Translations under genes and position numbers: made by a program | Notes under the pieces: model-generated | Database searches by the model: none | What the model was told of the DNA's origin: nothing | Seen by the model: only the letters and a program-made list of their open reading frames with translations | In this document: one piece after another, positions 1-64,000 of the stretch | Position numbering within the stretch: position 1 is the first letter of the stretch | Layout of the letters: every line of letters starts with the position of its first letter | DNA from: a virus | Taxonomy: Duplodnaviria; Heunggongvirae; Uroviricota; Caudoviricetes | DNA: 64,000 nucleotides | Direction: 5' to 3' (one strand) | Virus record (IMG/VR): IMGVR_UViG_3300022660_000050

Positions 1-16
1 CCTTCCTTAGCGACCA
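1..16 (+). tRNA. probable 3' end of a tRNA truncated by the window edge
   Basis: Window starts ...CCTTCCTTAGCGACCA (CCA end) just upstream of a tRNA cluster; 5' part not visible. Confidence 0.35.
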
Positions 17-90
17 ATTTAATATGTATTTAAGACATTGAAACTGGTAAACACGCAGTTCAACTTTTTTGAAAGTTCTCCAAAAATATT

Positions 91-100
91 TGCTAAATTT
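91..100 (+). promoter_or_regulatory. class-B (putative late) promoter motif GCTAAATT
   Basis: TGCTAAATTT about 30 nt upstream of ATG 129; same motif in 8 other intergenic positions. Confidence 0.55.
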
Positions 101-128
101 AATGATGCAAATAAAGGAGATATTTAAA

Positions 129-590
129 ATGCGTACTGACTTGATTAATAAGAAAGAGCTAATTTTAGAATGGATTGCTGAAGAGCTCCCTAAGCGCGAA
201 ATGGCAAAACGTTTAGGCTGTAAGCAGGAAACACTTAATGCTTACTTAGCTAAAATGAATATTACATATTCCGGACAGCAGGCTAAAAAAGGTCAGCAAA
301 AGGGTAGTAATGTTTATAAAGATTCTTCTTACTATTTAGGTCCGAATGCGCTTCCCATTACTTCACATAAGTTAAAGTTAAAACTTATTCGTGACGGTTT
401 AAAAGAAGATAAGTGTGAGTACTGTGGAAATTCTCATTGGCTGGGTGTTAAGTTGCCTCTTGAGCTTCATCATGAAGATGGTAATCACTACAATAATGAG
501 CTTTCCAACTTAAAGATTGCTTGTCCAAATTGTCATGCAATTAAAGCACCTAATGCAGGTGCTGCAGCAGGTAGTTATACTACCTCTTAA
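129..590 (+). CDS. HNH endonuclease with N-terminal HTH-like region
   Basis: CEYCG...LELHHEDGNHYNNELSNLKIACPNCH; RBS AAGGAG before ATG 129 (track start 69 is over-extended). Confidence 0.9.
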   Translation: MRTDLINKKELILEWIAEELPKREMAKRLGCKQETLNAYLAKMNITYSGQQAKKGQQKGSNVYKDSSYYLGPNALPITSHKLKLKLIRDGLKEDKCEYCGNSHWLGVKLPLELHHEDGNHYNNELSNLKIACPNCHAIKAPNAGAAAGSYTTS

Positions 591-591
591 T

Positions 592-673
592 GCGGGATTG
601 GCGGAATGGCAGACGCGTATGGCTTAGGACCATATGTTAATTCGTGTGGGTTCAAGTCCCACATCCCGCACCA
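592..673 (+). tRNA. tRNA-Leu(TAG)
   Basis: Acceptor GCGGGAT/ATCCCGC, anticodon arm TATGG-CTTAGGA-CCATA, TTCAAGT T-loop, encoded CCA. Confidence 0.95.
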
Positions 674-678
674 AATAT

Positions 679-755
679 GGCGGTGTAGCTCAGTTGGTTA
701 GAGCGCCAGCCTGTCACGCTGGAGGTCAGGGGTTCGAGCCCCCTTACCGTCGCCA
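679..755 (+). tRNA. tRNA-Asp(GTC)
   Basis: Anticodon arm CCAGC-CTGTCAC-GCTGG, TTCGAGC T-loop, CCA. Confidence 0.95.
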
Positions 756-877
756 AGTTACTTACCGTTGCGTTATAAACGGTTGTATAGATCTTGTTAA
801 AGTTGCAGACTATACGGAAACAATAACAACCACCACCTGCTTGGTGTGACTCTTTATAGGGATGCAGAAGCTTATAT

Positions 878-953
878 TCCTCGATAGCTCAGTCGGCAGA
901 GCGCGTGACTGTTAATCATGATGTCGCAGGTTCGAGCCCTGCTCGGGGAGCCA
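878..953 (+). tRNA. tRNA-Asn(GTT)
   Basis: Anticodon arm CGTGA-CTGTTAA-TCATG, TTCGAGC T-loop, CCA. Confidence 0.95.
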
Positions 954-1176
954 GTAAGGTTAATGAGAAATCCTAAGTAAATTGCAATTACTAAAAACTC
1001 TGCGAGATGCGAAACTCCCGAACTCTGCTACATTAAAGAGGGAAGAAAAAGCCGTTCCTGGGGTCCTGAAAAACGTTAAATACAGTTGACTGTGAATATG
1101 GTATATGTAGATACTATATTCGACCTTTTTTCCGATGGGTTTTGGGTCATAAATAATTATAAACTCCCAAAAATAT

Positions 1177-1251
1177 GGCGCCTTGGTCAAGCGGTTAAGA
1201 CACCGCCCTTTCACGGCGGTAACACGGGTTCGATTCCCGTAGGCGTCACCA
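1177..1251 (+). tRNA. tRNA-Glu(TTC)
   Basis: Anticodon arm CCGCC-CTTTCAC-GGCGG, TTCGATT T-loop, CCA. Confidence 0.95.
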
Positions 1252-1315
1252 TAAAAATAAAATAAAATAAATATCGTATAATATAATATAAAAATTATTT
1301 AGGAGATATTTTAAA

Positions 1316-1495
1316 ATGACCCATTTTCAGTTTGAATTAATTTGTAAGATTATTGAGAGCGGCGCGCCTGCTCTGGCTAATGAGCTTTGCGGCGCTTTAG
1401 CTAGTTTAGTTCAGTCGTACAATACTGTAGTGGTAGAAAATGAGCAACTTAAGACTCAAACTACTTCTGCACCTGCTGTAGAAGTAACAGAATAA
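1316..1495 (+). CDS. hypothetical 59-aa protein (MTHFQFELICKII...), not in ORF track
   Basis: AGGAG RBS, class-A promoter motif at about 1273, open frame to TAA 1493-1495. Confidence 0.7.
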   Translation: MTHFQFELICKIIESGAPALANELCGALASLVQSYNTVVVENEQLKTQTTSAPAVEVTE

Positions 1496-1510
1496 TTTAA
1501 AATATAATTA

Positions 1511-1792
1511 AGAGCTTGTGCTTATTTCTTTGAAATATAATTGATATTTAGTAAAGTAGCCAAGCCAATTATATAAAATAGAGCCTATACTTATTTCTTA
1601 TGATATTTAAAAGGGTAAATAGTAAAGACAGTTAGGCCAAATTTTATTTGCTAAATTAAAAAGAGCTCGTACTTATTTCTAATACTAACAAAAGACTTCG
1701 GCCGGGTATCTATATATCCTTCTGGAATATAGAGGTAGCCTGGCATACATAAATAGTCGAGCCTATTTTTTCTAGAACCTATGCTTATTTCT
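1511..1792 (+). repeat. four 19-bp imperfect direct repeats AGARCYYRTRCTTATTTCT
   Basis: Copies at 1511-1529, 1580-1598, 1662-1680, 1774-1792; gaps 50, 63, 93 nt. Confidence 0.85.
1649..1658 (+). promoter_or_regulatory. class-B motif TGCTAAATTA
   Basis: Exact motif, upstream of hairpins and tRNA-Met/Thr. Confidence 0.45.
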
Positions 1793-1880
1793 TAAAGAAG
1801 GTAATGCGTGGAGACGATTATCAGTCGTCCTGGCTGACTGTCGTAATCCACATCAAATAGTATTTAGCTAGGTCATATAT

Positions 1881-1957
1881 CGCGGGATGATGCAGAGGTC
1901 AGCAATCCAGGCTCATAACCTGAGAAGTCGTAGGTTCGAATCCTACTCCCGCAACCA
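1881..1957 (+). tRNA. tRNA-Met(CAT), initiator-like C1:A72 mismatch
   Basis: CGCGGGA/TCCCGCA, loop CTCATAA, TTCGAAT T-loop, CCA; atypical D arm. Confidence 0.88.
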
Positions 1958-1962
1958 AATAT

Positions 1963-2037
1963 GCTGGCGTGGCTCAACGGTAGAGCAGCTGACTTGTAAT
2001 CAGCAGGTTGGGGGTTCGATTCCCTTCGCCAGCTCCA
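1963..2037 (+). tRNA. tRNA-Thr(TGT)
   Basis: Anticodon arm GCTGA-CTTGTAA-TCAGC, TTCGATT T-loop, CCA. Confidence 0.95.
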
Positions 2038-2042
2038 TACTT

Positions 2043-2086
2043 AAGAGGAAAGTTATTCAGTTTTGAGTGACTTTTCTCTTTTTTTT
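2043..2086 (+). terminator. intrinsic terminator after tRNA cluster
   Basis: AAGAGGAAAGTTA...TGACTTTTCTCTT hairpin followed by T-run. Confidence 0.75.
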
Positions 2087-2130
2087 ATCGTATATTATAA
2101 TAGTAATTATTTATATAAAGGAGATTTATT

Positions 2131-2700
2131 TTGACTACCCCTATTCCAGAAATCAAAGCAGCCTATCAGCACACTAAGGCTGGAACATTTTTATTTAATT
2201 TGTGTGCTATTTGGACTAAGTTCCTTGTGAAACATCAAAAACTATACTATATTCTTGCTTGCACTTGGGGCTTTATCATGACCTTGGTTGGCGCAGTTAT
2301 TTCAGGAGCGCTTTATCTAGTAAAGCTGTGCTCGTTCGGAAAGGTAAAGATCACTTTTAAGCCTTATCATTGGATTTATAGCATTTCTGTTGGTCCTGAC
2401 TCTTGGGGAGGCTTTGAGTGCGGTCTTTGTTTCTTGAGAGACCATAAGTCTCGTGGTGCTCTTGATGCTCATGAATTTGGTCATACTTTCCAAAATTGCT
2501 TGTTTGGTCCACTATTTCCATTTATTGTTGGTCTGCCCTCGGTAACCTGGTACCATACACGTAATGCAAAGCCTGTTAAAGAAAGAAAGCCTTATGATTC
2601 AATGTGGTTCGAGGACGCAGCAACTCAGTGTGGTTTGTATGTAATTAGAACTTTGAATGCAACAGCAGTTGCGGCTATTGAAGATAAGAAGGAGATTTAA
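2131..2700 (+). CDS. membrane protein with HExxH (zincin-like) motif
   Basis: Hydrophobic segments, AHEFGH motif, TTG start with AAGGAG RBS. Confidence 0.6.
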   Translation: MTTPIPEIKAAYQHTKAGTFLFNLCAIWTKFLVKHQKLYYILACTWGFIMTLVGAVISGALYLVKLCSFGKVKITFKPYHWIYSISVGPDSWGGFECGLCFLRDHKSRGALDAHEFGHTFQNCLFGPLFPFIVGLPSVTWYHTRNAKPVKERKPYDSMWFEDAATQCGLYVIRTLNATAVAAIEDKKEI

Positions 2701-3278
2701 TGGCAGAGCTAATTTTTTATACAGGCCCTATGGGCAGTTCTAAAACAGCTCATGCTCTAATGACAAATTTTCAATATACTGAAAAAGGTAAGAATGTTTG
2801 GTTGATTAAGCCTGAGATTGACACCAGAGAAGAAATGCAGTATGACAATGGTAAAGCAATTAAAACATTAATTAGGTCCAGGGTTGGAATTAGCGCTTGG
2901 GCTGATGCAATCAGTGCTACTGACAAGTTAGTTCCGCCAGAAGGAACTAATACTGTTATATGTGATGAAGCACAGTTTCTTACAAAAGCACAGGTAGAAG
3001 AACTTAAGATTCTTGCTGATGAAAAAGATATTCAGGTGCTCTGTTATGGTTTAAGAACGGACTTTACCTCTCATTTGTTTGAGGGCTCTAAAAGATTATT
3101 TGAGCTTGCAAGTATTATTAAAGATATTCCAGTTATATGTGACTGCGGTAACTTTGCTGTTATTAATGCACGTATTAAAGATGGTAGTATAGTAACAGAG
3201 GGCGATCAAGTTGATATTGGCGGAAATGATAAATACAGAGCATTCTGCTATGCTTGCTGGAGGAAATATAGTAAATGA
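2700..3278 (+). CDS. tdk: thymidine kinase
   Basis: GPMGSSKT P-loop, DEAQF, YGLRTDF, lasso GGNDKY, Zn ligands CDCG and CYAC. Confidence 0.95.
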   Translation: MAELIFYTGPMGSSKTAHALMTNFQYTEKGKNVWLIKPEIDTREEMQYDNGKAIKTLIRSRVGISAWADAISATDKLVPPEGTNTVICDEAQFLTKAQVEELKILADEKDIQVLCYGLRTDFTSHLFEGSKRLFELASIIKDIPVICDCGNFAVINARIKDGSIVTEGDQVDIGGNDKYRAFCYACWRKYSK

Positions 3279-3496
3279 AAAATTGGACGATGTGCATTAT
3301 AGCTTCAATAGTCTGCAGGCTACTCGCCATCGTGGCCGTTCTTGCTTTTGTATACTTTATGGTAGTACTTACCGGAAGCCTTGGCTGCCTCTGGCTGCTA
3401 TTTTTGCTTCTAGCGGTGGAGCTAGTTCCTACCTACGAATTTAAACATAAAACTTCCGATGAGGAAGATACTAAGGAGAAAAATAATGGCAATTAA
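3275..3496 (+). CDS. small membrane protein
   Basis: Two hydrophobic helices, coupled to tdk stop. Confidence 0.7.
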   Translation: MKNWTMCIIASIVCRLLAIVAVLAFVYFMVVLTGSLGCLWLLFLLLAVELVPTYEFKHKTSDEEDTKEKNNGN

Positions 3497-4154
3497 AATT
3501 ACTAAACCAGGTCAGAAAGAATTCCACGCATTTTGCAAGTGGTGTGGTTGTGAATTCACATATGAAATCTCTGACTTAAAGCTTTCTGCAACTTCTGATA
3601 AGGTAAGTTGTCCTACCTGTGGTAAGGATTATCATCATCAAAGTATGGTTCAGGACCCTACTATTCCTGGCGGTATTGGCTATCAGTGGCCGTCAGACAG
3701 CACTGACCCTTGTGCGGGCTGTGTTTGGAGAGAGAACTTGTTAAGAGACGGTATTTATGTAGGAGATACTCCTTGTACTTGGTGTAATAAGAATAAGTTT
3801 AATAGTATTACTTGCACGCAGCCCCGCTTGAACGACTATACTACTCCCTGTGTTAGTGAGTTGGACACTTACTTGACTACTTCTACCTCAAGTGAGCTTA
3901 ATGGTACTAAGTATACTACTGCTCACAATTGCTCTGACGACGTAGCAAATGGCGAAGTAATGAAAACTATCTTGAGTTGTTGTGAGGCTAATACCAACGG
4001 CATCGCGACGAATAATACTGGGTATAGCCCTAAAAATGGCTCGTCAACACCACCAGCTCCTCCGACATCTGGATCTAACGCTGTAAAGAGCTGTAATTCT
4101 TGCTCTGGCGAGCATAAATGCAACGGTAAGAAAAACTGTAAGGGTAAGCATTAA
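3486..4154 (+). CDS. cysteine-rich Zn-binding protein
   Basis: CKWC, CPTC, CAGC, CTWC, CNSC motifs; RBS AAGGAG before ATG 3486. Confidence 0.7.
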   Translation: MAIKITKPGQKEFHAFCKWCGCEFTYEISDLKLSATSDKVSCPTCGKDYHHQSMVQDPTIPGGIGYQWPSDSTDPCAGCVWRENLLRDGIYVGDTPCTWCNKNKFNSITCTQPRLNDYTTPCVSELDTYLTTSTSSELNGTKYTTAHNCSDDVANGEVMKTILSCCEANTNGIATNNTGYSPKNGSSTPPAPPTSGSNAVKSCNSCSGEHKCNGKKNCKGKH

Positions 4155-4185
4155 AGCTCAATATAAGCGAAATTTAGGCTATCTA

Positions 4186-4215
4186 GGAAGGCATTGAAAT
4201 ATATGCCTTCTTTTT
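4186..4215 (+). terminator. intrinsic terminator
   Basis: GGAAGGCAT/ATGCCTTCT stem plus T-run. Confidence 0.75.
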
Positions 4216-4284
4216 ATTAAAAATATTGAAATCGGCAATATTTGTATTGTATAATATAATATAACAATTATGGAGGAATTTATT

Positions 4285-4518
4285 ATGTATGATTCTATGG
4301 TTCGCGATGTTCTTAAGGAGTGGAAGGATGATGCTAAGGTAAGCCATCTTATGCTTTACAGTCTTAGAAAGAATGTGCTTACTATTTATACGGATCGTCC
4401 AGGTCCGCTTATTGGCTGCAGAGGTGAGAGAATTGCTCGCTATCAGGAAAAGCTTAAGGCGCTTCCTATTTATCACATTGAGGAAGTAAGACTTGAAGAA
4501 ACTCATGGAATTTTTTAA
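4285..4518 (+). CDS. stand-alone type II KH domain protein resembling ribosomal protein S3 N-domain
   Basis: LTIYTDRPGPLIGCRGERIARYQEKL matches the S3 KH signature (T.RPG..IG..G..I..L). Confidence 0.7.
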   Translation: MYDSMVRDVLKEWKDDAKVSHLMLYSLRKNVLTIYTDRPGPLIGCRGERIARYQEKLKALPIYHIEEVRLEETHGIF

Positions 4519-4526
4519 AGTGCTTT

Positions 4527-4697
4527 ATGGAATTTAAAGTCGGAGATATGGTAGAAGCCTATAATGGATACATTATCGGTTGGATTACTTATATTAATTA
4601 TCAGAAAGAAGAAGCCGATGTTGAATGGGACGAAGGCAATTTTGATTATAACTGTACCGTTGTACCTTTTAAATATTTAAAGAAAGTGGAGATTTAA
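4527..4697 (+). CDS. hypothetical 56-aa protein (MEFKVGDMVEAY...), SH3/KOW-like start; not in ORF track
   Basis: Open frame filling the gap between neighbours. Confidence 0.6.
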   Translation: MEFKVGDMVEAYNGYIIGWITYINYQKEEADVEWDEGNFDYNCTVVPFKYLKKVEI

Positions 4698-4699
4698 CT

Positions 4700-5020
4700 A
4701 TGAAATCAACTGGAATTGTAAGAAGAATTGATGACCTTGGAAGAGTAGTTATTCCTAAGGAAGTAAGACGCACTATGCGCCTTAAGGAAGGCGACCCTCT
4801 TGAGCTTTTTATGGAAGGAGAATACGTTTGTTTTAGAAGGTATTCTACTGAGCCGGAGCTTAAGGGTGCAATTGAGGGTCTGCACGCAGTTATTTATGGA
4901 GAAGCTAGTCCCGTTGAAGACCTTCCTGAAGAACAGGCCGCTTCTATTAAGGCTCTGCTTCACGTACTTGAGCGAGACCTTAAAGAATACATTTTTGATA
5001 AGGAGCCCACTAATGGCTAA
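4700..5020 (+). CDS. AbrB/SpoVT-family transcription regulator
   Basis: MKSTGIVRRIDDLGRVVIPKEVRRTMRLKEGDPLE is the AbrB/SpoVT N-domain signature. Confidence 0.92.
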   Translation: MKSTGIVRRIDDLGRVVIPKEVRRTMRLKEGDPLELFMEGEYVCFRRYSTEPELKGAIEGLHAVIYGEASPVEDLPEEQAASIKALLHVLERDLKEYIFDKEPTNG

Positions 5021-5303
5021 TAATGATATGATTGCTGTTAAGGAAGCAGCTCTTGAAAAGGCGCGAAACGAGCTTAGCTATGCTTTTCATCTTGAAGACT
5101 GTGGTAAAAATGCCGGTATTAGAAAGATGAATGCTAATAAAGCTGATTGGCTTAAGTGGGTTGTTTATCTTGCAGAGCTCGGGCTTGAGACTGAAAAGTA
5201 TTTAAGCGAGCCTACTACAATGGCAGTGCCCGAGGAGCCTAAGACAGATTATGAAAAAGCTCGTATACTTTTCCAAATGATTAAAGATAATCCTGTAAAT
5301 TAA
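5013..5303 (+). CDS. hypothetical protein
   Basis: AAGGAG RBS before ATG 5013 (track start 4800 over-extended). Confidence 0.65.
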   Translation: MANNDMIAVKEAALEKARNELSYAFHLEDCGKNAGIRKMNANKADWLKWVVYLAELGLETEKYLSEPTTMAVPEEPKTDYEKARILFQMIKDNPVN

Positions 5304-5375
5304 AATAAATTTCTAAAGTATCATAAAAATAAGACTTCCTGTATTGTATTATAATATAGGAAGTTTTTACTATTT

Positions 5376-5960
5376 ATGGAGGATTTTTATATGGTTACTA
5401 TGGAAATGTATTTTGACAAAGAGACTTTTGAGCCTGGAAAGAATTATTTTTCTATTGAAAAGGTAAAATGTAGTAGACCGCGAACTGAACCTGAAACACA
5501 CCTTCGTGAGCAGGCATATAAATGGAGCTGTATTGGATTTCGCTGTATCGGTTGGGGATGTATGATTGGCTTAATCTTTATGATTACTTTCAGTGTTCTC
5601 GCCGCTTGCTTTAGTAGCTGGTTTTATGCTGGAACAGCTGTTGGTGCTATTCTTTTTGTTGGTGGCATTATTTTTGCTAATGCTGTTTGCTGGCCCACTG
5701 AACAGAAATATTCAGAAGAGCTTATGGACTACCGACGAGAGCATGAAGAAGAGCTTTGGGCAGAGGCTACTAAAGACTTGAAGGCGTATAATGAAGAGCA
5801 GAAAAAGATTGCTGAGGCTTGGAGAGCGGCACATCCGCTTGAGGAGAAGATTAGAGCCTGTATTAAGGATCCTATGTCAAGTGTAGACATTGCCAACCTG
5901 GCTCGTTACTATGCAGAGGTTTATATTAAGGAGGGCGGTTCACATGAAACTATGGATTGA
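5376..5960 (+). CDS. hypothetical membrane protein (2 TM plus coiled coil)
   Basis: Hydrophobic stretch in the middle third, charged C-terminal half. Confidence 0.65.
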   Translation: MEDFYMVTMEMYFDKETFEPGKNYFSIEKVKCSRPRTEPETHLREQAYKWSCIGFRCIGWGCMIGLIFMITFSVLAACFSSWFYAGTAVGAILFVGGIIFANAVCWPTEQKYSEELMDYRREHEEELWAEATKDLKAYNEEQKKIAEAWRAAHPLEEKIRACIKDPMSSVDIANLARYYAEVYIKEGGSHETMD

Positions 5961-6279
5961 TGATGTTAGACCTGCACCAGAAGGCTATATTTGGTGTAAG
6001 TCGACTTTGAATGCACTTCACACCATTTATCATAATGCTGATGATATCGAAGAAATTGCCCTTGATCATGATGCTGGTGACTATGCTTTTGAGGGCGGCG
6101 ACTTTATTGAAGTTCTTAAAGAGCTTGAGAGACTATGCCGCTCTGGTAATGCACTAAAGCGTGCATATTGGTTGGAACACTGTATTAACTATAGATTTTC
6201 TTTACATTCAGCTAACCCGGTTGGAGTTGCTAACATGAGAGCTATTATTCAAGCAAATGGCTGGAAGGAGATAAGATAA
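5944..6279 (+). CDS. cyclic-phosphate-processing receiver-like domain protein
   Basis: MKLWIDDVRPAP, LDHDAG, LHSANPVG motifs. Confidence 0.75.
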   Translation: MKLWIDDVRPAPEGYIWCKSTLNALHTIYHNADDIEEIALDHDAGDYAFEGGDFIEVLKELERLCRSGNALKRAYWLEHCINYRFSLHSANPVGVANMRAIIQANGWKEIR

Positions 6280-6473
6280 TGAAGAAAATTAAAATATTCA
6301 AAAACCATGAAGAACATTGTGTAAATCCGTCCGGTTCGAGCTATATCACTGCAACTTGGGCTTGCGATGAGGTGGAAAAATTTATTAATCGTAAAGATAT
6401 TAAAGTTTTGTCTATTCATTATGCTGGCGGGTCTAATGACGCTATTATGGTTGTATATGAGGAGATACTATAA
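6279..6473 (+). CDS. hypothetical protein
   Basis: TAATG-coupled ORF. Confidence 0.6.
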   Translation: MKKIKIFKNHEEHCVNPSGSSYITATWACDEVEKFINRKDIKVLSIHYAGGSNDAIMVVYEEIL

Positions 6474-6643
6474 TGTTTAAAATTATGGATTCAGAAAAGC
6501 TTTTTATTCCAGTAAAGTCGGGTTTTCCTACTGCTGCCAATGCTTACGATTGGGCTAAAAAGAACTTAGGCAAGGATAGTTGTCATCCTTGGGGAATGGG
6601 TAAGGTCGGTACAAGGTATAGATATTTTATACAGTCATATTAA
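6473..6643 (+). CDS. hypothetical 56-aa protein (MFKIMDSEKL...), not in ORF track
   Basis: TAATG-coupled, RBS GAGGAG. Confidence 0.55.
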   Translation: MFKIMDSEKLFIPVKSGFPTAANAYDWAKKNLGKDSCHPWGMGKVGTRYRYFIQSY

Positions 6644-6652
6644 GGAGATAAG

Positions 6653-7129
6653 ATGAGTAAAGTTGTTAGGCCACCTTTTACTTGGCCGACCCTTATACAT
6701 GATTTTAATGCAAAGACAGTAAAAGTTCATGATGTCTTGGCTTATCGAGAAGACCGTGTAAAGAAACTTAAAAAGAAATATACAACTAAAGAAGAATTTG
6801 CAGATGCTCTGAAGTTAGAGCTTCAGTGGCAATATTGGTCGCGCGCTGAGTATGAGATGATTCTTTATATTGAAGACAATAGAGTATATCTTGAACCTTG
6901 GTGTGGAATCTTTAGAGAAGGTAAAATTGATATTACAGATGACCAGATACTTAACTGGCCAGCTTTTGCTAAGAAGATGTTGAGCGAGCACGCTTGGCAC
7001 GACAAAGAAAATAATCGTGATTATGTAAAATTTGATATCTTTGATCAGCTAATGTTCAGATTTGACGAGATAGTAGATTTTACTTGGAATTATAGACATA
7101 AATATCAGAGAATAAAGAAGGAGATTTAA
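6653..7129 (+). CDS. hypothetical protein
   Basis: AAGGAG RBS, 158 aa. Confidence 0.7.
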   Translation: MSKVVRPPFTWPTLIHDFNAKTVKVHDVLAYREDRVKKLKKKYTTKEEFADALKLELQWQYWSRAEYEMILYIEDNRVYLEPWCGIFREGKIDITDDQILNWPAFAKKMLSEHAWHDKENNRDYVKFDIFDQLMFRFDEIVDFTWNYRHKYQRIKKEI

Positions 7130-7131
7130 AA

Positions 7132-7359
7132 ATGAGAGTAAAAATTCAGCTTGATACTATTACCGATATTGGTAATTTTGTAGTTGCAGTTTCCCACGCA
7201 ACCAGTAAAAATGATAAGGTATATGTAACTGACGGTGATCGTTGTTGCATTAATGCAAAGTCTTTCCTTGGCCTTGTTGCTGCTAGAGACTTTGACGAGC
7301 TTTGGTGCGAGTCTGACAAGGACATCTATTCCAGTATTAAGACATTTACTATTGATTAA
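7132..7359 (+). CDS. HPr-like protein lacking His15 region
   Basis: INAKSFLGL (Ser46 motif), HPr size; no GLHARP motif. Confidence 0.75.
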   Translation: MRVKIQLDTITDIGNFVVAVSHATSKNDKVYVTDGDRCCINAKSFLGLVAARDFDELWCESDKDIYSSIKTFTID

Positions 7360-7421
7360 CGTTTATATTTATAAACAAAACTGAGCTTTTCGTTTAAAAT
7401 AATAAACATTAGGAGATAATT

Positions 7422-7832
7422 ATGAAAGAACTTTTAGAACTTGTTGCGGCAAATCCTGACCTGCCTATTGTGGCTATGGTAAATGGTGAAGTTTGTTGGG
7501 ATGATAGTTGTTATTGGATGGCGAGCTTTTCTGCTGCAAGTATTGAGTCAGTCGGTCTTATCGGTGACCATTGGTATGACGATAAGGATAGCTTTACTGA
7601 AGTATATTACGACAAGTACGCAGATGAGCTTTGTGAGAAGTTTAATTATGAGCCCAGGTGCTGTGCTGTAAGTGTAGAGCGTGGAGAGTACACTCAGGAG
7701 CAATTTGCTGCTAACTGCCTTGCAGAAGCAGAACTTGAGAAGTACCTTGATGAAATGGCTGCAAAGTATATGAAAAGATGTATTGTTGTGTATGTAGACG
7801 CACCTGATATGAGTGAATGGAAGGAAGCATAA
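7422..7832 (+). CDS. hypothetical protein
   Basis: AGGAG RBS, 136 aa. Confidence 0.7.
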   Translation: MKELLELVAANPDLPIVAMVNGEVCWDDSCYWMASFSAASIESVGLIGDHWYDDKDSFTEVYYDKYADELCEKFNYEPRCCAVSVERGEYTQEQFAANCLAEAELEKYLDEMAAKYMKRCIVVYVDAPDMSEWKEA

Positions 7833-8077
7833 TGAGAGAATTCACTTATGGAGAGCTTAAACAGGGGCTTATTTGCTGTACAGTTTATAGAAATTGTAGT
7901 GGTTGTCCTTTGTATATGGGACCCGAGAAGGGACCACATGAGGAGTGTACCTATCAGCTTATGTCAGCAGCTATGAACTGTATTAATGTTATGGAAAAAG
8001 ACCTTGCTGACGCAAATAAAAGAGCTAACGATTGGGAAGAGTTTGCTCGAAATATGAGTAAAGAGAGGGATATGTAA
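7832..8077 (+). CDS. hypothetical protein (CxxxxxCxxC motif, coiled-coil C-terminus)
   Basis: TAATG-coupled. Confidence 0.6.
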   Translation: MREFTYGELKQGLICCTVYRNCSGCPLYMGPEKGPHEECTYQLMSAAMNCINVMEKDLADANKRANDWEEFARNMSKERDM

Positions 8078-8283
8078 TGACCTTTGATTTACAGGGAGCT
8101 TTACTTGCTGCAGCTGAAGAGGCTGGCAAGATGCAGGCAGAGTTTCAGCAGCGAACAGATGATCTTATAAATCATATTAATTACGTTGAGGGCGAGAATA
8201 CTAGACTTAAAGAGAAGCTTAATAAAGCTGCTAACTTAATGAAACAGTTTGCAGAAATTTTGTCTGATGATCAAAACTATTGA
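8077..8283 (+). CDS. small coiled-coil protein
   Basis: TAATG-coupled, heptad pattern. Confidence 0.6.
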   Translation: MTFDLQGALLAAAEEAGKMQAEFQQRTDDLINHINYVEGENTRLKEKLNKAANLMKQFAEILSDDQNY

Positions 8284-8372
8284 GTACCGTATCGTATAAT
8301 ATAATAGTCCTAAAGCTGCTTCGCTTTGAGGCAGCTTTTATTATATATTATAATATTTTGGAGGTTTTTGGT

Positions 8373-8759
8373 ATGAATGATTTTGGTGGCGTCAATACTG
8401 GCAAGTGGTGGGTCAAAGAGAGAGCTGGCCTGCATGAAGCTGAATGTTCTGTTTGTGGTTATTGTCAGCCAGTAGCTGTTGGTTTTGATATTGAGACACT
8501 TACTACAAAGATTCGTGGTTTGGAAGACTACTGTCCAAGCTGCAACGAAAATATGTTTAAAGAAGAGCCGCAGCTTTTCACTAAGGAAGCTGCTTTTGCC
8601 GTTGGTAGTGCGGAGCCAATGTTGAAGTCCTTGGTTATTAACTGTGATAAGATTACTCTGGAGCAGAGAAGTCTTGGTATTACAGTAGATATTTCTGAGA
8701 ATATTGACAATATCGATACCGTAGAAATTAACGGTGTTAAGTTTGTAAGAGAGGCTTAA
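8373..8759 (+). CDS. Zn-ribbon protein
   Basis: ECSVCG...YCPSC; GGAGG RBS before ATG 8373. Confidence 0.65.
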   Translation: MNDFGGVNTGKWWVKERAGLHEAECSVCGYCQPVAVGFDIETLTTKIRGLEDYCPSCNENMFKEEPQLFTKEAAFAVGSAEPMLKSLVINCDKITLEQRSLGITVDISENIDNIDTVEINGVKFVREA

Positions 8760-8761
8760 GC

Positions 8762-8944
8762 ATGAATATTAGAGCAGAATGGCATGACCCAGATTATTAC
8801 TATCACCCGCCAAAGTATGTAAATATTATAAAAATTGAGTGGAAAGATGGTTTGCCTGGTGCCTTGGTAGTAAATGAGCATGGTAAGATTGATCATTATT
8901 ATCTTAAAGATTTAACTGTTATTGATAAGGAGTATATGTCATGA
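8762..8944 (+). CDS. hypothetical protein
   Basis: GAGG RBS, overlaps next start. Confidence 0.55.
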   Translation: MNIRAEWHDPDYYYHPPKYVNIIKIEWKDGLPGALVVNEHGKIDHYYLKDLTVIDKEYMS

Positions 8945-9324
8945 ATATTTTGTTTGTTCTTATTCTTATGATCTTTTGTCATATTGTAGATGATTACTAC
9001 CTTCAGGGCTGGCTTGCGTCGGCTAAGCAGAAGCAGTGGTGGAAGGATAATGCACCTGAGAAGCTCTACAGATTTGACTATATCTGGGCTTTGATTATGC
9101 ACTCCTTTAGCTGGTCTTTTATGATTATGCTGCCTATTGCATTATTTAACAGCTTTGCTATCAGTGGTGCGTTTGTCGGTATGCTTGTTTTTAATATGAT
9201 TATGCATGCTTTTGTTGATGACTGTAAAGCAAATAAACACTGGATCAATCTTTGGACAGATCAGGCTTGTCACTTAGTTCAGATTACAGCTACGTTTGTT
9301 ATCTTTGTTAATGGAGGTATTTAA
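8941..9324 (+). CDS. DUF3307-like membrane protein
   Basis: HIVDDYYLQ, LIMHS, HAFVDD, DQACH motifs in hydrophobic helices. Confidence 0.75.
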   Translation: MNILFVLILMIFCHIVDDYYLQGWLASAKQKQWWKDNAPEKLYRFDYIWALIMHSFSWSFMIMLPIALFNSFAISGAFVGMLVFNMIMHAFVDDCKANKHWINLWTDQACHLVQITATFVIFVNGGI

Positions 9325-9581
9325 TGCTTCAGCAGCTTAATATTAAACTAGAAGACTATTGGTTTGGCTACAATGAGTACTACGTTTTTTATGACGATGA
9401 GCACATGACTCAGGAGCAGGCTGAAAAAGCTCTTGAATTTATTGATTGGGGTAGTTGGGAGCCTAAACTTACACCTTATTACCTTATTGTTCCCGCGGTA
9501 AAGAAGCCCATCTTGAACAGTATTAAGGAATATTTTGTAAGTGGCCGCCATCAGGAGGTAAAAGATGATCCCGAAGCTTGA
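9324..9581 (+). CDS. hypothetical protein
   Basis: TAATG-coupled. Confidence 0.6.
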   Translation: MLQQLNIKLEDYWFGYNEYYVFYDDEHMTQEQAEKALEFIDWGSWEPKLTPYYLIVPAVKKPILNSIKEYFVSGRHQEVKDDPEA

Positions 9582-9876
9582 ACCTCAGAATATTGAAAAG
9601 TGTGCTGCTTGTGGAGCAAAGAATACTAAAGGCTTTGTAGTCTGCTCAGGCTTTGGAGCGTTTTCTGATGCAATTTGTTTAAGTTGTATTTCAGAGGGCA
9701 GAGAAGTATATCAGCATATGGTTAATGATATTTCTTGTGCAGGACCTTGGCCGGATGGTATAAATGAAGACTACCAGGCAGAAGTAAGACGTCAGCTTAG
9801 ATTACACAATAAAACAGAAGAAGAATTTATTGCAGACCTTGCTTTGGCAGATGAATTTTTTAATCAGGCATTTTAA
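9565..9876 (+). CDS. hypothetical Zn-finger protein
   Basis: CAAC...CLSC; GGAGG RBS. Confidence 0.6.
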   Translation: MIPKLEPQNIEKCAACGAKNTKGFVVCSGFGAFSDAICLSCISEGREVYQHMVNDISCAGPWPDGINEDYQAEVRRQLRLHNKTEEEFIADLALADEFFNQAF

Positions 9877-9904
9877 AAGAATGTCTGATTTTTCTTTACC
9901 GTAT

Positions 9905-9920
9905 ATTGTATTATATAATA
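9905..9920 (+). promoter_or_regulatory. class-A promoter motif ATTGTATTATATAATA
   Basis: Recurrent motif containing TATAAT, 24 nt before ATG 9944. Confidence 0.65.
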
Positions 9921-9943
9921 GTAAATATTAAGGAGTACATAAA

Positions 9944-10582
9944 ATGAATAATCGTATTTATTGTCCTGTAGCAAATGGTTGGGCTGAAAGAATAAGCAAG
10001 TCTAAGAAAATTCATGTTTGTAGGCAGTGTAAGCATTCAATCGATAAAGGTTCTTCTTATGTAAGTTTGCATGTGAACCTTGGCGGTCCTAGCTGGGTAT
10101 CTGAGGCTATGTGTGATGACTGTTATGCTATTGCTTTTGAGAAGGCTTTTGATTTTACACCGCCAGTAAAAGCACTTCCTGACGGTATTGAAATGGTTTA
10201 TAGAACTGCTGACGGAGAAGTTTTTGACGAACTCGGCAAGGCTGAAAAGCATATGGCTGATGCAGCAAAGTATTGCCTTATGTATAACGATAGTGGTGAG
10301 CGTACTTACGAAGTTGATAATGCTGTGGTGCTTAAAATTCTTAACGGCTCTGGAATGACTTATTTTGTGAATGCTTGTAAAAAGTATAATAAAGAAAATC
10401 CTAATCTTCAAGATACCTCCGGAGGCCTTATCAAAGATTACGAAGAGTGTAAAGGCGACTTGAGTATTTACGATAAACTTAAACCTACATATCTTTGGAA
10501 TGATGCTGAGTATATTTATATTGATGATGACCAGCACCGAGCGCTTCTTGGCTATATTGTAGATAAATATGGAGTAAAGTAA
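9944..10582 (+). CDS. hypothetical protein with N-terminal Zn finger
   Basis: CRQC...CDDC; AAGGAG RBS. Confidence 0.65.
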   Translation: MNNRIYCPVANGWAERISKSKKIHVCRQCKHSIDKGSSYVSLHVNLGGPSWVSEAMCDDCYAIAFEKAFDFTPPVKALPDGIEMVYRTADGEVFDELGKAEKHMADAAKYCLMYNDSGERTYEVDNAVVLKILNGSGMTYFVNACKKYNKENPNLQDTSGGLIKDYEECKGDLSIYDKLKPTYLWNDAEYIYIDDDQHRALLGYIVDKYGVK

Positions 10583-10593
10583 TCGCAGAAGGA

Positions 10594-11142
10594 GTGTATA
10601 AAGTGAATTCTAGAGTAATATTTCTTGATTATGATGGTGTCGTGAATACTCCTATGTGGAATGAGAAGGGTACCCACTGTAATTACAATTGGCCGAGCCA
10701 CGGAAAAGTAAATAATTTTCAAGCAGTACAGTGGCTATCTGAGGCTTGCCAGAAATTTCATTATGATATTGTAGTTACTTCTACTTGGCGTAGAGATAAA
10801 AACTACAAGGAATGCCTTATTAATGGTGGTCTCAGAGAGGGTATTGAAATTCTTGGTAAGACAGAGCATCTTGAGGTATCAGAAGGTTGGTCTCGCGGTC
10901 ATGAGATTCAGAAATATCTTGACGAGCATCCTGAAATTAACTATTTTATGATCCTAGATGATGAGAATGTGCCAATTAATGACGTACAAAGAGAACATTT
11001 TATTCAGACTGTTGACGCTCATGGCGGCTTTAACGAGGCAGATTTCTTTACTTTTGAGAAACTTTATATGAGAGACGTAGGTCACGGTGGATCGTTTTGG
11101 GACAGAAAAAGTAAAGATTATCGCAAGGAGATTATTATATGA
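10594..11142 (+). CDS. HAD-superfamily phosphatase (RNA-repair 'Swiss army knife' type)
   Basis: IFLDYDGVVN motif I, VVTSTWR motif II, RGHEI, ILDDE motif IV. Confidence 0.8.
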   Translation: MYKVNSRVIFLDYDGVVNTPMWNEKGTHCNYNWPSHGKVNNFQAVQWLSEACQKFHYDIVVTSTWRRDKNYKECLINGGLREGIEILGKTEHLEVSEGWSRGHEIQKYLDEHPEINYFMILDDENVPINDVQREHFIQTVDAHGGFNEADFFTFEKLYMRDVGHGGSFWDRKSKDYRKEIII

Positions 11143-11498
11143 GAACGATAGATACTCTATTGACAGATTTTAATGATATTTGTACTTTGTATAGATATCT
11201 GTATATGTCTGAAGATCATTTTATTGACGTTGAAACACCGGCGACTACTTTGAGAATTACTATGACCGAACAACTTAATTTTCTGTGTCAGAATCTCAGA
11301 TTTCCTGACCTTCCGCCTATGGGCTATAATGATATGATGACTCTAAATCAGTCATTGGGAATTATTGACCAGCTTAAACATAAACCTGGTATTATGCACT
11401 TCCGTGAGGGTGCTTCTCGCTGGGATGAAATTCTTGATATTACTAATGCAAACTTGGCTCTAAACAGAGACCATAAAAAGAGGTATGCTACCGTATGA
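11139..11498 (+). CDS. hypothetical protein
   Basis: ATGA overlap coupling. Confidence 0.6.
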   Translation: MRTIDTLLTDFNDICTLYRYLYMSEDHFIDVETPATTLRITMTEQLNFLCQNLRFPDLPPMGYNDMMTLNQSLGIIDQLKHKPGIMHFREGASRWDEILDITNANLALNRDHKKRYATV

Positions 11499-11680
11499 TT
11501 ACAAAAGAACAGGCAATTGATATTATAAATAAGTTTGATTTTTTCTACGGCCAGCGGGCAGGAAGAGAGCTTTGGTTTGATAAGCCGAGAGAAGTACAGG
11601 ATGCAGATGTAAAAAATTTCAGTGATGATTGTGTGAGACTACTTGAGTACGTTATGAAGACGGAGGCGCCTAATGTATAA
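11495..11680 (+). CDS. hypothetical protein
   Basis: ATGA overlap coupling. Confidence 0.55.
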   Translation: MITKEQAIDIINKFDFFYGQRAGRELWFDKPREVQDADVKNFSDDCVRLLEYVMKTEAPNV

Positions 11681-12056
11681 TCCTTTTGATCATTGGAAAG
11701 AACTGAAGTGTACAAAGTGTATACATGCGGAGCTTTGTATGCAGAATAGAGGCGGTGCGGATCTTGATATTGCAGCAGTGGACTGTCAGCACTTTAAAGA
11801 CGCTTCTACTATTATTGAGTTGCCTAAGAAATTTTGGTTAGTTTTTAATGTTCCAGGTTTTTATAATATTACAGAGTATGATGTAGACCGAATCAGCGTT
11901 GCCAACGGAGTAATTGATAAAATGTGGGGCTCAAACAAAACTTCTAAGGAAGTTGTCTATAAAGAACATTTTGGTAGTCTAGTTTTCTTTTCTGAAGAAT
12001 CAGCTAAGCTCGGTTTGGAAAAACTTATTGAGGAATACCGTAATGAAGAAACTTAA
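11673..12056 (+). CDS. hypothetical protein (CxxCxxxxxC N-terminus)
   Basis: GGAGG RBS. Confidence 0.6.
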   Translation: MYNPFDHWKELKCTKCIHAELCMQNRGGADLDIAAVDCQHFKDASTIIELPKKFWLVFNVPGFYNITEYDVDRISVANGVIDKMWGSNKTSKEVVYKEHFGSLVFFSEESAKLGLEKLIEEYRNEET

Positions 12057-12339
12057 TATTAAAAATTTGACTATCGATCTTGTAGACAATACACAAAAGG
12101 AAGACTGGGAAAAAGCAGTATCTCATGCCTTTGAATCAGTATCTTCTGACGCAGAATTTATTAACTTGGTTAAAGTCAAGTTGCCAGATGCTCCAATGGA
12201 TAAAGCTCATTTTATTTTTCGACAACTAAAAGAAGACTTCGCTGAGCATGGATTGACTAATTGTGTATTTGTGCCTATTCACCCGCATGGCATTCAGGAT
12301 ATTACTATTGAAAAGTTGGAGATAGTAAATGAAGACTAA
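12043..12339 (+). CDS. hypothetical protein
   Basis: GAGGA RBS before ATG 12043. Confidence 0.55.
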   Translation: MKKLNIKNLTIDLVDNTQKEDWEKAVSHAFESVSSDAEFINLVKVKLPDAPMDKAHFIFRQLKEDFAEHGLTNCVFVPIHPHGIQDITIEKLEIVNED

Positions 12340-12598
12340 GAAAGAATACAGGTATAATGAAGGCTTTGAAGCCATAAAGAATAATATCTGCGATACGTCT
12401 TACGGTCTTTGCCCTGCACCAATGAACGCTCAGGAAGCTCTTGATATACTTACCAGCTATCTTCTTGGTGATGATTGGTATGTAGTTGATCCCGTGAGTG
12501 TGGAGCAGTGTAATGCCTGTGTAGTAGAGCAGATTCTTGACAAATATTCCAAAAAGTGGAAAAAAGATTGGGATCACTTTGAAAAATACGATCAATAA
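12329..12598 (+). CDS. hypothetical protein
   Basis: GGAG RBS, 89 aa. Confidence 0.6.
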   Translation: MKTKKEYRYNEGFEAIKNNICDTSYGLCPAPMNAQEALDILTSYLLGDDWYVVDPVSVEQCNACVVEQILDKYSKKWKKDWDHFEKYDQ

Positions 12599-12614
12599 AT
12601 CGTATTATATAATA
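12599..12614 (+). promoter_or_regulatory. class-A promoter directly ahead of ncRNA array
   Basis: ATCGTATTATATAATA; TATAAT at 12608-12613 puts the start site near the GG of unit 1. Confidence 0.65.
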
Positions 12615-12722
12615 TCAGGTGCCACGAAGCTTAGCTTGGTCGGATGATTGATTATGGGTCATACCGGGTACCAATAAGATTCAGAAGCAGTGGTAAATGG
12701 AATGCGATAAACAGCCTGATAT
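12612..12722 (+). ncRNA. unknown structured RNA, unit 1 of 4
   Basis: AGGTGCCACGAAGC - 56-nt insert - GCAGTGGTAAATGGAATGCGATAAACAGCCT; closing stem ATATCAGG/CCTGATAT. Confidence 0.75.
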
Positions 12723-12728
12723 GTTTAG

Positions 12729-12871
12729 AGGTGCCACGATGCCAATAACTTGGGAGTGAATACTTCTTGATGAAGTTAGCTCGTTGTTTTACAAGGTAAC
12801 CAATCCGTCAACGAGATAAAGCTCTGTGAGGCGACAAAATGCAGTGGTAAATGGAGTTTGATGAACAGCCT
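12729..12871 (+). ncRNA. unknown structured RNA, unit 2 of 4
   Basis: AGGTGCCACGATGC - 98 nt - GCAGTGGTAAATGGAGTTTGATGAACAGCCT. Confidence 0.75.
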
Positions 12872-12879
12872 GATTTTTG

Positions 12880-13005
12880 GGGTGCCACGAAGCCCTATGG
12901 ATTCAGTTAGTAAGCCGGAACAAAAGCAGCCTAAGAAGCTAGCACGGCCGGGGACTGAAAGACGGGATGCAGAAGCTGTGGTAAATGGAGAGAGTTGAAC
13001 AGCCT
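12880..13005 (+). ncRNA. unknown structured RNA, unit 3 of 4
   Basis: GGGTGCCACGAAGC - 81 nt - GCTGTGGTAAATGGAGAGAGTTGAACAGCCT. Confidence 0.75.
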
Positions 13006-13006
13006 A

Positions 13007-13097
13007 GTATAAAATGTAGGATTAGCTAGCCTTATTTTATACAGCTGAGTCGAATGACGTGGGAAGTTCCCCGTTCACCTTCGCTTGGGTGCTCAGC
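13007..13097 (+). other. two stem-loops in the long linker between units 3 and 4
   Basis: GTATAAAAT/ATTTTATAC (13007-13042) and GCTGAG/CTCAGC enclosing two sub-hairpins (13044-13097). Confidence 0.6.
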
Positions 13098-13111
13098 AAC
13101 AAGCAATTTAA

Positions 13112-13280
13112 TTGTAGGTGCCACGAAGGATCCTTAAGCCGTTAGCTCTAGGGCACTCGAAATGTCCGGATGAATCGGGGTGCAAGCAGGCCGTGTAACA
13201 CGTTTAAACTTAGCGGGGCGGAACCTCTGCGGGATTGTCAAAAGCGCTGTGGTAAATGGAGTGTGATGAACAGCCTACAA
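13112..13280 (+). ncRNA. unknown structured RNA, unit 4 of 4
   Basis: AGGTGCCACGAAGG - 116 nt - GCTGTGGTAAATGGAGTGTGATGAACAGCCT; closing stem TTGTAGG/CCTACAA covaries with unit 1. Confidence 0.75.
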
Positions 13281-13311
13281 AATATTTTATTTGAGGAAGG
13301 AGACCTTATTT

Positions 13312-13478
13312 ATGTACTTCGTTATTTGTGAGGACACTCCACCCAACATTATTGGTTGCTCAGGACGCTGAGTAATGGCCGTGGGCGCAGGCTCGGTATC
13401 GCCGAGGAAGACGAGACATACTGCGATGGAGGTTAGGTGGGAGGCCTCTATAAGGGGTGCTGAGGTAAAGGCACCCCG
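13312..13478 (+). other. multi-stem structured region, possibly overlapping a 19-aa ORF (13312-13371)
   Basis: CTCCACCCAAC pairs with GTTAGGTGGGAG; inner hairpins TTGCTCAG/CTGAGTAA and CTCGG/CCGAG; GGGGTGC/GCACCCC hairpin; AGGAAGGAG RBS before ATG 13312. Confidence 0.4.
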
Positions 13479-13487
13479 CTTCTATAT

Positions 13488-13634
13488 CTACAACTGGCGG
13501 AACAGGCGACACAAATGTAAGTCCTGACTAAAGGCAGAATTAACTGTAAGTCCTTTTGGTGTAGACGCACCGCGGAGAAGCAGCGATGCGCTGACGAGTG
13601 TATCATCTGGGTTCGAATCCCGGGTTGTGGGCCA
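13488..13634 (+). ncRNA. 147-nt tRNA-like RNA with expanded D-loop and degenerate anticodon arm
   Basis: Acceptor CTACAAC/GTTGTGG, G73, CCA; T-arm CTGGG-TTCGAAT-CCCGG; 7-bp variable arm GATGCGC/GTGTATC; about 55 nt inserted in D-loop. Confidence 0.7.
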
Positions 13635-13658
13635 ATTTTATTTTTAGGAGAAAAGCAG

Positions 13659-14213
13659 ATGGTAATTGGACTTGATTTCGACGGAACAATCAATGATATG
13701 CTTATTACTTGGGTTGAGTGGCTTAATAGAAAGCACGGAACTAGTGTACAGTTATCTGATATAGTCGAGTGGGAACTTGAAAAAGTATTTCCAACATTAT
13801 CAAAACGTGAGCTGTTTGAGCCTTTGAACACACCAGAGTATTGGGATGAAGTTTCTATTAAGTCTGGCGCTGTTGAAGTTATTGAAAAGCTTATTTCTGA
13901 AGGTGATGAAGTTTATATAATTACCAGTTCTCATTATAGAACACTTCCGTATAAGTTAGACAAATGCCTTTTTGCTCATTTTCCTTTTTTAAAAAAAGAA
14001 AATATAATTATTACATATAATAAATCACTTATTAATTGTGATCTTCTGCTTGACGACGCTGAACATAACTTAGTAAATTTTAAAGGAATTAAAGTAGTTT
14101 TTGACGCGCCTTACAATAAAAATACTTCTGTTGCAGACTTTAGAGTAGTTTCGTGGGAAGATTTTTATGAACTTATTTCTGAGCTAAAGATTGCTATTCC
14201 TGATATTGTATAA
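13659..14213 (+). CDS. 5'(3')-deoxyribonucleotidase (NT5C, HAD family)
   Basis: IGLDFDGTIND, YIITSS, LLLDDAEHNL, FDAPYN. Confidence 0.88.
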   Translation: MVIGLDFDGTINDMLITWVEWLNRKHGTSVQLSDIVEWELEKVFPTLSKRELFEPLNTPEYWDEVSIKSGAVEVIEKLISEGDEVYIITSSHYRTLPYKLDKCLFAHFPFLKKENIIITYNKSLINCDLLLDDAEHNLVNFKGIKVVFDAPYNKNTSVADFRVVSWEDFYELISELKIAIPDIV

Positions 14214-14246
14214 TATATTATAATAAAAAGTAAAGGAAATATAATA

Positions 14247-15068
14247 ATGGGAAATAATAAAAAAGATTCTCTTGGCGATCGTATGAAAGAAAACTACGAG
14301 AATCGTAGTAAAACTTATCTGACACGACGTACGCCTTGTATTATTCGTTTGGACGGTAAGGCTTTCCATAGCTTTACTAGTAATTTGCAAAAGCCTTACG
14401 ATGAGATTTTTCATAAGGCAATGAACTCTACTTTGCAGTATCTTTGTAAAAATATTCAGGGTTGTAAGTTTGGTTATACGCAGAGTGATGAAATTTCGCT
14501 TCTGTTGACTGACTATGATACTCTGACTACTGATGCCTTCTTTGATTATAACGTGCAAAAGATCTGCTCTGTTGCGGCTTCTATGGCAACAATGATTTTC
14601 AATAAGTCATTTAATATGCTTGTAGATGATTATCATAAATCTGATTTGTGGTGTAATCATTACTTTGAGGAGCCTATTAAAAGATATTCTGAAGCACTAA
14701 AGAAGTGTTGTGATAAGGGTGCGATGTTTGATGCTCGCTGCTTTAATATTCCTGCTTCTGAAGTTGTGAATTGCTTTGTGTGGAGGCAAGAAGATGCTAC
14801 TCGAAACGCAATTCAGATGCTTGGCCAGACTTATTTTAATCATAATGAATTGCATAAAAAGAAGACTGATATGATTCAGGAAATGCTTTGGCAGAAAGGC
14901 ATTAATTTCAATGATATGCCTATTGAGTTTAAGCGTGGTATCTGCTGTTATAAGAGAGCTATCGAAGTAAACGGCGCAGCAAGAACTGAATGGTATATTG
15001 ACAAAGAGTGTCCTATTTTTACACAGGACCGAAACTATATTGAAAGATTTCTTCCTAAGGAGAACTAA
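14247..15068 (+). CDS. tRNA(His) guanylyltransferase / Thg1-like protein
   Basis: LGDRMK..YE, IRLDGKAFHSFT, YTQSDEISL, FDARCF, WRQEDATRN. Confidence 0.93.
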   Translation: MGNNKKDSLGDRMKENYENRSKTYLTRRTPCIIRLDGKAFHSFTSNLQKPYDEIFHKAMNSTLQYLCKNIQGCKFGYTQSDEISLLLTDYDTLTTDAFFDYNVQKICSVAASMATMIFNKSFNMLVDDYHKSDLWCNHYFEEPIKRYSEALKKCCDKGAMFDARCFNIPASEVVNCFVWRQEDATRNAIQMLGQTYFNHNELHKKKTDMIQEMLWQKGINFNDMPIEFKRGICCYKRAIEVNGAARTEWYIDKECPIFTQDRNYIERFLPKEN

Positions 15069-15623
15069 ATGACAAATAGAGAAAGATTTATTTCACTTTG
15101 TACGTTTAATCGTACAGGCAAAGCAGAACTTTTTGAATGGCTCGAGAGTAGTGATTTCTTTACTGCACCGGCGAGTGCAAAGTATCATGGCTCTTATGAA
15201 GGTGGGCTTGTAGAGCACTCTTTGAACGTATACGACGCCCTTGTAAAGCTACTTACAATTTATCCTGAGATTCAGGTATCTGAAGAAAGCGTTGCTATCG
15301 TAGCTCTTTTCCATGATCTTTGTAAAGTAAATATGTATGAGAAAGAGACCCGCTACCGTAAGGATGAAAACGGTAAGTGGGAGCCTTACGAGGCTTATAC
15401 TCATAATGAAAAGCTACATTATGGCGGACACGGGAGTAAGTCAGTATTTATTCTTCAGAACTTTATTAAGCTGACTCCTGAAGAAGCAGTTGCTATTAAT
15501 TGCCATATGGGCTCTTGGGAAGATAACCCTAATATCGGACCTGCTTTTGAGCATTGTCCTTTAGCTTGGCTTCTTCACGTTGCAGATGAGAGTGCAACCT
15601 TTATTACGGAGGCAAAGAGATGA
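15069..15623 (+). CDS. HD-domain phosphohydrolase
   Basis: APASAKYHG..EGGLVEHSLNV, LFHDLCK, GHG, CHMG, HVAD. Confidence 0.88.
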   Translation: MTNRERFISLCTFNRTGKAELFEWLESSDFFTAPASAKYHGSYEGGLVEHSLNVYDALVKLLTIYPEIQVSEESVAIVALFHDLCKVNMYEKETRYRKDENGKWEPYEAYTHNEKLHYGGHGSKSVFILQNFIKLTPEEAVAINCHMGSWEDNPNIGPAFEHCPLAWLLHVADESATFITEAKR

Positions 15624-16402
15624 AATTTTTCTGCGTTTCAGATATACATTCTTATTACTCTGCACTGAAGAAAGCTTTAGATGAGGCCGGCTTTGACCGA
15701 AATAATCCAGAGCATTGGTTAATTTCTTGCGGTGATGCTTTTGATAGAGGCCATGAGAGCGAAGAAGTACTTCATTTTCTCATGTCACTTGAAAGAAAGA
15801 TTCTCGTAAAAGGTAATCATGACCTTCTACTTGATGACCTTTGTATGAGAGAATTTCCTTATAGTCATGACTTTTCTAACGGTACTACTCGTACCGTAAA
15901 TGACATTGGCGGTGCGGGAGAAGGCTACCCTTTTGATGACTGCTGTAGAAATACTTGGAATAGAACAGCCGCCTATCGTGCTTCACTTGTAAACTATTTT
16001 GAAACTGAGAATTATATATTTGTACATAGTTGGATTCCTACTATTACGGAAGGTGCTAGTAAGCCTTGGCATACGCTTAATAAGTATTATGAATATAAGG
16101 AAGACTGGCGTGAGGCTACAAGAAATGAGTGGGAAGAAGCTATGTGGGGAAATCCGTTCTTTAAGGCTCAGGACGGTATGAATAGGACCGGTAAATATAT
16201 TGTATTTGGTCATTGGCATTGCTCTTTGGGACACTTAATTAGCAGCGACGGAGAGCTTAGTGAGTTCGGCGAAAATGCTTGCTGGGACATTTACAAAAAT
16301 GATGACTGGAAAATTATCGGAATTGATAAGTGCACAGCTCATACAGGAAAAGTAAATGTTTTGGTAATTGAAGATAATTTTTTAAATAAGGAGACTGACT
16401 AA
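15620..16402 (+). CDS. calcineurin-like metallophosphoesterase
   Basis: SDIHS, GDAFDRG, GNHD, FVH, FGHWH. Confidence 0.9.
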   Translation: MKFFCVSDIHSYYSALKKALDEAGFDRNNPEHWLISCGDAFDRGHESEEVLHFLMSLERKILVKGNHDLLLDDLCMREFPYSHDFSNGTTRTVNDIGGAGEGYPFDDCCRNTWNRTAAYRASLVNYFETENYIFVHSWIPTITEGASKPWHTLNKYYEYKEDWREATRNEWEEAMWGNPFFKAQDGMNRTGKYIVFGHWHCSLGHLISSDGELSEFGENACWDIYKNDDWKIIGIDKCTAHTGKVNVLVIEDNFLNKETD

Positions 16403-16663
16403 ATGTTTATTGTTAGTGGCGGAAAAGGAACTGGAAAGACTAGAGCACTTCTTGAAAGAGCTTCTGCGGAAAACTGCATTGTTGTTTGTAAAGACCCTGA
16501 TGCAATGAGAGACAGGGCTCATAGATACGGAATTACGGGACTCGATATTGTAGGATATGGCGATATCTACCTTGCTGGCAAGCCTGTATATATTCACGAT
16601 ATTAATAAGTTTATCGAACATAATATGCCGGAGGCGAAGGGTTATACCTTGTGTATTGACTAA
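16403..16663 (+). CDS. small P-loop-containing protein
   Basis: SGGKGTGKT near N-terminus, only 86 aa. Confidence 0.55.
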   Translation: MFIVSGGKGTGKTRALLERASAENCIVVCKDPDAMRDRAHRYGITGLDIVGYGDIYLAGKPVYIHDINKFIEHNMPEAKGYTLCID

Positions 16664-16875
16664 TGGATAAGAAATTTCTTTATGGTGCTAGAGATACCTC
16701 GACAGGAAAGCTTGTTAATGATATAACAAATCCTGGACGTAAATTTTGGGAAACGCGTGGCAACTGTTTAAATGCTATTAATGCTTATAACAATAGAACT
16801 TCTTATTATGGCCGTCGAGAACACCACGGTACACTTGAGCTCGTTACTTTCGAGCTTGTTGAAGTTAAGGAGTAA
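16663..16875 (+). CDS. hypothetical protein
   Basis: TAATG-coupled. Confidence 0.6.
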   Translation: MDKKFLYGARDTSTGKLVNDITNPGRKFWETRGNCLNAINAYNNRTSYYGRREHHGTLELVTFELVEVKE

Positions 16876-16880
16876 AGGCA

Positions 16881-16954
16881 AAAGAAAGTTGGTTTTATAT
16901 AGCCAGCTTTCTTTTATTTTTATTGTATAATATTATGTTAGCTTTGCTAAATTA
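16881..16954 (+). promoter_or_regulatory. terminator plus tandem class-A and class-B promoter motifs ahead of pflB
   Basis: AAAGAAAGTTGG/CCAGCTTTCTTT hairpin, ATTGTATAATATTAT (16922), TGCTAAATTA (16945). Confidence 0.65.
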
Positions 16955-16988
16955 ATTACCCACAAAATTTATAAAGGAGGCTTTTATT

Positions 16989-19214
16989 ATGGAACATGTA
17001 AACTGGTCAGGCTTTGCCTCAGGGCCTTGGCAAAATAGCATAGACGTTCGTAATTTTATTCAAACTAATTATACTCCTTATGAAGGAGATAATAGCTTTC
17101 TTGCAGGACCGACCGCAAGAACTAAGTGGTTGATACAAATAATTCAAGAACTGCTTAAACTGGAAAGACAGAATGGCGGAGTTCTTGCGGTGGATACCGA
17201 AACTATTACTTCAATTACAGGTTTTCAGCCAGGCTATATTGATAAAGATAATGAGATTATTGTCGGACTTCAGACAGACAAGCCACTAAAAAGAGGTATT
17301 AACCCATATGGCGGAATGCGAATGGCTAGACAAGCTTGCGAAGCTTACGGTTATAAAGTAAGTGAAGAAATTGAAAACAAATTTAAAGACAGAATTACTC
17401 ATAATGACGGAGTATTTAGTGCTTATACTGACGAAATGCGAGCAGCGAGAAAGAGTCATATAATCACTGGACTTCCTGATGCTTACGGCCGAGGTCGTAT
17501 TATTGGAGATTATCGTCGTGTTGCTCTTTATGGAGTTGACAGACTCATTGAAGAGAAGGTAATTGATAAAAAGGCCCTCAACGGGAACTTTGACGCTGAT
17601 AAAGTGCGAGCTTCTGAAGAGCTCTCTCAGCAGATTAAGGCACTTAAATTGCTAAAAGAAATGGCAGCGGGATATGGTTATGATATCAGTGCACCAGCTT
17701 CTAACGCAAAAGAAGCAATTCAGTGGACTTACTTTGCTTATCTCGCTGCTATCAAAGAGCAAAACGGCGCTGCGATGTCTTTGGGACGCGTGAGCACTTT
17801 CTTTGACATTTATATTGAAAGAGATATTGCTAACGGAATTCTTACAGAAGAGTCTGCACAGGAGCTTATTGACGACTTTGTTATTAAGTTGAGACTCGCT
17901 AGACACCTCAGAACACCAGAGTATAATGAGCTCTTTGGCGGAGATCCAATGTGGATTACTGAAGCAATTGGCGGAATGGGAGAAGATGGAAGAACTTTAG
18001 TATCAAAAGGTAGCTTCCGTATACTTAATACTCTTTATAATCTTGGCCCGGCTCCAGAACCTAACTTAACAGTTCTTTGGTCTGAGGAACTTCCAGAAGA
18101 TTTTAAGAGATTTTGTGCTAAAGTTTCTATTGATACCGATTCAATTCAGTATGAAAATGATGATATCATGCGTCCTATTTATGGTGATGACTATGCTATC
18201 GCTTGCTGTGTTTCTGCTATGAAAGTAGGTAAGCAAATGCAATTCTTCGGAGCTCGTTGTAATCTCGCAAAATTACTCTTAGTTGCTATCAATGGCGGCT
18301 ATGATACTACAAGTGGAATTCATATTGGTCCTCAGATGCCCGTTATGGACACTGAAAAACTTGACTACCTTGAAGTCGTTGATCGGTTTAAGACTTATAT
18401 GAAGTGGCTCTGTAATCTTTACGTAAATACAATGAATGTAATTCATTATATGCATGATAAGTATTGTTATGAGAAAATTCAAATGGCTCTTCACGATACA
18501 GACGTTCATCGTTTTATGGCTTTTGGAATAGCCGGACTTTCTGTAGTTGCTGATTCACTTAGTGCTATTTACTATGCAAATGTTAAGCCAATTAAGGATG
18601 AAAATGGTTTTATAGTTGATTTTGAGACTACCGGTGACTTTCCTAAATACGGAAATGATGATAACCGCGTAGATAATATTGCTAAGGCTTTGTGTCATAG
18701 GATGATAGAGGAGCTCAGGGAAACGCCTGCCTACAGAAACGCAGAGCACACACTTTCTATACTTACTATTACTTCAAACGTAATGTATGGCAAAAATACC
18801 GGAGCTACCCCGGACGGTAGACCCGCTTTCACGCCTTTTGCACCTGGAGCAAATCCTATGCACAATCGCGAAAGAAACGGAGCTCTTGCTTCTCTTAATT
18901 CAGTCGCAAAACTTTCTTATGATGACTGTCGTGATGGTATTTCTAATACTTTTTCTATAATTCCGCAGATGCTTGGAAACAGCGAAGAAGCGCAAATTAA
19001 TAACTTGGTTGCAATTCTCGGTGGTTACTTTGCTCAAAAAGCACATCATATCAATGTAAATGTAATGAATCGTGAAACTTTGATGAAGGCATATGAGAAT
19101 CCTGAGGAGTATCCAAATCTTACTATCAGAGTTTCTGGCTATGCTGTTAAATTCTATACACTTTCTAGAGAGCAGCAAAGAGAAGTTATTAGTCGAACTT
19201 TCCATGAAATTTAA
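16989..19214 (+). CDS. pflB: pyruvate formate-lyase (formate C-acetyltransferase)
   Basis: 741 aa; IACCVS catalytic Cys pair, [17 protein letters not shown], glycyl-radical IRVSGYAV. Confidence 0.96.
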
Positions 19215-19222
19215 TAATTAAT

Positions 19223-19269
19223 AATATAAAGTTAAACTGTATAATATAAATATGGTTTAACTTTATATT
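19223..19269. repeat. perfect 15-bp inverted repeat with class-A promoter motif in its 17-nt loop
   Basis: AATATAAAGTTAAAC / GTTTAACTTTATATT around TGTATAATATAAATATG. Confidence 0.8.
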
Positions 19270-19284
19270 TTTATTAAATCTATT

Positions 19285-19294
19285 TGCTAAATTA
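19285..19294 (+). promoter_or_regulatory. class-B motif ahead of baseplate operon
   Basis: TGCTAAATTA 38 nt before start 19332. Confidence 0.6.
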
Positions 19295-19331
19295 TTTGAT
19301 AACGTAGTTTATTTAAGTAGGAGGTGTCGGT

Positions 19332-19979
19332 TTGATTACTAAAGCTATAGTACAGTCGATTAATAGCACAGGTGACCGTTGTATGGTAAGAATACCATTA
19401 TTTGAATCAGCGGGTAATAATAGTATAGTAGAAACAACTGCGCTTGTTAATATTACACCAGGTGTTTATAATGGCTTAACTGCTGGTGATATAGTATTTA
19501 TTGGCTTTGAGGAAAATGCGATTGAACGGCCAATCATCTTAGGTAAGCTATTTAGAGGAGGCCAATTTGAGGCTAGTACACGCGGTGGTGGCGGAAACTT
19601 TAACTCATTAAAAGTGAACTCTGATGCCACCTTACCAGCAACTACTTTATTTAAATATTCAACTGGAAACCAGGATGTCTATAAAAATTTTACTACTCCA
19701 AAAGATATTGCTGATTATATTTTATGGTTGGAGCGTCTTACAAAAAATTCAAGAAAGCAATTAGACGATAACTTTAGATGTTTTAAGAACTGGACACAGT
19801 GGCAATTTAAAGCTGAAAATGTTGAAATAGACGATGGGGACCTCGATGTCGGTCCGTCTACTACGCCTTTCTTGTATCAAAATGAACATGAACAGTGCGA
19901 TGTTTGTGGTGAGAACTGCTCAAAGAAGTTGCGCAGTTATCCAGAAGTTTTATTAGATAAAACTTATCCAAATAATTAA
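19332..19979 (+). CDS. baseplate hub/spike protein (gp5/gpV N-terminal OB-fold-like)
   Basis: CMVRIP...GDIVFIGFEENAIERPIILG pattern; first gene of baseplate cluster. Confidence 0.6.
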   Translation: MITKAIVQSINSTGDRCMVRIPLFESAGNNSIVETTALVNITPGVYNGLTAGDIVFIGFEENAIERPIILGKLFRGGQFEASTRGGGGNFNSLKVNSDATLPATTLFKYSTGNQDVYKNFTTPKDIADYILWLERLTKNSRKQLDDNFRCFKNWTQWQFKAENVEIDDGDLDVGPSTTPFLYQNEHEQCDVCGENCSKKLRSYPEVLLDKTYPNN

Positions 19980-19993
19980 AATAGGAGCTTAAC

Positions 19994-20386
19994 ATGCGTT
20001 CATATAAATTTCCAAAAATGTTTAATTCAAATAGCTCGCAAGTATGGCGAGAAGATGAATACGGTAAGGCAACTAGACAGAATGCCGTCCTACTCCTGCA
20101 GTCAGAGCGTGGAGAATTTGAGTGTGATCCTTATTTCGGTATTTTGCTAAAACATTATATGTTTAATCAAAATAGCTATATTTTAAAGGATATGCTAATT
20201 GATACAATTTATACTCAAATAGCAATCTTTTTACCACAGATTAAAATTTCTAGAAATTCTATCGATATTATATCAGATATACAACGAGGTAAACTTTACT
20301 GCCGTTTTTCTGGAATAAACCAAATTGACTATACACATAATACATTTAATTTACTATTGTTTGATGAATCTCGTCAAATAGCATAA
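19994..20386 (+). CDS. baseplate wedge protein, gp25-like
   Basis: LLLQSERGEFECDPYFGILL motif, 130 aa. Confidence 0.75.
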   Translation: MRSYKFPKMFNSNSSQVWREDEYGKATRQNAVLLLQSERGEFECDPYFGILLKHYMFNQNSYILKDMLIDTIYTQIAIFLPQIKISRNSIDIISDIQRGKLYCRFSGINQIDYTHNTFNLLLFDESRQIA

Positions 20387-20403
20387 AGAAAGGGAAAATA
20401 AAG

Positions 20404-23400
20404 ATGCTTACAAAAAACGAAGTTGCAGCCTTAAACTTATCCCCAACAAAAAAGGATTTCGTTCAGATTTGGAATGAGTTGCTTGATGTAGCCGGAAAGC
20501 TTTCTGAACGCTGGGATCCCACCAGCACAAATGAGAGTGACCCTGGTATTGTAATTCTTAAAGCACTTACTGGTATTGCCGATAAGCTTAACTACAATAT
20601 CGATAAGAATACTCTTGAAGCATTTATGCCAACTGCAGCACAGGAAGACTCTATGCGTAAGTTGTGTGATATGCTTGGTTATAATGTCAAGTATTATCGT
20701 TCAGCAGAAACAGATGTCACTATCAGATATCATAAGTTAGAAGACGATGCTGAGGATGGTTTTTGGGAAATTCCAAAATTTACGGTAATTACAAATGCTG
20801 ATAAGGACGTTAGTTATTTTACTACTAATCAAAAGCCTTATTATATTTCTACCATTTCTCCTTACATAACAATTAAGTGTATGGAAGGTCAGGTTGTTAA
20901 GTGCGAAAGTATTACTGATAATAATGTAATCACCGCAGAGCATATCTCTGAAAATAATAGATTTTATTTACCAGAAGCACAAATAGCTGAAAATGGTATT
21001 TTTGTTTATAACGTTTATAGTAAAGGTGAAACTTTGTGTGACGGTACGCACTGGGAGAGAGTTGATAACTTAAATATTCAAGCTCGTGGATCTCGTGTGT
21101 TTAAATTTGGTTATGATTCCTATGAGAGCCGCCCATACATTGAATTTCCTGCTGACTATAGTGACTTGATAAATGAAGGTCTATTTATTTATTATACAAG
21201 AACAAGTGGTGCTGGTGGAAATGTTTCACCAAGAACCCTGACTAATCTTGAGATACCAAGCACCTGGGAGGGCGTAGCATCAGAGAACTTTAATGTTGAG
21301 AATACCTTTGCGGCAACCACTGGTGCAAATATTGAAACAATTAAGCAGGCCTATAATAACTTTAAAAAGACTATAGGTACTTTTGAAACTCTTGTTACTT
21401 GCAGAGACTACATGAACAAGATTTATACCCTTACTGACAGTAATGGTAAGGCTATTGTTTCTAATGCACTTGTTACTGATATTCGTAATGACTTAAATAG
21501 AGCTATTACACTTTGTAGCTGCGATACTAATGGTATTTTCTATAAAGATACTCCTTTAACTACAACAGAAACAAGAATTCTTAAACTAAAAAATTCTGAT
21601 GAGACTGTGGAAGTAGAAGATACGACTCCGGCAATCAATTACTTTGACCTTGTTTTGTACCCATTTAAATCATATTCTCAGATTAAAAACAATGTAAAAG
21701 ATATACAAAAAGTCTATGATGACTCATTTACTTATAGTGCAAAAAGTTTTACTGCAGTAGAAACTCAGATTAATAGTCTTAATATTAAAACTATCGCGCA
21801 TAATATTATTCCTCCTCGTGTAGGTGATGTTGTTAGTATCAATAACTATCTAAGACTGAGTGCTATGATAGGTACTACGGTTAAAGTTACAGTAGAAGAA
21901 GGAGAGATTCTAAAAGAAATTATTAAAATAGCTCTTGCTAATGCTTTTAATATGCGTGAGCTTGACTTTGGTGAAGAAATTCCTTTTGAAAGTATTGTAG
22001 AAGTTATTGAAAATGCCGACCCAAGAATTAAAATAGTATCTTTAAGTGAACCTGCCCTATACACAACTTATTCTGTTTTTGAGAGCATTGACGAGTTAGA
22101 CGGTACAGCTCAAATTAAGGAATACGCTGTTGCTTCTAAGTGGTTCGAAGCTGATGAGGCTGCAGTAACAGGCCGTTTTGAAATGGCAAAAGATGAGGAA
22201 GGTAACTATATTAGTAAATACTTTAATTCCGAGGATGCTAAAAAGATTTATAATAAATTAGCTCTCCGTAATGTACTTGCTGGTAGAGTACCATTATTTA
22301 ACTATAATACTACTTTTGATTCAAGCTTTTCTGAAGGAGCTTATAGAGTTACTACTTCAAAGAAAAAGAAGAATGAAAGTGACCCAATCGAAAGTGAACC
22401 ACTTACTCTCGGCGATATGCCAGAAGGCTTTGATGAGCCTACTGCCGATAATCCATTTGTAATTAAAATAGATGATAAGGGTATTATATATACAGGTCAG
22501 TATCAAGGAACTAATGAACCTGAAGTCGATACAGATGTGAACCCGGATACAGAACCTGCACCAATTATTTATACAAAAACTTATGTGCCAGATACTTATA
22601 GCAACGGAGTTATTATCAGTAATGCTGACAATAAGATTACAGAGATAACTACAAGCTGTAAAGTAAACGCTTCTGAAACATTTAATGACGTGACCGGTAC
22701 CAGTTATCAGGTATCAGATGTTGAACTCTCAACTGGAGAGTTTATTAGATTTAGAGCTAAGAACTTTATAACTACTAAAACTTATCCTGCCTATGTTAAC
22801 TATCACCTAGCCCTACAGAATAGTACGGTTAGTGAGGCAGAAGCAGCTGAAGCTAAGTCATTATCTTCAATCCTATCAGATAACAAGGAAAACTGGCAAA
22901 AGGTATTTGATTATTTTAATGGTACTACTAGAACAATTACATTAACTCAAAAAGTTATATATGATCCAGAGACTGAGAGCACCACGGCTGATACCCCTAT
23001 GGAAGATGTCGATAATCCTGGAGTAGACCCAGAATACTCTTTTGCAGAAATACTTATGCAAAGCGGTTGTATAAAGCTATCACACGGCGGCGTGCCTGAA
23101 ATTGGTCTTTGTAGTGAAGCTGGTACTGAAGCCGAAACAGCTCCTGGCAATATCAATGTAAATAACTTTAAAATTAAGTTTACAAATGGCTCTGACTATA
23201 TTTTTACCGCAGGTACTTTTACAGACATAAAAGATAAAGTTAATACTTATATTATAGCTAATGCTGAGGATTTTAAAGCCGTAGGAGCTGACTGCTATAT
23301 AAAGTATACTTTCGAGTATGTGCCTTTTGCGCATGAGACTCTGCCAAAGTGGAATGATTTTATTAAAAACGACTCACTGGCAATTTCGCCCGTCTCTGAG

Positions 23401-25437
23401 CATGGAAATTACTTATTCCGCGCTTATGGTGATGGTTATACACCTGGTAGAGGTGTTATGGCAAATACTTCTAAGCTTATCAGTTTTACAAGCAGTTATT
23501 TTGGACTGTTAGATAACTATCCTACCAGACTTCACGGTATTTATGTAGCAACAAACCTTGGAGTAGACGCTAAAGCTAATACTATCAGCGATAATACTGA
23601 GTACATGCTTCGTACTGGTGAACGCTTATACATAGAATATACACCTTCCTCTACTGCTGAAGACGGCTCTACTAAAACCGGTGACGCAGTTCAAGAAATT
23701 TATGAAGCTGGTACTATTATCAGACCTCTTGGTTTTGAGGCTGGTTTGATGGATTCTACTGCTTACGCGGAATCACATACCCCATTTAAGGAGGTAGTAT
23801 TCAACGAAACAAATAGAATCGGTATGCACAGCCTAGGCACGAATGAGCAGATTGAGATTAGAGATTTTGCAAAAGTAACCCTAAATGAAGAAACTTTTAA
23901 AACGTCACCTGTTGTGTACGTTTATAAAAACTTTGAGTGTGGTGAGCTTGAAAAGGCAGAATATAATGGTGGACTAAGAGTAAATAATTCTTATACGCTA
24001 AAAGACGGCGAGTATGTTTTCTATACTGATGAAAATAAAGCAGAGTATGCTTGCTTTACTTCAGGTACTGAAATTGTATTAAAAGGTAATACTAAGATTC
24101 CTCAAAAAGATATTATTGATATCGCTACAATTCTTGACAATGGTCCTCAAGATATTCCTTGGACGCCGCTTCGCTTATCTGGAAATGACAGTATTGAGCT
24201 TGTTGAGTACCAGTACATTACGCTGGGCCCTGGAGATACTTTAAAAAATCTTACTATTGTTGGGTCAAAAGATAGCCGTGATAACTACTTAAGTTCGAAG
24301 TGGCAGTACTGTGATAATGTTAAGTATCTACCTGCAGGTGCAGAAGATCCTGTTAGTTTAGCGCCTATTAGTATTTATGATGATGATTCTGCTGGTAATG
24401 GCTGGGAAGTATGCAGCATTTTAGAGTTAAATGTGTCCCCAAATAATCCTCAGACATTACGTAAAACTGATAAAGTTACGACAAGCGTAACCCTTAAGGC
24501 CGCCAATACAACAGAAGAAACGGTACTTGAGCCAAAAGAAGGTTATCCTATTTCATTTAAGACAAATTTAGCTTGTCAAACCAGCGGCAGCTCGATTAAA
24601 CTATCAGACTTGTATAATAATCCAAATAACTTAGATCATTTTGAAGTTAAGGTATTTGCGGATAATGCTCCGTCTGTTATAAAAACAAAACCTGGAACTG
24701 TTATACCTTACTTGGAGACCGCTGGACCTGTTGATATGGCAAAACTGCCTGCTTCTATTGAGACGCTTGTTACTACTTATAATAAGCTATGGAGTGCTGT
24801 TGGGCTTAAGGCATTAGCAACTAGTACGGATGACTATGAAAATGCTATAAAGTTTTCTGTAGTGACTTTGCCTAATACCTATGGTATTTTCAGTATTTAC
24901 CTAGAAAATAGTAGTAATGCTAATACTTGGATAGAGCTATTACCAGGTGCAAGCCTAGACAATATCGAGTTACTAAACACATCAAAAACTGTAGAGGGTA
25001 ATAAGATAATGCTCAAAGCTGGATTAAATTGCATAAAGATTGCTTCTACTTGTGATTTATTCATAAAAACCGATAGCAGCTCACAGGGCACTCTTTGCTT
25101 TGATAACCTGCGTCTTATTGACGTGACAGACGATAATTCTATGGGATTAAATATTAAGCAAATAGGTTATTTTGCTATTGAGGAGTCTTCTGGCGAGTCC
25201 CAGCTACTAACTGATATTCGTGCTATTGACAAGGATGGTGAGTTTTATTATAACGTACCAGTTGAGTCTAGCATTGCAATTGATTTTGATGAAAGCTCTG
25301 TTACGCCTGATACGCTATTAAATCCGTTTATTAGCTATGATATTAATAATATAAATAACAACTTTGTTATTTCAAAACTTGATATTAATCAGCTTTCTAA
25401 CGGTTTACAGATTGCTCGTTCGTCTCGTATTAGCTAA
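20404..25437 (+). CDS. large baseplate wedge protein (T4 gp6/baseplate J-like N-terminus with long C-terminal extension)
   Basis: DFVQIWNELL...ESDPGIVIL...AFMPTAAQEDSMRKLCDMLGY; later ETIKQA...LVTCRDY. Confidence 0.78.
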   Translation: MLTKNEVAALNLSPTKKDFVQIWNELLDVAGKLSERWDPTSTNESDPGIVILKALTGIADKLNYNIDKNTLEAFMPTAAQEDSMRKLCDMLGYNVKYYRSAETDVTIRYHKLEDDAEDGFWEIPKFTVITNADKDVSYFTTNQKPYYISTISPYITIKCMEGQVVKCESITDNNVITAEHISENNRFYLPEAQIAENGIFVYNVYSKGETLCDGTHWERVDNLNIQARGSRVFKFGYDSYESRPYIEFPADYSDLINEGLFIYYTRTSGAGGNVSPRTLTNLEIPSTWEGVASENFNVENTFAATTGANIETIKQAYNNFKKTIGTFETLVTCRDYMNKIYTLTDSNGKAIVSNALVTDIRNDLNRAITLCSCDTNGIFYKDTPLTTTETRILKLKNSDETVEVEDTTPAINYFDLVLYPFKSYSQIKNNVKDIQKVYDDSFTYSAKSFTAVETQINSLNIKTIAHNIIPPRVGDVVSINNYLRLSAMIGTTVKVTVEEGEILKEIIKIALANAFNMRELDFGEEIPFESIVEVIENADPRIKIVSLSEPALYTTYSVFESIDELDGTAQIKEYAVASKWFEADEAAVTGRFEMAKDEEGNYISKYFNSEDAKKIYNKLALRNVLAGRVPLFNYNTTFDSSFSEGAYRVTTSKKKKNESDPIESEPLTLGDMPEGFDEPTADNPFVIKIDDKGIIYTGQYQGTNEPEVDTDVNPDTEPAPIIYTKTYVPDTYSNGVIISNADNKITEITTSCKVNASETFNDVTGTSYQVSDVELSTGEFIRFRAKNFITTKTYPAYVNYHLALQNSTVSEAEAAEAKSLSSILSDNKENWQKVFDYFNGTTRTITLTQKVIYDPETESTTADTPMEDVDNPGVDPEYSFAEILMQSGCIKLSHGGVPEIGLCSEAGTEAETAPGNINVNNFKIKFTNGSDYIFTAGTFTDIKDKVNTYIIANAEDFKAVGADCYIKYTFEYVPFAHETLPKWNDFIKNDSLAISPVSEHGNYLFRAYGDGYTPGRGVMANTSKLISFTSSYFGLLDNYPTRLHGIYVATNLGVDAKANTISDNTEYMLRTGERLYIEYTPSSTAEDGSTKTGDAVQEIYEAGTIIRPLGFEAGLMDSTAYAESHTPFKEVVFNETNRIGMHSLGTNEQIEIRDFAKVTLNEETFKTSPVVYVYKNFECGELEKAEYNGGLRVNNSYTLKDGEYVFYTDENKAEYACFTSGTEIVLKGNTKIPQKDIIDIATILDNGPQDIPWTPLRLSGNDSIELVEYQYITLGPGDTLKNLTIVGSKDSRDNYLSSKWQYCDNVKYLPAGAEDPVSLAPISIYDDDSAGNGWEVCSILELNVSPNNPQTLRKTDKVTTSVTLKAANTTEETVLEPKEGYPISFKTNLACQTSGSSIKLSDLYNNPNNLDHFEVKVFADNAPSVIKTKPGTVIPYLETAGPVDMAKLPASIETLVTTYNKLWSAVGLKALATSTDDYENAIKFSVVTLPNTYGIFSIYLENSSNANTWIELLPGASLDNIELLNTSKTVEGNKIMLKAGLNCIKIASTCDLFIKTDSSSQGTLCFDNLRLIDVTDDNSMGLNIKQIGYFAIEESSGESQLLTDIRAIDKDGEFYYNVPVESSIAIDFDESSVTPDTLLNPFISYDINNINNNFVISKLDINQLSNGLQIARSSRIS

Positions 25438-25448
25438 GGAGGTTTGGC

Positions 25449-26222
25449 ATGATTAATTTTTATAATCAAGTTCCTTCTGTGTACACCAGTGCATCAAGAG
25501 ACTTTCAGTATTTGAGTTGGCTAATTAACATTGTGCTTAATTATGTTAAGCACAATGTTGACAGCCTGTATAATTTACCTGCCACAAGTGCAAATCCAAA
25601 GTTAACAGAATTGCTTGCTGCTACGCTTGGTTTTAAAGTAAAGCGTAACTACGATCAAAAACAGCTTGCTGCACTAGTTGCAGTGCTGCCAATAATTATA
25701 CGTTATAAAGGTACAAAAACTGCAGTAGATACCGCTGGTAATGCGATGATCGCAGCTGTTGGTTCATCTGGTACTTTTTTGAGTACCTTTTCTGACGGTG
25801 TGCTAGAAGTGTGCCTTCCTGAAAAACTTATAGATGTAACACTATTTACTGACCTGCTTCCTTATATTGTGCCTGCGGGAATTACCTGTCGTATATTAAA
25901 TACCAATATTGTATCAAAAGGATATACTACTGAAGTTCGTTATTCTGACAAACTTACTGCAGAGTTTTATCCAGATATTACCTGGGATAGTAAAAGTCAT
26001 GCTATTACTGGTATATCTGCTATGTACGAAGAGCCTGGTGCAAACTTTGTTAACGCAGAGCCTAGTTTTGCTAACTACTTTACAGACGGTGATACTAATA
26101 CACTAAATATTGGCTTGCTAGATAATAATATTATTCCCACTTTGGATGAAGCTGTAGCAGATCCTGACTCAAATTACGAGGCTATTACGGCCTCTAGCGG
26201 TGATACTGATACCGAAGAATAA
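25449..26222 (+). CDS. baseplate/tail protein (P2 gpI/gp7-like)
   Basis: LTELLAATLGF...IIRYKGTKTAV...PAGI pattern, position after wedge gene. Confidence 0.6.
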   Translation: MINFYNQVPSVYTSASRDFQYLSWLINIVLNYVKHNVDSLYNLPATSANPKLTELLAATLGFKVKRNYDQKQLAALVAVLPIIIRYKGTKTAVDTAGNAMIAAVGSSGTFLSTFSDGVLEVCLPEKLIDVTLFTDLLPYIVPAGITCRILNTNIVSKGYTTEVRYSDKLTAEFYPDITWDSKSHAITGISAMYEEPGANFVNAEPSFANYFTDGDTNTLNIGLLDNNIIPTLDEAVADPDSNYEAITASSGDTDTEE

Positions 26223-26239
26223 ATCAATATATTAAAACG

Positions 26240-26280
26240 CTAACTACCTATAATAAAAATAAAAGATTATAGGTAGTTAG
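26240..26280. repeat. perfect 15-bp inverted repeat inside structural operon
   Basis: CTAACTACCTATAAT / ATTATAGGTAGTTAG; no T-run. Confidence 0.75.
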
Positions 26281-26314
26281 TGATAGTTATGGTATATACA
26301 AGGAGAAAATTTTT

Positions 26315-26833
26315 ATGAAAAATACCGCAATAAATACACTCGCCTATACTGGTGTAGTGACATTATCACAGTACATAGGCCAAAAAAAGTATAAAGTTGC
26401 TACGCTTCATAATGAAGGCGGCAACTCACTATTTAATTTTCTAGCAGATTGCTTAGTAGGAGATTTTACCATTGCTAGGTCAAATAAACCAAGTAAAATT
26501 ATGCTAATATCTCGTACTGCAAACGGTTCAGGTGATTATACTTATACAAGTGCCTCCGGTTTTATCTTTTTGCTAACAGACCCAGAAAAGGTATATGATG
26601 TTGCAAGTTCTGGTTTAAATTGTAGAGTTCGTTATAGTTTTATTATACCGCAAGATATGATTGAGGGTATAAGTTTAGATAATCTTGGTATAGGATTATA
26701 CTCATATTCCGAAACCGCTCCAGAGGCTTTTGCAGCTTATTGTGAGTTAGGTGTAACTACAAACAGCTTGATCAATACTGCTCTTGTAGTAGACTGGGAA
26801 CTAATTATTTCTAACAGCTCTGTACAAGAATAA
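26315..26833 (+). CDS. putative virion structural protein
   Basis: Beta-rich, in baseplate cluster, AAGGAG RBS. Confidence 0.5.
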   Translation: MKNTAINTLAYTGVVTLSQYIGQKKYKVATLHNEGGNSLFNFLADCLVGDFTIARSNKPSKIMLISRTANGSGDYTYTSASGFIFLLTDPEKVYDVASSGLNCRVRYSFIIPQDMIEGISLDNLGIGLYSYSETAPEAFAAYCELGVTTNSLINTALVVDWELIISNSSVQE

Positions 26834-26850
26834 ATTAAAGGAGACTTCTC

Positions 26851-28035
26851 ATGTTTATTGAAACACACTCAGATAATGATATAACTTTAGCTTTTATAAA
26901 AAGTGGCAATGTTAGAGCCTACCCATGTGGTCGTAGACGTAGCACAGAGATCGACCGTGATGGTAGTAATATAACAACAGAGGATAAGTACCGCATTCCT
27001 TTTGACCCAGAGGCACGTTTAAATACTGAAGCTAATGCATTAAAACATTCCAGTATGAATGGATATACACAAACTTATATTAAGCAATTTAATGATGATA
27101 ATAGTAATCTATTTGAGCTTGCTTTGGGTGGGTATTTATTTAGTATTGACTTGCGGGACAATGACGATTCTTATGCTTCAGTAGATAAATTTTGTGAGAA
27201 ACTATTAATCAGTTTAGGTGTGACTGAGCCAAGCTACATTTTTGCTAATATTTTGATTGAAGATGTACACCTTTATTCAGGCTTCCAGGAGTACTTTACA
27301 GGAATTCTTCGTAACCAGAAGGACTCTGCAGGAGAGACTCCGGAAACTTCCTTGGACCTACTAAGGGCTGCCCGTAGTACAACAGCCGGTCAAGCTGTAG
27401 ATACTGTAGATGCAAAAAATCCTGCAGACTACTATTTTTCAGGTTTATCTTTTTCAGTAGCGCCGCTTGCCGGCTCAATTCCAGATGATGTACCATATTA
27501 TGTAAAACCATTAGCTGTTGAAAGAGATACTACTACTGTTAATCAAACCTGTATTTCATTACGCCTATTTGAAAAGATTGAGGGTGAGTGGAAACTTTAT
27601 AATCAAGCGCTATTACCTGAAATTTCACATGGCCCTGATGCTCACTCTGTAAAGGTCGCCATTCTTTCTAGTGATGCTATTAGTGCTAATAATCTTGATG
27701 CAAATAACAAAGTAACTGCACCAATGGCAGAGATAGGTAGCCTATCTGCTAAAAATATTCTTGTTACTGCTGAAGAAGGTATTGAGGGCTCCGGTAAAAT
27801 TGGTACAGTAGACAGTAAAGTACCCGAAATGTGGGCACAAAAAATAAACGCAACAGCACTTTCTGTCGGTAGCGATACTTCAGTAATTTCAGCAGCAGCA
27901 GGAACTGTTACTGCTCCAACTTTTATACAAAAAATAGAAGATACAAACTACCCGGTACCTGCTATAACGCTTGTAGAATCTGGTAGTGGTGAGTTCCAGT
28001 TACAAATTTTGCGTGTTAGAACTACGACAGATTAA
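26851..28035 (+). CDS. putative tail fibre/baseplate-associated protein
   Basis: Ser/Thr/Ala-rich C-terminal repeats typical of beta-helical fibres; cluster context. Confidence 0.45.
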   Translation: MFIETHSDNDITLAFIKSGNVRAYPCGRRRSTEIDRDGSNITTEDKYRIPFDPEARLNTEANALKHSSMNGYTQTYIKQFNDDNSNLFELALGGYLFSIDLRDNDDSYASVDKFCEKLLISLGVTEPSYIFANILIEDVHLYSGFQEYFTGILRNQKDSAGETPETSLDLLRAARSTTAGQAVDTVDAKNPADYYFSGLSFSVAPLAGSIPDDVPYYVKPLAVERDTTTVNQTCISLRLFEKIEGEWKLYNQALLPEISHGPDAHSVKVAILSSDAISANNLDANNKVTAPMAEIGSLSAKNILVTAEEGIEGSGKIGTVDSKVPEMWAQKINATALSVGSDTSVISAAAGTVTAPTFIQKIEDTNYPVPAITLVESGSGEFQLQILRVRTTTD

Positions 28036-28070
28036 TAATTTGTTAATTTAATAAAGAGCTACAAATTATT

Positions 28071-28080
28071 GGCTAAATTA
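28071..28080 (+). promoter_or_regulatory. class-B motif
   Basis: GGCTAAATTA 46 nt before ATG 28126. Confidence 0.55.
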
Positions 28081-28125
28081 AATGATAAAATTATGCTTAT
28101 TATTTAGTCAAAGGAGAAACACTAA

Positions 28126-28830
28126 ATGCCAGGTTGGTTAATAACTGTGCTAAGCACGGCGGGTTCAGTGCTATTAACACTGACAATTACATTATTATTT
28201 AATAAATTAGTAGCACTTCCAAAAGAGTTGAGAAAGCAACGTGAGGCAGAGGCAGCTCGGCAAGCTGAAGAAGAGTCTAGAAAAGAAGCTGCTAGAAAAG
28301 CAGAAGTAGATGCTCTTAAAGCAGAAATTGCAAATGAGCGCGCAACGGCTAGAGCGGTAGAAGACCAGCTTAGATGTGAGCTTGTAGCAAAGGAAGCTAG
28401 GATTCTTTCGTTAGAAGCAGCAGTAGACGCACTACCTGGTTATAGAGCACAGAGTTTGCAGATTCAGCAACAACTGCAGTCTACCGACCAAGAAATTTTA
28501 GTTGCATTAACAGAGATTAAAGGTGGTATAAAAGAAAACCAAAATATCTTAAATACTCGCCTTGACCGTCTTGAAGATCGTGAGAAAAATGCAATACGTG
28601 CAAAACTCTTAGATGAATTTAGATTATTTACAGATGAGCATAAAAATCCTATGCAGGCTTGGTCTGAGATGGAGCATCATGCATTCTTCAAATTAGTCAA
28701 AGACTATGAAGCATTGAATGGTAATGACTACGTACACAGTGAAGTGCTTCCTGCAATGAATAGACTTGAAGTAATTCCTATGAGCAATAAAGAAAAATTA
28801 CTTGAATTAATGCAGAGTAGAAGATTATAA
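28126..28830 (+). CDS. membrane-anchored coiled-coil protein (possible lysis/holin-type)
   Basis: One N-terminal TM, long coiled coil, C-terminal DYEALNGNDYVH. Confidence 0.5.
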   Translation: MPGWLITVLSTAGSVLLTLTITLLFNKLVALPKELRKQREAEAARQAEEESRKEAARKAEVDALKAEIANERATARAVEDQLRCELVAKEARILSLEAAVDALPGYRAQSLQIQQQLQSTDQEILVALTEIKGGIKENQNILNTRLDRLEDREKNAIRAKLLDEFRLFTDEHKNPMQAWSEMEHHAFFKLVKDYEALNGNDYVHSEVLPAMNRLEVIPMSNKEKLLELMQSRRL

Positions 28831-28840
28831 TATTAAGCTA

Positions 28841-28870
28841 AAACGGGTCCGTCAATAGATGGGCCCTTTT
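28841..28870 (+). terminator. intrinsic terminator
   Basis: GGGTCCGTC/GATGGGCCC stem plus T-run. Confidence 0.7.
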
Positions 28871-28943
28871 TATTTGTTAAATTTTAAGATTATATGCTGT
28901 ATAATATAAAGTATAAAGATATTGAAGGAGAAGATACCAAAAG

Positions 28944-31028
28944 ATGTCAAAACAATACACTTCTGATAATATTAAAGTTTTAAATGACATCGAGCATATT
29001 CAGCTAAGATCTGGTATGTATATTGGCGAAGCCAATGACCCTAGATCTCTGTTTTCTGAGATGTTCGACAATGCCATGGATGAGGTAAGCGCCGGGCATT
29101 CCACTGAACTTGTTGTAGAAGTTGATACCAAAGAAAACAGATACACTGTTCATGACTTTGGCCGAGGAATCCCTCACGGCAAGAAAAAGCTCGAGAACGG
29201 CGAGGAAAAGGAAGTAATCGAAGTCCTTATGACCGTTGCTAACTCAGGCGGTAAATTTGATAATAATTCCTATAATTATTCTGCCGGCCTTAATGGTGTC
29301 GGTATGACTGTTACTAACGCTTTATCTGAAACGTTTACAGTTAGGTCCAGACGAAGCGGTAAATTTGTTGAGGTAACTACTCACGGTTCCGCGGAAACTG
29401 AGCTTAAAAAAGGTAAAACAGAAGAGCTTCATGGCACTTCGGCTTCATTTATTCCTAACAAAAAGTACTTCCACTCTGTAAAAATTCCTAAGGATTTTAT
29501 TCTTAGCCGTTGTAAAATTGCGTCGGCACTTGGTTTTAGAGCGCGCTGCATTATTGATGGTGAAGAGCAAGATACTAATTGTACCATTTTTGATTTGATC
29601 AAAGAGGAAGATACTAAGATCGCTACTTATGTAGATATTCCAACCATTGAGGTACAGAACGAAGCGGGCGAGTCTATGAAAGTAGCTCTTAGATATACTT
29701 CTGATACTAAGGATAGATACTTTGGTTATACTAACCTTCTTGCAAACTACCTCGGAGGTACCCATGTTCAGTGCCTTTCTAAAACGGTTATTTCTGCATG
29801 GGAAACCTTAATTAGTAAATATAAAAATTTGAGACCTGCTGTAGAGCTTAAGTCTTCAGACTACCTCGTAGGCCTCAGAGGTATTTGTGCTGTATTTATT
29901 TCTCACCCTGAGTTTTCTTCTCAGACGAAGGAGAAATTGGTCGTTAATAAGGCTTATTTTGACGACCTTATGGAAGCTTTCAGCAAGAGCCTAGTAAAGT
30001 ACCTCACTGACAATATTGAGGTTGCACAGCAGCTTATAAAGCGCTTTGAGGAGTATCGTGTAGCTCAAAATGCCTTGCTTTCTCGTAAGGAAATTTCTTC
30101 ATTGATTAAGATTAATGAGGACTCTGGTGATAATATCAGACGTCGTTCTGTAGTAAGTAAGCTTGTAGAGTGTACTTCCAGAAAGAGAGATGATACAGAG
30201 CTCTTTATTGTTGAAGGTGATTCAGCTATGGGCCCGTACCTCTATGTAAGAGATAAAGCAACCCAGGCAGTACTTCCTATCAGAGGTAAGATTCTTAATA
30301 CTACTTATAAGGACCTTAAGGAAGTAATTCAGAACAAAGAAATTTGTGATATTGCAAACTCTATTGGTTGTGGTATTGGAGCTCAGTGTGATGCTTCAAA
30401 ATCAAGATATGAGAGAATTATTATATCTGCCGACGCCGACCCTGACGGACTTCAGATTAACTGCCTTGTTCTTGCAGTATTTATTAACCTGTTTCCTGAC
30501 ATGGTTAAGCAGGGAAGAGTATTTGTTTCTTTGCCACCTCTTTATTGTTGGGGCAAGAGTGCCAAGGATTACGGCTGGTGTAATAAGGTAGAGGATATTC
30601 CTGCTACTGCAAAAGATGTTCACCGCTTCAAAGGTCTTGGAGAAATGAACGATGACCAGCTTTATTACTTCCTTGTAGATAAGAATACTAGAAATGTACT
30701 TCAGATTGAATACCCTTCTGATATTGATGAGTTTAATAAAATTTTAGGTACCTCTGAAGGTAAGGGTAGTCTTCTTAAGGACCTTGGAATTATTCTTAAT
30801 TCTGAGACGAAGGTATTTACTAATCCTGAGCCTGTAGTTAAGCGGGACAATAATATTGTGCCTGTTACTGTCGACGGTCCTGTGCTTACTGTTAAAGAGC
30901 CTGTTCCTGTTGAAAAAATTACAAAACCTAGAAAGAAGCCCGCTGAGAAAAGCTCTACAAAAAAGATTGCAATAGTTGGCACCGGTAAACCTGCTATGCC
31001 AAATTTGTTTGACGGGCTATTTGACTAA
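28944..31028 (+). CDS. gyrB: type IIA topoisomerase subunit B (GyrB/ParE-like)
   Basis: EMFDNAMDE, DFGRGIP, GLNGVG, VEGDSA, PIRGKILN, ADADPDG, RFKGLGEM. Confidence 0.93.
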   Translation: MSKQYTSDNIKVLNDIEHIQLRSGMYIGEANDPRSLFSEMFDNAMDEVSAGHSTELVVEVDTKENRYTVHDFGRGIPHGKKKLENGEEKEVIEVLMTVANSGGKFDNNSYNYSAGLNGVGMTVTNALSETFTVRSRRSGKFVEVTTHGSAETELKKGKTEELHGTSASFIPNKKYFHSVKIPKDFILSRCKIASALGFRARCIIDGEEQDTNCTIFDLIKEEDTKIATYVDIPTIEVQNEAGESMKVALRYTSDTKDRYFGYTNLLANYLGGTHVQCLSKTVISAWETLISKYKNLRPAVELKSSDYLVGLRGICAVFISHPEFSSQTKEKLVVNKAYFDDLMEAFSKSLVKYLTDNIEVAQQLIKRFEEYRVAQNALLSRKEISSLIKINEDSGDNIRRRSVVSKLVECTSRKRDDTELFIVEGDSAMGPYLYVRDKATQAVLPIRGKILNTTYKDLKEVIQNKEICDIANSIGCGIGAQCDASKSRYERIIISADADPDGLQINCLVLAVFINLFPDMVKQGRVFVSLPPLYCWGKSAKDYGWCNKVEDIPATAKDVHRFKGLGEMNDDQLYYFLVDKNTRNVLQIEYPSDIDEFNKILGTSEGKGSLLKDLGIILNSETKVFTNPEPVVKRDNNIVPVTVDGPVLTVKEPVPVEKITKPRKKPAEKSSTKKIAIVGTGKPAMPNLFDGLFD

Positions 31029-31039
31029 GGAGGAAATAT

Positions 31040-32425
31040 ATGAGTAAAGTTATTCCTACAAAAGATGCTCTGGAGCTTGCTTCAGAGAATTATAAAGAAT
31101 ATAGCGTTTATGTTGCTGCTGGTCGTGCCTATGGATCTGTTATTGACGGTGCGAAAAGCGTTCAGAAGAGAGTTATTTATTCTCTTTATAAGAAGGCACC
31201 TAGATCTATTATTAAGGTAGCAGAAGCGGCTGGCTATTGTCTTGATATGCACCCGCATCCTACAGCAGTTCCTGAGGTTATTGTATCTCTCGGTGATACA
31301 AGTAATAAATTTAACTTCCTTGATAAGCAGGGAAACTTTGGTAACAGAGCTAAGAATATTGAAGCTTCAGCTCCACGTTATATTGGTTGTAGACTATCAG
31401 ATCTTGCTATTGATCTTACCTGTGACGGCGTTGAGTATTGTCCTACTATGACCGGTGAGCTTGATAAGCCTGAACCTATTGCCCTGCCTACCTTGCTTCC
31501 TCTTTGTTTCCTTAATTCAATGTCTGGTATTCCTGCAGGTCTTCCCAAGCTCAATATTCCCAGTTTGGATATTGAAGGTATGTTTGATTACTACCTTGAT
31601 ATCCTTAAGCATAAGGACCTTAACTGGGTACCTAAAAAGCTCCCTATTCCTAATGTTGGTGTGCCGATTTTGTCGACTAAGACAGAGTGGGAAGAAGTGC
31701 TCAGGACTGGTAAAGGCACTGTCAGACTTGCACCTGAGATGACTATTGATAAAAATGGTACTATCACTATCACTGCGATGCCTTCTTCTAAGTCAGCAGA
31801 GCATGTTAGAAAGATCATTGAAAAAGAAATTTTGCTTGATAAAGTAGATATGCGTGATGAGTCTACTTATGAAACACGTATTGTTATTGAGAAAGTATTT
31901 AAGAAGCAGTGCGATATGCAAGAGCTTTTTGATAGACTTTATAAGAAACTTCAGGCTTCTGAAACCTATAATCTGGCTTTCTTCGACCAGGACCATATTT
32001 ATGTTCCTTGTAGCTTTGACTTGGTAGTAAAGTCTAATCTTAATTATCTGATTGAAACACACACTAATCGTCTAACACATCAGATTGCAGATAATAGAGA
32101 AAAGCTTCTCGTGCTTCAAATTATTGAAAGCCTTAAGAAAACAAATAACTGGAAGGATATCTTTGATTTGTCGTATGTCGATGCAGTAAATTTTATAGCA
32201 ATGAGATTTAAAGCTTGTACAGAAGAAATTGCAAAAGAAGTTCTTAGAAAGCCAATGTCGTACTTAACAAAAGCACATGATCAAGAAATTACTGACCTTC
32301 AGAATATTATTGCTGAACTAGAAAATGACCAGTCAGATATTTTTGAAATGCTTGCTAAAAAGTATAAGACTGTAAAAACAAAGGTACTTAAAGAAGTTTC
32401 TAAAAATACTACTAAATTTATCTAA
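31040..32425 (+). CDS. gyrA: type IIA topoisomerase subunit A (GyrA/ParC-like, no C-terminal pinwheel)
   Basis: DGAKSVQKR, HPH, QGNFG, ASAPRY active tyrosine; 461 aa. Confidence 0.9.
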   Translation: MSKVIPTKDALELASENYKEYSVYVAAGRAYGSVIDGAKSVQKRVIYSLYKKAPRSIIKVAEAAGYCLDMHPHPTAVPEVIVSLGDTSNKFNFLDKQGNFGNRAKNIEASAPRYIGCRLSDLAIDLTCDGVEYCPTMTGELDKPEPIALPTLLPLCFLNSMSGIPAGLPKLNIPSLDIEGMFDYYLDILKHKDLNWVPKKLPIPNVGVPILSTKTEWEEVLRTGKGTVRLAPEMTIDKNGTITITAMPSSKSAEHVRKIIEKEILLDKVDMRDESTYETRIVIEKVFKKQCDMQELFDRLYKKLQASETYNLAFFDQDHIYVPCSFDLVVKSNLNYLIETHTNRLTHQIADNREKLLVLQIIESLKKTNNWKDIFDLSYVDAVNFIAMRFKACTEEIAKEVLRKPMSYLTKAHDQEITDLQNIIAELENDQSDIFEMLAKKYKTVKTKVLKEVSKNTTKFI

Positions 32426-32446
32426 AATTTATATATCTATACTAAG

Positions 32447-32456
32447 TGCTAAATTA
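32447..32456 (+). promoter_or_regulatory. class-B motif
   Basis: TGCTAAATTA 23 nt before ATG 32479. Confidence 0.55.
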
Positions 32457-32478
32457 TATAGAAACAGGAGGACTTAGT

Positions 32479-33195
32479 ATGGATTATAAAAGATTAAATT
32501 TTGAGGACTACTTTATAATATGCTCTGAAAATTGTAATGGGCGAGCAACTGACCTAGAAATAGCTAAATATGAAAGTATACCCTATAGTTATCGCGGCAA
32601 AGATTATTTAGCGGAATATCAAGTACGCTTTGATACAACAAGAAATTGCATCCAAGTGCTTTTTGAGCAAACTTCTACAAAATCAGACTGGCGCGTAAAT
32701 TTTAATTTTGCTTCTAAAATTTATGACAAGTTTACTTTTGACGGCAAGCTAATTCAGCTAAAAGTACATAGAGGTTGGGGTGGAATGTGGCTTGTATGTC
32801 AGCAGACGGTAAGAGCTAAAATTGCCACTTTATTAGAAGAGCATCCTGATTGCTTTATAGAAGTTTTTGGCTGGTCCCTTGGTTCCGGATTAGCACAACT
32901 TTGTGCAGAAGATATTTATTTTAAGTTTGGTATTAAACCATACCTTTATACCTATGGAAGTGTTAAGCCTTTCTTTGGTAAAGATACATATAACTTTGTA
33001 AAATCTTGCTGTGCAGAGGCTTATAACTTCTATGATCACTGTGATATTGTCGGCTATATGGTACCTTTCCCTTGCTGGAAAGCAATAAATCACTGTAAAG
33101 TAAAACTTGAGAAATTTAGTATTCTTAAGCTCTTTAAGCCAAATATATATCATAGCTACTACGATATTCCAGAGCAATACAAAGATTATAACTAA
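32479..33195 (+). CDS. alpha/beta hydrolase, lipase class 3-like
   Basis: VHRGW, FGWSLGSGLA nucleophile elbow, YTYGS, DIV, C-terminal His (IYHSYY). Confidence 0.8.
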   Translation: MDYKRLNFEDYFIICSENCNGRATDLEIAKYESIPYSYRGKDYLAEYQVRFDTTRNCIQVLFEQTSTKSDWRVNFNFASKIYDKFTFDGKLIQLKVHRGWGGMWLVCQQTVRAKIATLLEEHPDCFIEVFGWSLGSGLAQLCAEDIYFKFGIKPYLYTYGSVKPFFGKDTYNFVKSCCAEAYNFYDHCDIVGYMVPFPCWKAINHCKVKLEKFSILKLFKPNIYHSYYDIPEQYKDYN

Positions 33196-33202
33196 AATAA
33201 TT

Positions 33203-33246
33203 AAACGGTCACTAAATGTGGCCGTTTTTTATTGTATTATATAATA
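33203..33246 (+). promoter_or_regulatory. fused terminator plus class-A promoter cassette
   Basis: AAACGGTCAC/GTGGCCGTTT-TTT immediately followed by ATTGTATTATATAATA. Confidence 0.75.
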
Positions 33247-33273
33247 TAAATTTAATTTACCAAGGAGAATAAA

Positions 33274-33681
33274 ATGGTAAAGCTTGATGAAAAAGATTTA
33301 TATCAGCTTTTAATTGCAGAATTTAGGTATGCCGTAAATAGAGATAACCACCTTGCTCCAGGAGGTTGCGTACAGCACGTTATGGACTACCTTCCTGAGA
33401 TGTCGTCACAGTGGAAAACTCATACTGCAGAACAGTTGACTAATGAGATTATTCAAGAAAGACTTTTTATCGGAGGCAGAGTAAAAGGTCGACTTGAACA
33501 GGATGCAGAGTGGGAAAAGCTTCTTGTTTTTCTAACAGACTATATTACAAAGCTTCCATACGCAGTAGAAAAGTACATGCAGTATATTTATAATAAACCT
33601 GATTGGGAAGCTAATATCGATTATTATTCTCCAGAAATGGCCGCAAAAATTAAACTAAATCAAACAAAATTTAGTGTATAA
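33274..33681 (+). CDS. hypothetical protein
   Basis: AAGGAG RBS, 135 aa. Confidence 0.7.
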   Translation: MVKLDEKDLYQLLIAEFRYAVNRDNHLAPGGCVQHVMDYLPEMSSQWKTHTAEQLTNEIIQERLFIGGRVKGRLEQDAEWEKLLVFLTDYITKLPYAVEKYMQYIYNKPDWEANIDYYSPEMAAKIKLNQTKFSV

Positions 33682-33711
33682 TATAGTATTAATTGAAAGG
33701 AATTATATTAA

Positions 33712-34557
33712 ATGAGCATTGCAGATCTTTATTTTAAAGATGAAGTAAACGAACTTCTTACTAATGGTTTTAATGACAAGGATTATCCCGTAAGACCTAA
33801 GTGGCCCGACGGCACTCCTGCGCACACAATTAAGACTTTCTGTGCAGTTAGAACTTACGACCTTTCTAAAGAATTTCCTATTCTTACTCTCAGAACTCAG
33901 GCTTTTAAGGGCGTGGTAAGAGAGCTTCTATGGATGTGGCAGAAGAAGTCTAATGTTGTAAATGAACTGGGCAAATCTGCTTCTATTTGGAGAGCTTGGG
34001 AAGGTGAAGACGGAACTATTGGTAAGACCTATGGCTATCAGCTTGGTAAGGTATCTGATTATGGCTACGGCAAGTTTGACCAGGTAGATAATCTTATTTA
34101 TCTTTTGAAGAATAAGCCAATGGACCGCAGAATGATTACTACTATGTGGTGTCCTCAGGACCTTAATGAGATGAATCTTCCTCCGTGTGTGTATGAGACT
34201 CTTTGGGATGTTTCTGACGGAAAGCTTAATTGTACCGTAATTCAGCGTTCAGGTGACTTGCTTGCAGCTGCTGCCTCTGGTGGTTGGGATACTATTCAAT
34301 ATGCAGTTTTGGTACATATGCTTGCACAGGTTTGTGGTTATCAGCCTGGTACACTTGTCCATATTGTAAATAATCTTCATATTTACGACCGTCATGTAGA
34401 CCTTGTTAAGGAAGTTATGGAAAATCCTGAATATCCTGGTCCTCAGCTTAAGCTTAATCCAGACGTAAAGGATTTTTATGACTTTACAGAAGATGACTTT
34501 GAGCTTATTGGTTATCAGTCTACTAAGCTTGCTACTAAGTTTGAGGTAGCGGAGTAA
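33712..34557 (+). CDS. thyA: thymidylate synthase (ThyA)
   Basis: ELLWMW, YGYQL, RRMI, LPPC, QRSGD, HIYDRH. Confidence 0.96.
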   Translation: MSIADLYFKDEVNELLTNGFNDKDYPVRPKWPDGTPAHTIKTFCAVRTYDLSKEFPILTLRTQAFKGVVRELLWMWQKKSNVVNELGKSASIWRAWEGEDGTIGKTYGYQLGKVSDYGYGKFDQVDNLIYLLKNKPMDRRMITTMWCPQDLNEMNLPPCVYETLWDVSDGKLNCTVIQRSGDLLAAAASGGWDTIQYAVLVHMLAQVCGYQPGTLVHIVNNLHIYDRHVDLVKEVMENPEYPGPQLKLNPDVKDFYDFTEDDFELIGYQSTKLATKFEVAE

Positions 34558-34766
34558 TGGGAACTGCTTCAATTCATACTTCTACAGGTTCAACAATTTA
34601 CTATTCCCAACGATGTTTGTGCTGTGAAAACACAAGACGTCTTCCGGAAGGAATGACTTATTGCAGTACACCTTGGGTTTGTGATGAGTGCAGAGACGCT
34701 ATTGCTTTTCTTAAAGACTTCAAAAAAGAATATATCAAAGCACAAAAAATGCTGGATAAAACGTAA
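34557..34766 (+). CDS. small Zn-finger protein
   Basis: CLCC...CDEC; TAATG-coupled. Confidence 0.6.
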   Translation: MGTASIHTSTGSTIYYSQRCLCCENTRRLPEGMTYCSTPWVCDECRDAIAFLKDFKKEYIKAQKMLDKT

Positions 34767-34775
34767 AATAATGTT

Positions 34776-34820
34776 AAGGTAGGCTTGAAAAATAGCCTAC
34801 CTTTATTGTATTATATAATA
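34776..34820 (+). promoter_or_regulatory. fused terminator plus class-A promoter ahead of NAD operon
   Basis: AAGGTAGGCT/AGCCTACCTT-T then ATTGTATTATATAATA. Confidence 0.75.
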
Positions 34821-34850
34821 TAAAAATAATAAACAGGAGTAACATGAATT

Positions 34851-36050
34851 ATGAAACTTAATCCTATTATTAACTCGTTGCTTGAAACTGACCTCTACAA
34901 GTTTTCCATGGGTCAGGCAATCTATCATCAGTTCCCCAGTTACATGACAACTTGGACTTTTAAGTGCAGAAACAAGGATGTTTTCTTCACTCAGGAGATG
35001 GTAGAGGAAATCAAAGAGCAACTTAGAGCTTATTGCAAACTTCGTTTTACTGAGGATGAGCTTGCCTACCTCGGAAATATTAAGTGGTTTAAGCCTTCTT
35101 ATATTAATTTCCTTCGTCTCTGGCAGCCGAGATTTGAGGATTTCACAATTACTACCGATGCAGCATGCGGTCTCGCGATTGAGACAGACGGCTCTTGGTT
35201 GAATACTTCTATGTATGAGATCCCTACTCTCGCAATCGTTAATGAAGTTTATTTTAGAATGAACTACAGCTACGAGGAAAGATTTGAGAGCTTCAAGAAA
35301 AAGCTCGATGAAAAGATCGACAAGATTGATAAAGAGTATTTCCTCGGTACTTATAGTGAGTTTGGTCTCAGAAGACGTTTGTCCAGTGAAGCTCAGGAGC
35401 TGGCTGTTCAGAAGCTTGCAGCTACCTCTTCCGAAACTTCTCACTTCATTGGCACCTCTAATGTATATCTTGCAAAGAAGTATGGTTTGACTCCTGTAGG
35501 TACTATGGCACATGAATGGATTATGTGCACCGGTCAAGGTAATCTTAAGCATAATCCTGCTTATTCGAACTGGTACGCTCTCGATGCTTGGGTTAAGGAA
35601 TATGGTATCCTCAATGGTATCGCGCTTACTGATACTATTACTACTAAGTGTTTTGCTAAGGACTTCCAGCTCACTTATGCTACTCTTTTTAGTGGCGTTA
35701 GACACGATTCCGGTGATCCTTATGAATGGGGTGACTTCATGATTGAGCACTACAAGTCTCTCGGTATTGACCCTAAGGGTAAGACTCTTCTTTTTAGTGA
35801 CAGTCTTAACTTTGAGAAGGCAACAGCCCTTAACAAGTATTTTAAGGATAAAGCTAAGCCCGCGTTTGGTATTGGTACATATATCTCTAATGACACTGAT
35901 ATGCCCGCTCTTAACATCGTTATGAAAACTACTAAGTGTAATGGTACCGACGTTGCTAAGATTTCTGACGTCCCCGGTAAGGGAATGTGCAAGAATCAGG
36001 ATTATGTAGACTACCTTAATCGAACCATCACTTGGAGAATGGAGCACTAA
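34851..36050 (+). CDS. pncB: nicotinate phosphoribosyltransferase
   Basis: LLETDLYKFSM, SEFGLRRR, GTMAHEW, GVRHDSGDP, FGIGT, KISDVPGK (PncB-type, not NadV-type motifs). Confidence 0.93.
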   Translation: MKLNPIINSLLETDLYKFSMGQAIYHQFPSYMTTWTFKCRNKDVFFTQEMVEEIKEQLRAYCKLRFTEDELAYLGNIKWFKPSYINFLRLWQPRFEDFTITTDAACGLAIETDGSWLNTSMYEIPTLAIVNEVYFRMNYSYEERFESFKKKLDEKIDKIDKEYFLGTYSEFGLRRRLSSEAQELAVQKLAATSSETSHFIGTSNVYLAKKYGLTPVGTMAHEWIMCTGQGNLKHNPAYSNWYALDAWVKEYGILNGIALTDTITTKCFAKDFQLTYATLFSGVRHDSGDPYEWGDFMIEHYKSLGIDPKGKTLLFSDSLNFEKATALNKYFKDKAKPAFGIGTYISNDTDMPALNIVMKTTKCNGTDVAKISDVPGKGMCKNQDYVDYLNRTITWRMEH

Positions 36051-36589
36051 TGAAGCTTTATAATTTAGGAATGGTCCTCGGCCGTTTCCAAGTGCTTCAT
36101 AAGGGACATGTAGCAATGGTAAAGCATGCTCTTGAGTTTTGTGACCAGGTAGTTGTCTATATCGGCTCAAGCCAAGAGCAGCGCACTACTACCAACCCTT
36201 TTAGTTATGAAGAACGCGTTGAGATGTTTGAAAGAGTTTTTGTTGCGGAATGCATTTGTAAAAAGCTTTTGATTCGTCCGCTTCCTGATATCGGTGCAGG
36301 TAATAACTCTTCTTGGGGAGAGTATGTAATGAATACTTTTAATAAAGAATTTCACCGACTCCCTGACCTTTATGTAACCGGCTGCGAAAAAGAACGTGCT
36401 TCTTGGTTTACAGATGTTATTGCGCCAAATACAGATGAATTAAGAATGACTCGTAAAAATATTGACGTATCTGGTACCTGGTGCCGTCAGGCGCTACTTG
36501 CAAATGATTACGAACAGTGGTGTAAAATGGTTCCTTATGAGTTGTTTGACAAGTTCAAAGAATATAAAAATATATTAGAAGAGGTATAA
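36050..36589 (+). CDS. nicotinate/nicotinamide mononucleotide adenylyltransferase (NadM/NadR-like)
   Basis: GRFQVLHKGH HxGH motif, IGSSQ...NPFSYEER, SGTWCR; TAATG-coupled start 36050. Confidence 0.88.
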   Translation: MKLYNLGMVLGRFQVLHKGHVAMVKHALEFCDQVVVYIGSSQEQRTTTNPFSYEERVEMFERVFVAECICKKLLIRPLPDIGAGNNSSWGEYVMNTFNKEFHRLPDLYVTGCEKERASWFTDVIAPNTDELRMTRKNIDVSGTWCRQALLANDYEQWCKMVPYELFDKFKEYKNILEEV

Positions 36590-36590
36590 T

Positions 36591-37106
36591 ATGGATAAGT
36601 TACTTATTATTGTTGATATGCAGAATGACTTTATTGACGGCGCGCTTGCAAATCCTGCTGCGCAGGCAATCGTTACAGGTATTGTAGAGCTTGCTAAAAA
36701 TTGGACAGGTAAGCTTTGTGTAACCTATGATACTCATCAGGAGAATTATCTTGAGACTCAGGAAGGTAAGAATCTTCCGTTCGCACATTGTATTATTAAT
36801 ACAGAAGGTCACAGGCTTAATGCACAAATCGCGGCTGTAACTAATGACCGAGTTAACTACACAGTATTTAAACCTACTTTTGGTTTTGCTAACTGGGGTC
36901 AGTATGGTTTTGATAATCACTTCAATGAAGTAGTTGTTGTCGGAACCTGTACTGATATTTGTGTAGTAAGTAATGTACTTGCAATTAAGGCCGCTTATCC
37001 AGAGCTTAAGGTAACTGTTATCGAGAATCTTTGTGCAGGGCTTTCTCCTGAAAAGCATGCAGCAGCTATTGAGGTTATGAAGAGTTGTCAGGTAAACGTA
37101 GTTTAA
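36591..37106 (+). CDS. pncA: nicotinamidase (isochorismatase family)
   Basis: IVDMQNDFIDG, DTH, HCI, FK, GTCTDICV (Asp-Lys-Cys triad). Confidence 0.88.
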   Translation: MDKLLIIVDMQNDFIDGALANPAAQAIVTGIVELAKNWTGKLCVTYDTHQENYLETQEGKNLPFAHCIINTEGHRLNAQIAAVTNDRVNYTVFKPTFGFANWGQYGFDNHFNEVVVVGTCTDICVVSNVLAIKAAYPELKVTVIENLCAGLSPEKHAAAIEVMKSCQVNVV

Positions 37107-37117
37107 GGAGTGCTCAA

Positions 37118-37831
37118 ATGTCTGAGAAATTAAATAGAATTATCGACTGGATGTATGAGTTTAAAGAGAAAAATAGTGTTAAAGGTGTAGTCCTTGGGCT
37201 TTCCGGGGGAAAAGATTCTACAGTAGTGGCAATGCTTGCAAAGAAGGTCTTTGGTGATAATGTAATTGCTGTATCTATGCCTAATGGCAGACAGTCTGAT
37301 ATTGGTGATGTTAGAGATATTATTACGACTTTGAAATTGACTTCGCCGTTGGTAAATATTCAGAATACTTTTGATACTCTTATTCATGACACTTATATGA
37401 ATATTTCTGACAAAGCAAAGACTAATATCGCACCTCGTATCAGAATGACGGTGCTTTACGCTATTGCTCAGTCCCTTGGCTATCTCGTTATTGGCACCGG
37501 CAATAAGTCCGAGGCTATGATTGGCTGGACTACAAAGTTTGGTGATTCTGCTTGCGACTTCAATCCTATCGGACACCTTACTTGTCGTGAAGTAATCGAG
37601 ATCGGTAAGGAACTCGCTGAGGATTTCGGTCTTGATATTAACTATATCATTAAGAAACCTGCTGACGGACTTACCAGTAAGACCGACGAAGATAACTTTG
37701 GTTTCACCTATGATGAACTCGATGACTACCTTATGTACGGCATTGAGGGCCCTAACATCGATAAGATTAAAAACATGATTGCTTGGGCAGAACACAAGAG
37801 ACAAATGCCTCCTAAAGTGGAGTCGTATTAA
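37118..37831 (+). CDS. nadE: NH3-dependent NAD+ synthetase
   Basis: LGLSGGKDS, NIAPRIRM, GTGNKSE, TKFGD, PADGL, DEDNFG; no glutaminase domain. Confidence 0.93.
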   Translation: MSEKLNRIIDWMYEFKEKNSVKGVVLGLSGGKDSTVVAMLAKKVFGDNVIAVSMPNGRQSDIGDVRDIITTLKLTSPLVNIQNTFDTLIHDTYMNISDKAKTNIAPRIRMTVLYAIAQSLGYLVIGTGNKSEAMIGWTTKFGDSACDFNPIGHLTCREVIEIGKELAEDFGLDINYIIKKPADGLTSKTDEDNFGFTYDELDDYLMYGIEGPNIDKIKNMIAWAEHKRQMPPKVESY

Positions 37832-37841
37832 AAGGAAAAGT

Positions 37842-38390
37842 ATGAAAAATTTATTTAAACATTTAAAAACTGTACACATTCATAGAAAGTTTGTTAGAAA
37901 AGCTTGTTTTAAAATGGGGTTATTTTGGCAAGGTTTGACTCATGACTTGAGTAAGTATTCTATTACCGAACTTAGTATGTGTAAATATTACACAGGTAAA
38001 GGCAGTCCGCATCAAGTGGCACGTGAACAGCTTGGCTATTCTCCCAGCTGGATTCATCACTATCACATGAATAAACATCACTTTCAGTTTTGGTGGGATG
38101 AGGATGAAGAAGGTAAAATCATTCCAATGAAGATGCCCTATAAGTATCTTATTGAAAGTTTTTGTGATATGCTAGGCGCTAGCAAGGCATATAATCCAGA
38201 TAGTTGGGAACCTCAAATGCTTCTTGACTACTGGAATAATAAATGTGTTGGTAAGCGAATTATGCATGAGGCTTCTGTTAAGTTTTTAGATGCTCAAATT
38301 AAAAATTTAGTAACATGTGGCGAAGAAGCTTTCTTTGAATGGTACAAAAATAATAAAGATTTTCTTAGAAAAACTTATAGCGAAATGTGA
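37842..38390 (+). CDS. DUF5662-like (HD-related) protein
   Basis: HLKTV..HR, HDLSK, HHYHMNKHH, ESFCD. Confidence 0.7.
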   Translation: MKNLFKHLKTVHIHRKFVRKACFKMGLFWQGLTHDLSKYSITELSMCKYYTGKGSPHQVAREQLGYSPSWIHHYHMNKHHFQFWWDEDEEGKIIPMKMPYKYLIESFCDMLGASKAYNPDSWEPQMLLDYWNNKCVGKRIMHEASVKFLDAQIKNLVTCGEEAFFEWYKNNKDFLRKTYSEM

Positions 38391-38395
38391 TAATT

Positions 38396-38442
38396 AAAGC
38401 AGGCTGTAAAAAATAGCCTGCTTTTTATTGTATATTATAATA
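38396..38442 (+). promoter_or_regulatory. fused terminator plus class-A promoter cassette
   Basis: AAAGCAGGCT/AGCCTGCTTT-TT then ATTGTATATTATAATA. Confidence 0.75.
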
Positions 38443-38465
38443 TAAAAGTTTATGGAGGATTTAAA

Positions 38466-38933
38466 ATGACACGACCTTCTATTGATGAATATTATCTTGG
38501 TATTGCGAAAGCCGTATCAGCAAGGTCTACCTGTATTCGAAAACACTACGGGGCAGTTATCGTAAAAAATGGAGAAATTGTAAGCACTGGTTATAACAAC
38601 CCGCCTCGTGGAGAGCCTCACTGTTATACGTGTACTAAATGTAAAAATGGCAAAGATGCTTCGACTTATATTGACTGCCCAGCTGTTCACGCAGAAATGA
38701 ATGCAATTATTTCTGCAAGTAGAAATGAAATGCTTGGAGCTGATCTTTACCTTGCTGGCTTTGATGTTAGAACAGGCGAAGCAGTTGAATGTGAAGCATG
38801 GCCTTGTGAAATTTGCTTAAGACTTATAAAAAATGCCGGGATAAATAGTATTATAAATAGTAAAGGCGTTATTTATTTACGTTCAGAGCATAGTAATCTT
38901 TTGCTTCAACTGATTGAAAAGGAGACTAAATAA
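38466..38933 (+). CDS. dCMP deaminase
   Basis: STCIRKHYGAVIV, TGYN, VHAEMNAI, PCEIC. Confidence 0.9.
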   Translation: MTRPSIDEYYLGIAKAVSARSTCIRKHYGAVIVKNGEIVSTGYNNPPRGEPHCYTCTKCKNGKDASTYIDCPAVHAEMNAIISASRNEMLGADLYLAGFDVRTGEAVECEAWPCEICLRLIKNAGINSIINSKGVIYLRSEHSNLLLQLIEKETK

Positions 38934-39424
38934 TGATTATTGGAATTGTTTGTGTAGATAACAAATGGGGTATCGGAAAGAAGAATGATCTTCTTTTTCA
39001 CTTGAAGAAGGATATGCAGTTCTTTAGACAGACTACTGCAGACAGTATTGTAGTGTGTGGATATAATACACTTTTGAGTTTTCCTGGAAGTAAGCCTCTC
39101 AAGGGCCGCTCGACAATTTGTCTTTGCCCCGAAGAAGTAGAAAGAGACGACTGCTTCTGTATTCACGATTTTGATGAAATGATAAGACTTGTTAAGGAGC
39201 TTGCCAAGAATCATCCTGTATTTATAATTGGTGGAGCTATGCTTTATCGGAGTATGCTTCCTTATTATGATAAGGTGTATGTGAATATGGTAGACGCTGA
39301 CGGAGAGGCTGAAGTATACTTCCCTAATCTTGATGCAAATACCGCTTACGAGGTTACTCATGTTTTGCCAGCGGTTGAGGATGAAGGGTACCTTACCCAG
39401 CTTTATACTTACACAAGAAAATAA
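38933..39424 (+). CDS. folA: dihydrofolate reductase
   Basis: WGIGKKNDL, DMQFFRQTT, PLKGR, IIGGA, DGEAEVYFP. Confidence 0.92.
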   Translation: MIIGIVCVDNKWGIGKKNDLLFHLKKDMQFFRQTTADSIVVCGYNTLLSFPGSKPLKGRSTICLCPEEVERDDCFCIHDFDEMIRLVKELAKNHPVFIIGGAMLYRSMLPYYDKVYVNMVDADGEAEVYFPNLDANTAYEVTHVLPAVEDEGYLTQLYTYTRK

Positions 39425-39440
39425 AGGATACTATAGTTTT

Positions 39441-40451
39441 ATGTTTATACCAAAGATACCAGTAGAAGACACTATTTTACGAGACTATTCGGTAAACTCA
39501 GCTATTATAGATACAAATGAAAATATTAATAGTTTTGAAAATCAGTATATAACAGTAACTATGCCTATTAATACAATTTTATGGTTTGCTGAAAATAATT
39601 GGAAATGTCCAAAAAGTACTATAAATAGACAAATTTTATCTGCAGCTGAATGGGAGACCGAAAAACAGGCATTGATTGCTTACGGTAAAAACCTAAAGAT
39701 AAATACGAAAGCGTCACTGTGCGGTACTTTTAATAAGAATAATACGAGTTATTTGATTTGGTTAGAATTTACCGGACCAGACCTTATAAAGCATAAACTT
39801 GATATTTTTATAAATGAAAAATCTAAAGATGGTACAAAGATTTATGCTATAAAAGGTATTGATGGTGTGCTTTGTGATACTATTTATAATGCTATTATTA
39901 ATAATGGCGTAATTGACCCTAGAATTGCCAGAAAATTAAACAGTATTGGGTCTGTCGCTTGGATCGGAACTGCAGAGTCTAAAACTCAATACAAACTTAA
40001 TAGTTTTAGACAACAAAAACTTTTCGAAAAAGCTGCAGCAGAGTGCCCATTCGTAGAACTACGTCAGCTTGATTGTTTTGATGATTATCTTTATAGAGGT
40101 GACCCTGGTCAATTAGCTGACTATGATTTAACTATTACGCTTAAAAATGGCGTTAAAGTTACTACTCGCCTCGATTTAAAGTTATTACATGACCTTAGCT
40201 TTGAGTCAATAGAAGAACAAAATCCACATGATGCTGAAATTATACTCGCATCCGCACTTCTTGATGCAGGTAAGGTTAAGGGTGGACGATTTTTTGACCC
40301 TATCGATGGTATTAAAATAGAAGATACAGAGGAGTTTAAGAATTTTATTGAGTTGTTCAAGATTGCACTAAAAGCTAATCCAAGGCAGTATATTAAAATT
40401 TATAATATTGATACTACTACCGGTAAAGTTACTTATTCTTTTTTTAGCTAA
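39441..40451 (+). CDS. hypothetical protein, possible C-terminal PD-(D/E)xK nuclease
   Basis: ADYDL...RLDLK motif spacing; AT-rich codons; start 39441 (track start 39330 overlaps folA). Confidence 0.45.
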   Translation: MFIPKIPVEDTILRDYSVNSAIIDTNENINSFENQYITVTMPINTILWFAENNWKCPKSTINRQILSAAEWETEKQALIAYGKNLKINTKASLCGTFNKNNTSYLIWLEFTGPDLIKHKLDIFINEKSKDGTKIYAIKGIDGVLCDTIYNAIINNGVIDPRIARKLNSIGSVAWIGTAESKTQYKLNSFRQQKLFEKAAAECPFVELRQLDCFDDYLYRGDPGQLADYDLTITLKNGVKVTTRLDLKLLHDLSFESIEEQNPHDAEIILASALLDAGKVKGGRFFDPIDGIKIEDTEEFKNFIELFKIALKANPRQYIKIYNIDTTTGKVTYSFFS

Positions 40452-40463
40452 CAAGGAGAAAAG

Positions 40464-40652
40464 ATGAACAATCAACTTAAAACTAAATGTTCGTTTTGTA
40501 GATATTGGACAGGCCGCGGCTGCATGGTAACGCCAAATTCGCATTATTGTAAAGAAGCAAACGATGAGTACTACCAGTACTTAAAAACTAGAAATAATGC
40601 GGCTAGCATGCCTGCGCAAAGGTCGTTAAGATCTTGGGATAAAAAGCGATAA
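40464..40652 (+). CDS. small Cys-rich protein
   Basis: CSFC...C...C; AAGGAG RBS. Confidence 0.65.
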   Translation: MNNQLKTKCSFCRYWTGRGCMVTPNSHYCKEANDEYYQYLKTRNNAASMPAQRSLRSWDKKR

Positions 40653-40676
40653 AATTATTCGCTAAATTAAGTAGAA

Positions 40677-40832
40677 GGCCTTCGGGCCAGCTTAAAAGAT
40701 GAATTCAAGTGATACTAAAAAGATACAAAAATATAAATTAAAGATACTGTTTATACAATAAATAAAAGATATTTATAATTTAATACTTTAATCTTTTTAG
40801 TACCGCTTAGGATTTTTCTAAGCGGTATTTTT
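40677..40832 (+). ncRNA. putative rod-shaped small RNA
   Basis: Class-B motif at 40660, 5' GGCC-TTCG-GGCC hairpin, 12-bp long-range stem TACTAAAAAGAT/ATCTTTTTAGTA, terminator TACCGCTTAG/CTAAGCGGTA-TTTTT; no ORF with RBS. Confidence 0.5.
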
Positions 40833-40906
40833 ATTTTAACTCCTAATTTTATCGATTTTTTACTGTATTATATTTTGTATATAAATTTTAAAGGAGAGTT
40901 AAACTA

Positions 40907-41437
40907 ATGATTAAACTTTTTATTGAACCTGGCTATGACGTTAAGGCACCTGTAAGAGACTATGGAAATGCTGGAATTGACTTCTTCATTCCTAATTATA
41001 ACAAAGCTTTTGCAGAGGCTTTTAATGCTAAGAACAACCCTGACCAGGCATATCTGAGTACTGATATTGATGGCGTCGGAATTATTCGTATTATGCCTCA
41101 TGGACGTGTTAATATTCCTTCTGGTATTCGTAGTTTTATCAGTCCTAACGTAGCTCTTGAGGCTCAGAATAAATCTGGTATTGCCACCAAGTATGGTCTT
41201 GTCTATGGCGCTTCCGTAGTTGATGCAAACTATCAGGGTATTATTCACATTAGTCTTATTAACACTACGAGTAAGGTTATTGAGCTTCCTTATGGTATGA
41301 AGGCAGTACAATTTCTTCCTAGACTTATCGATATTTCTCCTGTTGAAGTGTATAATAATATGTCGCTTGATGAGTTCTATAAAGATTTTGAATTTTCCAA
41401 TCGTGGAGAAGGAGCTTTCGGTTCAACAGGCGTTTAA
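40907..41437 (+). CDS. dut: trimeric dUTPase
   Basis: AGIDF, NKSG, VVDANYQG, VQF, RGEGAFGSTG. Confidence 0.93.
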   Translation: MIKLFIEPGYDVKAPVRDYGNAGIDFFIPNYNKAFAEAFNAKNNPDQAYLSTDIDGVGIIRIMPHGRVNIPSGIRSFISPNVALEAQNKSGIATKYGLVYGASVVDANYQGIIHISLINTTSKVIELPYGMKAVQFLPRLIDISPVEVYNNMSLDEFYKDFEFSNRGEGAFGSTGV

Positions 41438-41459
41438 TTGCTATACTTAGGAGGAACTA

Positions 41460-42137
41460 ATGTCAACTTGTTTTTTGTATGACGTCTGTAATCACAAAGA
41501 TTGTGATAAGGATTTCTGTTTAAGAAAATATAAAATGGATTCACTTTATTCTGCAGCTCTTATGACTGAAAGTCAGAAGAAGCATATCACTCTTAGAGTG
41601 GATGAGGACGGAACAGATCTTGAGCAGTTCAAGCAGCTTGCAGCTATTGAGCAGAATATCGTATCATTTATTAACGAAGGTAGAAATTTGTATATTCATT
41701 CCGCAAACTGTGGTAATGGAAAATCTTCGTGGAGCCTTAGACTTGCTGAAGCTTACTTCAATAAGATCTGGGCTCGTACAGAAGTAAAGTGTAGAGTACT
41801 TTTTATAAGTGTTCCCAGATTTTTACTTGCTCTCAAAGATGATATTACTACCAAAAATGCTTATGTTGCCTATATCAAAGAAAATGTTCTTGAGGCTGAC
41901 TTGGTAATTTGGGATGATATTGCTGCTAAGATGGGTTCAGAATTTGAGCTAACTCATCTACTTAATATTATTGATAACAGACTTGCTCTTGGTAAGTCTA
42001 ATATCTATACATCTAATCTTAACCGTCAGCAGCTTTATACAGCTCTCGGTGAGAGACTTACTAGTAGAATTGCAAACATGTCAGTTGACGTAGAGCTGCG
42101 TGGAGCAGATAAAAGAATTTTGAAGTTAGGAGAATAA
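41460..42137 (+). CDS. DnaC/DnaI-like helicase loader ATPase
   Basis: N-terminal Cys/His cluster, ANCGNGKS Walker A, LVIWDDI Walker B, YTSNL, RLTSRI. Confidence 0.85.
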   Translation: MSTCFLYDVCNHKDCDKDFCLRKYKMDSLYSAALMTESQKKHITLRVDEDGTDLEQFKQLAAIEQNIVSFINEGRNLYIHSANCGNGKSSWSLRLAEAYFNKIWARTEVKCRVLFISVPRFLLALKDDITTKNAYVAYIKENVLEADLVIWDDIAAKMGSEFELTHLLNIIDNRLALGKSNIYTSNLNRQQLYTALGERLTSRIANMSVDVELRGADKRILKLGE

Positions 42138-42143
42138 ATATAA

Positions 42144-43460
42144 ATGATTGCACAGTTTCAGATTATTAATAAAGTTCTTCAAAACAAGGACTATTCTTTT
42201 ATCACTCTAAATAACCTTACTGCTGAACATTTCTATGGTTATCAAGCAGAGTATGAGTTTATTAAGGCTCACTACAATACTTATCACACTGTTCCCGACC
42301 GCCTTACTTTCGTTCAGCACTTTCCTGAGTTCGTTATTCAGGACGTAAATGAGCCTGATAATTATTTGATTGAGCAGCTTTATAATGACTACAACCAGAG
42401 TTATCTTGCTACTCGTCTTAATAATCTTAAGAAGCTTTTGGAAGCTGATGATACTGCTGGAGCAATGCAGTACTTTAAGGATTCCCTTGAGAAGCTTCAC
42501 ACTGGCTCAGCACTTCAGTGCACCGATATTATGTCAGATACTTCAAGATATGATCGTTATCTTGATATGATTGCAAATCAGTCTAAATACTTTATTTCTA
42601 CTGGCTTCCCTGAGCTTGATAAGATTATTACAGGTATCGACCGTAGAAATGAGAATATGGTTATTGCAGCTCGTTCAGGTGTAGGTAAGTCTTGGGTTAT
42701 GTTGTTGATTGCCGCAGCAGCTGCCAAGCAGGGCCTTACAGTTGGTATTTATTCAGGTGAGATGTCAGTAGACAAGGTAGCTTATCGTCTTGATACTCTT
42801 CTTGGTAAGATTGATAACAAGAAGATTTCCCGTGGTGACCTTTACTACAAGGACCATTATAAGAATTATTTGGACAGTCTTAAATGTTCTGGCTATGGAC
42901 CGATTAAGGTACTTACGCCAAATGATATTGCAGGTCCCGCAACTGTAGATGCTCTTCAGGCATTTATTGAGAAAGAAAATCTTGATATTCTGTTTGTAGA
43001 CCAGTATTCACTTTTGGAAGATAATAGTAGAGCCAAGGTAGCTCATGAAAAGGTTGCTAATATCTCCAAATCTATTAAGAACCTGCAGGTACTCAAGCAA
43101 ATCCCGATTATTGCAGTATCTCAGATGAACAGAACTAAGAATGAAGATAAGTCTCAGGATACTACTCAGATTGCACTTTCTGACCGTATTGGACAGGATG
43201 CTACTGTTATTCTGATGCTTGATAAGCAGGATGCTGAAGACCCTAATCATCCTGGAGCTCATAAGGTAACAGTTAATATTGTAAAGTCTAGAGATGGTGG
43301 CGACGGTAGAAAGCTCGACTACTTGTGGAACTTCAACACAGGTGATTATCGTTATATTTCAAACGGTAATGATGGAGTAACCTCAGAAGAAGACTTTGAA
43401 GAGATTGAAAACAGCTACAGTGCAGATTATCCCGTAACTGATGATGAATGCCCGTTTTAA
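42144..43460 (+). CDS. dnaB: replicative helicase DnaB
   Basis: AARSGVGKS, SGEM, FVDQY, VSQMNR, IGQDA, KSRDG. Confidence 0.92.
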   Translation: MIAQFQIINKVLQNKDYSFITLNNLTAEHFYGYQAEYEFIKAHYNTYHTVPDRLTFVQHFPEFVIQDVNEPDNYLIEQLYNDYNQSYLATRLNNLKKLLEADDTAGAMQYFKDSLEKLHTGSALQCTDIMSDTSRYDRYLDMIANQSKYFISTGFPELDKIITGIDRRNENMVIAARSGVGKSWVMLLIAAAAAKQGLTVGIYSGEMSVDKVAYRLDTLLGKIDNKKISRGDLYYKDHYKNYLDSLKCSGYGPIKVLTPNDIAGPATVDALQAFIEKENLDILFVDQYSLLEDNSRAKVAHEKVANISKSIKNLQVLKQIPIIAVSQMNRTKNEDKSQDTTQIALSDRIGQDATVILMLDKQDAEDPNHPGAHKVTVNIVKSRDGGDGRKLDYLWNFNTGDYRYISNGNDGVTSEEDFEEIENSYSADYPVTDDECPF

Positions 43461-43470
43461 GGAGTAGATT

Positions 43471-44442
43471 ATGCCAGTACTTAGAGTTGATAATTATATA
43501 ATTGAAACGCCTCTTTATGAGATAGTATGTCAACTCAAGATGGCGTTAACAAATGGTAAACTAAGAGAAATAAAGTCTTGGAGCGAAGGTGATGACAATA
43601 TCGTTGTCACCTGCCCCAACCGACATCATAAGAACGGTCGTGAAGCACATGCGGCAATGAATATCTATGTTGGAAATAGCTCAAAGATTCCGTATGGATA
43701 TTGCAAATGCTGGTCCTGTGACTTCCAGTGCAGTTTTGTTAGGTTTGTTGCTGAGTGTTTTGAGTGCTCGGAAGAATTTGCTAAGAATTGGCTTAAGGAC
43801 AAATATGGCAAGATTTCAAGCTCAGGCATTGTTTTGTGTGACGATATTGTTATAAAGCAAAATAAAATGCCTGTCCGTATGCCAGCAAGTTACTTAGATA
43901 CTTTTCAGGACTGGCACCCGTATCTAGCTCAAAGAAAGCTTTCAAGAGAAGTTTGTGAGCTTTTCAAAGTAAAATATGACCCGCAAACAAGTCAGATAGT
44001 TTTTCCGTGTTTTGATATTGCTGGAAAAATTATTATGGCTCCGAGAAGGTCTATTTATAACAAAACTTTCTATATTAATAAAGATCAAGATAAGCCTGTT
44101 TATTGTCTTGACTATATCATAAAAAATAATATTTCAACTGCAATGATTTGTGAAGGCCCAATTGACGTGCTTACTTGCTACACCTACGGGTATCCTGCAA
44201 TTGGTACCTGGGGTAATCCTTCGCCTTCACAGATAGACGCTATTAATAAATCACCTATTAAGGTCCTCTATATTGCTATGGATAATGACTGGGCAGGACA
44301 AAGAATGGCTAATGTTATCAAAGCTGGCCTTGACCCAAGAATTATCATAAAAGAAGTTCATTGGCTTCCAAATAAAAAAGACCCAAATGAACATTCATAT
44401 GACGAATTCCAAAAAGTTATGAATGAGGCTAAAAATTCATAA
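43471..44442 (+). CDS. dnaG: DNA primase (DnaG-type, Zn finger plus TOPRIM)
   Basis: CP..H...CKCWSC, CEGPID, MDNDWAG, KDPNE. Confidence 0.87.
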   Translation: MPVLRVDNYIIETPLYEIVCQLKMALTNGKLREIKSWSEGDDNIVVTCPNRHHKNGREAHAAMNIYVGNSSKIPYGYCKCWSCDFQCSFVRFVAECFECSEEFAKNWLKDKYGKISSSGIVLCDDIVIKQNKMPVRMPASYLDTFQDWHPYLAQRKLSREVCELFKVKYDPQTSQIVFPCFDIAGKIIMAPRRSIYNKTFYINKDQDKPVYCLDYIIKNNISTAMICEGPIDVLTCYTYGYPAIGTWGNPSPSQIDAINKSPIKVLYIAMDNDWAGQRMANVIKAGLDPRIIIKEVHWLPNKKDPNEHSYDEFQKVMNEAKNS

Positions 44443-44447
44443 ATCAC

Positions 44448-44463
44448 ATTGTATTATATAATA
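44448..44463 (+). promoter_or_regulatory. class-A promoter ahead of SSB
   Basis: ATTGTATTATATAATA. Confidence 0.65.
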
Positions 44464-44533
44464 TCGGCTGACATCCGATAAATATAAAAAATAAATAAAA
44501 AATACTAAACAATACCAAAGGAGAAAATTAAAA

Positions 44534-45442
44534 ATGTCAAGTACTTTCAATTTCGCACAGTATCAGCAGATCGCAGCTCAGGAGCAGACCCAGTCCGGTG
44601 ACGGCACTAAGATTGGTTACTTCAAGCTCAAGGATGATGGCGACATCGCTATCGCTCGTATCAACCTCGGTTCTACCGATGAGTTTATGTTCGCAGCAGT
44701 TCATACACTTCAGGTCGGTGGTAAGTGGATGAAGGTAAGCTGCCACAATCCTCTCGGCATGAATGCAGCCGGCTGTCCTCTTTGCTCTGCAAATCAGGCA
44801 AATCCTAAGGGCTCTATCGGTAAGTCTGCTAAGAAGATGTTTATTCCTATGCTTGTTTCTTATCGCGATCCTCAGTCCGCAACCGGTTACACTCCTGTTA
44901 CTCCCGTTATTTGGGACCGTCCTGCTCAGTTCTCTCGTGAACTTGCAAATAAGCTTATGGTAGCAGGTAATCTTAAGGATGTTCTTGTTCTTATTACTCG
45001 TAACGGTAAGGCTGGCGACATGCAGACTACTTACTCTGTAGACGTTCTTCCTGCAACTCATCCTGTATTTAAGCCTGAGATGATTCCCGCTGACTTCAGT
45101 GCTTTCAATAACTTTAATATCGCTAAGCATTCTTATTGGGAGAAGTCTGTTGAGGAAATTAACACCTTCCTTGCTACCGGTCAGTTCCCTGAGGTTGCTA
45201 AGGCAAACAATCAGCAGACTGTAAATACTGTGGCAAATACTGCTACCGCTTATGCAGCTCCTGCTACTCCTGCTTATACGGCACCTGCTCAGGCAGCTCC
45301 CGCTCAGACAGTTCCTGCTTACACTGCTCCTGCCACACCTCAGTATACTGCCCCTGATGCTCCCATGAATACTCCCGCAACAGCAGCACCTGCTAACGCA
45401 GCAACGACTCCTGTAAGAAACTTCTCTGGCTTCAGCTTCTAA
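44534..45442 (+). CDS. single-stranded DNA-binding protein (T4 gp32-like)
   Basis: YFKLKDDG, HT...C...CPLC Zn site, Pro/Ala-rich tail, position between primase and polymerase. Confidence 0.75.
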   Translation: MSSTFNFAQYQQIAAQEQTQSGDGTKIGYFKLKDDGDIAIARINLGSTDEFMFAAVHTLQVGGKWMKVSCHNPLGMNAAGCPLCSANQANPKGSIGKSAKKMFIPMLVSYRDPQSATGYTPVTPVIWDRPAQFSRELANKLMVAGNLKDVLVLITRNGKAGDMQTTYSVDVLPATHPVFKPEMIPADFSAFNNFNIAKHSYWEKSVEEINTFLATGQFPEVAKANNQQTVNTVANTATAYAAPATPAYTAPAQAAPAQTVPAYTAPATPQYTAPDAPMNTPATAAPANAATTPVRNFSGFSF

Positions 45443-45459
45443 TAATTAAAACAAATTTA

Positions 45460-45505
45460 AAAGACGGGTCTGAAAATGGTCCGTCTTTTATTGTATTATA
45501 TTATA
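45460..45505 (+). promoter_or_regulatory. fused terminator plus class-A promoter ahead of polymerase
   Basis: AAAGACGG/CCGTCTTT-T then ATTGTATTATATTATA. Confidence 0.7.
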
Positions 45506-45532
45506 TGAAATATATTTTAAGCGAGGTTATAC

Positions 45533-47401
45533 ATGAATAGTTTATTTGGTGGCTTTGACTTATCTGTTAGTGCAAAGCCAAAAGTATCACCTGAAGCTCT
45601 TATTAAAAAAGCAACACCAACTGTTGTGGCAGAGCCTAAGAAGATAACTAACCAGAGCTTATTTGCCTCTGAAGAATTATCTGAATTTAATGTAGAACTT
45701 AATAAGCCTAAGCCTGAAGCCTTGGCTCGTAAGATTGCTAATACCGAAGAAGGCGAAGTAGACGCAGCTAAGGTACTTAAGTCTAAGAAGGTCTCTCTTG
45801 CTGAAAAGCTCGCCTTAATTAAAATTAAGGTACTTGAAGTACTCGGCAAGCAGAAAAAGAACGTTATTGTTATTAAGGACAAGGCGACTTTTGAAGACTA
45901 TATTTCTAAGGCTATCGAGTTCGGTCGAATTGCAATAGATACTGAGACCAATAACTCTACTGACCCCATGACTTGTCAGTTAATGGGTCTTTGTTTGTAT
46001 TATGAGGGCGGCAAGCAGGCTTATATTCCTATCAATCATGTTAATCCTGAAACGGGCGAACATCTTGACTGGCAGCTTACTGAGGCAGACTGCAGAGAGC
46101 AGCTTCAGAGAATTAAAGATGCCGGCACTTTTGTTGTAATGCATAATGGTAAGTTCGATTATGAAGTTATTAAGTGTACTTGTGGTATTGAAATTGAGCC
46201 TGACTGGGATACTATGATTGGCGCCCATACTATCAATGAAAACGAAAAGATGAGCTTGAAGTGGCAGTACATTAATAAGATTGACCCTACTCAGGAAAAG
46301 TATGATATCGAAAGCTTGTTCATCGTTCCTTATAAGTATGTAGAACCAGATATTTTCGCTCTCTACGCCGCAACTGACTCAATGATGACTGATAAACTTT
46401 ATGTATATCAGGTAGCTATTTTAGAAGCACCTGGCAACGAAAGACTTTATTGGATGTTTAAGACTATCGAAATGCCGATTGTAAAAGTTGCAGGCGATAT
46501 GGAGCTTATTGGTGTTTGTATTGACCAGGAATTTGGCGAAAGACTTCGTCTTAAGTTTAATCAAAATTTGGAAGATATTGACGTAAGAATTGAGCAAGAA
46601 CTTGAGGCTCTCAAGCCTACTATTACAAAGTGGAAGAGCAGCAAGGATGCTACTGATAGAACTAAGCAGTTTGAACCTAAGAAGACAACTCTCTCACTTG
46701 CGAAACTTGAAGAGAAGTATCCTTATGTAGACGAAAAGACAGGTAAGAGATATAAGGTAGGCAAGTCTAAGATTGAGCAGCTTGCCGATCCTATCAACCT
46801 TGCATCGCCTACCCAGCTTGCTATCCTATTTTATGATATTCTGAAGTGTCCTACGGTAAGCAAAAAATCGCCCAGAGGAACCGGAAAAGATGAGCTTGAG
46901 GCTTTAGCTGAGAGAACTGATATCGCGCTCTGTAAGCTAATTTTGGAGCGTCGTGGCGTGGTTAAACTTATCTCTACTTATATTGACGTTCTGCCTGCTC
47001 TTGCACGCCATTGGCCTGATGGACGTATTCGTTATAAGCTTAATTCTGTTGGTACTGACACAGGCCGTTTCTCTTCTGGTGGTGAATTTAAGTTCCTTGA
47101 CGGTGATGAGCCTGTGGAAATTTCTGGATTTAACAGTCAGAATATTCCTTCAAGAGGTGACGGTAAAATTACTCGACTTCTGTTTGAAGCTAAGAAAGAA
47201 TTTGCTGATATTGAAGTTGAGGTAGACCGTTTTACAGTACATGAAACAGCAGAGATTGAAACTGTTGACGGTTGGAAATATGGTAAAGACCTTGTAGCAC
47301 TCAAAGACTATGTACTTACTGATGTAGGACCTGTTCTTATTGAAATGGTTAATTACAATGTTTTAAAGAAAGAATACGAATTTATTGTGAGGAAGCATTA
47401 A
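45533..47401 (+). CDS. polA: family A DNA polymerase, N-terminal part (3'-5' exonuclease, thumb)
   Basis: IAIDTET, HNGKFD, YAATDS, NLASPTQL, GTDTGRFSS, NSQNIP. Confidence 0.9.
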   Translation: MNSLFGGFDLSVSAKPKVSPEALIKKATPTVVAEPKKITNQSLFASEELSEFNVELNKPKPEALARKIANTEEGEVDAAKVLKSKKVSLAEKLALIKIKVLEVLGKQKKNVIVIKDKATFEDYISKAIEFGRIAIDTETNNSTDPMTCQLMGLCLYYEGGKQAYIPINHVNPETGEHLDWQLTEADCREQLQRIKDAGTFVVMHNGKFDYEVIKCTCGIEIEPDWDTMIGAHTINENEKMSLKWQYINKIDPTQEKYDIESLFIVPYKYVEPDIFALYAATDSMMTDKLYVYQVAILEAPGNERLYWMFKTIEMPIVKVAGDMELIGVCIDQEFGERLRLKFNQNLEDIDVRIEQELEALKPTITKWKSSKDATDRTKQFEPKKTTLSLAKLEEKYPYVDEKTGKRYKVGKSKIEQLADPINLASPTQLAILFYDILKCPTVSKKSPRGTGKDELEALAERTDIALCKLILERRGVVKLISTYIDVLPALARHWPDGRIRYKLNSVGTDTGRFSSGGEFKFLDGDEPVEISGFNSQNIPSRGDGKITRLLFEAKKEFADIEVEVDRFTVHETAEIETVDGWKYGKDLVALKDYVLTDVGPVLIEMVNYNVLKKEYEFIVRKH

Positions 47402-48552
47402 TGAAAGTAAAAACAAGAACTCAATATAAACTCGTCGGGTCGGACTATAGTGCGCAAGAACCCCGTATAACAACCTTCCTTAGTGGTGACCCCGCAATGA
47501 GAGCAGCTTATCTTGAAGGTAAGGACCTCTATTGCGTTATTGCTTCTAATATTTATAATAACAAGTATGAGGATAATCTTGAGCATTATCCTGAAGGCAC
47601 CGTTCTCGAGCTTGACGGAAATAAGACCGTATGCGGTTATAAGACTCACTTGAACAAAGAAGGTAAGGAAAGACGTTCTGTAGCGAAGATGGTACTTCTC
47701 GCCCTTACTTACGGAATGGGTCCGTCGACACTTGCAAAACGTATTAATAAAACAAATCAGGAAGCACAAGAGATTTTTGATAACTTCTTCAAGAGCTTCC
47801 CGAAAGTTGAAGAGCTTATTAATAGCTCGAAAGAATTCTTGAGAACTCACGGTTATGTAGAAGATTGGGCCGGCAGAAGACGTCATTTGACTGACTACTT
47901 CCTTAATCCTTATGAAGCTTCTTATATGGATCCTGACAAACTGATTGCTCAGACTTTTAATCCTATTCTTGGTTGTGAAAGCCGCCCACTTGTAGATGAT
48001 AAGCTCACTTCTTGGATAAATAGAGCTAAGACAACTAAGAATAATAAAGAATTTGATGAGCTTGCTAAGCTGGCTGCAAAAGAAGGAATTATTCTGTCTG
48101 CCAATACCGGTAGAATTGCTCAGGCAGAAAGACAGTGCCTTAATGCAAGAATTCAGGGATCTGCAGCTTCACTTACTAAGCTTGCAATGATTCAGATTCA
48201 TAATAGTCAGGAACTTAAAGATATTGATGCAAAGCTTGTTATGACTATTCACGATGAAGTTATGTTGGAGTGCCCTGCCTTGTATGCAGAACAGGCTTCT
48301 GAAATTCTTCCTAGAATTATGATTGATGCTGCTGCCCCTTATATTGATGTGCCTATGAAATGTGACCCTGCCATTGAGTCTCGTTGGTATACTTCTGAGT
48401 ATGCTGTAGCAGTTCAGTCTGAGTTTAAGAAGCTAACTGATAAAGGGCTTGGTAGAGATGAAGCATTTAAGAAGCTTTATGCAAAGCACCCTGAGCTTCC
48501 TGAAGAAGCTATTTATAAAACTATCACTGAAGGCATTGATCTTGAGTTTTAA
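47401..48552 (+). CDS. polA: family A DNA polymerase, C-terminal part (palm/fingers)
   Basis: Motif A DYSAQEPR, motif B RSVAKMVLLALTYG, NARIQGSAA, motif C IHDE; GAGG RBS and TAATG coupling. Confidence 0.92.
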   Translation: MKVKTRTQYKLVGSDYSAQEPRITTFLSGDPAMRAAYLEGKDLYCVIASNIYNNKYEDNLEHYPEGTVLELDGNKTVCGYKTHLNKEGKERRSVAKMVLLALTYGMGPSTLAKRINKTNQEAQEIFDNFFKSFPKVEELINSSKEFLRTHGYVEDWAGRRRHLTDYFLNPYEASYMDPDKLIAQTFNPILGCESRPLVDDKLTSWINRAKTTKNNKEFDELAKLAAKEGIILSANTGRIAQAERQCLNARIQGSAASLTKLAMIQIHNSQELKDIDAKLVMTIHDEVMLECPALYAEQASEILPRIMIDAAAPYIDVPMKCDPAIESRWYTSEYAVAVQSEFKKLTDKGLGRDEAFKKLYAKHPELPEEAIYKTITEGIDLEF

Positions 48553-48554
48553 TC

Positions 48555-48564
48555 TGCTAAATTA
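48555..48564 (+). promoter_or_regulatory. class-B motif
   Basis: TGCTAAATTA 32 nt before ATG 48596. Confidence 0.55.
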
Positions 48565-48595
48565 TAATGATTAATATTCAATATTGGAGATTATT

Positions 48596-49660
48596 ATGAT
48601 TAAAACAGAATTTATGGAGCTTTATGAAGAGCTTAGTGAGATAAACGGAGATTCATTATCTATAGAAGGTGTTTCTTCGCCAGAAGAGTTAATGGACTGG
48701 ATGAATGAAAACATTACTTATGAACTTGTAGATGATGAGTATTCTAACAGTAACGGAGTTCCTACTAAAACAGCAGAAGAAGTTTTAAAAACTGGCACTG
48801 GACATTGCGCTGAACAGTCCTATCTCGAAAAAGAAGTTCTTGAGGACCTTGGCTATGAGACTTTCTTAGTAATGGTTAAAGAGAATAATTCTAAAAAAGA
48901 ATACGGTGCTGAGGGTTCTGCTCATGTGTTTTTAGTTTATAAAGAAGGTAAAAATTACTGCTGGTTTGAGCATTCAATGCAGCATGCCAGAGGTATTCAT
49001 AAATATACTTCCTTAGAAGCACTTCTTCAGGACGTTGCTAATCAGTGGTGGCGCTATGATAAAAATTCAGATATTCTTGAAGTAAGAATGATGGATAAAG
49101 TTATCACAGGCGTTGATAACTGGGGACTTGCTAAAGAATGTTATAAACTTCCTGTAAAATATACTTTTGATATTTCTAATAATATTATGGAGTCTGATGT
49201 TCCGCTTGAAGAGTCTGTAAATAGCAATTCTCAAATTGATTATCTTCCGGTTTCAGATATAGAGCTTTTTAAAGAATATGCTGACGATATCTTAGACGGA
49301 TATGGAAATATGTCTGATGCAGATATTAAAAGCTCTATTAAAGAAATTCATTCTGAAGGAAAGCTTGCTGGCTATATCGGTTTTTCTGAATATGAGGAAA
49401 ACGGAAGTAAGTGTCTCGGCATCGGCAATTTTATGATTATCGAGCGCGGTAAAGGTCTTGGCTCAGCAGTAATTCAAAATATTGTAGAAAAGTACAAAAA
49501 TCAATATGACCTTATTTATTGCTTTGTAGATGCTAAAAATGACGGTGCTATCAGACTTTACAAAAAACTTGGAAAAGTTTATGACGAAGACGGCCCGAAT
49601 GACAACGGTGAGTACTACGTAACTTTCTGGGACAATGGTAAATGGGAACTTGACAATTAA
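48596..49660 (+). CDS. two-domain protein: transglutaminase/papain-like domain plus GNAT acetyltransferase
   Basis: GTGHCAEQS (Cys), AHVFLV (His), WFE; C-terminal ERGKGLGSAV acetyl-CoA motif and NDGAIRLYKKLG. Confidence 0.7.
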   Translation: MIKTEFMELYEELSEINGDSLSIEGVSSPEELMDWMNENITYELVDDEYSNSNGVPTKTAEEVLKTGTGHCAEQSYLEKEVLEDLGYETFLVMVKENNSKKEYGAEGSAHVFLVYKEGKNYCWFEHSMQHARGIHKYTSLEALLQDVANQWWRYDKNSDILEVRMMDKVITGVDNWGLAKECYKLPVKYTFDISNNIMESDVPLEESVNSNSQIDYLPVSDIELFKEYADDILDGYGNMSDADIKSSIKEIHSEGKLAGYIGFSEYEENGSKCLGIGNFMIIERGKGLGSAVIQNIVEKYKNQYDLIYCFVDAKNDGAIRLYKKLGKVYDEDGPNDNGEYYVTFWDNGKWELDN

Positions 49661-49673
49661 ATAAACCTTTTTT

Positions 49674-49720
49674 AAAGACGAGTTAATAAAATAGCTCGTC
49701 TTTTATTGTATTATATAGTA
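49674..49720 (+). promoter_or_regulatory. fused terminator plus class-A promoter cassette
   Basis: AAAGACGAG/CTCGTCTTT-T then ATTGTATTATATAGTA. Confidence 0.72.
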
Positions 49721-49750
49721 TGTAAAAATAAAATAAGGAGAAACTATAAA

Positions 49751-50890
49751 ATGATTTTAAAGACAAAGAATTTCCAGGAAGCAGCTAATAAGATTCTTTT
49801 GGCAGTTGGAGTAGATAAGGCAGCAGCAAATCTTGAGCTTGCAGCTAAGGATACTGCACTCTATCTTAGAGTTACCAACAGAGAGTGGTATACGGCAATC
49901 AAGTTTGACCTTGAGAATCCCACTGAATTCCGTGCAGTAGTAGATGCAAACCTCTTCCTTAATCTTATTTCAGGTATCAGCACTGAAGAATTTGAACTTG
50001 AGATTAAGGACACTGTTGTTGTAGTAAAGGCAGGCAGAAGCTCTTATAAGCTCGCTATGATTTATGAAAATGATCAGCTCATGAAGCTTCCTATCATTAA
50101 GCTTGACCCTGAGCAGATCACTGTTAGTATGAATATTTCTAATGATATTCTTATGAGCATCCTCAATGTAAACAGCCGCGAGGTCCAGAAGGCTAAGAAG
50201 GTTGAAGTAAACGAGCTTCAGCGTTATTATTACATTGATGAGACTGGTTGCTTTACTTTTACTACCGGTGCTTGTATCAATGCTTTCACCCTTGAAAAGC
50301 CTATCAAGCTTCTTCTTACTGATAAGGTAGTAAAGCTCTTTAAGCTCTTTGGCTCTGATGCTTTCCTGTCTTACGGCCATATCGTAAACACTGATAGCTC
50401 TCTTCAGCCTATCGTTGTCTTCCAGACCGAGGACGTTTACGTAGCAACTAGACTTCTTAGCGATGAAACTTGTATTCAGAAGGTTAAAGCACCTTGTGAT
50501 GCAATGAAGGCGCTTGCTAAGGAAGTTTATGAGCACAATCTCGTACTTTCCGCTACTGACCTTTCTGCAGCAATCAGCAGACTTCTTATGTTCCATAAGA
50601 ATAGCAGCGCAAAGGCAGACCTTTCTTTCGTTCCTGCTTCTGTAGATTTTTCTAATACTGAGCTTACTATCTCCGACCTTTCTGGTGATAATAAGGAAGT
50701 TATTACTATCGAAAACGGTAGCTCGACTCCCGGCGGTTATTCCATGGGCGTAAACCTCATTGACCTTAAGGCAGTTCTTGATTCTTGTAAGAATGAACAT
50801 ATTACTGTAAACTGCGGCAACCACAAGTCTATTATTGTCTGCCGTGCTAACATTAGTAATGTTATTGCTGAGACGAGGACTAAGGAATAA
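49751..50890 (+). CDS. dnaN: sliding clamp (beta/DnaN-like)
   Basis: 379 aa three-domain size, LSAAISRL and MGVNLIDLKAVLD patterns, clamp-loader genes nearby; start 49751 after AAGGAG. Confidence 0.7.
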   Translation: MILKTKNFQEAANKILLAVGVDKAAANLELAAKDTALYLRVTNREWYTAIKFDLENPTEFRAVVDANLFLNLISGISTEEFELEIKDTVVVVKAGRSSYKLAMIYENDQLMKLPIIKLDPEQITVSMNISNDILMSILNVNSREVQKAKKVEVNELQRYYYIDETGCFTFTTGACINAFTLEKPIKLLLTDKVVKLFKLFGSDAFLSYGHIVNTDSSLQPIVVFQTEDVYVATRLLSDETCIQKVKAPCDAMKALAKEVYEHNLVLSATDLSAAISRLLMFHKNSSAKADLSFVPASVDFSNTELTISDLSGDNKEVITIENGSSTPGGYSMGVNLIDLKAVLDSCKNEHITVNCGNHKSIIVCRANISNVIAETRTKE

Positions 50891-51384
50891 TGGCAAATAC
50901 GGATATTGGAAAAAAGTTTGAGGACCGCTTTAAAAAAGACTATCAAAACTGCTTTCCAGGTACCCTGATCTACCGCCTGCCAGACCAGCAAAGTGGTTAT
51001 GCAGGCGGAGGCTCTTCCAACCCTTGTGACTTTATGTGTTATCCAGGAAGTTGTGTTTTAATGGTTGAATGTAAGGCTCATAAAGGCGCTTCTATCAGCT
51101 TTAATGATATCAGGCAGTATGATAAGATGCTTGATTTTAAAGGCCTCCATAAGACGTTTCCGGGCGTCGTGGTGTGGTTCTATGAGAAGGATATTGTCAT
51201 CTGGGTGTCTATTGAAGAAATGGAAAAGATGAGGCTTGACGGCGAAAAGAGTATTGGTCTGAGAATGATTGACGACAAAAAGCCTTATAAAAAATCGTAT
51301 AATATTATAACGCTTCCTTCAAAGAAACTTAGAACTTTTATGGAAACTGATTATAATTATTTAGTGGAGGTTTTGAATGGCTAA
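50890..51384 (+). CDS. recU: RecU-like Holliday junction resolvase
   Basis: GKKFE, NPCDF, VECK. Confidence 0.72.
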   Translation: MANTDIGKKFEDRFKKDYQNCFPGTLIYRLPDQQSGYAGGGSSNPCDFMCYPGSCVLMVECKAHKGASISFNDIRQYDKMLDFKGLHKTFPGVVVWFYEKDIVIWVSIEEMEKMRLDGEKSIGLRMIDDKKPYKKSYNIITLPSKKLRTFMETDYNYLVEVLNG

Positions 51385-51865
51385 AGATTTAAATAAAGCT
51401 CTCGAAGCAGTTGAGCTTACTTACGGTCAGATTAAAGAAATTGCTGACAGTATGCTAGCTGGGCCTTTTGAAGAGCCTAATAGAATTGTAGAAATGATTC
51501 AATATAATATTGAGTCTATGTCTATTGAAATGCTTAGAGATTCTATCCTGAGACTTCAGCTTGCAGTTTATTCTTTGAGTGAGCTTAGAGATAGATCTGG
51601 TATTAAAGCAGTTTGTGCTGAAGCAATTAAGAAAGAGGCTTATGCTTCTTCGTATGTATTGCAGGAAGGAACTGCTGGAGTAAAGGACTCTAACACTACT
51701 CTTGCTATTTCAGAAAATATCGTTGCTCAGTGTCTCTATGATCTCGTAGCAAGTTTGGTTAAAACTAAGGTTGATATGTGCCTCAGGCTTATTGATTCGC
51801 TCAAGAGCATTTTGATGAGCCGTATGCAGGAAGCTAAGATTAGTGCCACAAGTATGGCAGATTAA
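51377..51865 (+). CDS. helical protein, possible UvsY-like recombination mediator
   Basis: All-helical 162 aa directly upstream of recA. Confidence 0.4.
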   Translation: MAKDLNKALEAVELTYGQIKEIADSMLAGPFEEPNRIVEMIQYNIESMSIEMLRDSILRLQLAVYSLSELRDRSGIKAVCAEAIKKEAYASSYVLQEGTAGVKDSNTTLAISENIVAQCLYDLVASLVKTKVDMCLRLIDSLKSILMSRMQEAKISATSMAD

Positions 51866-51878
51866 GAAAGGATAAAAT

Positions 51879-53078
51879 ATGGCTAAAGATACAGAAAAGA
51901 AGTCATTTACAATGGCGGATTTTGCCCGCAAAATTAATAAGGAGTATAATAACAACAATCTTGTTATTAAGTCTGATGTAGTACCGGTTTATAAGAGACT
52001 TTCGTCAGGTATGATGGGAATGGATTATCCTCTTTACGGAGGACTTCCCTATGGTAGAATGATGGTTTATGCAGGCCTCGAGCACTCTGGTAAGACTACG
52101 GCAGCCTGTGCAGAGCTTGCTGCATATCAGCGTGAGAATCCTGATAAGATTTGTGTTTATATTGACGTCGAACACTCTCTCGATCTTCAGTTCCAGGCAC
52201 TCATGAATGGAATTGACCTTGAGCGTTTGTACTACATCAGCCCTGAAGGCATGTCAGGCGAGCAGATTCTTGAGATGATTCTTGAACTTGAGGATACAGA
52301 TGATATTGGCCTTATTGTTCTTGACTCTATTCCCGCTCTCGTTCCGCAGTCTATTATGGAGAATGAGTTCACAAAGGACATGGGTATGCGCGGCAATATG
52401 GCTAAGGGCCTTCATAAGTTCTGCCCCACTATGTGTGATAAGCTCGCTCGTAACGGTAATATCATGATTATGATTAACCAGGTTCGTGTGGCTGGTACTA
52501 CTTTTACTGGTGCTGCAATCTATAAGGAGCCCGGCGGAGACGCACCTCGTTATTATGCTTCTGTAAAGGTTCGTTTTGGTAAGAGAGTATTTATGAAGGA
52601 CGGAGACGAGATCAAGGGTGACGACGGTGAAGGTGCAGACGGATTCAGACTTAAGTTTAAGATCACTAAGAATAAGACTTGCGCTTGCAACCGTGGTGGT
52701 GGATTTATTACCTATAAGTACGAGACCGGAGCAGATACAGTAAACGACCTTATTGATGTTGCTCTTCAGTTTGACTTTATTAAGAGAATTAATAATGTTA
52801 CTTATGCTCTCGTAAATCTTTCTACTGGCGAAGTAATTACCGACTCCGAAACCGGTGAAACTCTTCAGGGCAAGAAAGCTTATTTGATTGAGTATCTTCA
52901 CACTCATCCTACTTTCAGAGAAAAGTATCTTATGATGATTAAAGAATTTATTTCTGCTTCTAACGATAAATCCGTACTTGATAAAGAAGCTCTCAAGGCT
53001 ATTGAGGCCGAGGAAGATGCTATCGAGAGACCTCAGGAAGATGAAGCTAAGAGAAAGATTCTTCTCGAGGACGCCTAA
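51879..53078 (+). CDS. recA: RecA recombinase
   Basis: GLEHSGKTT, YIDVEH, VLDSI, INQVR, PGGDAPRYYASVKV, KNK. Confidence 0.94.
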   Translation: MAKDTEKKSFTMADFARKINKEYNNNNLVIKSDVVPVYKRLSSGMMGMDYPLYGGLPYGRMMVYAGLEHSGKTTAACAELAAYQRENPDKICVYIDVEHSLDLQFQALMNGIDLERLYYISPEGMSGEQILEMILELEDTDDIGLIVLDSIPALVPQSIMENEFTKDMGMRGNMAKGLHKFCPTMCDKLARNGNIMIMINQVRVAGTTFTGAAIYKEPGGDAPRYYASVKVRFGKRVFMKDGDEIKGDDGEGADGFRLKFKITKNKTCACNRGGGFITYKYETGADTVNDLIDVALQFDFIKRINNVTYALVNLSTGEVITDSETGETLQGKKAYLIEYLHTHPTFREKYLMMIKEFISASNDKSVLDKEALKAIEAEEDAIERPQEDEAKRKILLEDA

Positions 53079-53470
53079 TGATTATTGGAACTGCAAAACG
53101 AGCTAAGGAAGGGGCCAAACCTCTTCCTACTCGTCATTACTCAAAGAAACAGGAAACCGCTGTATCACAGGCAGTTGGTGGAAAGGTTCAGAAGAATTCA
53201 GGTGCTACAGCTTTTGATAAAGGTGATGTTGTAGTTTCAGGAAAAAATGGCTTTCTTCTTGAATGTAAAACAAAGACTTCTGCCTCAGAGTCTATTTCTA
53301 TTAAGAAAGAATGGTTTGAGAAAAATCGTCAAGAATGTCTGCTTACAGGTACGCCGCATCAGGCGGTAGTTTTTAACTTTGGCCCCGACGAAGAAAATCA
53401 TTATATTATTGATGAGTATCTATTTCAATTCTTAAAAGATAAATTAGATGAGCTGGAGGAAACGATATAA
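53078..53470 (+). CDS. PD-(D/E)xK nuclease, Holliday junction resolvase-like
   Basis: QE..V, SGAT.FDKGDV, LLECKTK. Confidence 0.72.
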   Translation: MIIGTAKRAKEGAKPLPTRHYSKKQETAVSQAVGGKVQKNSGATAFDKGDVVVSGKNGFLLECKTKTSASESISIKKEWFEKNRQECLLTGTPHQAVVFNFGPDEENHYIIDEYLFQFLKDKLDELEETI

Positions 53471-53471
53471 T

Positions 53472-53675
53472 ATGGACGCTAAAGATTATAGAATTATTAT
53501 GACTCTTGCATCAAACCTTGCGCAGCCTGTTATTTGCAACGGCAAAACAATTTATGAGTTAAATCTTGCTCAGTTTATTAATGCTATTGATAATATCTAC
53601 CCAGATCTTTGGATTCCAGTGGCGCGCAATGGTATTGTATTAAATCCAAAAGCTGAAAGCTCGGAGGAAGAATGA
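53472..53675 (+). CDS. hypothetical protein
   Basis: GGAGG RBS before ATG 53472. Confidence 0.55.
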   Translation: MDAKDYRIIMTLASNLAQPVICNGKTIYELNLAQFINAIDNIYPDLWIPVARNGIVLNPKAESSEEE

Positions 53676-54037
53676 TTAGACCGATTATAAAAGAACAACT
53701 TGAAAAATGTCAGTTTGCTGACTTAAATAACTTTGATCCAAGTACAAATACTTTTTATATTAAAAAATACTCTAAGCCTACATATGAGATTAATCATTGT
53801 TATTTAGTTAAGCTTCCTTTGAATATTGTTAATGCCACTGATTCTGTTTTAGCTGTTAACTGGAATAACGGAACTTGTCCTAAAACTCAATATCTTAAAA
53901 TCTATATTTCTAAAGCCCTCGGCACTATGATTTATGTAGATAGTATTGGTTTTGATTTTGATACTAAACAGGATCTTAGTATGATGTGGTCGGGCTGGCT
54001 TGATAGCGCGCAGTTAACTCAGATTTCTGCTTTATAA
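53672..54037 (+). CDS. hypothetical protein
   Basis: ATGA overlap coupling. Confidence 0.65.
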   Translation: MIRPIIKEQLEKCQFADLNNFDPSTNTFYIKKYSKPTYEINHCYLVKLPLNIVNATDSVLAVNWNNGTCPKTQYLKIYISKALGTMIYVDSIGFDFDTKQDLSMMWSGWLDSAQLTQISAL

Positions 54038-54092
54038 CATAAAAACTTTAACGAAAAGTGAGCTTACAAAGTTTACTTTTCGTTATTTTTTT

Positions 54093-54102
54093 TGCTAAAT
54101 TA
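54093..54102 (+). promoter_or_regulatory. class-B motif
   Basis: TGCTAAATTA 32 nt before ATG 54134. Confidence 0.55.
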
Positions 54103-54133
54103 TTTAGATACTAAGAATAACTTAGGAGATTTT

Positions 54134-55237
54134 ATGAATTTTTTAAATGCTTATAATACCTTAAGTAACCTACTAGAAGCAGAAGCAGTCCAGCAGTCTA
54201 ACACAAAGTCAGCTAAAATAAAGTATTATTATAATATTGACTATAAAGTACCTTTTTATTGGAATGAAGCTGGCTATGGGCATCCTTGGTTTGAATTTGA
54301 AGGACAGACTAACACTAACTATAGAACAAATGTATATAACGAAGTTCCTGGAATCTATTTAATTGTTAATAAAATTACTTATCAAGCCTATGTCGGTAAA
54401 GCTGTAAACTTAGCAAATAGACTGTACTGTCATACACGACTCCGACAAAAGAATGATAGTGTATTTTTACATCTATCTATGAAACATCATGGGCTTGGTG
54501 CTTTTAAATGGACGGTTTTAGAAGTCATGCCAGAAGACATTTTAGCTTCCTGTGATGAAAATAAGGTTAAAAATTGGTTTATTGAAAAAGAACGATATTA
54601 TATTAATAAGCTTAAAACTTATCTGCAAGTTGAACACTATAATTTAACGCCAGGTGGGGAGAATCCTCCAGTATATTTTAAATACCAAAATAACTTAATT
54701 AAGCAAGTCCAGCAATATATTGACGAGCACCCATTTGAGTCATGTTCTACCGTAGCTAAGCAGTTTCCTGATCTTAGTGGTTCAAAAGTAGTAGCTGATA
54801 TAAATAATGGACTTGGACGATTTGGCAGAGTTAAGTACCGTCCAGATTTAACTTTCCCAATTAGGGATATGGGAAGCACTGCTGCAATGCGTGGACCAAA
54901 AGTAGTTGGTGCAAAATTAAATACTACTAAAACCGCTTTTTCACAAAAGTTATCTAGATATCCATGGTATTTTATTAAGACAACTAAAACAGAATCAGGT
55001 AAGTATGCGTTTGAAAGACTTGATAAATCACCAGATAAAAATTTTGTGCAAAGTCTTGCTAGCTTAGAGCTTGACTTTACAAACAATAATGATTTAAGTA
55101 AAGTTGTCCCGTATTTAACAGATAATAGATATTCGCACTATTATCCAAAACAAGGTTTTTATTTAACTAAGATTAAGCTAACCGATAAAGACTTTGACTG
55201 GTGGGCCGATCAATATTCTGCCAGAAATAATAAATAA
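54134..55237 (+). CDS. GIY-YIG endonuclease
   Basis: PGIYLIVN...AYVGKA.NL..RL..H, EKERYYI, HYNLTPGG. Confidence 0.88.
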   Translation: MNFLNAYNTLSNLLEAEAVQQSNTKSAKIKYYYNIDYKVPFYWNEAGYGHPWFEFEGQTNTNYRTNVYNEVPGIYLIVNKITYQAYVGKAVNLANRLYCHTRLRQKNDSVFLHLSMKHHGLGAFKWTVLEVMPEDILASCDENKVKNWFIEKERYYINKLKTYLQVEHYNLTPGGENPPVYFKYQNNLIKQVQQYIDEHPFESCSTVAKQFPDLSGSKVVADINNGLGRFGRVKYRPDLTFPIRDMGSTAAMRGPKVVGAKLNTTKTAFSQKLSRYPWYFIKTTKTESGKYAFERLDKSPDKNFVQSLASLELDFTNNNDLSKVVPYLTDNRYSHYYPKQGFYLTKIKLTDKDFDWWADQYSARNNK

Positions 55238-55269
55238 AATTTTTTAATTTAGAAAAGGAATACATTATT

Positions 55270-56031
55270 ATGAAATTACATGAAGAATTTAAACTTTATG
55301 AAACTATGTGGGATGAAGTTCCGTCTAATTCGTCAACTGAAAATCGTTATATCATACTTACAGGCGACTTCCCAAATAAATATTACGTGCATGGCTTGAC
55401 CTCGGACGGTGAGAAAGAAGCAGTAGACATTTATAATAAAGCTATGTCACAATTGCCTAACTTTGATTGTGATATAGAGGTGGCGGAGCTCTTTGATCTT
55501 ACAGGTGATGAAATAAGTCGTTTAGAGTCTATGGTAGGAAAAGAAGTAACTGGAGCAGATGCTGATTTTATCGCAGATTTCTTTGTAGACGGTAGTCGTG
55601 TAGATTCTCTACAAAATAATTTTAACGAAGTAGATACCTTACATGAATTTGTTTACGTTAATGGAAATAAAACAACTACTACTGTAAATTCTACTAGTTC
55701 TAATAAACCTAGTGTAGATTCATTAGGCCGGTTTGACCACACGCCTCGATTTAAAAGCTTACTTGCTCAAATAGACGCCGATAAACTCGCTACATACGAA
55801 GTAAGAAATTTAGGAACAAGGCTTCTTTATATAATTATAACGTCTGTAGATTTTGGCTACCGCACAAGTGTACGTATAATAGGACCATTTCGCCAAGATG
55901 GTAAAGAGTATACTTTACAATTAGGCTTGAACTCTGCTAACCATGGCGATCATCACAATTTAAGCTGGAAAGAATTGCTAGATTATCTTATAGATGAGTC
56001 AATCATAGAAAACACTAATCTGTGCAACTAA
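55270..56031 (+). CDS. hypothetical protein with N-terminal LHEEFKLYETMWD leader
   Basis: AAAGGA RBS; acidic; no recognised catalytic motif. Confidence 0.7.
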   Translation: MKLHEEFKLYETMWDEVPSNSSTENRYIILTGDFPNKYYVHGLTSDGEKEAVDIYNKAMSQLPNFDCDIEVAELFDLTGDEISRLESMVGKEVTGADADFIADFFVDGSRVDSLQNNFNEVDTLHEFVYVNGNKTTTTVNSTSSNKPSVDSLGRFDHTPRFKSLLAQIDADKLATYEVRNLGTRLLYIIITSVDFGYRTSVRIIGPFRQDGKEYTLQLGLNSANHGDHHNLSWKELLDYLIDESIIENTNLCN

Positions 56032-56045
56032 TGTATAATATGTTT

Positions 56046-56090
56046 AGGTGACCTATTAAAATAGGTCACCTTTTATTGTATAATATAGTA
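56046..56090 (+). promoter_or_regulatory. fused terminator plus class-A promoter cassette
   Basis: AGGTGACCTAT/ATAGGTCACCT-TTT then ATTGTATAATATAGTA. Confidence 0.78.
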
Positions 56091-56121
56091 TATAAAAATA
56101 TCTAAAAGAGGAAATGATACA

Positions 56122-57156
56122 ATGAAAAGTTTAGCTGTAAAATATCGTCCTACTACTTTTGAAACTGTTGCTGGACAAAATGTAACTACAAGAATTCTTA
56201 ATAAAGTACTTGAAAAACAGGCTTTTAAAAATGCTTATCTTTTTGCAGGCCCTTCCGGCTGCGGTAAGACCACTTGTGCTCGTATCTTTGCAAATGCTAT
56301 TAATGGTGGCATTGGTGAGCCTGTAGAAATTGACGGCGCATCTAACAACGGAGTTGACCAGGTTAGGGCTATCGTTGAGTCGGCTAATCAGAGAAGCCTT
56401 GTAGGTAATTATAAGATTTATATTATTGACGAGTGTCATATGATTACTTCCGCTGGTTGGAATGCTTTCTTGAAGGGACTTGAAGATTGCCCTGAATATA
56501 CTATCTTTATTTTCTGCACTACGGAGCCTAATAAGATTCCTGTGACTATTCAGAACAGAATGCAGCGTTTTAATATTGCTAAGATTGGCGCCCAGGAAAT
56601 TAAAAATAGACTCTTTTATGTTTGCCAGCAGGAAGGCTTCATTAACTATGAAGATACCTGTGAACTTATCAGTAAACTTTGTGATGGCTGCATGAGAGAA
56701 GCACTTACAATGCTTGACCAGTGTGCTGACCTGTCTAATGATCTCAGTCTTGAAAATACTAAGGCTGTTCTCGGTGAGGCACCTTTTGAAAGAATGCTTA
56801 AGTTGACTAATTGTTTGATTGGTCATAATGAGCAGTTTACTCTTGTAGCTATTGAAACGCTCGCCCAAGAAGGTAAGGACCTTAAGCAGTTTGTAAATGA
56901 GTATCTTAGCTTTACTCTTGAGCTTACTAAATATATCTTGTTCCAAAATATCGGCGCAACAAATATTCCTGCGTATCTTGAGAATTCTGCTGATCTTATG
57001 ATTAGCGTAAAAGCTACTACTAGTTTTGAAAATTCACTTGGTTGGTTTAATAATCTTGCTAATAAGCTTCTTGAAGTTAAGAATGCTATTAAGTATGATA
57101 CTTCGGTAAAGGCGGTTGTAGAAGCATATTTCTTGCAGATTTGCAGATCAGTTTAA
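56122..57156 (+). CDS. dnaX: clamp loader ATPase (DnaX gamma-like)
   Basis: LAVKYRP..F, GPSGCGKTT, EIDGASNNGVDQVR, IIDECHM, NAFLK, GCMREA. Confidence 0.93.
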   Translation: MKSLAVKYRPTTFETVAGQNVTTRILNKVLEKQAFKNAYLFAGPSGCGKTTCARIFANAINGGIGEPVEIDGASNNGVDQVRAIVESANQRSLVGNYKIYIIDECHMITSAGWNAFLKGLEDCPEYTIFIFCTTEPNKIPVTIQNRMQRFNIAKIGAQEIKNRLFYVCQQEGFINYEDTCELISKLCDGCMREALTMLDQCADLSNDLSLENTKAVLGEAPFERMLKLTNCLIGHNEQFTLVAIETLAQEGKDLKQFVNEYLSFTLELTKYILFQNIGATNIPAYLENSADLMISVKATTSFENSLGWFNNLANKLLEVKNAIKYDTSVKAVVEAYFLQICRSV

Positions 57157-57171
57157 GCTTGGAGGGCCATT

Positions 57172-57957
57172 ATGAATATTATTGGACAAACTAAACTACT
57201 CTCTAAAATAAATGCAATGGAGTACCTGCCTAAAACTTTAATGTTTCTCGGGCCTGCAGGATGCGGCAAGCATACAATCGCTAAGTACGTAGCAGAAGAG
57301 TTTAACCTAGACTTTGTAGAAATCGAAGAGTCTGTATCTGCTCAGGACCTTGAAGATTATATACATAAAACTATTGATACTCTTTATCTTATTAACTTAA
57401 ATAAGTTTACTGAAAAGCAGCAGAATCAGTTTTTGAAGTTTATTGAAGAGCCTTCGAAGTCTGTTTATATTATTTTGATTGCGAACTCTGAGGCAGGCAT
57501 TCTTAATACAATTCTCAACAGAAGTATCAAATATCATCTTGAGCCTTATACAAAAGAGCAGATTGAGCAGATTACCAATACTTCTGTTAATGACCTTGCT
57601 TTTAAGATTTTTCAGACGCCTGGCAAACTTCTTAATTTAACAGAGCAGAGCTTTAACGATGTTATGGGCTTAGCAAATACGGTAGTGCACAGCATTAATA
57701 GAGCAACATATCCAAATGCTCTTGTAGTTTCTACAAAAATCAATTACAAAGATCTGTATAATAAAATAGACTTTGACCTGTTTTTTGACGCAGTTGAGTA
57801 TCTTGCCTTAGAGGACTATATAAGTAATAAAACTGAGCAGAGCTTAACAGTATTTAAAACAACAAATCAGTTTAAGCAGTATGCCACACAGCAAAATCTT
57901 ATTAAAGAAATTTTGATGATAAATTATCTTACTACACTTTGGGAGGCCGTACAATGA
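57172..57957 (+). CDS. clamp loader delta-prime-like subunit
   Basis: Degenerate Walker A GPAGCGKH, NQFLKFIEEP, TILNRS. Confidence 0.75.
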   Translation: MNIIGQTKLLSKINAMEYLPKTLMFLGPAGCGKHTIAKYVAEEFNLDFVEIEESVSAQDLEDYIHKTIDTLYLINLNKFTEKQQNQFLKFIEEPSKSVYIILIANSEAGILNTILNRSIKYHLEPYTKEQIEQITNTSVNDLAFKIFQTPGKLLNLTEQSFNDVMGLANTVVHSINRATYPNALVVSTKINYKDLYNKIDFDLFFDAVEYLALEDYISNKTEQSLTVFKTTNQFKQYATQQNLIKEILMINYLTTLWEAVQ

Positions 57958-58871
57958 CTTTAATTGATCTTAAAAAATTTATTACTGACAAAATTGTACC
58001 GTCAGACTTTATGATTTTTGTTAGTAAGGATTGCCCGTTCCTGGCTTCTCAATATGTAAAAGCTCTCGGAGATTTGTCTATAAGCGGCATTAATAAAATA
58101 AACAGTATCTATGAGCCCCAGCAGTCATCTATCATGCTTCTTACTAATACTGAAGGTGCTCTTAACGTTTTATATACTGATACTTTTGACGAGCGCTCGG
58201 AAGATTACAGTCAGTTTGAAAATACTATCGTAGTATGTGAGCAAGTATCAAAAGATATTGCTAAAAACGTAGAAAATTATGTTATTAAGTTTCCTAAGCT
58301 TACTGACTGGCAGATTTGCGATTATGCTAAAACTCTTTGTCCTCATGTGGAAGAAAGTGAGCTTATGTGGCTTGTTCAGGCGTCTGATAACAGTATTGAG
58401 AGAGTTTTAAATGAGCTTGATAAAGTAGCTTTGTTTGGTAAAAACGAGCAAAAAGAGGTACTTGCTGCTATCAGATTTGACCCGCAGACAGACTTGTATA
58501 AAGTTGACTTATTTGATATTGTCAATGCTTTAGTTGAAGGCGATATGCTGACTCTTAACGATTTTATGAAGCATAACGGCTGTGACCTTCACGAGCCAGT
58601 TGTTTTAGTAAATAGAGCCTTTAACAGCTTGAAAAATATCGTTTTGATTTCTCAAAATGCAAACTTGACAGCTGAGGAGTGCGGAGTATCTGCTGGGCAG
58701 TTTAAGTTTATCAAATATAAGTATAAGAGCCTTAACGTAGCAGCAGCAAAGCAGAAGCTTAAGTTTCTTACTAACTTTGATTTGATGCTCAAAACGTCAC
58801 AACTTGAGCTTAATAAACGTGACATGATGACATATATCATCAATAATATGTATTATAAAATAACTAACTAA
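57954..58871 (+). CDS. clamp loader delta-like subunit
   Basis: NELDKVALF, LFDIVNAL patterns; follows dnaX and holB-like genes. Confidence 0.62.
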   Translation: MTLIDLKKFITDKIVPSDFMIFVSKDCPFLASQYVKALGDLSISGINKINSIYEPQQSSIMLLTNTEGALNVLYTDTFDERSEDYSQFENTIVVCEQVSKDIAKNVENYVIKFPKLTDWQICDYAKTLCPHVEESELMWLVQASDNSIERVLNELDKVALFGKNEQKEVLAAIRFDPQTDLYKVDLFDIVNALVEGDMLTLNDFMKHNGCDLHEPVVLVNRAFNSLKNIVLISQNANLTAEECGVSAGQFKFIKYKYKSLNVAAAKQKLKFLTNFDLMLKTSQLELNKRDMMTYIINNMYYKITN

Positions 58872-58880
58872 GGAGGACCT

Positions 58881-59840
58881 ATGGAAGAAACAGAACAGAA
58901 AGCTTTAGATAGGTTTTCCTATTCAAAAATAAGTACTTATAAACAGTGTGCTTTTAAGTACTTAGTAAAATATAAAGAGAAGAACTTTATTGATAGTTCG
59001 TCGATCGCTACGGAGTTTGGTACACTTGTTCATGAAACAGAAGAGCAAATAGCACTCGCGCTTCAAAATGAACTGCCAATAAATTATATTGCGCTTAAAA
59101 ATAATTTTATTATTGAGAGTAGAAAACTGGCTTTAAAATATCCAAATGATTTTGGCAAGCCAGACAAATCTGGAAGAACCTACAGAGAAAAGGTATATCT
59201 TTATTTAGACTCAGCAATTTATCGACTTGAAAAATTCATGAAGGCTAATCAGAACTTAGTAATTATCGGTATTGAGCAAAAGTTTGAATACGACTATGAT
59301 GGTGTGCACTCTTTTAATGGTTCAATTGACCGAGCGTTTTTAAATACTGCGACAGGTGAAATTTTAATTCAAGATATTAAAACTTGGAGTGTACCTGCAC
59401 AAAACAGTGAACTTAAAGCGCCTTTGCAGTTTGCTGTTTATATGATGGCCGCACAGCAGCTTTGGGACACACCTTTTGATAAAATTAAGTGTGAATATGA
59501 CCTTCCTTTATGTAATATCGTTCAGCCTGCACTTTCTGATAATATTGTAGAAGAAGGTAAAGAAGTTTTAGATAAGCTCTTTAACGGCATCCAGAAAGAA
59601 AACTTTAGACCAACTGTGTCAGCCCTTTGTCATTGGTGCGAGTATAATCCTCTAACTAATCCAAGTATTCTAGACACCAAGCCAGAGGCAGTTTGTCCTT
59701 ATTTTAGTACTTGGCAAAAATCTGGCGATAATGTACGAGATACACTAATGACGTGGCAAGGGCTTGAGTCTGTTGCAATAGATAGACAATTTTGTATTAG
59801 CCAATTAAAACAGCAGGGTTTACAAAATTCTGCCAGTTAA
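58881..59840 (+). CDS. PD-(D/E)xK (RecB/Cas4-like) exonuclease
   Basis: FSYSKISTYKQC, FGTLVHE, GSIDR, IQDIKT, QFAVY, CHWCEY...CP. Confidence 0.85.
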   Translation: MEETEQKALDRFSYSKISTYKQCAFKYLVKYKEKNFIDSSSIATEFGTLVHETEEQIALALQNELPINYIALKNNFIIESRKLALKYPNDFGKPDKSGRTYREKVYLYLDSAIYRLEKFMKANQNLVIIGIEQKFEYDYDGVHSFNGSIDRAFLNTATGEILIQDIKTWSVPAQNSELKAPLQFAVYMMAAQQLWDTPFDKIKCEYDLPLCNIVQPALSDNIVEEGKEVLDKLFNGIQKENFRPTVSALCHWCEYNPLTNPSILDTKPEAVCPYFSTWQKSGDNVRDTLMTWQGLESVAIDRQFCISQLKQQGLQNSAS

Positions 59841-59880
59841 TACTGTATATTATTATATATAGAAAAGTAAGGAGAATCTA

Positions 59881-60687
59881 ATGAACTGTCAAGTTGATGT
59901 TATTATTATTGGTGATAGTAAAGTAGGCCATGAAATTTTAGATAAAGTTGCTTCAAGCAAGCCAACTATCAAAATTATATTTGTTAGTGATATTTTTAAA
60001 AGCTATACTACCCATGACTATATTAACGTTGAGTATATAAAAGGTAAAGTAGTATTTACTGACTACAAAAATAGATTATTCGGAGTTTATCTGAAAGATG
60101 GGTCAAGACTTTACAGCACTCATTTGGTTATAGCTTCCGGTGTTGCTTATGCGCCATTTACTGTAGGTACTAGGGTTATTCCACAAGTATTTAATAATGT
60201 TGATGATATTCCGAAGGTCTCAAAAAATCAGCCTGCTGTAGTAATCTGTAATCAAAATTCTGAAGTTAAGTTTGCTATTGACGTAGCCAAAAAGTATAAG
60301 CAGGTGTATCTATGTACGAAAGATATTACTATCAATAATATTACAGAGGCAAATCTTAAAAAACTTGCAGGCACAGAAAATCTTGTGGTACTGCCAAACA
60401 CTTCAGTTATAAAGGTAATAATTAAAGAAAATATGCTACAAAAAGTAGAGTTAGATAATTATTCTACATTAAACTGCTCTGCAATCTTTGTAAAAACAGC
60501 AGCTACACCTGATGTCGATTTTATTACTGAAAAACTAATAAAACGTGATGAGTTTGGCTATCTCATCACTTCTCATGCGGCTGAGTCCACTCTCGTGCCA
60601 AAATGTTTTGCTGTAGGAAACTGTGCTCAAAAGTGCACTAAAACCATGATGCAGGAACTCGTAGAAACTATTTTAAAAGATTTTTAA
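59881..60687 (+). CDS. thioredoxin-reductase-fold protein with degenerate motifs
   Basis: DVIIIG, LVIASG, DEFGYLIT...TLVPKCFAVGNC; CxxC and GxGxxG motifs absent. Confidence 0.65.
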   Translation: MNCQVDVIIIGDSKVGHEILDKVASSKPTIKIIFVSDIFKSYTTHDYINVEYIKGKVVFTDYKNRLFGVYLKDGSRLYSTHLVIASGVAYAPFTVGTRVIPQVFNNVDDIPKVSKNQPAVVICNQNSEVKFAIDVAKKYKQVYLCTKDITINNITEANLKKLAGTENLVVLPNTSVIKVIIKENMLQKVELDNYSTLNCSAIFVKTAATPDVDFITEKLIKRDEFGYLITSHAAESTLVPKCFAVGNCAQKCTKTMMQELVETILKDF

Positions 60688-60699
60688 ACGGAGGATTTT

Positions 60700-61272
60700 A
60701 TGCTTACACTTGAACAAAAGAATAATAATGAAATTAAATTTATGGAGTTGCTCTCTAAGCTTAATATCGATTTAACGGAAATCACAAAACTGCTCGATCA
60801 GATCGATTACTTTAATAAGCCTGCAACTACCCAGTATATTGGTGCTTATCCAGGCGGGCTCTGTGAGTACGCTTTACGATTTGCTAATGAGCTTGGCCTA
60901 CTGTGTAATGCATATTTTCCAGGTAGATATTCAGCGGAAGATATTATCAAGGTAGCCTTATTCAAGGATATTTATAAAGCAACTATGTATGAGGCTTATA
61001 TGAAAAACGTTAAGGATGACACTACAGGTCAGTGGGCTACAGTACCGGCTTACAAGACTAAAGAAGACTTCAACCGCCCAGTTTATGGAGACCTTGGCTT
61101 CAGCTCATATATGCAAATTAAGGACCTTGTGCCTCTTACTACTGAGCAGGTCGAAGCTATCGTATACTCACGTATTTCTGATTTTGCGCCCGATATCCAC
61201 GCGGTGTTTAGAAATTATCCGTTAGTAACTCTTACTAGAATGGCTGAAATGGCAGCTTTGTATATTAATTAA
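60700..61272 (+). CDS. inactive-looking HD-domain paralog
   Basis: Colinear with 15069 protein but metal-binding His residues replaced (EH to EY, HD to KD, GHG to DLG). Confidence 0.65.
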   Translation: MLTLEQKNNNEIKFMELLSKLNIDLTEITKLLDQIDYFNKPATTQYIGAYPGGLCEYALRFANELGLLCNAYFPGRYSAEDIIKVALFKDIYKATMYEAYMKNVKDDTTGQWATVPAYKTKEDFNRPVYGDLGFSSYMQIKDLVPLTTEQVEAIVYSRISDFAPDIHAVFRNYPLVTLTRMAEMAALYIN

Positions 61273-61361
61273 AAATAAGCGGCTTTAAACGGCCGCTTTT
61301 TCTATATATTTTATTGTATAATATAAAGTATAGTAAAAAAGTTTGTAAAGGAAATTGTGGA

Positions 61362-62390
61362 ATGAAAATTTTACTTTTTACTGACTTGCACATGTGCCCG
61401 AGAGCAAGTATCATAAATAAATGGGGCACGAAATACCCAAGTAGACTTGAAAACTGTATTGAGTCTGTGAACTGGCTTGAAAGAAAGGCGGAAGAGCTCG
61501 GCTGTGATTATATTATTAGCCTTGGAGACTTCTTTGATAAGCCTGATTTAACGAGTGAGACTATTACTGCTTGTCAGGATATTCAGTGGTCTTGGCTACA
61601 GCATTATCATCTTGTTGGTAACCATGATGCATCTAATAGCAGTTTAACTTTTAACTCAGCAAATTGTCTAAGCAATGATAATCATAGAGTAATTACTGAG
61701 CCTCTGATGTTGCAGGCAGGAGACTGTGATCTATGCTTTCTACCATATGTAACTGAGTGCGATAGAAAGCCTTTGAATGAGTATTTCACAGAGCACACTT
61801 TTAATCCGCATCGAATTATTTTTTCTCATAATGACATCAGTGGTATTCAGCTTGGTCCTGTTGTTTCTAAAACTGGCTTTAGTATTGAGGAAATTGAGGC
61901 AAATTGCGATCTTTTCTTAAATGGTCATTTACACAACGGACAAGCGTTATCACCGAAAGTTATTAACTTAGGTAATCTAACTGGTAAAGATTTTGGTGAA
62001 GATGCTATGAAGTATAGACACAATATTGCCATTCTTGACACAGAAACTTTGCAACTGGAGTACATAGAAAATCCTTATGCCTATAATTTTTATAAGATAC
62101 AAATTGACTGTGAAAGCGATATTTTGTGTCTAGATGGTTTAAAAAATAACTCTGTTGTATCTATTAAGTGTGAGCAGGCGCTTGTTGAACAGACTAAGAA
62201 TAAAATTAGTACGCTCAATAATATTACTGAGTCTAGAATAATCTTAACTAAACGTCAAGTAGCTAGTGAATCAGAAGTAACTGAGCTTGACCTTACTGTA
62301 GATCACCTCGCCAGATTTATTGAGTGTTGCAAAGCAACTATTGAGAATTCTACTTTGTTAGACGAAGAACTCGGTGAAATTTGCAAGTAA
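61362..62390 (+). CDS. sbcD: SbcD/Mre11-like nuclease
   Basis: TDLH, LGDFFD, VGNHD, FSH, NGHLH; start 61362. Confidence 0.88.
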   Translation: MKILLFTDLHMCPRASIINKWGTKYPSRLENCIESVNWLERKAEELGCDYIISLGDFFDKPDLTSETITACQDIQWSWLQHYHLVGNHDASNSSLTFNSANCLSNDNHRVITEPLMLQAGDCDLCFLPYVTECDRKPLNEYFTEHTFNPHRIIFSHNDISGIQLGPVVSKTGFSIEEIEANCDLFLNGHLHNGQALSPKVINLGNLTGKDFGEDAMKYRHNIAILDTETLQLEYIENPYAYNFYKIQIDCESDILCLDGLKNNSVVSIKCEQALVEQTKNKISTLNNITESRIILTKRQVASESEVTELDLTVDHLARFIECCKATIENSTLLDEELGEICK

Positions 62391-62451
62391 ATACAAAGTC
62401 AGTATTTATTTAAAATATCGTATAATATATTAAGGAGTTACTTAGACTAAC

Positions 62452-62772
62452 ATGAAAAATAGGCAATTAAATAACCTAAACAAAGCTTATAATAAAAGAT
62501 TTAATAACTTAAAGAAGCTTTTGATTAAGGTGCCGCAGGCTAGCATTATTTTGTTTGTGGAACATTTAAAGTATATAAGAGATATTTGTATTATTTCTAA
62601 CTTAAATATTTCAGAAAACGCTTCATTAGCTGCTCTTATGGTTGCTATTGATGAATTTGAGGCGTATCAGGTTTGTGAAGATAACAAACTGAAAGAATTT
62701 CATTGGAAAAACTTCTGCGAGTTTTTAAAACTAAACATGGAGGAATGGCTAGTATTAAATGATCCAATTTAA
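62452..62772 (+). CDS. hypothetical protein
   Basis: AAGGAG RBS, class-A motif upstream. Confidence 0.65.
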   Translation: MKNRQLNNLNKAYNKRFNNLKKLLIKVPQASIILFVEHLKYIRDICIISNLNISENASLAALMVAIDEFEAYQVCEDNKLKEFHWKNFCEFLKLNMEEWLVLNDPI

Positions 62773-64000
62773 AAAAGTAGTAATACACAATTTTGGTAGC
62801 TACGGGCATGTAGAGCTTGAGCTTCAAAATCGTGGGTTTTGTTTAGTTTCTGGACAAAACAATTTTATAAAAGACAATGCTCTATCAAATGGTTCAGGAA
62901 AGAGCTTCTTATGGAGTGCAATCTGTTATGCTTTAACTGGTGAAACTATTAATGGTATTAAAACAAATCTTAAAAACATTCACACAGATGAACCTGACTG
63001 CTATATTCAGCTAGAATTTTTATATAATAAAGATTTGTATAATTTGCTTAGAACGCTAGCACCAAAGTCAGATTTAAAAATTTTTAAGAATGATATTGAC
63101 CTTAGTGGTAAGGGTATAAGAGAGTCAGAGAAAAAGCTGTCAGAGCTTTTGCCAGAGCTTTCAAAAGATCTTATTGCCTCTACAATCATTATTGGACAGG
63201 GTATGCCAAATAAGTTTTCCTCTTTTAGTCCGTCTGGACGAAAGGACTTGCTTGAAAGACTTACTAAATCTGATTTTATGATTGATGACCTTAAGACTCG
63301 TATCGCCGCCAGACAGCAAGAATTAAGTGATAAGATACGAGAGTTTGAAGATAGCCTGCTAGCAAATAGAACACAGTTAAATAGCTACACAACAAACATC
63401 GATAGACTAAAAACTACTTTAGAAAATCAACATCGTCCTGATTTTGATTTATTGCTTGCTTGCCATGATGTAAAGATAGCACAAGCAGAACAACAGAAGG
63501 CACAGCTTGATGTCTTGATTGCTTCAGCAGAGGCAGAACTTGAAGTTCTGAATACCAGACTTCTTGAGCTTACCAATGAAAAGGCCAAGGTAAGCAATGA
63601 AGAGCTTGCTGCTTATACTGCTTCTAGTACTGCCCTTACTACAAACAAAGCTAGACTTGAATTTGATATTAAGGCAATGCAAAAAGAAATTAAAAAGCTT
63701 CAGTCTATCATTGATACTTGTCCTACTTGTGGTCAGCACATTCCAAATGTACAAAAGCCAGATACTGGCTACATGGAAAGAGACTTGGAGAAACTTTATA
63801 AAGCACTTGATGATTTGAATACAGAAGTCAGTCAGTGTGAAGCAAAACACTCTGAGTATAAAACACAAATTGAAAATGCTTTTAAGGACGAGTTTGAGTC
63901 TTTGAATAAAACTATTGCATCAGAAAAGGCCGTGCTACAAAAAGCACGAACTGACTACGCAAGCTGTATAGCGGCTCTCGAGCTTGAGCGAAATAACTAT
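62759..64000 (+). CDS. sbcC: SbcC/Rad50-like ATPase (partial, runs off window; not in ORF track)
   Basis: MIQFKKVVIHNFGSY...SNGSGKS, IGQG, coiled coil, CPTC zinc hook. Confidence 0.9.
   Translation, partial: MIQFKKVVIHNFGSYGHVELELQNRGFCLVSGQNNFIKDNALSNGSGKSFLWSAICYALTGETINGIKTNLKNIHTDEPDCYIQLEFLYNKDLYNLLRTLAPKSDLKIFKNDIDLSGKGIRESEKKLSELLPELSKDLIASTIIIGQGMPNKFSSFSPSGRKDLLERLTKSDFMIDDLKTRIAARQQELSDKIREFEDSLLANRTQLNSYTTNIDRLKTTLENQHRPDFDLLLACHDVKIAQAEQQKAQLDVLIASAEAELEVLNTRLLELTNEKAKVSNEELAAYTASSTALTTNKARLEFDIKAMQKEIKKLQSIIDTCPTCGQHIPNVQKPDTGYMERDLEKLYKALDDLNTEVSQCEAKHSEYKTQIENAFKDEFESLNKTIASEKAVLQKARTDYASCIAALELERNNY

What the first reader, a model, noticed from the sequence alone, without database searches (positions are those of the whole stretch)
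12612..13280. Array of four unknown RNAs: conserved scaffold with variable structured inserts
Each unit is RGGTGCCACGAWG(C/G), then an insert of 56, 98, 81 or 116 nt, then an exactly 31-nt block GCWGTGGTAAATGGA-N4-G-N-T-N-AACAGCCT (24 of 31 positions invariant). GCCAC pairs with GTGGT. The ends pair (RGG/CCT), with compensatory extensions ATATCAGG/CCTGATAT in unit 1 and TTGTAGG/CCTACAA in unit 4. The stem opening the insert also covaries (CTTA/TAAG, GCC/GGC, CCC/GGG, GATCC/GGATT), followed by a conserved CARAA linker. A class-A promoter starts at unit 1; linkers are 11, 8 and 110 nt. I cannot match it to CRISPR, TIGR, type III antitoxin, riboswitch or ribozyme consensus sequences I know. A fixed core with swappable domains suggests a guide/adaptor RNA family, a new ribozyme, or decoys for host defence proteins (inference).
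Basis: partly seen in the sequence, partly recalled or inferred. Interest (0 to 1): 0.9.

Follow-up and report, generated by a model that had tools for sequence, protein, structure and literature searches.

The report
New structured RNA family in phage tRNA arrays
The four repeats are real copies of a previously uncatalogued, strongly conserved small structured RNA that large gut and rumen phages carry beside their tRNA genes; its structure is well supported but its function is still unknown.

Summary
Window 12612-13281 (+) holds four units with an exact 5' GGUGCCACGAWG and an exact 31-nt 3' block (0 chance matches expected). Inserts are 56, 98, 81 and 116 nt.

It is a real family. I collected 119 distinct units from IMG/VR phage contigs and phage-like MAG contigs. 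Covariation supports the closing stem P1 and the helix P2 (GCYAC/GURGU, C-G swapping with U-A). The 20-nt joining strand carries a T-loop-like pentanucleotide, U-[G/U]-N-R-A.

Rfam 15 gives no hit even at E<=10. ARAGORN calls no tRNA. No paper in the library holds the motif strings.

Context: 95 of 127 units lie within 1 kb of a tRNA gene, and every tRNA found near a unit is on its strand. Most phages carry one copy; four in tandem is unusual. Inserts are hypervariable (96 sequence clusters among 116).

A Ro60-like neighbour gene suggested Y RNAs. The link failed both ways: 11 of 48 unit-bearing phages carry such a gene, and 3 of 80 Ro60-like loci carry a unit.

Best reading: stable small RNAs released along with tRNAs, in which a conserved three-way-junction core is the recognition module and a variable arm is the payload. 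A new ribozyme is not excluded.

The scan had already noted the same array on other DNA (e1-5436068).

The parts
12579..12608 (+). sigma-70-like promoter match (TTGAAA-18-TATTAT) just upstream of unit 1
   Evidence: It is a consensus match only. The region has 2 such matches against 2.7 expected, so support is weak.
12612..12722 (+). Unit 1. P1 is 12612-12619 with 12715-12722. The 5' motif is 12618-12629. The insert is 12631-12686. The 3' block is 12687-12717. The T-loop-like UGCGA is 12703-12707.
   Evidence: Model R1 scores 82 bits, E 9e-21. Sequence read.
12724..12876 (+). Unit 2. The 5' motif is 12730-12741 (GAUG variant). The insert is 12743-12840. The 3' block is 12841-12871. P1 is weak, about 3 bp.
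   Evidence: R1 scores 52.9 bits, E 4e-12 at G000:112593-112745(-), which maps to this window range. The default-filter search of the window missed it. Its insert type recurs in L014.
12875..13010 (+). Unit 3. The 5' motif is 12881-12892. The insert is 12894-12974. The 3' block is 12975-13005. It carries the swapped A14...U18 variant of the mini-hairpin.
   Evidence: R1 scores 63.8 bits. Its orthologue in the sister phage (L039 8982-9118) has a fully compensated P1, GUGAG/CUCAC.
13006..13115 (+). 110-nt linker holding two hairpins (UAUAAAAU.../...AUUUUAUA and GCUGAG.../...CUCAGC). It is not a unit.
   Evidence: Predicted fold of -35 kcal/mol, and 32 nt conserved in the sister phage. R1 gives no hit.
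13111..13281 (+). Unit 4. P1 is 13112-13118 with 13274-13280. The 5' motif is 13117-13128. The insert is 13130-13245. The 3' block is 13246-13276.
   Evidence: R1 scores 63.2 bits. The insert type is conserved in four other contigs (L191, L019, L008, L026).
13282..13658 (+). More ORF-free, GC-richer structured RNA on the same strand. It includes a tRNA-like RNA (about 13488-13634) with a 7-bp acceptor stem, the T-arm CUGGG-UUCGAAU-CCCGG and GCCA.
Evidence: Sequence and fold. Part is conserved in the sister phage. ARAGORN and Rfam do not call it.
12329..12598 (+). Upstream gene for a Tad8-like protein (Thoeris inhibitor family). It is syntenic with the units in the sister phages.
   Evidence: Pfam PF25189, E 4.5e-23. 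Synteny with L039 and L010.
14247..15068 (+). Thg1-like 3'-5' nucleotidyltransferase (tRNA 5'-end repair). It sits in a run of RNA-repair-type genes: NT5C at 13659-14213, HD at 15069-15623, Metallophos at 15620-16402 and HAD_SAK_2 at 10594-11142.
   Evidence: Thg1 is present in 18 of 48 unit-bearing phage records. This is context, not a proven partner.

Best explanation
SHOWN.
- The four repeats belong to a previously uncatalogued family of independently folding small RNAs. With flanks they span about 83-190 nt. The family is found in large phages of gut and rumen microbiomes.
- Each unit is a junction of three elements.
  - P1 is a closing stem made from the unit's two ends: NNN-RG with CY-NNN, mostly 5-9 bp.
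  - A single invariant U links P1 to P2.
  - P2 is GCYAC/GURGU. It continues through a purine-rich internal loop (GAAG opposite N-A-G-C-W, with a G-C pair inside) into a hypervariable structured arm.
  - A 20-nt invariant joining strand, AAAUGGA-R-U-K-N-R-A-U-R-AACA, contains a 2-bp mini-hairpin. Its U-[G/U]-N-R-A fits the T-loop pentanucleotide.
- Units sit in or near phage tRNA arrays, always on the tRNA strand and often at tRNA-like spacing.

INFERRED (about 0.55 for this general picture).
- The units are transcribed with, or like, tRNAs.
- They are released as P1-clamped stable RNAs when the tRNA-processing nucleases cut the neighbouring tRNAs and trim back.
- The conserved core is a compact tertiary module recognised by a conserved partner, probably a host one.
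- The variable arm is the diversifying payload.

MORE SPECULATIVE (about 0.3).
- The partner belongs to tRNA handling or tRNA damage and repair.
- The RNA then acts as a modular tRNA-mimicking adaptor or decoy in the phage-host conflict over tRNAs. This is the same logic as Y RNAs, but it is not their family.
For: Family and structure:
- Pattern scans found the same 5' and 3' scaffold on 28 and then 112 IMG/VR stretches, plus 26 units on phage-like MAG contigs. That gives 119 distinct units.
- P1 pairs covary with all four Watson-Crick types at 90-97% pairing. The P2 Y:R pair is C-G in 47 units and U-A in 65.
- On alignments A1 and A2, 93% and 92% of cells are paired, against 78% and 77% in shuffles. 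Covariation scores are 0.43 and 0.40 against 0.15. 0 of 500 shuffles reach these values, and slid registers collapse to 23-56%.
- Model R1 finds units at E 1e-12 to 1e-22, and divergent subtypes that keep GGUGC and UAAAUGGA..GA..AACAGCC.
- T-loop fit: position 14 is U in 110 of 119; position 15 is G in 75 and U in 44; position 17 is G in 100 and A in 19; position 18 is A in 115. Positions 13 and 20 covary without pairing (G..G 81, A..A 29).

Context:
- 95 of 127 units lie within 1 kb of a tRNA gene and 21 within 20 nt. All 44 within 200 nt are co-oriented with it.
- All 48 sampled records have 1-7 units.
- RNA-repair-type genes flank the window array. Thg1-like genes occur in 18 of 48 records, and Ro60-like genes in 11 of 48.

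Inserts:
- 96 sequence clusters among 116 inserts, with no shared k-mer.
- Mean folding z-score is -0.9.
- Some insert types are conserved across phages.
Against: - Processing into unit-length RNAs is therefore inferred only from gene arrangement.
- No universal protein partner was found near the units. Thg1-like and Ro60-like genes are each absent from most unit-bearing phages.
- The window's own array lies 10.6 kb from the nearest tRNA gene that ARAGORN calls.
- There is no CCA and no conserved nucleotide after P1 that would mark an RNase P or RNase Z substrate.
- About 45 near-invariant nucleotides is more than a simple protein-binding site needs. That fits a ribozyme or ligand aptamer at least as well.
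- Conservation of the 3' block is partly inflated, because the scans were seeded with it. The 5' motif was not required in the scan.
Confidence: 0.5

Rival explanations
1. A new class of ribozyme. One form would be self-cleaving, for instance at the invariant single-nucleotide junction GG-U-GC between P1 and P2, cutting units and neighbouring tRNAs out of the precursor. The other form would act in trans on tRNA precursors.
For: - About 45 near-invariant nucleotides are concentrated in a multi-helix junction, with variable peripheral helices.
- The junction topology resembles a type III hammerhead: 1-nt, 7-nt and GAA-containing strands, and possible tandem G-A pairs (reading).
- Units occur in tandem and abut tRNAs.
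- There is a precedent: HDV-like theta ribozymes lie next to tRNAs in gut phages (PMC10879173).
Against: - No ribozyme family matches, even at E<=10.
- The core differs from CUGANGA at 4 of 7 positions and has extra nucleotides before the third helix.
- The position relative to tRNAs is not fixed: 29 units are upstream of the nearest tRNA and 15 downstream, at 5-200 nt.
- Some insert types are conserved across phages, which suggests the arm matters beyond folding.
- No biochemical test was possible.
Confidence: 0.13
2. A Y-RNA-type partner of a Ro60-like protein. The terminal stem with ACGAAG would bind the Ro60-like ring, and the variable module would tether an effector such as an exoribonuclease.
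For: - Architecture and size resemble Y RNAs: a terminal stem, a variable module and several paralogues.
- YACGAAG matches 6 of 7 positions of the bacterial Y RNA motif GNCGAAN0-1G (PMC4201824).
- The neighbouring DUF2828+DUF7788 protein is Ro60-like. Its 13 best Foldseek matches are all full-length Ro60/TROVE structures, with E from 5e-8 to 3e-4.
- In 8 of the 10 phage records that hold both, the gene lies within 0.8-6 kb of a unit. In all 10 it is on the unit's strand.
Against: - Only 11 of 48 unit-bearing records carry any Ro60-like or TROVE gene. The window's own genome has none.
- Only 3 of 80 Ro60-like loci hold a unit within 8 kb.
- Six of the eight Ro60-like loci scanned instead carry long (114-144 nt) tRNA-model hits, most of them within 1.3 kb upstream of the gene. 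These look like YrlA-type Y RNAs.
- The most conserved part, the 3' block, has no counterpart in Y RNAs.
Confidence: 0.08
3. A tRNA-binding RNA. The T-loop-like module would stack on the tRNA elbow and the invariant single-stranded UGGA would pair with the 3' NCCA end, as in T-box leaders and RNase P. The RNA would then hold, protect or present tRNAs.
For: - The pentanucleotide fits the T-loop pattern and the UG..A core described for elbow-binding modules (PMC3664808).
- UGGA is invariant in 119 of 119 units.
- The family is strictly associated with tRNA genes.
Against: - Only one clear T-loop is present. No second AG..A T-loop was found in the core, so the double T-loop module is not met.
- UGGA with a fixed A would favour a U discriminator only.
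- The idea rests on sequence resemblance alone.
Confidence: 0.08
4. A ligand-binding aptamer used as a sponge, for example for an immune signalling nucleotide. In this phage it would be expressed in tandem downstream of a Tad8-like Thoeris inhibitor gene.
For: - The conserved junction with a variable peripheral stem looks like a riboswitch aptamer.
- A Tad8-like gene lies directly upstream in the window and in two relatives.
Against: - There is no expression platform and no consistent downstream gene.
- The Tad8 neighbour is seen only in this small clade. The general context is tRNA arrays.
- No riboswitch family matches.
Confidence: 0.04
5. A repeat-spacer or guide-RNA array (CRISPR-, TIGR- or ToxI-like), or a mobile-element RNA such as a TnpB omega RNA.
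For: - The window shows a regular alternation of conserved and variable segments.
- TnpB genes lie near units in 4 locus groups.
Against: - 29 of 48 phages have a single unit.
- Each unit closes on itself through covarying stems.
- Inserts range from 37 to about 200 nt and are structured.
- No insert has an above-chance complement in the phage's own genome.
- The position and orientation of TnpB relative to the units are inconsistent.
Confidence: 0.02

Closest known systems
Y RNAs, including bacterial and phage YrlA/YrlB (partners of Ro60/Rsr)
   Same: - Both are modular small RNAs about 80-190 nt long.
- The 5' and 3' ends pair into a stem that carries a conserved site. ACGAAG here compares with GNCGAAN0-1G there.
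- The inner module is variable.
- Genomes can hold several paralogues on one strand, near tRNA and RNA-repair genes.
- Some carrier phages encode a Ro60-like protein a few kb away.
   Different: - The link to Ro60-like genes fails in both directions (11 of 48 and 3 of 80).
- There is no tRNA-like T-arm or D-arm domain.
- The dominant conserved element is a 31-nt 3' block with no Y RNA counterpart.
- No Rfam Y RNA family matches.
Phage T4 stable RNAs, species 1 and 2 (rnaC, rnaD), in the T4 tRNA cluster
   Same: Both are small stable RNAs of unknown function, encoded on the tRNA strand at tRNA-like spacing in a phage tRNA cluster. Homing endonuclease genes lie nearby in both.
   Different: - There is no sequence or motif similarity.
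- T4 rnaC has a tRNA-type T-arm. That resembles the separate tRNA-like RNA at 13488-13634, not the units.
ROOL and GOLLD large ornate RNAs
   Same: Both are structured non-coding RNAs of unknown function that are typical of phages and prophages, often lie near tRNA genes, and include rumen-derived sequences.
   Different: ROOL and GOLLD are about 600-800 nt long, have a different architecture and are in Rfam. The window has no match to them.
Self-cleaving ribozymes beside phage tRNAs (theta/HDV-like) and type III hammerheads
   Same: Both occupy the same genomic niche, gut-phage tRNA clusters. Both have a junction core with variable peripheral helices. The units have a hammerhead-like order of three helices, with a 1-nt strand and a GAA-containing strand.
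   Different: - The core sequence does not match, and no nested double pseudoknot is present.
- No Rfam ribozyme family hits.
- The distance to the tRNA end is not fixed.
- Cleavage is untested.
T-loop modules of T-box Stem I, RNase P and the L1 stalk
   Same: The units hold an invariant pentanucleotide that fits U-[G/U]-N-R-A, and a single-stranded UGGN-like UGGA.
   Different: Only one T-loop is recognisable and no head-to-tail pair was found. There is no specifier, antiterminator or catalytic domain.

Membership tests
Any Rfam 15 family (4227 models) | A covariance-model match at the gathering score, or at least at E<=10 | tested here: not met
   The only gathering-score hits in the window are six tRNAs at 592-2037. 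Region 12400-13700 gives no match at E<=10.
tRNA | A cloverleaf with D, anticodon and T arms that ARAGORN or RF00005 detects | tested here: not met
   ARAGORN and RF00005 call nothing at 12612-13281. Only about 20 nt lie between P2 and the 3' strand of P1, which leaves no room for both an anticodon arm and a T arm.
Y RNA | Encoded within a few kb of a Ro60/Rsr gene on the same strand | tested here: not met
   The own genome has no TROVE, DUF2828 or DUF7788 gene. 11 of 48 carrier phages have such a gene. 3 of 80 Ro60-like loci hold a unit.
Y RNA | A terminal stem carrying the Ro-binding motif (GGUCCGA, or GNCGAAN0-1G) | tested here: inconclusive
   YACGAAG matches 6 of 7 positions, with a pyrimidine in place of the first G (motif from PMC4201824). 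A match this short is easily due to chance.
Y RNA | Bound by Ro60/Rsr | not testable with these tools
   This needs a pull-down or gel shift.
Hammerhead ribozyme | A three-way junction with CUGANGA and GAAA core strands and an NUH cleavage site | tested here: not met
   No hammerhead model hits. By reading the sequence, the 7-nt strand is AAAUGGA, which shares only the final GA, and three extra nucleotides precede the third helix.
HDV-like (theta) ribozyme | A nested double pseudoknot in which the 5' end forms P1 with an internal strand | tested here: not met
   The 5' end pairs with the 3' end (P1 covariation). No HDV-type Rfam family hits.
Self-cleaving ribozyme (any class) | Site-specific self-scission | not testable with these tools
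CRISPR, TIGR or ToxI-type repeat arrays | Many tandem repeats that separate short unstructured spacers or guides, with the function tied to the array | tested here: not met
   29 of 48 phages carry one unit. Units close on themselves. Inserts run from 37 to about 200 nt and are structured.
[quoted passage not shown] | Two interdigitated pentanucleotide T-loops with AG..A and UG..A cores | tested here: inconclusive
   One U-[G/U]-N-R-A pentanucleotide is present and conserved. A second AG..A T-loop was not found by inspection.

The most novel reading that the evidence does not exclude
The invariant junction core is the active site of a new ribozyme class that lives in phage tRNA arrays. It would either cut itself at the GG-U-GC junction or act in trans on tRNA precursors or tRNA 3' ends. 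The invariant UGGA would pair with NCCA, and the T-loop would dock on the tRNA elbow. The hypervariable arm would act as a specificity or scaffold domain.
Probability: 0.12. Interest if true: 0.95.

Novelty: categorically new. Interest (0 to 1): 0.78.

Why it matters
- It adds a widespread, deeply conserved RNA fold to the few non-tRNA RNAs known from phage tRNA clusters (T4 species 1 and 2, ROOL, GOLLD, theta ribozymes). None of those except the ribozymes has an understood function.
- About 45 near-invariant nucleotides persist across phages whose flanking genes are unrelated. That points to catalysis, to ligand binding, or to contact with a very conserved host machine.
- The family offers a compact (about 85-110 nt) object that can be tested directly for self-cleavage, tRNA binding or protein partners.
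- If the core is a stable P1-clamped scaffold that tolerates 37-200-nt inserts, it is also a natural RNA display scaffold.

Tried and rejected
- **Similarity searches.** BLAST of the region and of the 3' block against 50,697 cultured-phage records found no homologue, so no isolate carrying the RNA is known.
- **Literature.** Searching for the motif strings found only unrelated primer or aptamer hits.
- **T4 rnaC and rnaD.** They share no motif with the units.
- **Ro60/Y RNA lead.**
  - The single-sequence AlphaFold model of the DUF2828 protein was unusable (pLDDT 40). The model built from an alignment was good (pLDDT 79) and is Ro60-like.
  - The RNA-protein link then failed.
- **RtcB and TROVE.** Both are absent from the own genome.
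- **Neighbour-gene clustering over all loci.** No universal partner emerged. The recurrent neighbours (GIY-YIG homing endonucleases, TnpB, isochorismatase, Thg1-like, Metallophos) are ordinary residents of the tRNA-array region, with inconsistent spacing.
- **Shared motifs in the inserts.** None was found.
- **Antisense targets of the four inserts in the phage's own genome.** The best matches are 11-13 nt, equal to shuffled controls. Host genomes could not be tested because the host is unknown.
- **Known ribozyme cores.**
  - Hairpin, twister, pistol and hammerhead cores were compared from memory.
  - Only short coincidences were seen (GUGGUA, GGUGC, UAAA..GGAG). None was supported by Rfam.
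- **SRP RNA.** It shares GAAGCAG with the units, but no SRP model hits.
- **Context of MAG hits without tRNAs (L164).** Neighbours are almost all ORFans. This looks phage-like, not bacterial core genome.
Full report
**1. The observation**

Reading window 12300-13600 shows four units on the + strand.
- Each starts with RGGTGCCACGAWG(C/G) and ends with GCWGTGGTAAATGGA-N4-G-N-T-N-AACAGCCT.
- The 3' pattern occurs four times exactly, against 0.00 expected in shuffles. The 5' 12-mer occurs four times exactly, and only there.
- The whole 220-kb virus record (CheckV 96% complete) holds no other copy.
- Region 12599-13658 has no convincing ORF.

**2. It is a family, not a local repeat**

Scanning IMG/VR with the 3' block gave 28 stretches, and 112 with a looser pattern.
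- In these scans the 5' motif was not required. It is nevertheless present 37-200 nt upstream in nearly every true hit.
- A scan of one genome per prokaryotic species found 26 more units.
  - All are on MAG contigs from Clostridia-type gut and rumen bins (sheep, goat, water deer, rabbit, mouse, human).
  - These contigs carry irregular tRNA arrays or ORFan genes, so they look like large phages.
- In total I collected 119 distinct units.
- A covariance model (R1) built from 45 diverse units finds the window's units at 53-82 bits.
- R1 finds 117 units in 92 loci. These include divergent subtypes that keep only GGUGC at the 5' end and U(U)AAAUGGA-R-U-K-N-R-A-N-R-AAC-AGCC at the 3' end.
- No cultured phage in INPHARED has the motif.

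**3. Structure**

Column statistics and mutual information give the following elements.
- **P1.**
  - Three flank nucleotides plus R-G pair with C-Y plus three flank nucleotides.
  - Pairing is 90-97% and all four Watson-Crick types are used. G-C changes to A-U at the R:Y position.
  - Length runs from 2 to 13 bp, with a mode of 5.
- **Linker.** A single invariant U joins P1 to P2.
- **P2.** GCYAC pairs with GURGU. The Y:R pair is C-G in 47 units and U-A in 65.
- **Internal loop.**
  - After a bulged W, the G of GAAG pairs with the C of AGC.
  - The remaining A-A-G faces G-A-N, and A:A changes to U:U in three cases.
  - Then a C-G pair opens the variable arm.
- **Joining strand.**
  - The 20 nt between P2 and P1 are almost invariant.
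  - They contain a mini-hairpin (R13-U19 and U14-A18, which swaps to A14-U18 in a few units, including unit 3).
  - Positions 13 and 20 covary without pairing (G..G in 81 units, A..A in 29).

On the 45-sequence alignment, 93% of cells pair against 78% in shuffles. The covariation score is 0.43 against 0.15. 0 of 500 shuffles reach these values, and slid registers fall to 23-56%. The 117-sequence alignment gives the same picture.

Positions 14-18 read U-[G/U]-N-R-A. To my knowledge this is the T-loop pentanucleotide signature. It matches the 'UG..A' core described for elbow-binding modules (PMC3664808). I found only one such loop.

A helix at the base of the insert is enriched but not universal (34% against 15% in controls).

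**4. The inserts**

- They are hypervariable: 96 sequence clusters among 116 inserts, with no shared k-mer.
- They are moderately structured, with a mean z-score of -0.9 over 110 inserts.
- Some types are conserved between phages.
  - Unit 1 resembles L010, unit 2 resembles L014, and unit 3 resembles L039 with a fully compensated P1.
  - The unit 4 type recurs in four other contigs, with conserved blocks.
- The sister phage (221 kb) has a syntenic Tad8-like gene followed by five to six units, of which only some are orthologous. The arrays therefore turn over.
- The four inserts have no complement in the phage's own genome beyond chance.

**5. Context**

- Of 127 units, 95 lie within 1 kb of a tRNA gene and 21 within 20 nt. 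Every tRNA gene found near a unit is on the same strand.
- The spacing equals that between tRNAs. No CCA or other conserved base follows P1.
- Among 48 carrier records, 29 have one unit, 10 have two, 6 have three, and single records have four, six and seven. The window's four in tandem is therefore unusual.
- The window array has a sigma-70-like match just upstream. Further structured RNA follows it, including a tRNA-like RNA with a canonical T-arm and CCA.
- The flanking genes are a Tad8-like protein, an NT5C nucleotidase, a Thg1-like 3'-5' polymerase, an HD hydrolase, a Metallophos phosphoesterase and a HAD_SAK_2 domain protein. This is an RNA-repair flavour.

**6. Testing the Y RNA idea**

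Clustering all neighbour ORFs showed a DUF2828+DUF7788 protein near units in seven independent locus groups, always on the same strand.
- With an alignment, AlphaFold gave pLDDT 79.
- The 13 best Foldseek matches are all full-length Ro60/TROVE structures, including a Thermus phage Ro60. The protein is therefore Ro60-like.
- Bacterial Y RNAs carry GNCGAAN0-1G near the 5' end and lie within 4 kb of the Ro60 gene on the same strand (PMC4201824). The units carry YACGAAG.

The link nevertheless fails.
- Only 10 of 48 carrier records have this protein, and one more has a TROVE protein.
- The window's genome has none by four family or profile searches and one protein search.
- Of 80 Ro60-like loci fetched without regard to the RNA, only 3 hold a unit within 8 kb.
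- In six of the eight Ro60-like loci scanned, long (114-144 nt) tRNA-model hits are present, most of them within 1.3 kb upstream of the gene. These are probably YrlA-type Y RNAs.

The units and the Ro60-like gene therefore merely share the tRNA and RNA-metabolism neighbourhood. The same holds for Thg1-like genes: 18 of 48 records carry one, at distances from 0.4 to more than 50 kb.

**7. What it is not**

- It matches no Rfam family at E<=10, and it is not a tRNA.
- It is not a CRISPR, TIGR or ToxI-type array: single copies predominate and each unit closes on itself.
- It is not a TnpB-associated RNA, because placement relative to TnpB is inconsistent.
- The three-helix order resembles a type III hammerhead, but the core strands differ.
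- The resemblances to hairpin, twister, pistol and SRP sequences that I recalled are short, and the models do not support them.

**8. Most likely mechanism**

Shown: a conserved three-element junction with a variable arm, residing co-oriented in tRNA arrays.

Inferred:
- The units are made like tRNAs and released as stable P1-clamped RNAs when the neighbouring tRNAs are processed.
- The invariant core is a tertiary module recognised by a conserved partner, probably a host one.
- The arm diversifies.

I put about 0.55 on this general picture. I put about 0.3 on the more specific idea of a tRNA-mimicking adaptor or decoy in the conflict over tRNAs.

Alternatives:

| Reading | Probability |
|---|---|
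| New ribozyme | about 0.13 |
| True Ro60 partner | about 0.08 |
| tRNA binder | about 0.08 |
| Ligand sponge | about 0.04 |

**9. Novelty**

- No curated family, paper string match or cultured-phage homologue was found.
- An earlier first-stage note of this scan (e1-5436068) saw the same array on other DNA, which is not independent evidence.
- I class it as a new RNA family of unknown function, in a niche where unexplained RNAs are already known.

Noticed in passing
window 13488-13634 (+): A tRNA-like RNA lies just downstream of the array. It has a 7-bp acceptor stem (CUACAAC/GUUGUGG), the T-arm CUGGG-UUCGAAU-CCCGG and a 3' GCCA, but long insertions where the D and anticodon arms should be. 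ARAGORN and Rfam do not call it. It recalls T4 species 1 RNA (rnaC), which also ends in a tRNA-type T-arm.
   Followed up: partly
L212 7154-7921, L207 7196-7766, L215 6758-7264, L206 7468-7590 (upstream of the Ro60-like genes that start at 8001): Tandem hits to the tRNA model that are 114-144 nt long lie directly upstream of DUF2828+DUF7788 (Ro60-like) genes on the same strand. They are probably YrlA-type, tRNA-mimicking Y RNAs of a large, unannotated phage Ro60-like family, which has more than 7900 relatives in the protein database.
   Followed up: partly
L058:579-2270(-) and relatives (alignment A3): The Pfam domain pair DUF2828+DUF7788 folds as a full-length Ro60: a helical-repeat ring plus a vWA domain whose DGSGS sequence looks like a MIDAS motif. 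The best structural matches are Ro60/TROVE entries, including Thermus phage phiLo Ro60.
   Followed up: yes
window 10594-11142 and 13659-16402: A cluster of genes with an RNA/tRNA-repair flavour surrounds the RNA island: a HAD_SAK_2 domain protein, an NT5C nucleotidase, a Thg1-like 3'-5' nucleotidyltransferase, an HD hydrolase and a Metallophos phosphoesterase with a weak match to the N-terminal part of an RNA ligase family.
   Followed up: partly
window 12329-12598 (+): An 89-aa protein matches Tad8, a type II Thoeris inhibitor (E 4.5e-23). It lies directly upstream of the RNA array, and this arrangement is syntenic in the sister phages (L039, L010).
   Followed up: no
window 13006-13115 (+): The 110-nt linker between units 3 and 4 folds into two strong hairpins. 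Part of it (32 nt) is conserved in the sister phage. It may be another small RNA or a decayed unit.
   Followed up: partly
L117:8364-8446(-), L018:6896-6984(-), L069:473-585(-): A divergent subtype lacks GAAG. It reads GGUGCAAC-AGUUCAAAU...GAGUUAAAUGGAGUUUGAGGAACAGCC. Its UCAAA segment just inside P2 can pair with the UUUGA of the T-loop-like region, which would be a pseudoknot. There are too few sequences to test covariation.
   Followed up: partly
loci L019, L038, L039, L052, L058, L094 and L026, L028, L044, L057, L084: GIY-YIG/NUMOD homing endonuclease genes and IS605-type TnpB genes recur within a few kb of the units, inside the tRNA arrays. T4 shows the same arrangement, with segB in its tRNA cluster.
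   Followed up: partly

Follow-up and report, generated by a model that had tools for sequence, protein, structure and literature searches.

The window analyzed here is a 64,000-nt stretch of a 220,023-bp virus record whose CheckV completeness is 96%. The source phage is uncultured, 220 kb in size and from gut or rumen. The window carries a cluster of genes for NAD+ synthesis, lying between terminator-like hairpins and promoter-like motifs:

34776-34803, + strand: terminator-like hairpin closing the upstream thyA-orf69 unit (10-bp stem with 5 G-C pairs, then a T-run)
34803-34819, + strand: promoter-like motif TTATTGTAT-N-TATAAT (recurrent 9-mer; near-identical cassette at 38425-38441)
34836-34840, + strand: AGGAG ribosome-binding site of pncB, read from the sequence
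34851-36050, + strand: pncB, nicotinate phosphoribosyltransferase, 399 aa (NF003704, TIGR01514, GTMAHEW)
36050-36589, + strand: NadM/archaeal-type nicotinate/nicotinamide mononucleotide adenylyltransferase, 179 aa from ATG 36050 (CTP_transf_like, archaeal NMNAT matches, motifs)
36591-37106, + strand: predicted pncA-type nicotinamidase, 171 aa (Isochorismatase family, nicotinamidase PDB matches, residues kept)
37118-37831, + strand: nadE, NH3-dependent NAD+ synthetase, 237 aa from ATG 37118 (TIGR00552, NAD_synthase, SGGKDS loop)
37842-38390, + strand: DUF5662, putative HD-superfamily metal-dependent phosphohydrolase, the fifth gene (PF18907, invariant metal-site motif)
38396-38424, + strand: terminator-like hairpin ending the operon (12-bp stem plus T-run)
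38425-38441, + strand: next promoter-like motif, 3′ of the operon hairpin, near-identical to the 34803-34819 cassette

The genes are tightly coupled and most likely form one transcription unit of five genes (34851-38390), since terminator/promoter cassettes flank both sides. The initial annotation had described a four-gene operon at 34851-37831, and four intact, coupled + strand open reading frames do lie there; its extent, however, fell short by DUF5662. Spacings from pncB to DUF5662 are −1, 1, 11, and 10 nt, and ribosome-binding sites are present: the pncB stop and the adenylyltransferase ATG overlap as TAATG, pncA starts 1 nt past the adenylyltransferase stop, nadE starts at ATG 37118 (revised from TTG 37085), and the DUF5662 ATG at 37842 lies 10 nt past the end of nadE. 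A single promoter cassette had also been proposed, and the motif indeed follows the hairpin 5′ of pncB, with the same arrangement recurring 3′ of the operon. Its 9-mer occurs 10 times in the 64-kb window (1.6 expected), nine of them on the + strand. Neighboring genes encode ThyA, dCMP deaminase, DHFR, dUTPase, topoisomerase II, DnaB, and DNA polymerase, which locates it within a module for nucleotide metabolism and replication and not among anti-defense genes.

Family profile scores, motifs, and PDB matches bear out all four enzymes originally assigned. PncB scores 478 bits against NF003704 (cut-off 379) and 414 bits against TIGR01514 (cut-off 269.55), matches both Pfam NAPRTase domains (PF17767 and PF04095), and keeps the GT-x-AHE histidine within GTMAHEW; the equivalog score identifies the phosphoribosyltransferase as PncB, not Nampt or Namat, as had been argued. 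The adenylyltransferase (Pfam CTP_transf_like, 46.9 bits) finds its best matches among archaeal/NadM-type NMNATs (NF002243 and TIGR01527; PDB 1f9a, E 2.9e-13, and 2qjt), falls below the NCBIfam equivalog cut-offs (72 vs. 181), and carries the nucleotidyltransferase motifs HKGH (HxGH) and SGTWCR (SxTxxR). NadE scores 196 bits against TIGR00552 (cut-off 63.65) and 187 bits against NAD_synthase and has a GLSGGKDS loop; with 237-248 aa in a single domain and no glutaminase domain, it is of the ammonia type. The isochorismatase-family protein at 36591-37106 is a predicted PncA-type nicotinamidase. It scores 72 bits against Pfam Isochorismatase (cut-off 27), its top PDB matches are nearly all nicotinamidases (1ilw, 2h0r, and 3pl1), and phmmer alignments to 1ilw and 3pl1 show that catalytic D9, K94, and C124 (K94 is shifted by one column in the alignment as printed) and metal ligands D47, H49, and H66 are kept.

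PncA stays under the NCBIfam equivalog cut-off (NF008623, 27.6 bits vs. 174), a model derived from the E. coli-type enzyme, which is longer, and PncB is equally close to bacterial and most phage homologues. Both observations could suit a passenger, that is, recently captured host DNA with no selected role, or an isochorismatase-family gene that is not a nicotinamidase. Such an explanation appears very improbable: every reading frame is intact with its motifs kept, the tightly coupled genes follow a phage-type promoter cassette, separate PncB clades of phages carry the set again in differing gene orders, and the PncA triad, metal site, and nearest solved structures are those described above.

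The phage carries a second set of NAD genes. About 44 kb beyond the window (L248:1486-3256), a NadR-like protein of 369 aa (CTP_transf_like and AAA_28 domains; TIGR01526 220 bits, under the cut-off of 341) overlaps a PnuC equivalog (TIGR01528 142 bits, cut-off 42). This pair is of the NARP3 type, a PnuC-like transporter with a NadR-like enzyme validated in phage Bas30 (PMC13464706); NARP3 is a third known phage pathway, whereas the initial annotation counted only NARP1 and NARP2. Its statement that the operon is neither of those two agrees with the genome content: there is no Pribosyltran_N match indicative of Prs or Adps in the 220-kb, 96%-complete genome, and PncB is its sole PF04095 gene, with no second PRTase-family gene found. 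One Nudix gene is also present in the genome. A search of the phage genome for ADP-ribosyltransferases gave no match, and the control likewise matched nowhere.

A NadM-type rather than NadD-type adenylyltransferase allows two possible orders of the last two steps. As in Francisella tularensis, where a NadM-type enzyme likewise accompanies a single-domain NadE and PncB-derived NaMN, NadE could act as an NMN synthetase (NaMN to NMN), with the NadM-type enzyme then converting NMN to NAD+. The NadM/archaeal family uses NMN well, in Francisella, where NadM has taken the place of NadD, the NadE homologue works as an NMN synthetase (PMC3376133), and Francisella NadE (3fiu, 106 bits) is among the better PDB matches, although not above the ordinary NAD synthetases 2e18 (127), 3p52 (115), and 2pz8 (110). 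We nevertheless consider this order unlikely. Archaeal NadM, for which activity on NMN as well as NaMN is reported, works with single-domain NadE via NaAD, the M. jannaschii single-domain NadE being reported as a true NaAD-using NAD synthetase (PMC3376133). Furthermore, the partner of NadE in related phage clusters is of the NadD type: in a large group of ~90-200-kb contigs, a NadD-type gene (TIGR00482 102 bits) lies between pncB and nadE. Because NadD occupies the same place there, the NadM-type gene here would fill the NaMN-adenylyltransferase slot. A second, purely NMN-specific adenylyltransferase would also be redundant in a phage that already has NadR (NMN-type adenylyltransferase plus NR kinase). 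One record of the NadD-type group, L027, is classed as a provirus.

Sequence comparison traces pncB to Lachnospiraceae. Phage PncB shares 74-78% identity with PncB encoded on Lachnospiraceae chromosomes, and a quick-version tree in which many deep forks lack resolution places it inside the Lachnospiraceae radiation; on these two grounds the gene is host-derived. A member of Lachnospiraceae is the likely host. The operon resembles chromosomal operons of Agathobacter, Roseburia, Butyrivibrio, and Lachnospira (PncA 37-47% identical). Bacterial loci show the synteny pncA-pncB(-nadD or nadM)(-nadE): in Lachnospiraceae genomes the gene immediately 5′ of pncB encodes a PncA homologue, nadE often follows, and a NadM-type gene is present in some (L180 and L181). 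In contrast, the phage arranges its genes as pncB-nadM-pncA-nadE, adds DUF5662, and has a promoter/terminator cassette of its own. PncB tblastn matches labeled “Acinetobacter phage MD-2021a” and Moraxella phage Mcat17 were set aside as lying in bacterial contigs or flanking DNA and not being phage genes. We also considered whether the phage fills a host auxotrophy; it does not, because NadA is present in 4/5 candidate-host Lachnospiraceae genomes.

The enzyme set is recurrent among phages. The distribution survey suggested by the initial annotation found it in at least 136 IMG/VR contigs, including a complete 170-kb phage with terminal repeats, and in at least five gene orders. Megablast of the operon region against GenBank phages returned zero matches. 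A 741-aa protein of this phage had no counterpart in five related records, a negative that carries no weight. The novelty implied at first does not hold: phage Preiss-Handler clusters (pncB-nadD-nadE; phage pncA) were described in silico, with counter-defense speculated, in gut “NAD-jumbo phages” (Li et al., Microbiome 2024, PMC11662467), and such clusters also appear in PMC13384950. Our operon is another case of these clusters and is not new as a kind. It shares with NAD-jumbo clusters such as Kuafu_71 (pncB-nadD-nadE) a phage-borne pncB, nadE, and adenylyltransferase, a large gut phage of >200 kb, and a predicted deamidated route. It differs from them in its NadM-type rather than NadD-type enzyme, in a DUF5662 gene predicted to be co-transcribed, and in its added pncA, by which the operon starts from nicotinamide. 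NAD-jumbo phages of the human gut have mainly Bacteroidota hosts (PMC11662467), whereas the likely host here belongs to Lachnospiraceae.

Together, these results make it probable that the locus is an operon of host origin for deamidating (Preiss-Handler) NAD+ salvage, organized as one five-gene unit behind a recurrent phage promoter cassette in a nucleotide/replication module. The sequence data establish which families the enzymes belong to, that their motifs are intact, that the genes are coupled and come from a host, and that the set is conserved across phage lineages. The originally proposed logic, nicotinamide to nicotinate to NaMN to (NaAD) to NAD+, fits the four assigned enzymes. PncA would convert nicotinamide to nicotinate and ammonia, PncB would join nicotinate to host PRPP to give NaMN in an ATP-stimulated reaction, the NadM-type enzyme would adenylylate NaMN to NaAD, and NadE would use ammonia and ATP to turn NaAD into NAD+. 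The net effect would be to return nicotinamide to NAD+ faster than the host alone could, whether that nicotinamide came from a host immune NADase or, through any other NAD+-cleaving enzyme, from ordinary turnover. Because PRPP and not ADP-ribose is used, the route would be indifferent to the fate of the ADP-ribose half after NADase action, and because the phage has no PRPP synthetase, flux would depend on host PRPP. We infer what the adenylyltransferase and NadE act on, when the genes are expressed, and how the phage benefits; the benefit may be general NAD+ supply, counter-defense, or both.

One possible benefit, which we hold tentatively, is counter-defense: as a candidate “NARP4”, the operon would rebuild NAD+ from nicotinamide freed by SIR2, TIR, SEFIR, or RES defenses and so rescue replication. 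Such defenses can be canceled by NAD+ synthesis of a phage, as NARP1, NARP2, and NARP3 demonstrate, nicotinamide is the product common to described NADase defenses, the gene set has been kept through rearrangements in several phage lineages, and Li et al. (PMC11662467) proposed the same idea. With both the operon and the NARP3-type NadR-PnuC pair, moreover, this phage invests twice in NAD+ supply. The surroundings argue otherwise, being nucleotide and replication genes with no known anti-defense gene beside the operon. Each NAD+ would also cost PRPP and about three ATP in a phage without Prs. Close homologues of these enzymes are already present in the host, so that a phage copy would bring an advantage in dose and timing only.

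Among the known pathways, NARP2 (Nampt plus Nmnat; NadV/NatV of Vibrio phage KVP40) also starts from nicotinamide and PRPP, uses an NMNAT-superfamily enzyme, and is ADP-ribose-independent; our operon differs in having no Nampt, in taking four steps via nicotinate, and in needing NadE. The defense aRES defeats ADPR-dependent NARP1, whereas PRPP-dependent NARP2 overcame aRES (bioRxiv 10.64898/2026.01.28.702374). Like NARP1 (Adps plus Namat) and NARP1-AP, which has the Macro-domain phosphatase Adpp in addition, the operon would rebuild NAD+ after cleavage, but it has no PRPS-like Adps, Namat, or Macro domain gene. NARP3 is likewise a phage NAD+ supply module, but it imports and phosphorylates nicotinamide riboside, and its gene pair sits outside the operon.

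An auxiliary metabolic role is likewise conceivable, and we advance it with similar caution: the operon may raise NAD(P)+ supply for phage nucleotide synthesis and replication (thyA, DHFR) independently of immunity. Its position inside a nucleotide-metabolism/replication block fits housekeeping at least as well as counter-defense, the TTATTGTAT...TATAAT motif also precedes the neighboring dCMP deaminase-DHFR unit, and the genes themselves are host-derived housekeeping genes. NAD-jumbo phages carry NAD+-consuming replication and repair genes (Li et al., PMC11662467), but no obvious NAD+ sink emerged here, because searches of the phage genome found no LigA-type NAD+-dependent ligase, Macro domain gene, or second PRTase. 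A metabolic role would also be compatible with counter-defense.

The fifth gene encodes a putative HD-superfamily metal-dependent phosphohydrolase. Its product scores 104 bits against PF18907, and H15, H35-D36, H74, N78, H81, E106, and D110 are invariant in 38 DUF5662 sequences. Its AF2 model (pLDDT 96.8) finds its best fold matches among HD-GYP/PgpH-type phosphodiesterases and V-cGAP, weakly so at Z 5-6.8 only, and Foldseek of the model against PDB and BFVD returned nothing usable. The automatic protein-atlas label “catalase” is without support. Phage NAD clusters belonging to three PncB clades contain DUF5662, and 0/80 bacterial loci have it within 3 kb. A general, obligate tie to NAD phosphoribosyltransferases is refuted by 48 phage records in which DUF5662 occurs with no NAD genes close by: a NAPRTase-family gene is carried by only two of them, adjacent in neither. 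In these records, DUF5662 neighbors gyrB, PhoH-PIN, RNase H, exonuclease, metallophosphoesterase, and RNA ligase genes. For this uncharacterized family of ~2,000 representative sequences, the recurrent, phage-only place in NAD clusters is a first concrete functional lead, a weak one given how common DUF5662 also is in phages without NAD genes. By analogy, the five genes might make up a phage-specific counter-defense module in which DUF5662 clears or transforms a phosphorylated by-product or signal that arises from NAD+-cleaving immunity, such as a derivative of ADP-ribose or a signal of the cyclic nucleotide kind. We think this decidedly doubtful. NARP1-AP offers a precedent for an accessory phosphohydrolase gene in a phage NAD+ operon, although the motif of DUF5662 is of the HD type; if the proposal were true, the addition of DUF5662 by phages to a host-derived operon would parallel that of the Macro-domain phosphatase to NARP1.

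Immunity that depletes NAD+ is known to be defeated by NARP1, NARP2, and NARP3, and genes for the deamidated route are spread widely among large gut phages. The operon described here is a compact, complete, and clearly bounded case of that route, from a phage that also bears a NARP3-type pair. It therefore bears on whether Preiss-Handler salvage may be a fourth counter-defense route and on whether phages may stack several routes to NAD+.

The phage carries a five-gene operon (pncB, a NadM-type adenylyltransferase gene, pncA, nadE and a DUF5662 gene) predicted to encode a complete deamidating route from nicotinamide to NAD+. The initial annotation had placed four NAD genes behind one promoter cassette at 34851–37831. 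Four open reading frames are present at these positions on the + strand, and the cassette is borne out by hairpins and a recurrent TTATTGTAT...TATAAT motif flanking the unit, but the extent requires correction: because these hairpin/promoter cassettes delimit the unit, the operon most likely includes the DUF5662 gene and runs from 34851 to 38390.

Features of the NAD operon and its boundaries (window coordinates; gene starts are read from junction sequences)
34776–34803: G+C-rich hairpin with T-run, 5′ of pncB
36050, + strand: ATG start of the adenylyltransferase gene, in a TAATG overlap with the pncB stop
1 base past the preceding stop, + strand: start of pncA
37118, + strand: ATG start of nadE, with TAAGGAG ahead
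37842–38390, + strand: DUF5662 gene, ATG 37842, 10 bases after nadE (PF18907, 104 bits)
38396–38424: G+C-rich hairpin with T-run, 3′ of DUF5662

Both hairpins are followed directly by TTATTGTAT, then by a few bases and TATAAT. The TTATTGTAT 9-mer occurs 10 times in the window (1.6 expected), with 9/10 copies on the + strand, and TTATTGTAT-N-TATAAT sites (including 33229, 34803, 38425, 45488, 49703, 56073 and 61311) are intergenic, usually just 3′ of a terminator hairpin. These sites probably mark promoters used early or in the middle of infection, a class separate from that of GCTAAATTA in the same genome.

The first gene is PncB beyond reasonable doubt, with scores of 478 bits for NF003704 (cut-off 379) and 414 for TIGR01514 (cut-off 269.55) and matches to both Pfam NAPRTase domains. 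The second encodes a small nucleotidyltransferase with HKGH and SGTWCR motifs whose best matches are archaeal/NadM-type NMN adenylyltransferases (NF002243, TIGR01527, PDB 1f9a at E 2.9e-13, and 2qjt), with every model score under its equivalog cut-off. The third product belongs to the isochorismatase family; its closest solved structures are nearly all nicotinamidases (1ilw, 2h0r, 3pl1, 3o90), and alignments to solved relatives show that catalytic D9, K94 and C124 and metal ligands D47, H49 and H66 are retained. The fourth product is a NadE with one domain only (TIGR00552, 196 bits, cut-off 63.65), and its PDB relatives are NH3-dependent NAD+ synthetases.

Together, PncA would convert nicotinamide to nicotinate, PncB would join nicotinate with PRPP to give NaMN, the NadM-type enzyme would produce NaAD, and NadE would use ammonia to form NAD+. 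This path, nicotinamide to nicotinate to NaMN to NaAD to NAD+, is the most likely one. We infer the order of its last two steps because related clusters have a NadD-type enzyme in the same slot, because a separate NadR handles NMN, and because it fits reports on archaeal enzymes, in which NadM accepts both NMN and NaMN and one single-domain NadE is a true NaAD-using synthetase (PMC3376133). The Francisella-type order, in which NaMN is converted to NMN and then to NAD+, appears unlikely.

An IMG/VR scan with PncB retrieved at least 136 related contigs. The closest relative (L007) has a PncB 89% identical to that of the window and the same gene order. A large phage group, mostly human-gut contigs of about 90–200 kb with one record classed as a provirus, has the order PncA-DUF5662-PncB-X-NadE, with a nicotinate-nucleotide adenylyltransferase of the NadD type as X (TIGR00482, 102 bits, short of the 112-bit cut-off). 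A third, distant clade, found by a DUF5662-alignment scan, has PncB just 46–49% identical and includes NMNAT-NadE-DUF5662-PncB-PncA in L091, a 170-kb phage that is complete and has terminal repeats, and PncA-DUF5662-PncB-NMNAT-NadE in another contig (L097). Since gene orders differ among relatives, the enzyme set has been kept through several rearrangements, and the adenylyltransferase slot is filled by one or other of two non-orthologous families. Another arrangement is seen in a human faecal phage contig (MT835946.1), where, at positions 2–920, the 3′ end of a pncB (79% identical to that of the window) lies directly ahead of nadE, and neither adenylyltransferase nor pncA stands between them.

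The fifth gene belongs to a family with 1,988 representatives (E <= 0.001) and an invariant H...HD...H...N..H...E...D pattern, and we found no mention of it in the literature searched. Its AlphaFold model (pLDDT 96.8) consistently matches only HD-GYP, PgpH and V-cGAP phosphodiesterases, at Z 5–6.8, a weak score given that the protein is helical. Fusions to 2-thiouracil desulfurase (TudS), HAD_SAK_2 (the HAD of RNA-repair proteins), nucleoside 2-deoxyribosyltransferase-like, DMP19 and PLP decarboxylase domains (proteins P0152, P0173, P0126, P0203, P0224 and P0223) hint at salvage of nucleotides or modified bases. In phages without NAD genes DUF5662 is common and flanked by nucleic-acid enzymes, and a NAPRTase-family gene occurs in 2/48 such records; given these neighbours, fusions and counts, we reject an obligate partnership with NAD genes and consider DUF5662 likely to be a general nucleotide-handling hydrolase of phages and bacteria. 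Even so, DUF5662 has truly been inserted more than once into NAD clusters of phages and not of bacteria: three PncB clades have it within their clusters, in five or more gene orders (the window, L027, L091, L097, L109, L118 and L122), and it lies within 3 kb of bacterial pncB in 0/80 Lachnospiraceae loci.

Bacterial comparisons, made with one genome per species, point to a host source for the NAD genes. The window PncB is 74–78% identical to chromosomal PncB of Lachnospiraceae, including cultured Butyrivibrio, Lachnospira, Roseburia and Agathobacter. A quick maximum-likelihood tree, in which most deep forks are unresolved, places it with L007 (support 100) within the Lachnospiraceae radiation, the large phage group elsewhere within that radiation, and the distant phage clade on a long branch. 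In the bacterial loci, pncA-pncB is frequently accompanied by nadE and in some cases by a NadD- or NadM-type gene. From this identity, nesting and locus structure we conclude that the phage genes are of host origin and that the phage probably infects a member of the Lachnospiraceae. A 176-kb contig of a cultured isolate (contig00006 of Agathobacter sp. LCP21S3_B2) carries NMNAT-PncA-PncB-NadE, with a PncB 98% identical to that of one IMG/VR group of "viral" contigs (L014/L016) and 87% identical to that of the large phage group; the contig could represent a large prophage or an episomal phage, giving a host lead.

Elsewhere in the phage genome (G000:C1, about 16.4–18.2 kb, ~44 kb past the window end; L248:1486–3256, − strand of that locus) are overlapping genes for a 369-aa NadR-like protein with NMNAT and AAA_28 kinase domains (TIGR01526, 220 bits, short of the 341-bit cut-off; ~32% identical to NadR of T5-like phages) and a 228-aa PnuC equivalog (TIGR01528, 142 bits, cut-off 42). 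This pair has the same architecture as NARP3, a validated phage NAD+ pathway (PMC13464706), so the phage would possess two separate NAD+ supply routes. The genome has one PRTase-family gene, and a search for a PRPP synthetase-like gene, an NAD+-dependent ligase and a Macro domain gene found none. Its one Nudix protein (L087:1264–2127, − strand, 288 aa) matches no NCBIfam model and could act either as an ADP-ribose pyrophosphatase or in RNA decapping.

Counter-defence against NAD+-depleting immunity is a plausible purpose for the operon by analogy, as NARP1, NARP2 and NARP3 are already validated, and a PRPP-dependent route would be indifferent to modification of the ADP-ribose half, as has been demonstrated for NARP2 against the aRES defence (bioRxiv 10.64898/2026.01.28.702374). 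However, likely hosts encode close homologues of the operon enzymes, mostly with NadA too, and the operon lies inside a nucleotide and replication module, with topoisomerase II subunits, a DnaB-type helicase, a split family-A DNA polymerase, thymidylate synthase, dCMP deaminase, DHFR and a dUTPase-like gene in the window. Counter-defence and general NAD+ supply seem to us about equally likely, and the two are not mutually exclusive. The virus record containing the window is 220,023 bp (CheckV completeness 96%), and almost all long ORFs of the window are on the + strand. A class-3 lipase gene (PF01764, 32446–33195), with the topoisomerase II genes on one side and thyA on the other, is odd company for replication genes. 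At 34557–34766, a 69-aa Cys-rich ORF with a zinc-ribbon-like CC...C...C..C pattern and no family match overlaps the thyA stop codon at its start (ATGA-type) and ends shortly ahead of the terminator 5′ of pncB.

Previous work, using bioinformatics throughout, reported complete NAD+ salvage or Preiss-Handler pathways in 174/668 gut jumbo phages; it described a cluster of pncB-nadD-nadE, noted that phages can carry pncA and put forward counter-defence as a role (Li et al., Microbiome 2024, PMC11662467). In a paper on a Xanthomonas phage, pncB, nadM, nadD and nadE are listed among auxiliary metabolic genes (PMC13384950). The NARP papers make no mention of PncA, PncB or NadE, and the only use of "NARP4" in the literature searched is unrelated to phage NAD+ pathways. 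The operon is a clean, complete example of an already described kind of phage gene set, with three local twists: the NadM-type enzyme, the DUF5662 gene and the NARP3-type pair in the same phage.
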